DNA of 64,000 bases. Source: Eledone cirrhosa. Lineage: Eukaryota. Location of the stretch: the NCBI GenBank assembly GCA_964016885.1, contig OZ024742.1, positions 199,454,001-199,518,000 on the forward strand. Direction: 5' to 3'. The notes under the pieces were generated by a model. It ran no database searches. It was not told the origin of the DNA and was given only the letters and a program-made list of their open reading frames with translations. The translations under genes and the position numbers were made by a program. This document shows positions 1 through 64,000 of the stretch, piece after piece. Within the stretch, counting starts at the first letter, position 1, and each line of letters starts with the position of its first letter.

Positions 1-29623: not shown

Positions 29624-30152
29624 ACTGAAAAATTGAAAAAAAATCTTCATTTTCAATTTCAGTTTCAAACTTGAAAAACAAATGAAATTCTATAAAATAC
29701 ACATTTTTCAGTTTTGAGATTTAAAGTTATTTTTATATAGATTTTCTCAGTTCGAATTCTTATATTTTTAAAATTAGTTTTTATAAGTTTACTTTTAAAT
29801 TCTAAGTTTTCAATTCTATTCAGTTTCTATATCGATTCTAGTTTTAATATTTAACCCTTTCCATATCAAACTGCTCGAAACCGTCCTTCGATTCATGCCA
29901 CATAACTTTGTTTTTAAGTGTTTATATTTATCTAAAAACCTTTCAAATAATGTTATGCAAGAATCTTCGTTAAGTTATGTTCCAAACATCAGGTTAATAA
30001 TGAGAAAATTAATTATATTACTAAATCCATCCAAATGCTTGATTATGTGAAAGTGGCATTGACTTTTATTAGAAAGATGGAAATAAAAGGGTTAAACATA
30101 ACATTCTATTATTTATTCTTTTAATATGTTTTTGGAACTTGTGATATTAATA

Positions 30153-30405
30153 TACAGGGTGAGTCATAAGTAACCAGTCAATCCAACATCTATATTCCAA
30201 ATGACGATATTTACTAAAATTCTGGTCATGCAGTACGAAATTATAAATGTATCAGACAAAATAGTTAAAAAAATATAATTAAAGTAGTTATTCAAAAAGT
30301 TGATCCCGTTCTTCAATACATTTTGTAGCGAATGTTCAAAAAGCTATCTGTGAATCTTGCAATAAAAATATATTGACTGCCCTGTTACTTATGACTCGCC
30401 CTGTA
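30153..30405. mobile_element. Tc1/mariner MITE
   Basis: TIRs TACAGGGTGAGTCATAAGTAAC / GTTACTTATGACTCGCCCTGTA. Confidence 0.8.
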
Positions 30406-31689
30406 CATCAAATTTATAAAGTTGTAAGACGCTATATCTCTGACTAGTAAAACAGTTCGCATCATAATTGTTTCTACTTTTGGCACAAGGCCAGCAATTA
30501 TCCCAGCGTATTACTGGTACTTTATTTCATCGACCCCTTAAGGATGAAAGGCAAAGTTAACCTCGGCGGGATTTGAACTCAGAATGGCAAGGGCCGTAAC
30601 TCTATGCGTCAAAGCATGGCGTCCGACCCTCTACCGATACTGCCAATCTACCGCCGCATCATAATTGTTTCTACTTTTTGGCACAAGGCCAGCAATTACC
30701 CCTTGCATTACTGGTACTTTATTTTATCGACCCCGTAAGGATGAAAGGCAAAGTCAACTTCAGCGGGATTTGAACTCAGATCGTTCATCATAATGACAGC
30801 ATTTTGGGTTCAGTCCCATCTTGAGCAAGTTTCTTTTACAGAGCCTTGGATCGGCTCAAGCCTTGACATTAGACTAAATCTGTTTGGAAGCCCGTCACAT
30901 GGATAATACCTGTAATTCAATGGGTCAACCTTGTTATACACGATGCCACTCGGAATCTCACTGAAAATTAAGTTAAGGGTGAATATGTGTATAGAATACT
31001 TGCACGTTAATTTAACGAGTAAGCAATTCCGTTGACCGAACAATCGAAACACTCATCGTCGAAACTGATGTAGCAACGTTTTTTGTCTTTATGATATTTT
31101 ACTCTTTTTTTGTCATTATTCAAGTCATTATAAATCAAGGCCTATAGGGAATTCTATTAACTAAATAAATGGTTGATAAATTATCTGTGACATCAAATAA
31201 ATAAATCAACTTCCGTCAGTTTCGCCTGTTTTAATGAAACTATCCGGATTTTGGGGACTTTTTTTTCAGAATGCCAAACGCTCACTGTTTTAACAAACTT
31301 TGCACCATTTCTTTTCACAAGTAGCGGAACCCCTGAAAAACGTCATGGTTACTGCCGTTCTTCGTCTGAACAAGATATTAAAAAAAATACTTGGTCCACG
31401 TACTGCCGAGCTCCTCCGCAAGATCAGAACACCAGGAGCTCGCCCGAGGAAGGAGCCTCGCGAGGGGAGGTGGTTTTTGGCAGCGGGTGTCCGCAGAAAT
31501 GCTTTTGCGGTTTTGTCCGCGAGGCGCAGCCCTAACATCGCCACGCCCTAGGCCTAGAACGCCTCCCCTCATTCTTCTGTGACACGGCAACGCTGGGTAC
31601 TGCTGCTAGTACATTCTGCTGCTAGTACATACACACACATATATATATTTATATATGTACATATATCATATATATATTTTAGATTCAAA

Positions 31690-32410
31690 TTTGAACCTCT
31701 GTATCTTAGGAATGCTTAAAGATAGCTTAATGGAACTGTCAGGGGGCTTTCTAACACTATTGGACGGCTTGTGTAAAAGATCACTTCAGGATTATGTTTC
31801 ACTTTGTTCAAGATGATCTTTGCCCTCCCTAAACTTCTAACATTTTGTCCTGGAGTAACAAGGTCACAAGTCTTACGTGCGATTTCATTTTCAAGTCTTC
31901 TGTCACCGCTCTTTGAACTGTCATAGCTGACACTCCTGCTTCGTGTGCCAAGCGTCTTATGGATTGAGTTTGATCGCTTATTATTGATCTCTTCAGCTCC
32001 AGATTGAAATGATGATCCCTCTTGCGGTTATGGCCTCCTGATCCAGTTTTCTTCTCCATTATTCCCCCTTTCTCAAACTTATTCACAATTCTCTTGATGG
32101 TTCTTGAATTGACTTTGAAGATGGAAGCCATAGAATGAATGTCGGTACCATTACTGAAGGCCTGGATGATCTTAGCCCGCTCAACATTGCTCAGTTGGGA
32201 AGATGTTGGGAGGCTGGCACAAAATGATTTCAGCCTGTTCTCTTTCTAGCTAAATATCTCAATATGTGTTTTACTGATACTTGCAAAATCTAGTGTCAGT
32301 ATGGCCATGTCTCATCTGGGAAACATGGAAAATTGCAAATCGATTAGTTTATTGGTTTAAAATTTTTTAAAGAATTTGTGAGTGTGGCAATTTAGCTGTT
32401 ACACCCGGTA
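31690..32410 (-). mobile_element. Tc1/mariner-superfamily transposon 5' part (paired HTH domain)
   Basis: ORF 31829-32131(-) with GSGG..RKR linker and SIRRLAHEAGVSAMTVQRAV helix-turn-helix; terminus TACCGGGTGTAACAG at 32410. Confidence 0.8.
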
Positions 32411-32428
32411 TATATATATATATATATA

Positions 32429-35056
32429 TCTCGACTCCTTTCTCTCCTTCTTCTGCTCCTTCCACCCCTCCCTCCACTTCACCACCTCTATCTCCACCAC
32501 CCACGTCCACTTCTTAGACATCTCCGTCGCCTTCGACCCCTCCCACCACTCACTCGTCACCACCGCCTTCTTCAAACCCACCGACTCCCACTCTTACCTC
32601 GACTTCACCTCTTCACACCCCACACACACTAAACACTCTATTCCCTACTCCCAACTCCTCAGGATCCGCCGCCTCTGTAGCCGAGATGCCGACTTTGAGT
32701 CCCAGGCCTTTTCCCTAGTCAGCCATTTCATCTGCAGAGGTTACCCCCCTCTCTCGTCCACACCGCTCTCACCCGCGCCCGTGCTGTCCACCGCTCCACC
32801 ACCCTCACTCCACGCCACCGTACACCCACCCACCGTCTCCCCTTCCCCATCACCTACCACCCCTCCACCATACCCCTCCACTGCACCATCCTCCGCCTCT
32901 TCCGACCCCTCCACCTCCCACATCTTCCCAGCCCCACCACTCCCCTCCTTCAAACGCGCGCGCATCTCCGCACCCCCCTCGTCCACAGCTCCCTACCCCC
33001 CAACCCACGCTCTCTTTCCCCCCGGTTCCTTTCCCTGTTCTAGGCCCCGCTGCAACACATGTCCCCACATCACCAACACCACCACCTTCCAGGGTCCCAA
33101 CGGCCACTCTCTCTCTGTCCGGCATGCCTTCCGCTGCACCTCCTCCAACCTAGTCTACGGACTTCGCTGCACGGAGTGCAGCGCGACTTACGTCGGACAG
33201 ACTGGACGTCGCCTGGCGGACAGATTTACTGAGCACCTCCGGGATATTCGTCTCGGTGGTAGTTCCCCCATCGCCCGCCACTTTGGTGCCCCTGGACATT
33301 CCGCACACCATCTCACAGTCTGTGGCCTACTCCAATGCCACGGAACACCCGCCAATCTCCTAAGAGTCGAACAACGAACCATCTTCATCTTACAGACCCA
33401 CACTCCACCCGGCCTGAACTCCCCACCCTTATTCCTTTAGTGTTCGACCGACCCCCTCCCCCCATACATATCCCCCACTAACACCACTAACACACCCCTC
33501 CTTTTCACCACCCACCCCACAACTAACAATACTAACACCTCCACCCCACATCCGACCACCCTTCCCCAACTAACATACTAACATCCCTCCCTTCTTCTCC
33601 CCCCCTCCTTATCACACGCACACACCCACCGGCACATATATACACGCGCTCACACTAAACACACACCCTACTACCACCACTAACCCTCACCCCCACACAT
33701 CCACCCCACCACCCCGCAACTAACATCACTAACACCCCCTGACCCCAAGCACACGAACACACACACCCACTTACACCACCCACCCTACACGCAACTAACA
33801 TCACTAACACCCTCCAACCCTACGCACACGTACACACACACCCTCTTACACCACCCACTCTACACACCCTACCCCCACTGACCCCCACTCACACCCGCAT
33901 TCAACCCTTTCTCCACCTCCTGTATACTAACACCCACTAATACCATCGGCCCCACACCCTTCTCTCCCCGCTCCACCCACACCCTTTCTCAAACACTCAC
34001 TCATCCCACTAACACCTCTACTAATACACACACACCTCCTCCTCACTCCAACTTTCACACCTACCCATCCTCTCCCCTGTCCACCGCACACACTGACACA
34101 CCTTCACTTACCATTCTACCCTACTGCTGCTATGCCCTCTGACCACCTCCCCGCACACACAGACACACAGCACACCTTCACTTACCATTCTACCCTACTG
34201 CTGCTATGCCCTCTGACCACCTCCCCGCACACACAGACACACAACACTCCTCCTGCATTGACCCTCTGACCACTTCCTGTTGCGCGCGCACCCCACATCT
34301 CCCCTCTTCCGACCAATCTCTTCACGGATTACACGTATGTGAACCTTGATCCCGAGAATCCACCACATCCCAGGATTTTACTAAGCATTCCACCACATCT
34401 TTTTACAGAATTACCTTTATGACTCACCCCACACACACACCCAAAACATTTCTTTTCCCACACGCCACCTACACCCACAACACGCATAAACACCACACAC
34501 ACACGTGCGTACCACCACATATTTACACATTCAAGCTCCGGAATCCTCTCCCCCCACCCCTCTATCCACACACGCACACGCAATCCGACCTACACCCCAC
34601 CCCACACACACCTCTTCCTGAACATGCAACCCCGTTCTTCCCCCAACCCTTGCTTTCACATACACACACACACACACACACACACGTACACCTACACATA
34701 CACACCACCTTCAGCCCTCCCCGCTCGGACACCCCGTCTCCCTCTCCCCACTCCACCCGCCACCACCCCTACACGCCCCACACCCTTCCACCACCTGTTT
34801 TACCCCATTTTAATTTTATTTTGATCATGCCTTTATTTTTAATTTCATTTGCACCGTTTCCTCTCACCCCCTTTTTGCTATATGTCTCTCCACCACTCTC
34901 CTACACACCCTTTGAACTCTCTTCCCACACACTTTTCACCTGAAGAAGGGGTTATGCCCGAAACGTCGTTTCCCACCACCACTCCACTCTGAAGAGCGTG
35001 AAATTAATAAACATTTGTTTGTACTGCCTCTCTGTTTTGTTCCCGTTCAATTTTTC

Positions 35057-35059
<3 letters not shown>
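32429..35059 (+). mobile_element. Penelope-like element (Neptune-type): RT C-terminus, CxxxxCxxC linker, GIY-YIG endonuclease, C-rich 3'UTR
   Basis: VHFLDI...FFKPTDSHSYLDFTSSHP..TKHSIPYSQLLRIRRLCS; CSRPRCNTCPH; NLVYGLRC..C..TYVGQTGRRLADRFTEH. 3' end has CTGAAGA-AGGG..CCC-GAAA at 34940-34963. (TA)n on both sides; the same 3' tip recurs at 57547-57629(-). Confidence 0.92.
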
Positions 35060-35096
<37 letters not shown>

Positions 35097-35100
<4 letters not shown>

Positions 35101-35197
35101 AGGTGTCCCAAAAATGTATACACAAAGGCTGTGCATTCTAATAAATATTGCCTGTACAGGTAATCAAAAGTGTGTACACATTTGGGCACAACCTGTA
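35097..35197. mobile_element. Short Tc1/mariner MITE
   Basis: TACAAGGTGTCCCAAAAATGT...ACATTTGGGCACAACCTGTA; related piece at 59930-60006. Confidence 0.6.
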
Positions 35198-35399
35198 TAT
35201 ATATATCATCATCATCATCATCATCATCATCTTCGTTTAACGTCCATCTTGCAAGCTAGCATGGGTTAGACTATATATATAAATATATATAAACCGGGTG
35301 TAACAGCAAAATTGTCACACTCACAAATTCTTTAAAAAAATTTAAACCAATAAACGAATCGATTTGCAATTTTCCATGTTTCCCAGATAAGACATATGC

Positions 35400-36335
35400 C
35401 CATGCCCATTGTAGTTATGCAAGAGGTGTTTCCAGACGTGTGGACAACGTAAGACAAGTTCATTCCTTGAATTCAGGCAATCGCTATTGCGTAATATCCT
35501 TAGAATATTGATCCTTTCTTCAATACACAGTCCACAAGACGGATTACCCCTTGCATATGGCTTGGACCTAGTGATAACTTTCCATTGGATGGAGTAGTCT
35601 ACACTTGAGTCTTTGAGGACCATACGTGGCTCACGAGTTTCGTTGATGATCGTTTGTCCGGATACCTAAAGGTCGACTGATGGTCCAGGAAGCGTTCCTT
35701 AAACTGGCCCTCCACCATACCCACATAGGATTTGACCTCCTGTTCTTGTTTGGTCGGTTGGAAGTGATCACAGCTTCATAAACTACAGCGGGTGTGTTGC
35801 ATTGCTGTTAAAGGGAACAAGCTTAAGGCTTTCGGCAAGAGCATCCTGGTGGGGTGCCGCTCTTAGGGCTGTTGGTGATGTGGGCCTTCATATTCTTAGC
35901 GCAGGAGTATCCCAGTTTTACCCTGTGTCTGTTAAAGATGGAGCGGTATTTGTGACCTATGGGAAAGTGTCTATCTAAGAGCGAAAACATTTTTTTCCTA
36001 CACTAGTTTTAACGTTGAATGAGAAGGGGGGGAGAGAACCAGAAAGTTTGTCTATTGGTACGATTTCTTTTCTTATTGGTGTTGGTGTTAGCGGGGGAGT
36101 AAGTAATTGGTTGCGAGAAGCCGCTGTTAGCTAACGCCATGTTGTAGGGGGGGGGGGGGGGGGGCGCTCTGTCAAAGGTTGCTTTATTAGAGGAGATGTT
36201 ACAGATTCTAGTACCGATATTATTTACGAAGTTTCTAAAAACAGTAGGAGAGTGGCATGAGTCCTTGTGTATGTAATTAAGTTTTTCGTTTAGTTTATGG
36301 AAGGGTCTGAAGGTATGTGTGCGAATGGTTGATAT
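35400..36335 (-). mobile_element. Penelope-like element (Nematis-type), degenerate RT thumb plus GIY-YIG
   Basis: RPFHKLNEKLNYIHKDSCH...PYNMALANSG...RQTFWFSPP; YSIQWKVI...CGLCIEE...LNSRNEL..RCPH. Confidence 0.85.
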
Positions 36336-36667
36336 CTTGTATGGTTTATTAGATCTGCCTATTGAAGAGAGCACACACATTTATTTATTTAACCCTTTTA
36401 GTCTATATATACTGTCGTATTTTTTCAGTAAAGGCTTTACCCCTAATAATTATCTCACATAGTATCGAATCTATGAGATTTTGATATTATTTATTTTGAG
36501 AACAAGACCTTAACATCAGTATGAGTGGTCAGTTATAGCTGTTTTGAACAGAAAGAGGTTAAGAGAATTCTGGTCGGATACGGCCAGTTTAAATGGTAAA
36601 AGGTTAATAACCGTAATAGGCCTTGTATCTCCCGGCTCGAAACAGATCTGTGAAAACTATAAGAATA

Positions 36668-37015
<348 letters not shown>

Positions 37016-38759
37016 TACATCTACACACACACATATATGTGTGTGTGTCATATTAAAGACACAGCTATGTTCGAGTTTAATCTTTTTTATGAAATACCTT
37101 TTCATATTTCCTTATTAGTTGTTTATATTCAGTTTGAAACAATAGCGTTCCTAAATCAATTAGTCCAACGTTTCAAGACTTTCTTGGAATCATCATCAGA
37201 TTACAATAACGGTAGTAATATCATGTCGTTCGTGCCCTTTGCAATATGTCGTATAGTATCCTCGAAATACTGCTAATACCTTATACGCCAGATTAATACA
37301 ATTTAACGGTAAAATTCTGACAGTTTTCCTAATTTAACCAAAAATAAAGAATCGATACAGCAGATGTAAACATATATCGATTGGTTATTTTTTGGTTTGT
37401 ATTTTATTAGAAAAGCCACAATAGAAGAATTTTTCGTTTTTTTTTGTAGATTTGTATATAGAATTGTAGAGATGGCAGCTAATATTTTTCGATCTAATTT
37501 TATTTTGCATACATTTTATTCCAATGTATTGTACTGATAAAGTCACAAATGATCATGGGTTTTGCACCTTGAAGTTCCCCTCCGAAGCAAAAGGCCGGGA
37601 AAGGTGTTTTGTGGAAGACCAGCAGTCATCCATGCGTACCAGCCTCCCCTCTCCACGCTACCGGTGTTGTCGAAGGGAAAGGCAATAGCCGATACAACTC
37701 GGCATCAGTGACGTCACAACTCATTTCTACAGGAGCAGCGTGAAATAATGTCTTGCTTAGAAACACAACACAACGCCTGGTTCAGGAGTCGAACTCACAA
37801 CCTGACGATTGTAAGCCCTACACTCTAACTACTAAACCATGTATGTGCCTTTCCCCTACACATACACACATACATATATAGTAAATCCTTGTGTCAGATG
37901 TTCTAACAGCCATGCCAACCTGCCACATTGATAGATAAGTACAAACCAAAGTCAATACACAGGTATATCACATGGGAAATTAACTGTTTAGCACTAAAAA
38001 AAATACGGTGTTGATAAAGATAGACATAGAGAGAGAATGAGATAAATAAGAACGTAGTGCCTTCACAAACCTTTCTACATATTTCCACTTTTCTTTCGCT
38101 CCTTCATATAATGTCTTAGATATAATGCCAATTTCATTTCATCAACTGATTTTTTACTAAACTTTTAAGATATGTTTCTGTTTATATGTATGAATAAAAG
38201 TATATACGTGACGTCACAAATAAAACACAGTTGCTAATATTTCCCTATTAAATTCAAAGTTTTAAATCTTTAAGTCAGAAACTTATCAATGGTTTCACCC
38301 AACATTTTGAACTGGTGTGCCATATTCTATAATTAATGAAATTGTCATAATTTTTGACGACATTATTAGTAATTAATATATATTAATGATAATCTGTACT
38401 ATGGTGAAGGATTGGTAGCAAAATCGACAGAGCGGGAAACAAAATTATTTCGCGCTATTTAATTACGTCTCCTAACGTTCTGACTTCGGATCCCAGCGAT
38501 CTAAACTTTATCTTTCATTCTTATATCTGTCAATAAAATACATAACAGAATAGCATTGTAAGTAAAATTTGGTAGATGGAAACTGTGGAGAAGTCCGTCC
38601 GAGGGAGAGACCATGACCGTTCTTGGATGGTAGACATAATCTATCGCCTAATTTAACAGCTCCTCCTGGCCATTCCAAAATCGATAAAAGAAGTACTAGG
38701 GTCGAAATGATCAACGAAAACACGTGAGGCCTCATGACTATGTTAGTAATCGTTACTAA

Positions 38760-40550
38760 CACCGTGTAACAAAAAAAATTTTTTTCTTTGTTCCTGGCTT
38801 GTAATCACTGTTTTTGTGTTGCTTAGGTCCCAAATAAATAAAAAAGGGCTATTAAACAGTTACAAGTTTGGGTTTGTAAAAATTCTAAGCTATTCACAAG
38901 AATTATTTGTATGCTGGATTTTACGTTGTATGTAAGTTTAATTTGCTTATGTTAAATGATTTTTTTATATATGTTTCAGGTTAAATTAAAATTATAAAAT
39001 AAAGAAAATTACAAAAGAAAATTATAAAAGTGCAATAAAGTATAAAATTGTTAAAAAGTGGATTAAAGAGATTTATTGATACTGGAGTACCAGAAAAAAG
39101 TTCCTCACTTCCCAAACCCAAAAGAAGTCAATGACTAGGTCAGGGATATGGGTCTGACCAAGTCCAATGCAGAGCTATTCGTCTCCAGGATGAAGCAGTG
39201 GAACTTGGTCAAGGAGGAAGTGCAGGTGACAAGTCAGAGAAGTCGACACGAACCTTTCTCAGGCTTTTATACTCTTAGGGATGGCTTCTGCTTCTGCCAT
39301 GACGTGCCTGGACTGTTGGATGTTACTGGGGTGCCGTTTGTGCCCAAGGAGTGGCGGCTATTTATAGACAGCTCCACCACAAGTTTGAAGGCTGTCCTCC
39401 TCCACAATGGAAACAAGTTCCCGACACTTCCCCTAGCTCATTCAGTCTGCCTGAAGGAAGATTACTACAGTGTGAAAGTCCTCTTGGAAGCTCTGCAATA
39501 CAACCAGTACAATTGGGAAATCATTGGAGACTTCAAGATGGTGGCTTTCCTGCTTGGACTCCAAGGAGGCTTTATCAAATTCCAATGCTTCCGCCTTTGG
39601 GACAGCAGAGCCACCTCTGACCATTACAAAAGAAAGAAGTGGGAGCAGCGAACAGAATTTGTAGTTGGGACCCGGAACGTCATGTGGGAGCCACTGGTTG
39701 ATCCCAGGATTGTACTCATGCCGCCACTGCACATTAAGTTGGGGTTGATGAAGCAGTTTGTGAAAGCTCTCAACTAAGAATCAGCCACTTTTAAGTACCT
39801 TCTTGAGTTCTTCCCCAAGTTATCTGAGGCCCAAATCAAAGGTGGAATTTTTGTTGGACCTCAAATAAAGAAGGTATTTGAGTCTACCGAGTTCTCCAAT
39901 AAGCTCAATAGGATTGAGAGAACAGCATCGAACTGTTTCAATGCAGTTGTTAAGGGTTTCCTGGGCAACTACAGAGCTGAAAACTACCAGCAACTGGTGC
40001 AGGATCTGATAAAGGCTTTTGGCGCCATGGGATGCAGGATGTCGCTTAAACTCCATATGCTGGGCGCTCACCTGCAAAAATTCAAGGACAATATGGGCGC
40101 CTACTCAGAAGAACAAGGCGAACGATTCCACCAAGATGTGAAAGAGATAGAGCAGAGGTACCAGGGCCACTACAATGAAAAAAATATGGGGGACTATATC
40201 TGGGGGCTAGTGCGGGAATGCGACCTGGACTACAACCGCAAATCCAGGAAAGCCAGTCATTACTGACGTGTATAAGCTGCTTTATAAGTGTTATTTGTTT
40301 TTACTTGTTTGCCTTTGATAAGCTTGAGTAATAAAATAAATATATACTCTGTTGATTTAATTATATGAACTGATAAATAATAAAAAAAATGTGTTTTTCT
40401 TGAAAAATATGAACATTTCGAAATATCAAACTCCTGACCACAAACCCAAACTTCTGATTAAATAATATTGTTTTTTAAAAATAATAATGGGATATAACAA
40501 ACCAGTAAATGACACTTAGAACCGGGGAACAAAAAATATGTTACACGGTG
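38760..40550 (+). mobile_element. Chapaev3-like (CMC superfamily) DNA transposon with degenerate transposase
   Basis: TIRs CACCGTGTAACA...TGTTACACGGTG. ORFs 39148-40266 contain WRLFIDSS..SLKAVLLHNGN, GDFKMV..LLGLQGG, PPLHIKLGLMKQFVKAL and SEEQGERFHQD. Flanks (TAA / ATT) do not form a clean TSD. Confidence 0.8.
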
Positions 40551-42300
40551 ATTATAATCAGAGTTCATTTCAGAAGAAAGAAACGAATTTCAATGTTTCT
40601 TTATTGTTGTTGTTGTTGTTGTTATTTTGGCAGAATCGGTAGAGGGTCGGACGTCATGCTTCACAGCATAGAGTTACGGCCCTTTACGGTTTGAGTTCAA
40701 ATCCCGCCGAGGTTAACTTCGCCTTTCATCCTTACGAGGTCGATGAAATAAAGTACCAGTCATGCACTGGGGTCGATTTAATCGACTTTCCCCTTCCCCA
40801 AAGTTGCTGACCTTTGTGCCTATATAAGAAAACATTATTATTCCTTACGGGGTCGATAAAATAAAGTACCAGTAATGCACTGGGATAATTGCTGGCCTTG
40901 TACCTAAAAGTAGAAACAATTATTATTATTATTATTATTATTGATTGTTGTCGTGAGCACACGTGTTTTCACCTCACTCCGAGGAATTTGGAGTTTTCAT
41001 CAAGCACAACCGAAAACAAAAATCCTATTGTATCATTTTTCAATAAGTAACCGTCTATAACATTTTAGATATCTGTCTTTATACCGCAGGAGACATACAT
41101 AAGTTCTGTTAATTTTTAGTCTGGACATGTCCATATTTTTCTGTTTCTGTTTATATTTCAACGCAAGATGGCTCCTTGTCAGAGAAAAGCCTCTCTACTG
41201 CTACCACCAAAAGGTGAACATGAACATAACTACACAGAGAACAAACAAACAAAAAGGAAGGAGAACAAATTTAATTTCACAGCAAGACTTACAATTTGTA
41301 CACGAAGAAAAAAAAAATGTTTTAACAGTTAAAAACGTCAATTTGAACAAGTTGAACAATCCTGGAAACAACATCCATAATGACGAAGACGACAGCAACA
41401 ACAACAACAATAATAATAAAGACAACGACAATAACAACTATGCAACAACATAATTTTCTGAATGAAAGTGTTGTTCTGAGCAACCCAGACACGAGTGTCA
41501 GAATTCTTTTCGCTGGCGTTGCTAGAGAAAGAGAGGTGTTAAAAATGCGATAGTAAAAAAATGTGACAACATGTAGCAGTGATTCTATGGTTATTTACAT
41601 AAATGTGACAACATGCAGTGTGATTCCACGGTTATTTACATAAATGTTCATAGGGTAAAAAGATAATATAGAAAACCAACCCACGAGAGAAACTCTGCTT
41701 GCTAGACACATCAGCTAAATCTCACTCAAAGAACACATCCTACTGTCTTAAGAAAGGAAGGATGGAAGGATGTTTGTAAAAGTTAAGTTAAAGTTTGTTC
41801 CAAGCCTGTTTGATTTTTGTGGCGTTTAGTAACTGAGTGTACAAAGCAGAACATTGTAAGGTTAACCCACGGTTACTGCTGGTACTCCTTTTCTTCAGCT
41901 GTGTTTTCTAGAGTAGCATGAAACGAAATGTCTTGCCCAAGGACACAACGCGCTACCCGGTCCGGAAATAGAACACACAACCCAACACCCTAACCATTAT
42001 GTCACTAAAAAGGAAAAACATAGATAATATAGTTCTAGATACAGAATGCATGATAAAACGACGCGTTGTTCAACGGCTGGAATGCCTTTGATGAAGGGTC
42101 TTTAAGGCCAGGTCTGAACTGGGGCTCAACAAAAGCAACAATACAAACATTCATACATACGGTAGGAACATAAACGAACACGTATACATTCATCTCTCGT
42201 GTTTATCTGTTAGTTGGTAGAGCTTTTTAAGCTACTGATGCGCTATATCACCCCTAACATTGAAACCGGATTATGTAACCTATAGAGGGTGGTAAAAGAG

Positions 42301-42383
<83 letters not shown>

Positions 42384-42409
42384 CAGCAGTAGCATGTACA
42401 GGTAATTAA

Positions 42410-43072
42410 GTAGAGATGTCTGAGAGAAGGTTCAAACGCCATTTCCCGAACCACGAAGCAACCTTCAGACATCCTGACAAAAACATATCATTCAGCTCAC
42501 GAACTATGTGTGGAGCTTCAAAGATAACGGCACAGCGTTCTCCATTAAATGGAGGATACTGATGGATCTTTCCTTAACGTAAATGGGACGAAATTTTGTC
42601 AGTTGTGTAACTTGAAGTGGAATATAATCTCACAACTGGCTTCAGAGAAACGCTCCTTAAACACACGCTATGACTACTTCAATCACTGTCCCCACTAAGC
42701 GAAATTTGTTCTAATAAATGGTCAAGGCCAGATTAATTGAATTTATTTTCTTCAACTTTTCAGTTTAACACCTGGGCGCCCTGTGAAACACAAGTTTCCT
42801 ACCTTGTTTTTTTTTTATAGTTACCCCCTTTTCACTTGCATTACTTAAGGTATTTGTCTATTTATAGATATTTTCGGGATTACCTACCCTTGGAACTCTC
42901 CTATGCTTTCTAAGATCTTTCTAAGATGAGAAGCCATTTTTTCTTGTAATGACAGGTTGAATGAATTGGGGTAAACAACTCAACGAAACTTAAGTACCTG
43001 TACATGTCACTTAACTCATCCCATGGACTGCATACTCTAAAACCCTTGGATATTTATACCAAATTTGTACTA

Positions 43073-43075
<3 letters not shown>
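42410..43075 (+). mobile_element. Penelope-like element 3' fragment (GIY-YIG remnant plus degenerate hammerhead H6 at 42952-43001)
   Basis: LTNYVWSFKD..FSIKWRIL...CQLCNL...LNTR....CPH; ACAGG ttgaatga...GAAA C-TTAA-G TA CCTGT; ends at (TA)n. Short minus-strand piece at 6015-6075. Confidence 0.75.
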
Positions 43076-43117
<42 letters not shown>

Positions 43118-43120
<3 letters not shown>

Positions 43121-43612
43121 TAAATCATGTCCTTAGAATTATTAGATAAAATATATACTATTTCCTCTCCCAATTAGCATAATTAACCATATAAAAAATC
43201 AATTAGACCAGGCTATAAGAATAAAGGCTCCTATGAAGAAATTTTCGACAAATAACCGAAAGCGGCCTCTTCGCGGTGGCCCCAATAGAGTATTTATCCA
43301 ACATTTCAACAGCATGTAGAAACCGACTAAATATACCGTCAACCATACACAATTAGGTGTAAATTCAAACTTAGAAGAAATGTGTACATTCCGTAATTAT
43401 ATAATTCATAGGAGCCTTTATTCTTATAACCTGGTCTAATTGATTTTTTATATGGTTAATTATGCTAATTGGGAGTGGAAATGGTATATATTTTATCTAA
43501 TAATTTATCTAATATATTTTATCTAATAATTCTAAGGACATAATTTATGATATATTGCTCTGATTATTTAATTTATCAATTCTTCATTGAACCACAACGT
43601 GACCGGTTGCAA
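43118..43612. repeat. TA-flanked inverted-repeat module (~120-bp arms)
   Basis: 43118-43237 is the reverse complement of ~43405-43550; partial copy at 59290-59360. Confidence 0.8.
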
Positions 43613-43645
43613 CATATATATCTATGACTTTATGTATATGTAAAT

Positions 43646-43744
<99 letters not shown>

Positions 43745-43823
43745 GTAAAATATCCGTGGATGTGAAAAAGAAAAAAAAAGGAAAACAGTGCTCAAACAGA
43801 AATGAGAGTTGATATATGATATT

Positions 43824-44010
43824 ATTTATTTATGTTCATACAGGGAACAAAAGCGCTACCTAAGATTTCAAGCCCCAATATTGACCATATCTCCAGATTG
43901 TAAGAGGGATCAAATTTAGACGAGTTTGATTTATTCAATCTGGAGATATGGTCAATATTGAGCATTGAAACCTTAGATAACGCTTTTGTCCCGTGTATGA
44001 ACATAAATAA
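43824..44010. repeat. Imperfect hairpin module
   Basis: About 72-bp arms (ATTTATGTTCATACA...CTCCAGATTG and its reverse complement); possible HHR 3' half GAAA CCTTAGG TA from the consensus of both arms. Confidence 0.7.
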
Positions 44011-44091
44011 TACACACACACACACAAACATATATATATATATATATACGATATTAAACAAATGGAAACTATATTTATAAAACCATATTTA

Positions 44092-44153
44092 TTTCATTAT
44101 ACATATTTCAGGGATACCATATTAAAAATATGGCATGCCTTCTTCAGATAAAA
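44092..44153 (-). ncRNA. Hammerhead ribozyme (family H7) in inverted module 44047-44411
   Basis: Minus strand: TTTTAT CTGAAGA AGGcATGCCATAT-tttta-ATATGGTATcCCT GAAA T-ATGT-A TA ATGAAA. Confidence 0.7.
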
Positions 44154-44408
44154 TACAATATATAAGCAGTTTTATAAATAAATTTGACGTACCATTGATC
44201 AACTTTTATGTAAGAAGTTGGTTTGGTAGAAGGCATGCCATATTTTTAATATGGTATCCCTGAAATATGTATAATGAAATAAATATGGTTTTATAAATAT
44301 AGTTTCCATTTGTTTAATATCGTATATCTACTCCAAAACTTGTTGAGTGCTTTATATCAGTTATAAAATATTTACTTGTTGTAACCCAACAATTTTAAAT
44401 AAAACTTT

Positions 44409-44443
<35 letters not shown>

Positions 44444-44596
44444 CGAAGGAGGTGTGGTGAGGGACCAGATGGACCATAATTGTTCTACAGGCAAGTTCAG
44501 CCACCCCACCTCTCACCCACTGCCATGAAAGAATTGTGTTTACAAGAAATTTTGATCAATCCTCTTGACAATTACAATCTTCTCATATAAGGAATT

Positions 44597-44692
44597 ACCC
44601 CTTGAAAAGTTCGGCTATTTATTTACCACGCTAAACATTCTAATTTAGTCCAGAAGTAGCCGTCGAAATGGCTTGAGCTCTGCCGTCGGGGT
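44597..44692 (+). ncRNA. Degenerate full-length H5 hammerhead
   Basis: ACCCC ttgaaaa gttCGGCTA...TAGCCGtc GAAA tGGC..GCCG TC GGGGT; stems intact, core mutated. Confidence 0.5.
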
Positions 44693-45226
44693 CAAACATT
44701 TTCCTATATATATATAGAAGAGAAATAGGATTTCGCTTCAAGCATAGTTTTATACAATATGTATAGACATTTCGTATTTCTTTCGAAATACGAAATTTCT
44801 ATACATATATATATATATATCGTTATTTAATATAGAAAGGCGGTGGATTGGAAGTATCGGTAGAGGATCGGATGCCATGCTTTGAAGCATAGAGTTACCT
44901 CCTTGTATGATCTGAGTTCAAATCCCGCCGAGGTTAACTTTACCTTTCATCCTTCCGGGGTCGATAGAATAAAGTACCAGTAATGCATTGGGTAATTGCT
45001 GGCCTTGTGCCAAAAGTAGAAACAGTTATTTAATATAGAAATGGTTTCCAAATAACTTGAACTGTTTCATTAAGAAAATCATTAGAGTATTCTTAATGAT
45101 TTCATACGAATGAAACAGTTCTAGTCTCGTAGAAGCCATTTCTATATTAAGTAATGGTGTTTACACTCTACTTATGTATTGAGTACCCTTTTAACTGTGG
45201 TTACCCCCAATTTCACTCGGGATCTC

Positions 45227-45291
<65 letters not shown>

Positions 45292-45659
45292 ATATATATA
45301 TACACATATATATATATATACACGTGTGTGTTTGTGTGTGCGTGTGTGTGAACGTGTATGCGTGTTCATTTGTGTATACATGTGTTGGCATTTATTTATA
45401 CATATGACAAACAGGTAGGACCTCTGCATGGTTACTCAACCTACCAGAAATAGCAACCAAACAACCTTTATTTCATTGGTTAATGTAATCCTATGGTGCA
45501 TCATGGCTGTATAAAAGACGGGGCAGGCCCAGCTGGGAATCCTCCTAGCTGGAGGTCTACTGAAACAGGTTTGACACCGGTGGTTAAACAACAATAGCAA
45601 CAACAAATGATAGAGTTAAAGACAACAACAACATTTAGAGCAGAGACAGAGATAAAAAA

Positions 45660-47598
45660 ACTGGACATTACATATACAACTGGACATTACATATACAACT
45701 GGTCATTACATATAGAACTGGTCATTACATATACAACTGGACATTACATATACAACTGGACATTACATATAGAACTGGACATTACATATACAACTGGACA
45801 TTACATATAGAACGGGACATTACATATACAACTGGACATTACATATAGAACTGGTCATTACATATAGAACTGGACATTACATATAGAACTGGACATTACA
45901 TATACAACTGGACATTACATATACAACTGGACATTGCATATAGAACTGGTCATTACATATACAACTGGACACTACATATAGAACTGCACATTGCATATAG
46001 AACTGGTCATTACATATACAACTGGACACTACATATAGAACTGGACGTTACATATAGAACTGGACATTACATATACAACAACTGGACATTACATATAGAA
46101 CTGGACATTACATATACAACAACTGGTCATTACATATAGAACTGGTCATTACATATAGAACTGGACATTACATATACAACTGGACATTACATATAGAACT
46201 GGACATTACATATACAACTGGACATTACATATACAACTGGACATTACATATACAACTGGACATTACATATACAACTGGACATTGCATATACAACTGGACA
46301 TTGCATATACAACTGGACATTACATATAGAACTGGACATTACATATAGAACTGGACACTACATATAGAACTGGACATTACATATACAACAACTGGACATT
46401 ACATATAGAACTGGACATTACATATACAACTGGACATTACATAGAGAACTGGACATTACATATAGGACTGGACATTACATATACAACTGGACATTGCATA
46501 TAGAACTGGACATTACATATAGAACTGGACATTACATATAGAACTGGACATTACATATACAACTGGACATTACATATACAACTGGACATTACATATACAA
46601 CTGGACACTACATATAGAACTGGACATTACATATAGAACTGGACATTACATATAGGACTGGACATTACATATAGAACTGGTCATTACATATAGAACTGGA
46701 CATTACATATACAACTGGACATTGCATATAGAACTGGACATTACATATAGAACTGGACATTACATATAGAACTGGACATTACATATACAACAATTGGACA
46801 TTACATATAGAACTGGACATTACATATACAACTGGACATTACATATACAACTGGACATTACATATAGGACTGGACATTGCATATAGAACTGGACATTACA
46901 TATACAACTGGACACTACATATACAACTGGACATTACATATACAACTGGACATTACATATACAACTGGACATTACATATAGAACTGGACATTACATATAC
47001 AACAACTGGACATTACATATAGAACTGGACATTACATATACAACTGGACATTACATAGAGAACTGGACATTACATATAGGACTGGACATTACATATACAA
47101 CTGGACATTGCATATAGAACTGGACATTACATATAGAACTGGACATTACATATAGAACTGGACATTACATATACAACTGGACATTACATATACAACTGGA
47201 CATTACATATACAACAACTGGACATTACATATACAACTGGACACTACATATAGAACTGGACATTACATATACAACTGGACACTACATATAGAACTGGACA
47301 TTACATATAGAACTGGACACTACATATAGAACTGGACATTACATATAGAACTGGACATTACATATAGAACTGGACATTACATATAGAACAACTGGACATT
47401 ACATATAGAACTGGACATTACATATACAACTGGACACTACATATAGAACTGGACATTACATATACAACAACTGGACATTACATATAGAACTGGACATTAC
47501 ATATACAACTGGACTCTACATATAGAACTGGACATTACATATACAACAACTGGACATTACATATAGAACTGGACATTACATATACAACTGGACACTAC
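45660..47598. repeat. 19-bp minisatellite ACTGGACATTACATATA(C/G)A, ~100 copies
   Basis: Visible directly; occasional CAA insertions. Followed by a degenerate CACGTGACTACACACTGA repeat to ~48050. Confidence 0.97.
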
Positions 47599-49038
47599 AC
47601 AAACATGTAGGTACTCCAATCACATGTGAACACATTGAAACAAATACGGGGTGACACTAACACGTAGATATATATTCTCGTTACTAGACACTTAAATGTA
47701 GCTGCATACACGTGACTACACACTGACACGTGACTACACTCTGACACGTCACTACACAAACACGTGACTACATATTGACAAGTGGCTATACAGACGTGAC
47801 TAAAAACTGACACGTAACTGCACATTGACGCGTAACTACATATACATGATTACACACTGACATTTAGCTATACACTGACACGTGGCTACACACTGGCACG
47901 TGACTGTACACACGTGATCTTACATTGATACGTGACTGCACACTGACACGCGACTACCCACACACATCACTGCACACTCGCGCGTAACTACACAGACACG
48001 TGATTACACATTGTCACATAGATACACACTAACACGTGGATAAACGCGTATATATTTACACGTACACACTTTGGGGTGGGTGTGAGATGTCTTCTCTTGT
48101 GAAAATGGGTATGGCTTCCATTATGTAAAATATTTTACTTCATTTCTCCCCATTTTGGGGCACTTTTTTTCATGATACTCCCCATTTGGGTTTTTAGAAG
48201 TTGGCAGGTCTGTATATATAATCGTCTCATGCTACATACACATATGTGGCAACACATGTATAGCTAACAGCCCCCCCCTATCTTTCATGCACACAATCAC
48301 ATGTGTACGCTGACATACTTTCACACATGTGATTACACACGCAGCCACACATGTGGAAATTTTCTCCACACAGTCATACGTTGTCACACATACACATGTA
48401 CAGACTTGGTCCTCCCCGTTTGAGTTTTTAGTGGTAGGCAGGTCTGTATGTAGCCACATGTATTTACATATGTGGAAACACATACACCGCTACATGCATA
48501 CATGTAGTCTCTCACACACACACACGCACATAATCACACACATACTTAGTCACATACACACGTGCATAATCACACATACACACACGTAGTCATATACAAA
48601 CGCGCATAATCCCACATACGCAGCCACATACACACGTGCATTATCACACACATGCAGCAACACACACATCTAACCAAACACATTACTACACATATAAGAA
48701 CAGAAATATATAAAAAAAGATCACACAAACACACACACACGCATTCACACATACACACACACACACAAACACACACACACTCACACACACACACAAACAT
48801 ACACAGTTCTTTTTGTACAAGTGTATAAAAACAAGTCTAGTTCAATTTTAAACAGGTACCGCCATCTTTATGACAGGATGGTACCGATATATTGTGTCAG
48901 ATTTGTGATGAGTAGCAGATGTGTGAAGTGGAGTCATTAATGCCACTTCAAAGAGTATCAATTGCCTGCTTGTGAAGTGAAACAACAAACACAAAAACAA
49001 CAATAGCCGGAAAATAAAAAAACCAAGATATGAATTCT

Positions 49039-49290
49039 ACTTCGCCGGAAGTTCACTTCTCTGAAAGTTCACATTGAAGAAAGTTTATTTCTCCGGAAGT
49101 TCACCTCATCGGATGTTCACCTCACCGGAAATTTATTTTGCCGTATGTTCACCTCACCGGAAGTTCCTCCCTCTCTGGAAGTTCACATCGGTCAGTCGAA
49201 GTTCACTTCTCCAAAAGTTCACGTCACCGGAGGTTTACCTCGCCGGAAGTTTATTTCGCTTGACGGAAGTTCATTTCGCCGGAAATTCGG
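49039..49290. repeat. Degenerate ~17-bp tandem repeat GTTCACTTCGCCGGAA
   Basis: About 13 imperfect copies. Confidence 0.8.
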
Positions 49291-49554
49291 CTCGCTATGG
49301 TGCTTAACACGAGTAAATATTATATTGCTGTTTAGTGTAATTTAGTGTCCTTCTAGAGTACTTCTGGATTTGTTTCCTGTAAAAACATGGCTGTGTTGGT
49401 TTTAGAGGATGTTGAACGTCAAGGGGTAAAAAAAAAAAAAAAAAGATAGAAAATGGTGTTGACTAAAAAAAAAGAGAAAAAAATTGAAATAAAAATAAAA
49501 TATAAAATATAATAAAAAAATAGAATATAGATTGTGTGAAGATTGAAACCCAAA

Positions 49555-49710
49555 TCACAAATTTGTAAATGCCTCAACTTTCTCAAATGATAACTGTAAT
49601 TTTTCAGATTTTTTAGAAATGTTACTAGTTTTAGGAGAGGTAGTGGTATGTGCAGTAGGTGTGATACTTTTGGTGGGACTACTACTACTACTACTACCAC
49701 CACCACCACC

Positions 49711-49741
<31 letters not shown>

Positions 49742-51069
49742 GAAGTAGTAGTAGTAGTAGTGGTAGTGGTAGTTGTTATTGTTGTTTTTGTTGTAGCAGG
49801 TGTTGTAATAATATCTGACAGTGTGGTGACTGCAGTTGTTGCAACACTATCAATATCAGTAATATCACTATCAGTAGTAGTAGTAGTAATTATTTTGGTA
49901 GCATCAGTAGAAGTAGAAGATGGAGTGGTAGTATCAGTTGCAAATCTAGGGAGTGTAGTAGTAGCATTGTCAGTGTCTTTATTTTTAATTGTAGTAAATT
50001 TATCGTTATTTGCAGGAACTTTACTTTTAGTTGCCGTAGCTTTACGTTTCATTGCAGTAGCTTTACGTTTCATTGCAGTAGCTTTACTTTTAGTCGCAGT
50101 AACTTTATTTTTAGTTGTAGTACTAGATGTAGTGGTGGTATTACTTAAACGAATAGTCTCAGTACTAATTTTATTAGTTCTACTAGGTTTGCTAGTTTTG
50201 CTAGCTTTGCTAATACTTCTCTTGCTAGAGACATCCAGGAACATGTTAATAGTTGTCGTCATGGTCTGGAACTCCTCCTTTTGGCTACTATCATTATTCT
50301 TAGAGTTAATGTGCCCTTCCAGTAGTTTAGTTTTTTTCGTTCCTTTCCTTGCACCATTCTTGTGAAGTTTCTTGTTAGGCAGCGTCTCTGTTTCCCCAGT
50401 AAAGTTCTGAAAGGAAGAATTGGAAGCCAACGTAATATTCTTTATCTTCTTTTGCTTAAGATGTTTCATTGGCTTCGATATTTTAGTTTTATTCTTGGCT
50501 TCATTCTGTTTCTTTTTGGTGGAAGATTTCACCTCCTCTTCGCTTTCTTCTTCCTCTCCATTTTCTTTTACCTCAGTTAATTCGTCTGTATCCAATTCCA
50601 ATGTTAAATTCTTCGTTTGAAGATCTGATGAAGAATTTAACAAGGTATAGTTTAAGTTTAACTTCACCTTTTCAGACCGTTTATTTGATAGGGATACGTT
50701 ACGTCTTCGTTCGCTCTCGGCGGTTTTCTTCGCCGTTGACAAAAGTTTCTTCCGCCTCGTTGTTTGTTTAACTTTTTCTGCGGTCGAATTGGTTGGTTCA
50801 CGTCGTTCGGCGGCTGATGTGGACTTCCGGCTGACAGAAAGACTTGGTACGCAAGTCGTGTAGTCCAAGCTTGATGTTGAGCCGTTGGGACAAGGTGCGC
50901 ACAGTCCTTCGTCTGGGATATAATGATCTGGTGGACAAGGCACACAAATGTAGCAACAGTCTTCTGCACTCCTGCTGGTTTTTATATGACCGGGTTCACA
51001 CGGCAAACTGCAAAATGAAGCAGGGAAAGTTGGTTCAATCCCACGGAATTTGATTCGTCTGAGGGTTTC
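49555..51069 (-). CDS. Terminal exon of a class C GPCR/mGluR-like protein: nine-cysteine (NCD3G) domain plus Lys/Thr/Ser-rich tail, no 7TM
   Basis: Minus-strand acceptor ttttccccaacag at 51070. Reads ETLRRIKFRGIEPTFPASFCSLPCEPG...CCYICVPC...LCAPCPNG...TTCVP with mGluR cysteine spacing, then stays open ~430 codons to TGA at 49555. Confidence 0.8.
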
Positions 51070-51603
51070 CTGTTGGGGAAAAATAACAAAATGAAAATAA
51101 AAATAAAATAAAACAACAATTATTCATATATATACATATATATCTAAATATATTATACGTGCATATGCATATATTTCACACACATACACATGTACCCCCC
51201 CCCCTATATATATTTTGACGATATGTTAGCTTAAAGTTAATAGCTTCAATGCAGTTTTTTGACTATGAAGAAAAGTCTAACAAGTCGAGTATATAGTCAC
51301 TAGGGGGTGTATATACTCCATTTGTTAGACTATATTTCATAGTTAAAAACCTGCATTGAATCTGTTAATATAATTAACTGTTAACTTTAACGATTATATA
51401 TACAGACCCGCCAACTTCTAAAAACCCAAACGAGCTCTGGCCGTTTCAACAATTAGATCCGAACTGTTCGGATGTAGCTGTCGAAACGGCCGGAGGTCAG
51501 CCGTCGGGATCCTGACTCTTTTCCTATTACTCACTCTACTACTCTAAGTACCGAGTACTCTGGTGCGTTATGGTCCACCTGGTTCCTTACCGCACTCCCT
51601 TCG

Positions 51604-53501
<1,898 letters not shown>

Positions 53502-53710
53502 ACAGCGAGGGAGTTTCGTGTTTAAGGGAACTTATCAATCAGTTTGATAAGTGCCCTTAAGCACGAATATTTGGCCCTTGACTCACTGGTATAGATATAT
53601 AACTATTATTATAATACATATCACTATAATCATGAATTGAGATTTGTTTCTCCCGTTTACGCATATATACATATGTATGTATGCATGTATCTATGTATGT
53701 ATATATGTAT

Positions 53711-54141
53711 GTCAATGGCCATCCAAAATCACCGGGAGAGATGACCCCTTAGCCTTTGTCAAGGCAGAATTCTAGGAGAAGGAAAACTCTGATATAACAC
53801 CTTCCACCCTGATGGTATCCAATGATGTTGACTTGTTCTTCTTTTTGGTAAATATCACCTTGGTTAAGAGAGTGGGACTGGCTTTGTGCAGTGCCTTTGC
53901 TCACTATAAAAGCTTCACTGCACAGGCATTGCTTTATATCTGGAGATCTCTCTGCAGTTGTCGCCACATGGTACCATGGGCGCAGCACTATGTGTCAATA
54001 ATTGTCACAAGTGTAGTGATTGTACCAGAGTTTTCAAGTCGCTGGCTGGACTAAAATGTCACACTCGTTCAGCGCATCGGTAGGGGTTCTCCTACATAGA
54101 TATAAAGTAGTGGCCGTACTCGAAAACGAGTTGCCAGCCAC
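53711..54141 (+). mobile_element. Non-autonomous RTE-type derivative, copy 3
   Basis: Homologous to 301-903 in the opposite orientation. Confidence 0.7.
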
Positions 54142-54257
54142 AATATATGTATGTAAGTATGTATATATGTATGTGTGTGTGCATGTGTGTATAGGCATGC
54201 ATTTATATATTTATTTTTATACACATACATACGTACATATATATATGATTATATATG

Positions 54258-54357
<100 letters not shown>

Positions 54358-54399
54358 TACATATATATATATACATCATACATACATATAGATATATAG

Positions 54400-54470
<71 letters not shown>

Positions 54471-54737
54471 CATATATATATATATATATATATATAGTAG
54501 AATAATCGAGTATCGAAAAATCGGCGCACGAGTTCACGATAAACAAAATTCGAGATGATCGGCAGAGGGCTCTATAATTCAAATAAATTAGAGCTATAAC
54601 TATCGTTAAAATACCGTCACACGTAGAATATGTCTACAATCAACCAAATAACCGAAAAGTTCGATATGGAAGATTCGGGCCACTCAGATAAATTATCAAT
54701 AAATCAATAAATTATATATATATATATATATATATGT

Positions 54738-54860
<123 letters not shown>

Positions 54861-54903
54861 TGTATGTATGATGTATATATATGCATATATATGTATATAT
54901 ATA

Positions 54904-55450
54904 CATGGTGGCGGCCAACTCGTTTTCGAGTATGGCCACTACTTTATATCCATGCAGGAGAACCCCTACCGATGCGCTGAACGAGTGTGACATTTTAGTC
55001 CATCCAGCGACTTGAAAACTCTGGTACAAACACTACACTTGTGACAATTATTGACACATAGTGCTGGGCCCATGGTACCATGTGACGACAAGTGCAGAGA
55101 GATCTCCAGATATAAAGCAATGCCTGTGCTGTGAAGCTTTTATAGTGAGCAAAGGCACTGCACAAAGCCAGTCCCACTCTCTTAACCAAGATGATATTTA
55201 CCAAAAAGAATAACAAGTCAACATCATTGGATACCATCAGGGTTGCAGGTGTTATATCAGAGTTTTCCTTCTCCTAGAATTCTGTCTTGACAAAGGCTAA
55301 AGGGTCATCTCTCCCGGTCATTTTGGATGGCCATTGACTCTTAAGAGCTCCTTTGCCCTTTGACAGGTTTTGTTTTTATTCCTGCAGGATGTTCAAAGTC
55401 ACCCTCCTCACCAAGAAACCTTGGTGGGGTTGCCAGTTTAGTCGCCAACG
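54904..55450 (-). mobile_element. Non-autonomous RTE-type derivative, copy 4
   Basis: Homologous to 937-1481. Confidence 0.7.
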
Positions 55451-57320
55451 TAAATGCACACTCTCCGCCCTAGTGATACAGGATCGATCTACATAACGCA
55501 CCACCGCACCGCAAAACCACGTGGAGCGCATGCAGCGGACCACAATTGAACACCGCATATCTATGAATGCATGACAGTATAAGTTGATAGCAGTGACAGT
55601 TCAAACGTTGCCCACCTCGTAGAACACCTTAATAGCACCACCACACCAACTTGCGGACGCCGACTCATTACAAGTAGGATTGGGTCTACAGACATACGTG
55701 TGGTTTTAAATTTTCAAATTTCTAAATTTTCAAACTTCAAAATTTTTAAACTGTTGATTTCCGATATTCGATTCGCGGTGCTTAATCCGCTACTTGGATG
55801 ATGGACGTGATGCTGGTCTTAAGGTTAATTTCGCAGCTAATTGTAATGTTGATGTCAATTTTAATTTTAATTTTGATTTTGATTTCAAGTTTTAATTTTG
55901 CCGTTCCATGCCACCGATATACACACACGCACACAACGCATGCCGCTGGCACATTTCATCATACATACACTCCACGTGCATTCCATATATATTGTTATGA
56001 AGCACATACCCTTTATATTCCATGTATACACCAAACCCATGCACATCTCATATATACTTTTATGAAATGGATGTTACACATAACCACAATATATATAACT
56101 TGTTTGTGCACGCACGCATTGACCACACCTATCCACAAGCAACGAGACCTGCATCATGCGCAGGCTCTACCCAGTGCCTTAGCCCAACATCCCCCATGTA
56201 TATCGTATAAACATTTGCACCACAGCCCACAACTACTGTATGAAACTTGACGCACACCTCTGCATCCTTGTCATGTATGCACTCTCTTTTTCCAGCATTT
56301 TATTTTATTGTATTTTATCTTTTATTTTATTATTGTATAGTATTTCATTATTTTATGTTCTGTGCATACAGGTTTTTTTAAAAAATATATGCGACCCACG
56401 CTATATGCGATTAGTGCAGGGATATTGTGCTGCCGTAATATGTAGGCATATTGTGCAGACACTCTCGGACTCACACCGCTACGTGATCAGGTTGGGTTAA
56501 GGCCTCAAATGCGTTGTCTCATACAATACTGTGTGCACCATCCGCGCAGCGACGCGTGGTGGGTACTCATCAAGTATATGCATCCTGTGTTGAGCACGCG
56601 GTATGTATGTGTGCCCACACAGACATGCATGAGCATGGGTGTGTGGGGGTACGGATGACTTTCCATGGATTTTTCTTTTCCCATCTGCCTATATAAGTGT
56701 GCGGCGTCTTGGCTACGCACGCTCCCCTGAGTCTAGTGTGTGAGTGTAGAATTGGGTCTATTTGTTGAAAACACCTTTGATATAGCCCCTCCGTTTGAAT
56801 GGCTGTTGAAAGCTTTCTTTTTAAAAACATTTTTAAAAAAACGTTCTTGCTACATGTTCTTTCTTTTTCTTTTTCCTTTTCTTTTTGAAATATGTATGGC
56901 GGAGTGTATCCTAAGGCTGTGTCCTACTAATGTTACGCTAAATATCCCCATGATTTTTTTTAATTTTAAATTCCCGCAAAACATTATTTATGATGAATGC
57001 CGCATACAGCATAATTGTGGGTGTGTACCTGACCGATGTAGACTAAGGCACCTAGGGGCAATGAAGACGTCGAAGTGATGCCAGCCGTTCAAGATTACAG
57101 CCACACTCCCACCACAGTAGTAATTCTGATATATGAAGATATTTTGATTGACAGGTGGAGAACGAGAGGAAGCAAGAAGTTGGCAACCATGAGTGGCTAG
57201 AAATACCGATGACGTGTACGATTCTTGACCACTCATGGAATGACAACAACAGGATCTAAATCAACAAACGAAGAAATTCGATGTTAAAGGACTATAGGAA
57301 AATCTACTTCGTAGAATCAA

Positions 57321-57416
57321 GACGTATCTGACGACCGTGTTGATTTCAGAGTCAGGTGTGGTCACCATATCTATCGTGCCTCGAGCTGGTCGCCCGAGAA
57401 ACATTTGTAATATGTC
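57321..57416 (+). ncRNA. Hammerhead ribozyme (family H9)
   Basis: GACGTAT CTGACGA ...GAAA C-ATTT-G TA ATATGTC. 7-bp stem I and exact core, 110 nt before a (TA)n; the stem II base is weak. Confidence 0.6.
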
Positions 57417-57627
57417 CAATAAATTCCTTTCGTCGCAACACTGATTCTCTTTTTTCTGTGATATCATACTCTGCTCTACGAGGGCATTGAGTGCTCATAC
57501 GGACGCTTTAAGCATCCAACACCAATTATATATATATATATATATAGTGAAAAATTGAACGGGAACAAAACGGAGAGGCAGTACGAACAAACGTTTATTA
57601 GTTTCACGCTCTTGAGAGTGGGGTGGT

Positions 57628-57668
<41 letters not shown>

Positions 57669-57814
57669 GTACGTTATTCCGGGTTGAATCGGAGGTAACC
57701 ACAGTAAGTAAGGTACTCAATACATTGCAGAGTATAAAAGTTTTAATATAGATGAGATTCTACAGGACTAGAACTGTTTCATTCTTTAGAAATCATCAGG
57801 AATCAGATGATTCA

Positions 57815-57867
57815 GAGATTCCTGATGATTTCTAAAGAATGAAACAGTTCTAGTCCTGTAGAATCTC
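57815..57867 (+). ncRNA. H1 hammerhead; mirror copy at 57756-57804(-)
   Basis: GAGATTC CTGATGA tTTC-taaa-GAAt GAAA CAG..CTG TA GAATCTC. Confidence 0.82.
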
Positions 57868-57876
57868 ATCTATATT

Positions 57877-57931
<55 letters not shown>

Positions 57932-58153
57932 CGAAGGAAAAGTGGTAAGGAACCAGGTGGACCATAACGCACCAAAGTACTCAATACTTGAGGTAGTAGA
58001 GTGGGTAATAGGAACCAGTAAGACCCCGACAGCTGAGCTCAAGCCGTTTCGACGGCTAATTCTGGACTCAGAATTAGCCGTCGAATTAGCCGTCGAAACG
58101 GCTTGAGCTCAGCTGTCGGGGTCTTACTGGTTCCTATATATATATATATATAT

Positions 58154-58254
58154 AAATGGAAAAAATGAAATTTCATTTCTCACTCTTAGTACGGCTGATA
58201 CTTAAATATAAGTATGTATAGATACATACATATATGTATACAGACGTACAGTAG

Positions 58255-58327
<73 letters not shown>

Positions 58328-58908
58328 GCACACATATATATATGTACGTATGGGTTTCCCGAACATTTATTATAATGTTTGGTTTGTTTGCAAACAAACA
58401 GCCCGAATTAAGCCGTACAGTGTTCGGCAACCATCGTTGCCCTTTTGTTCAACACTGACAAAGGAACGATGAACTAGTTTCAAGCTTATTAGCTATCATC
58501 AGCACCGTATACCTTTCTGTCAGATGATTGAACATTTATTATAATGTTCGGTTTGTTTGCAAACAAACATCGATATGCAAATTAGGCTGCTCAGCCGTTA
58601 ATATGCACAAGGAAAGTATATACTTTCAAACGTTCAATCATCTGTCAGGAAGGTATACGGTGCTGATGATAGCTAATAAGCTTGAAACTAGTTCATCGTT
58701 CCTTTGTCAGTGTTGAACAAAAGGGCAACGATGGTTGCCGAATACTGTACGGCTTAATTCGGGCAGTTTGTTTGCAAACAAACCGAACATTATAATAAAT
58801 GTTCGGGAACTCATACGTACATATATATGTGTGCATGTATGTATATATATACATACTACTGTACGTCTGTATACATATATCTATGTACCTATACATACTT
58901 ATATTTAT
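58154..58908. repeat. H3 retrozyme-like units in inverted arrangement; HHRs at 58461-58515(-) and 58650-58704(+)
   Basis: Homologous to the 13595 unit; AAGG-tat-ACGGTG CTGATGA tAGC..GCTt GAAA CTAG TT CATCGT-t-CCTT. Confidence 0.88.
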
Positions 58909-59200
58909 ATATATATATATCGTTTCTGAATTTGTTTAGCAAGATTCTTTATCTGAAAACGTGTGTTGAAATCGATATTGTTATGCTTTGGGAGGGTCAT
59001 GTTGCCAATAAGAAACACACGCACCATCAATTTATAAATTTAAGAATTATATAAATTTCCGGTTGGTTGGTTGGTTCCATAACCGGACGGTTGTTCATAT
59101 ATTGTCAAAGTTCTTTCGTCACACATTCTGTGACCTCTTTAGTGACTGGGGATTCTTTTCTTTGTTTTGTGCCTCTCCTTTGTTCTGTCCTAAACCATCT

Positions 59201-59242
<42 letters not shown>

Positions 59243-60796
59243 AAATATATATATATATTATATTATATATATAAAAAAGTAAGTCCATAGAATCATTAGA
59301 TAAAATATATATACAGTATTTCTTCTCCCAATCAGCATAATCAACCACACAAAAAATATATTATATATATATATATCTGTTAGAACACGAAAAGTGTGAA
59401 ACAACAGAATGTTCACTTTTCGTGTTCTAACATATATGCCTAGCTTCTTTAAAAATTTTTCGGAGATAGCCGTGGTGGTGGTGATCGTATGTCATTGGCT
59501 AATTTTCAACCAATCAGAGTACCTCTCTCTATATCTCTTCCACTGTTACTTACGCCTGTTTCTCTCTATCTGTTCCGTCTCTATATATATCTCTTACTCT
59601 TTCGCTTTGCACTCCTCCCCTTCAATACCATCTCTCCCCCTCTCTATATATTTGTTACTCTATCGCTGCACGCTCCTCTCCTTCAATATATCAATTACAC
59701 ACGCTTTACACTCCTTTATCCCCAGCGCCCCTATATATACACCCCCCTCTCCCGCATCTATATTTTAATGTACCGTTGTACCGTGAATATATGTGTCTAT
59801 ATATATATACATATATATTGTATATACACATTCATGTATGTGTATACACACTCATGTATGTATATACACTGGTTTTATGTGTGTATTGTAAATTTGTACT
59901 GTTAAAACACGAAACTAACATTCGATTGACACTTTGATTACCTGTACAGGCAATAGTTATTAGAATGCTGTTGAAGTGTGTATATATTTTTGGGGGACAT
60001 CCTGTATATACACACATTATATATAATACAATAAACAGATAAATACACACATATATATATGAGCTTATTTAATTATAAATATTGTGAATTTTTAACTCAG
60101 TTCAATTATATATATAAATGGCTTCTACAGGACTAGAACTGTTTCATTCGAAAGAAATCATCATAATATTGAGAGGGGGGACTAGATAAAATATTTCAAA
60201 TCAAATGTGTATAAGTTATAAGTTAAAATGTATAAATAGAGACGATAGTGGAGGTATATCTGTTTAGTGGAACAGTAGACGATAGAATTAAATACAGACG
60301 AGAATCTCCCTTTAATGAAACAGCAGACGATAGAATTAAGGCAATTTAAATTTTAAGCATTTGCATTTTTGCCTTTCATCGTTACGGGGTCGATAAAATA
60401 AAGTACCAGTAATACACTGTCACTAGACGACTTTCAAATTGAATTGTTGGTTCCATTTCTTTAGTATTTTCAATTGTAGTTATCTACTTAAAAAGCGTTA
60501 CACGGTTAGAGACATAATTCGTAAGTTATATCTTCCCTATTAAACCATTGCATTATTTCGCCTACAATAGAACAAAAATGAAATGTTCTTTAAAGAAACA
60601 GGAATATAACTTTATAAAAAAAAAAGTTGCATCCGCTTCTTTTATCATTGATCATTTTTTCGTTTTAATATTAATTGTTTTTTGTAGTTGTTTATATTAA
60701 AAATCTTACTGTAATATTTACTTAAACGAAGGCAAACATCTAAACTTATAGATTAATCTTGAGCGAAGGACTAGATAAATCTCTCTCTCTCTCCCC

Positions 60797-60827
<31 letters not shown>

Positions 60828-61945
60828 AACGAAGAATGATAAAATTTCAAGCAAAGAGTTTAATTAGGTATATTTTGTAATATTATTAACTAATTATTAT
60901 AATTAACGCGCATATTTTGCTATCCTCAAACACGTTTACACATGGCATGAAATATAACTAATCCTAGATGGCTAGGTTTCATCTTCTAACTGGATATACG
61001 AAATCCATTATGTCTTGACAACAACATGAGGTAACATTATGTTATTCACAGACACACTTTGTACACTGTTCCATATCAGAATGTATTTCCTTCGTCACAT
61101 TCACAAACAGTATTGAAAATATGTTCTTCGGCAAATAAAAATGTTTTGTTCATAATATTTCAACTAGCGATTGCTCTACTCCACGCACGACCACCATAAA
61201 TTAATGACCAGCTCAACACAAGTATTGGTAGAGCGTCAGACACCATGCTTTGCAGTATTGTTATGGTCCTTTGCATTCTAAGTTCAAATCCTGCCGAGGT
61301 TAACTTCGACTTTCATACTTACTAATTCGATAAAATAAAGTACCAGTAATGGACTGCCGTAATGGATTTGTGCCGAAAAATAGAAACACTATTAATGTGC
61401 AATAAGAGCAAAATATAACGACATTGCTCAATTATTTTATCTAATGTTGTAATAACACAAGGAAATGTTGTTTGTGTATTTTTTTTTATATTTGCTCATA
61501 GGCTTTTACAATTTCGCTCAGCCAACAACTATTAAAAAGTGAGTTGCTTAAGATAACAATTTAATCACAAATTGTTGCTATCTTTTAATACACTCCAACA
61601 AGTCATCAAATTATGTACAATAAAAACAAATCTTATTAATTTGCTCAGGGAATATAAAGAAAATGTATATACACTGATAATTGCAATTGTATGTAAATAT
61701 TTTGTTTTTGTATTGTATATTTTATGTTTTCTATTATGTATAATATATTGATTTAATATTGATTGTTTTTTGTAGTTGTTTATATTAAAAGTCTGAAAAT
61801 ATTTTTATACATCTTACACTAATATTTATAAGATAATTTATAATAACAATTACATAATCTAATTACATTACAACGATAATTTATTATTAATATATATCCT
61901 GTTTAACTAGAGTTATTACAAGCGTTGCCTTAAAAAAATATTAAA

Positions 61946-62900
61946 CTAGACATGAAAAATGCGCAAGCTCAAAAGTGCCACAGAATGTTATAATAAACCT
62001 TCAAAAGTGTGGGACTAGAGTTGTTGCTAAAAAATATTGTAATCATTATATATCGTACATTCTGTGGCATCCTTTATAAAAATAGCTTAAACCAACGAAG
62101 CCTTTATTTTTACGCTATTTCACTTAGTTAATTCTTAGAGTGTAACATATAAAAATAAATACATCTATGTTTAATGTAATAACAGCTATAAATAATTACG
62201 TAATATTATTATCATATACTCATAGTAACAAAATAATTGTGTTGAAACTTAATATGATGCTTATATGAACGATCAAATCTATAATGATAATTTCTTAAAT
62301 ATACTAATAGTAAAATAATTTAGTTATCTATTGTTACATTTTCATAGAACTATAATATTAACAATCGTATTGCATTATCAAATTTTTATCACTACAAACT
62401 TTCATATTGGAATTACCTTAAGCCACTTATTATTACTTCGCTTTCGTACTTTTACAGCTGTAGATATTGCGCTGTATCTTATATCTAATATCAATATCTC
62501 GTGGTAATTTGCATGAAGTGTAAAATAGGTTTATTAATAACTTTAATATGAAATGTATTATACAGGGCTGCGGAGTCGGCCAAAAATTGACTGGCTCCAA
62601 CTCAGGATCCGATACTCCATTATTTCCTAAATTTCAGCTCCGCAGCTCTGTTATTATATTAATTAATTTATTTTATAGTTGTAAATCATATTTTTATATG
62701 TTACACTCTAAGAATTAACTAAGTGAAATAGCGTAAAAATAAAGGCTTCGTTGGTTTAAGCTATTTTTTATAAAGGATGCCACAGAATGTACGATATATA
62801 ATGATTACAATATTTTTTAGCAACAACTCTAGTCCCACACTTTTGAAGGTTTATTATAACATTCTGTGGCACTTTTGAGCTTGCGCATTTTTCATGTCTA

Positions 62901-62902
<2 letters not shown>
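61946..62902. repeat. Long inverted repeat (~210-bp arms 61946-62157 / 62691-62902) enclosing a small MITE at 62560-62651
   Basis: Arms appear to be perfect reverse complements; the right arm ends ACTAG-mirror (CTAGT) at (TA)n. Confidence 0.85.
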
Positions 62903-62965
<63 letters not shown>

Positions 62966-63247
62966 CATATTTACATATATATGCATATACATCATATATA
63001 TATATATTTTTTTTAAACCCATCAACCATGACCCCCACCCATCTTGTAGACACCTGAAATATACGCATTGTTAGCTTAAGAGAAACTTAACAATAAGGAG
63101 TGGCACCCCAATTTGAACATGTTTATAGAATTCTTTCTGCGTTTGTCACTCTAAATATAAATTATAGCTTTAAAGAATTAGCTTTTAAAGAATTCCCTTT
63201 TCTTTCAACCAAAAGATATAAATACCAGCACATTTACTTGGACAGTC

Positions 63248-63298
63248 AGCTTCCTGATGATTTCTCATGAATGAAACAGTTCTAGTTCTGTAGAAGCT
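63248..63298 (+). ncRNA. H1 hammerhead (module runs to 63381)
   Basis: AGCTTC CTGATGA tTTC-tcat-GAAt GAAA CAG..CTG TA GAAGCT. Further H1 pieces at 45031-45225 and 60116-60163(-). Confidence 0.82.
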
Positions 63299-63378
63299 CT
63301 TCTATATTAAAACTTTATACTCTGCTTTGTATTGAGTACCTTACTTACTGTGGTTACCTCCGATTCAATCCGGAATAA

Positions 63379-63483
<105 letters not shown>

Positions 63484-63500
63484 GTACATATATACATCAT

Positions 63501-63549
<49 letters not shown>

Positions 63550-64000
63550 TATATTTATATATATATGTACATATATATACATATATCTACATAGTTTTAT
63601 ATATATATATATACACTTATATATATCTTTTTTCTTTATATATATATATTCATATTTATATTTATAGAGACACCCAAACACCCAATCCCGCCCCATACAC
63701 GTACACGTTCGTATTACAACGAACTACAGCCAGCTTAGCTTTACTTTAAGGGTCCAGCCGTTTGGAAAAGAGTAGTCAAGCCGAGATAAGATATTGAACG
63801 GCTGTCTTCCTGTGTCTAAGTGATATTGTCTAAACGGATAAGAGTCACCGAGTGATTGAGATGATGCTTTTAATTCGATTATTCTGAATTCCCATTAGAT
63901 ATCTCTTGATATCTCATATCTTTAGTTAAGTGATAAAATAAAATGTCAACGTGCTAAAGATTAAATACAAGAATATTAAGCCAGGTCTGGGAAATTATTA

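Follow-up and report, generated by a model that had tools for sequence, protein, structure and literature searches.

The question raised by this locus in Eledone cirrhosa is what kind of protein results when a cysteine-rich domain of the metabotropic glutamate receptor (mGluR) type is followed by a long hydrophilic tail and a stop instead of a seven-transmembrane region (7TM). The window, i.e. the whole stretch of 64,000 nucleotides that was analysed, covers positions 199454001-199518000 of contig C3 (OZ024742.1) within a 3.0-Gb genome, and its minus strand carries at 51069-49555 a frame of 504 aa closed by TGA. This frame is exon 9 (49555-51069, phase 0), the last coding exon of the gene, which encodes the end of a Venus flytrap, the cysteine-rich domain and the tail. 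An earlier note, made from the letters of the stretch, had described a good acceptor, a complete nine-cysteine pattern and about 430 hydrophilic residues with NxS/T sites before a stop, with no hydrophobic segment among them, and all of these elements were borne out. Intron 8 closes with a polypyrimidine tract and an AG acceptor (51070-51110 on the minus strand), the AG ending at 51070. All nine Cys lie within the first 73 residues of the exon 9 product, where Pfam and PDB matches place the nine-cysteine domain NCD3G at 50851-51012 (minus strand); Pfam NCD3G (PF07562) matches residues 16-65 of the exon (50875-51024) with E 3e-11, above the cut-off, and the best PDB matches are the cysteine-rich domains of mGlu3. 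After the ninth Cys, 431 residues with 13 NxS/T sequons run to the TGA, and the peak 19-residue Kyte-Doolittle mean among them is 0.96.

Exon 9 belongs to a gene of nine exons on the minus strand, which spans 123 kb and has 8/8 introns of the GT-AG type and a single, terminal stop. A profile search of the genome gave flytrap matches 85 and 121 kb upstream of exon 9 on the same strand, and exons 1-9 were located in order with the Argonauta hians protein P0002 (990 aa) as a guide. Beyond the window on the minus strand of C3 lie exon 1 with the ATG, the leader and Glu87 (199626399-199626003), exon 2 with Cys145 and Ser167 (199599068-199598911), exon 3 with Lys189, Ser190, Arg191 and Tyr239 (199589616-199589446), exon 4 (199588158-199588011), exon 5, in which the equivalent of Asp301 is deleted (199585226-199585087), exon 6 with Asp423 (199541003-199540701), exon 7 (199536952-199536847) and exon 8 (199534898-199534762). 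Intron 8 (29,692 nt in total) fills the window from 51070 to 64000 and extends past it, while three AATAAA, candidate polyadenylation signals, stand at 49084-49255 on the minus strand (starts 49255, 49137 and 49089). The joined frame of 1,024 aa comprises a hydrophobic leader ending in V-N-G, a basic cluster, the flytrap, the cysteine-rich domain and the tail, a layout of predicted signal peptide, mGluR-type Venus flytrap, NCD3G and 431-aa hydrophilic tail. The upstream ANF_receptor exons and the signal peptide that the earlier note had expected are both in this gene model, the latter as a prediction from the N-terminal hydrophobic helix.

The open frame of exon 9 is not a product of chance. 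The tail frame was open in 0/5000 Markov simulations, and there are 16 and 73 stops in the two alternative frames. Relatives keep the tail frame open as well, the orthologue conservation on which the earlier note had made its reading depend. Three runs of a single sample gave DNA contigs that match the letters of exon 9 wherever they cover it, with one differing letter at 50537; the repeat at 49668-49800 was skipped in this comparison, and these runs may be the source of the assembly. Read contigs of runs X1-X3 cross introns as DNA would (at exon 9 and, for X1, also at exons 7-8), and X4 gave little coverage; no splice joint was seen in the contigs of the four runs over exon 9 or in those of X1 and X4 over exons 7-8, X1-X3 being DNA-like.

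The surroundings of the exon hold other features. A gene of ODAD1 type (outer dynein arm docking), with an exon at window 4462-4809 (plus strand, E 5e-26), is convergent with the ectodomain gene, and the frame at 29234-29623 (plus strand), which has no Pfam match, may be the last exon of this neighbour. A mobile-element remnant occupies 6566-9621 (plus strand), with a zinc-knuckle frame and then broken frames which we take to resemble a LINE endonuclease/RT, and further remnants lie at 31829-32245 (minus strand), 32382-33440 (plus strand) and 39139-40266 (plus strand); among the kinds represented are a helix-turn-helix transposase-like piece, a GIY-YIG (Penelope-like) piece and a transposase-like frame pair without a Pfam match. 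Near-identical tandem copies at 13658-14936 and 15573-16359, ~930 nt apart and accompanied by repeated microsatellite-rich blocks, may stem from local duplication or from an error of assembly.

The tail itself is rich in T (20.6%), S (14.6%) and K (13.9%), contains no Cys, has a net charge of +34 and is built in two parts, a K/E-rich half and then a T/S-rich half. At the place usually taken by the linker and TM1 (50770-50847, minus strand) stands a conserved hydrophilic motif of 26 aa with an NST sequon and RK/RR pairs. Across six members 62% of its columns are invariant, with identities of 73-92%, and it is more conserved than the cysteine-rich domain itself, which indicates that the frame there is under selection; the motif is a possible cleavage or binding site. 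Past these first 26 residues conservation is poor. A K/E-rich, sequon-rich part that is predicted to be disordered (50230-50769) is followed by a T/S-rich, mucin-like part with trinucleotide runs that is long only in octopods (49630-50229), and by a C-terminal segment with an LQLSFEKV-type motif common to octopods (49555-49629), all on the minus strand; this last segment forms a short helix, at low confidence, in the model of the O. vulgaris orthologue. The description of the tail as mucin-like in the earlier note fits the T/S-rich part in octopods, but not the tails of distant relatives, which are K/E/S-rich. Sequons exceed the shuffle expectation in 5/7 tails (p<=0.0002) and, under local shuffles, in 7/7 (p<=0.034). 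The tail in the window has 13 against 9.6 expected (p 0.11 under the whole-tail shuffle, 0.015 under the local one), and that of Argonauta gives p 0.17 under the whole-tail shuffle. The cytosolic tails of full-length receptors hold 120 sequons against 147 expected, and this deficit, together with the excess in the family tails, supports passage through the secretory pathway.

Among class C features, the product has the flytrap and the nine-cysteine domain, and the 7TM after the latter is absent. With four 7TM queries, no 7TM-like match better than E 1.5 was found in 464 kb around exon 9 (~250 kb downstream), and a genome-wide 7tm_3 search gave 26 matches, only one of which lies on C3, at 3.12 Mb and 196 Mb from exon 9. 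The statement in the earlier note that no 7TM exons follow thus holds for ~250 kb downstream, and C3 has no other 7tm_3 match than that of a class IV mGluR gene. A hydrophobic segment above 1.6 occurs in 0/12 family tails, the 12 proteins including the gene model of the window and several near-copies, as compared with 5-8 segments in 5/5 full-length receptors. Within 120 nt past the ninth Cys, the only donors are two weak GT(A/G) sites with scores of 0 and 2 of 5.

These results bear on the other option that the earlier note had left, an alternative terminal exon, by which exon 9 would close one splice form of a conventional full-length receptor, with the 7TM exons far downstream or absent from the assembled sequence. 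Class C genes are huge here, the class IV gene measuring ~1.2 Mb, and the locus was read directly for ~250 kb downstream; yet C3 has no 7tm_3 match beyond the class IV gene, and downstream on the opposite strand there is the ODAD1-type gene. The assembly does contain gaps, but a strong donor within the 120 nt past the ninth Cys is lacking, and the conservation of the post-cysteine motif above that of the cysteine-rich domain likewise speaks against an ordinary receptor. An annotated alternative 3' end exists in O. vulgaris: P0003 (CAI9731371.1) is a shorter isoform that diverges from the tail close to a weak internal donor-like site (window 50144), its C-terminus being a different, mildly hydrophobic 25-mer (19-residue mean 1.4), for which the 464 kb gave no convincing counterpart, the best matches being short, on either strand or in repeats. 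No 7TM was found in any of the 12 family proteins, however, all of which end in a helix-free tail, and the option of an alternative last exon is considered highly improbable. It is with great confidence, instead, that the overall layout is read as that of an ectodomain gene without a 7TM. As follows from the class C mechanism for a protein that lacks the 7TM, such a product would be unable to signal via G proteins alone.

The ectodomain search returned 10 proteins, five of them family members, namely those of Argonauta (the query) and O. vulgaris, a partial O. bimaculoides record named 'mucin-5AC' and two others at 62% and 60% identity, and the other five full-length receptors at 23-33% identity. 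ANF_receptor and NCD3G without PF00003 were found in P0002 of Argonauta, P0003 and P0013 of O. vulgaris, the partial P0006 of O. bimaculoides, and P0004 and P0005, with E values for PF01094 (ANF_receptor) of 4e-44 in P0002 and 6e-43 in P0013. Identity to O. vulgaris over the ectodomain is 82%, and the tails of the 12 proteins with the cysteine-rich domain measure 245-431 aa. Logan contigs of 2.9-3.9 kb carry whole frames of 829-865 aa (P0016 in 92 contigs, P0017 in 9), and frames of exon size whose letters are identical or closely akin (P0186, P0190 and P0185) continue into intron sequence at the borders of exons 1, 6 and 8, from which we infer that the short contigs of the 60-62% relatives are spliced transcripts. 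In trees these relatives are sister to the octopods, and they are probably squids or cuttlefish. Neither a relative between 57% and 36% identity nor a gastropod or bivalve orthologue was present among the best 150 of 3,596 matches in a search of 1.84 billion representatives, so the family of 7TM-less ectodomains looks restricted to cephalopods. A protein atlas search gave only ordinary class C ectodomain clusters.

In databases, members of the family are named 'mGluR3-like', 'mGluR6-like' or 'mucin-5AC', three octopus records being partial, and receptor counts or single-cell labels for cephalopods may include a family protein that cannot be a receptor. In E. berryi, 'Grm1' (EB26454) is given as a photoreceptor marker, in 44% vs 4% of cells (PMC12240821, supplement 4), and both this gene and 'Grm4-2' (EB16165) are listed there with ANF_receptor only, in a table that seems to give one domain per gene. 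Spiralian mGluR families are mentioned in PMC12240821, a 7TM-less one not being among them in the parts searched, and the table of an octopus skin-mucus proteome (PMC10138644) had no match to 'metabotropic' or to the two accessions tried. In the full-text literature searched, no description of a cephalopod 7TM-less ectodomain gene was found.

A likely source of the gene is present on the same contig, where a full-length class IV (Mtt/mXR-type) mGluR gene spans ~1.2 Mb (C3 3.12-4.35 Mb). At a protein identity of 30%, the two genes agree in the aligned codon and the phase of 8/8 ectodomain introns, while other paralogues share, as judged from match spans, at most 0 (C27), 1 (C14), 3 (C18) and 4 (C4) of the eight. 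The 7TM exon of the class IV gene begins after TM1, and tblastn, patterns and a genome search did not reveal any exon for the cysteine-rich domain and TM1 of this gene in the assembly, so that the comparison for exon 9 is incomplete; a gap of 200 N lies just upstream of this 7TM exon, at C3 3,126,075-3,126,274. Among single-domain relatives, the best matches are receptors whose two distal pocket positions hold Ala and Gln, which fits the class IV signature, i.e. distal Arg and Lys replaced and backbone contacts kept, as set out in passages of PMC6307864. By the same distal residues (PMC6307864), the ectodomain gene, with Glu87 and Asp423, also falls to class IV; the full-length form with a 7TM is absent from it, and it is therefore class IV-derived rather than a member receptor.

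For ectodomain trees, 102 of 163 rows were kept (61 partial or multi-flytrap rows were dropped), and 37 and 20 rows were then chosen. The family falls inside the class IV-type clade with SH-aLRT 97 (37 rows) and 100 (20 rows), in quick trees whose support values are all SH-aLRT or FastTree and whose clade labels, with no named Drosophila Mtt row present, are our own, based on pocket residues and database names. Union of the family with group II was rejected (p-AU 0.002), and union with the molluscan class IV pair was not recovered as a sister relationship but was not rejected either (p-AU 0.196). The stem of the family is 2.1-2.7 changes per site long, and its tips are ~0.1-0.2. A class IV origin is held to be very probable, and because the gene has its eight introns in common with the class IV one and trees put the family in class IV, the locus is probably a truncated duplicate of that gene which took a new role. 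We infer that duplication without the 7TM exons and extension of exon 9 into former non-coding DNA were followed by fast change and then by strong constraint.

Several other class C loci of this genome were observed. A receptor at C25 9369452-9371107 has, between flytrap and cysteine-rich domain, a Thr-rich insertion of ~25-30 residues, encoded by an exon in which its 7TM also begins. At C4 178.54-179.74 Mb, mGluR exon matches on one strand are out of order, with N-terminal exons at 179.26 and 179.74 Mb and later ones at 178.54-178.67 Mb, for which misassembly, rearrangement and two genes are alternatives. Several consecutive flytrap matches precede one 7tm_3 match at C22 14.39-14.43 Mb. An intronless group II-type mGluR of 909 aa (C27 4966900-4969600) is sister to the intron-poor copy on C14 (27.05-27.06 Mb), has a longer branch than that copy and is a possible retrocopy. 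No 7tm_3 match is listed for contig C12, where a single-exon flytrap at 47213678-47214673 may represent a further 7TM-less gene or a portion of a larger gene.

What the flytrap may bind is suggested by its pocket. In mGlu3 numbering, 6/6 members have Arg68 replaced by Glu, Thr174 by Arg and Lys389 by Asp, and Asp301 deleted, the Lys389 column adjoining a gap and being the least certain of these assignments; Ala172 (Ala/Phe) is replaced by Lys, and Ser151, Ser173 and Tyr222 are kept in 6/6. The Thr174 position is Arg in 6/6 members vs Thr in 88/96 other rows, and the Asp301 position is deleted in 6/6 vs Asp in 85/96. The residue set for glutamate of groups I-III (Arg68, Ser151, Thr174, Tyr222, Asp301, Lys389) is thus not kept as a whole, nor is the backbone-binding set of class IV conserved in the family, with Thr changed to Arg, Asp deleted and Ala/Phe changed to Lys. 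In the new pocket, basic side chains stand at the former amino-group site and acidic ones at the former distal-carboxyl site, and they are invariant.

The loss of Thr and Asp in 6/6 members makes binding of glutamate, or of any alpha-amino acid, in the usual way unlikely, and the new residues may bind a new ligand or may pair mutually and fill the cleft. The 'decoy' idea of the earlier note accordingly fared poorly where glutamate and alpha-amino acids are concerned, the Thr and Asp that grip them being gone. A secreted buffer or decoy for glutamate or amino acids would be in keeping with the flytrap fold, which is intact in the model, with the retained equivalents of Ser151, Ser173 and Tyr222, and with the flatworm protein SmGBP, described in part of PMC3206071 as a truncated mGluR that binds glutamate; the equivalents of Arg68, Thr174, Asp301 and Lys389, however, are all replaced or deleted in 6/6. 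Moreover, passages on fly receptors report that a class IV receptor minus only Arg and Lys is already unresponsive to glutamate (PMC6307864), and that the Thr174 equivalent is needed for activation of DmXR, even by canavanine (PMC2695807). Such a buffer or decoy is regarded as very improbable.

An AlphaFold2 model of the O. vulgaris orthologue, made with a 70-row alignment, consists of an N-terminal helix, a confident flytrap and cysteine-rich domain (pLDDT mostly >90 for residues 50-590) and a disordered tail (<50 over 597-922), and the best superposition on mGluR ectodomains has TM 0.90 and an rmsd of 2.7 A (5kzq). From mGluR structures we take residues 49-215 to be the upper lobe, including the dimer helices and the upper part of the pocket; 73% of them are invariant among six members vs 42-45% for the remaining ectodomain, and the loop Cys of the upper lobe is kept. 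A homodimer prediction for residues 49-520 of P0013, run without an alignment, scored 0.06 vs a mark of 0.32. One reading of this conservation is that the protein is a soluble modulator: lobe 1 would pair it with a full-length class C receptor (that of class IV or a different mGluR), whose signalling it would block or tune, as has been suggested for truncated GABAB1 isoforms. The dimer-forming upper lobe, with its loop Cys, is indeed the most conserved part, but homodimerisation accounts for the same conservation. The parent-type class IV gene is still in the genome, and GABAB1e is described in parts of PMC8577127 and PMC2987798 as able to pair with GABAB2; at 30% identity to the class IV paralogue and with a very long stem, however, the interfaces of the family have probably drifted apart, and the invariance of the altered pocket residues would be left unexplained. 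A modulator of this kind is considered unlikely.

The N-terminal hydrophobic helix of 16 residues ends in V-N-G, conserved in 6/6 members, and is followed by a strong basic cluster. Signal peptidase favours small residues at -3 and -1, and in the usual type II pattern the basic cluster is on the side opposite to one placed after the helix. Judged by these features, the ectodomain protein is probably secreted, although the helix could instead be an uncleaved anchor. In the latter case the product would be a type II cell-surface protein with the flytrap and the glycosylated tail outside. A 16-residue hydrophobic helix near the N-terminus would allow this, as would the precedent of SmGBP, reported in part of PMC3206071 to be tightly membrane-bound and to have a similar N-terminal segment, whereas the conserved V-N-G end fits the -3/-1 rule of signal peptidase, the basic cluster is the reverse of the usual type II pattern, and hardly any cytoplasmic part would be left for signalling; the anchor is thought rather unlikely. 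Tethering of a secreted protein by its tail is likely from charge and composition. Of the secreted or matrix-bound flytrap protein proposed in the earlier note, the class C ectodomain gene without a 7TM stands, and secretion or matrix binding has the status of a prediction.

The reading that we favour, with modest confidence, is that of an extracellular binding or scaffolding protein derived from a class IV duplicate and having a new, non-glutamate partner. A copy of a class IV mGluR gene would have been truncated, with the 7TM exons left out and exon 9 running into former non-coding DNA. Its product, predicted to be secreted and glycosylated, would likely be dimeric via lobe 1 and likely be held on the cell surface or matrix by the basic tail. 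The conserved upper lobe and the rebuilt charged pocket (Glu87, Lys189, Arg191, Asp423) would bind a new partner, be it a small molecule or a protein, and the product would serve as an extracellular binder or scaffold with no G-protein signalling of its own. It is a more tentative suggestion, to which we give somewhat less than even weight, that the flytrap dimer, charge-reversed pocket and glycosylated basic tether make up a carrier, a trap or a synaptic or matrix organiser whose ligand is new to class C. If true, a secreted flytrap protein would be a lineage-specific addition to cephalopod cell signalling.

Compared with known systems, the protein shares the flytrap and cysteine-rich fold of mGlu2/3/5 structures (5kzq, 6n4y, 2e4u, 7wi6; E 2e-74 by sequence), from which it differs in its rebuilt pocket and by an identity of 26-29%. 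The rmsd of the model is 2.7-3.9 A to antagonist-bound or apo forms and 6.4 A to glutamate-bound 2e4u, a difference to which little weight is given as the model is ligand-free. To our knowledge, the endogenous ligand of class IV receptors is still not known, and a flytrap that is soluble by nature and has a rebuilt, invariant pocket would be easy to express and to screen for non-glutamate ligands of class IV-derived flytraps; it could also serve as a biosensor scaffold. With class IV mGluRs, as portrayed in parts of PMC6307864 and PMC2695807 for Drosophila Mtt/DmXR (the latter source calling DmXR an 'orphan'), the cephalopod protein has in common the flytrap and cysteine-rich domain and the replacement of the distal Arg/Lys, and with the class IV-type gene of its own genome the 8 ectodomain introns; unlike them, it is without a 7TM and cytoplasmic tail and has lost the Thr and Asp that class IV keeps, at 30-34% identity. 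Ectodomains without a 7TM are also known from GABAB1e, a secreted splice form (PMC8577127, PMC2987798) that is N-glycosylated according to PMC8577127, and from a short mGlu3 variant cited in PMC3206071. As far as these sources describe them, both are isoforms of full-receptor genes with the pocket of the parent, whereas the cephalopod protein has a separate gene, its own pocket and a new tail of 245-431 aa.

In light of the portions of PMC3206071 consulted, the closest precedent is SmGBP/SjGBP of flatworms (Schistosoma, Schmidtea), which likewise has a dedicated gene for a 7TM-less mGluR ectodomain with an N-terminal hydrophobic segment, each of the two genes being conserved within one animal group. 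SmGBP, of 488 aa, is without the cysteine-rich domain and long tail that the cephalopod protein has, and it keeps the equivalents of Arg68, Ser151, Thr174, Tyr222 and Asp301 and binds glutamate, in contrast to the rebuilt cephalopod pocket (PMC3206071). Its authors report that they found no such proteins outside flatworms. From the differences in layout and pocket, and with SmGBP not knowingly in our trees, the two genes appear to be independent in origin, and the cephalopod one would offer a clean case of a GPCR ectodomain that was freed by partial duplication, changed quickly and later became constant.
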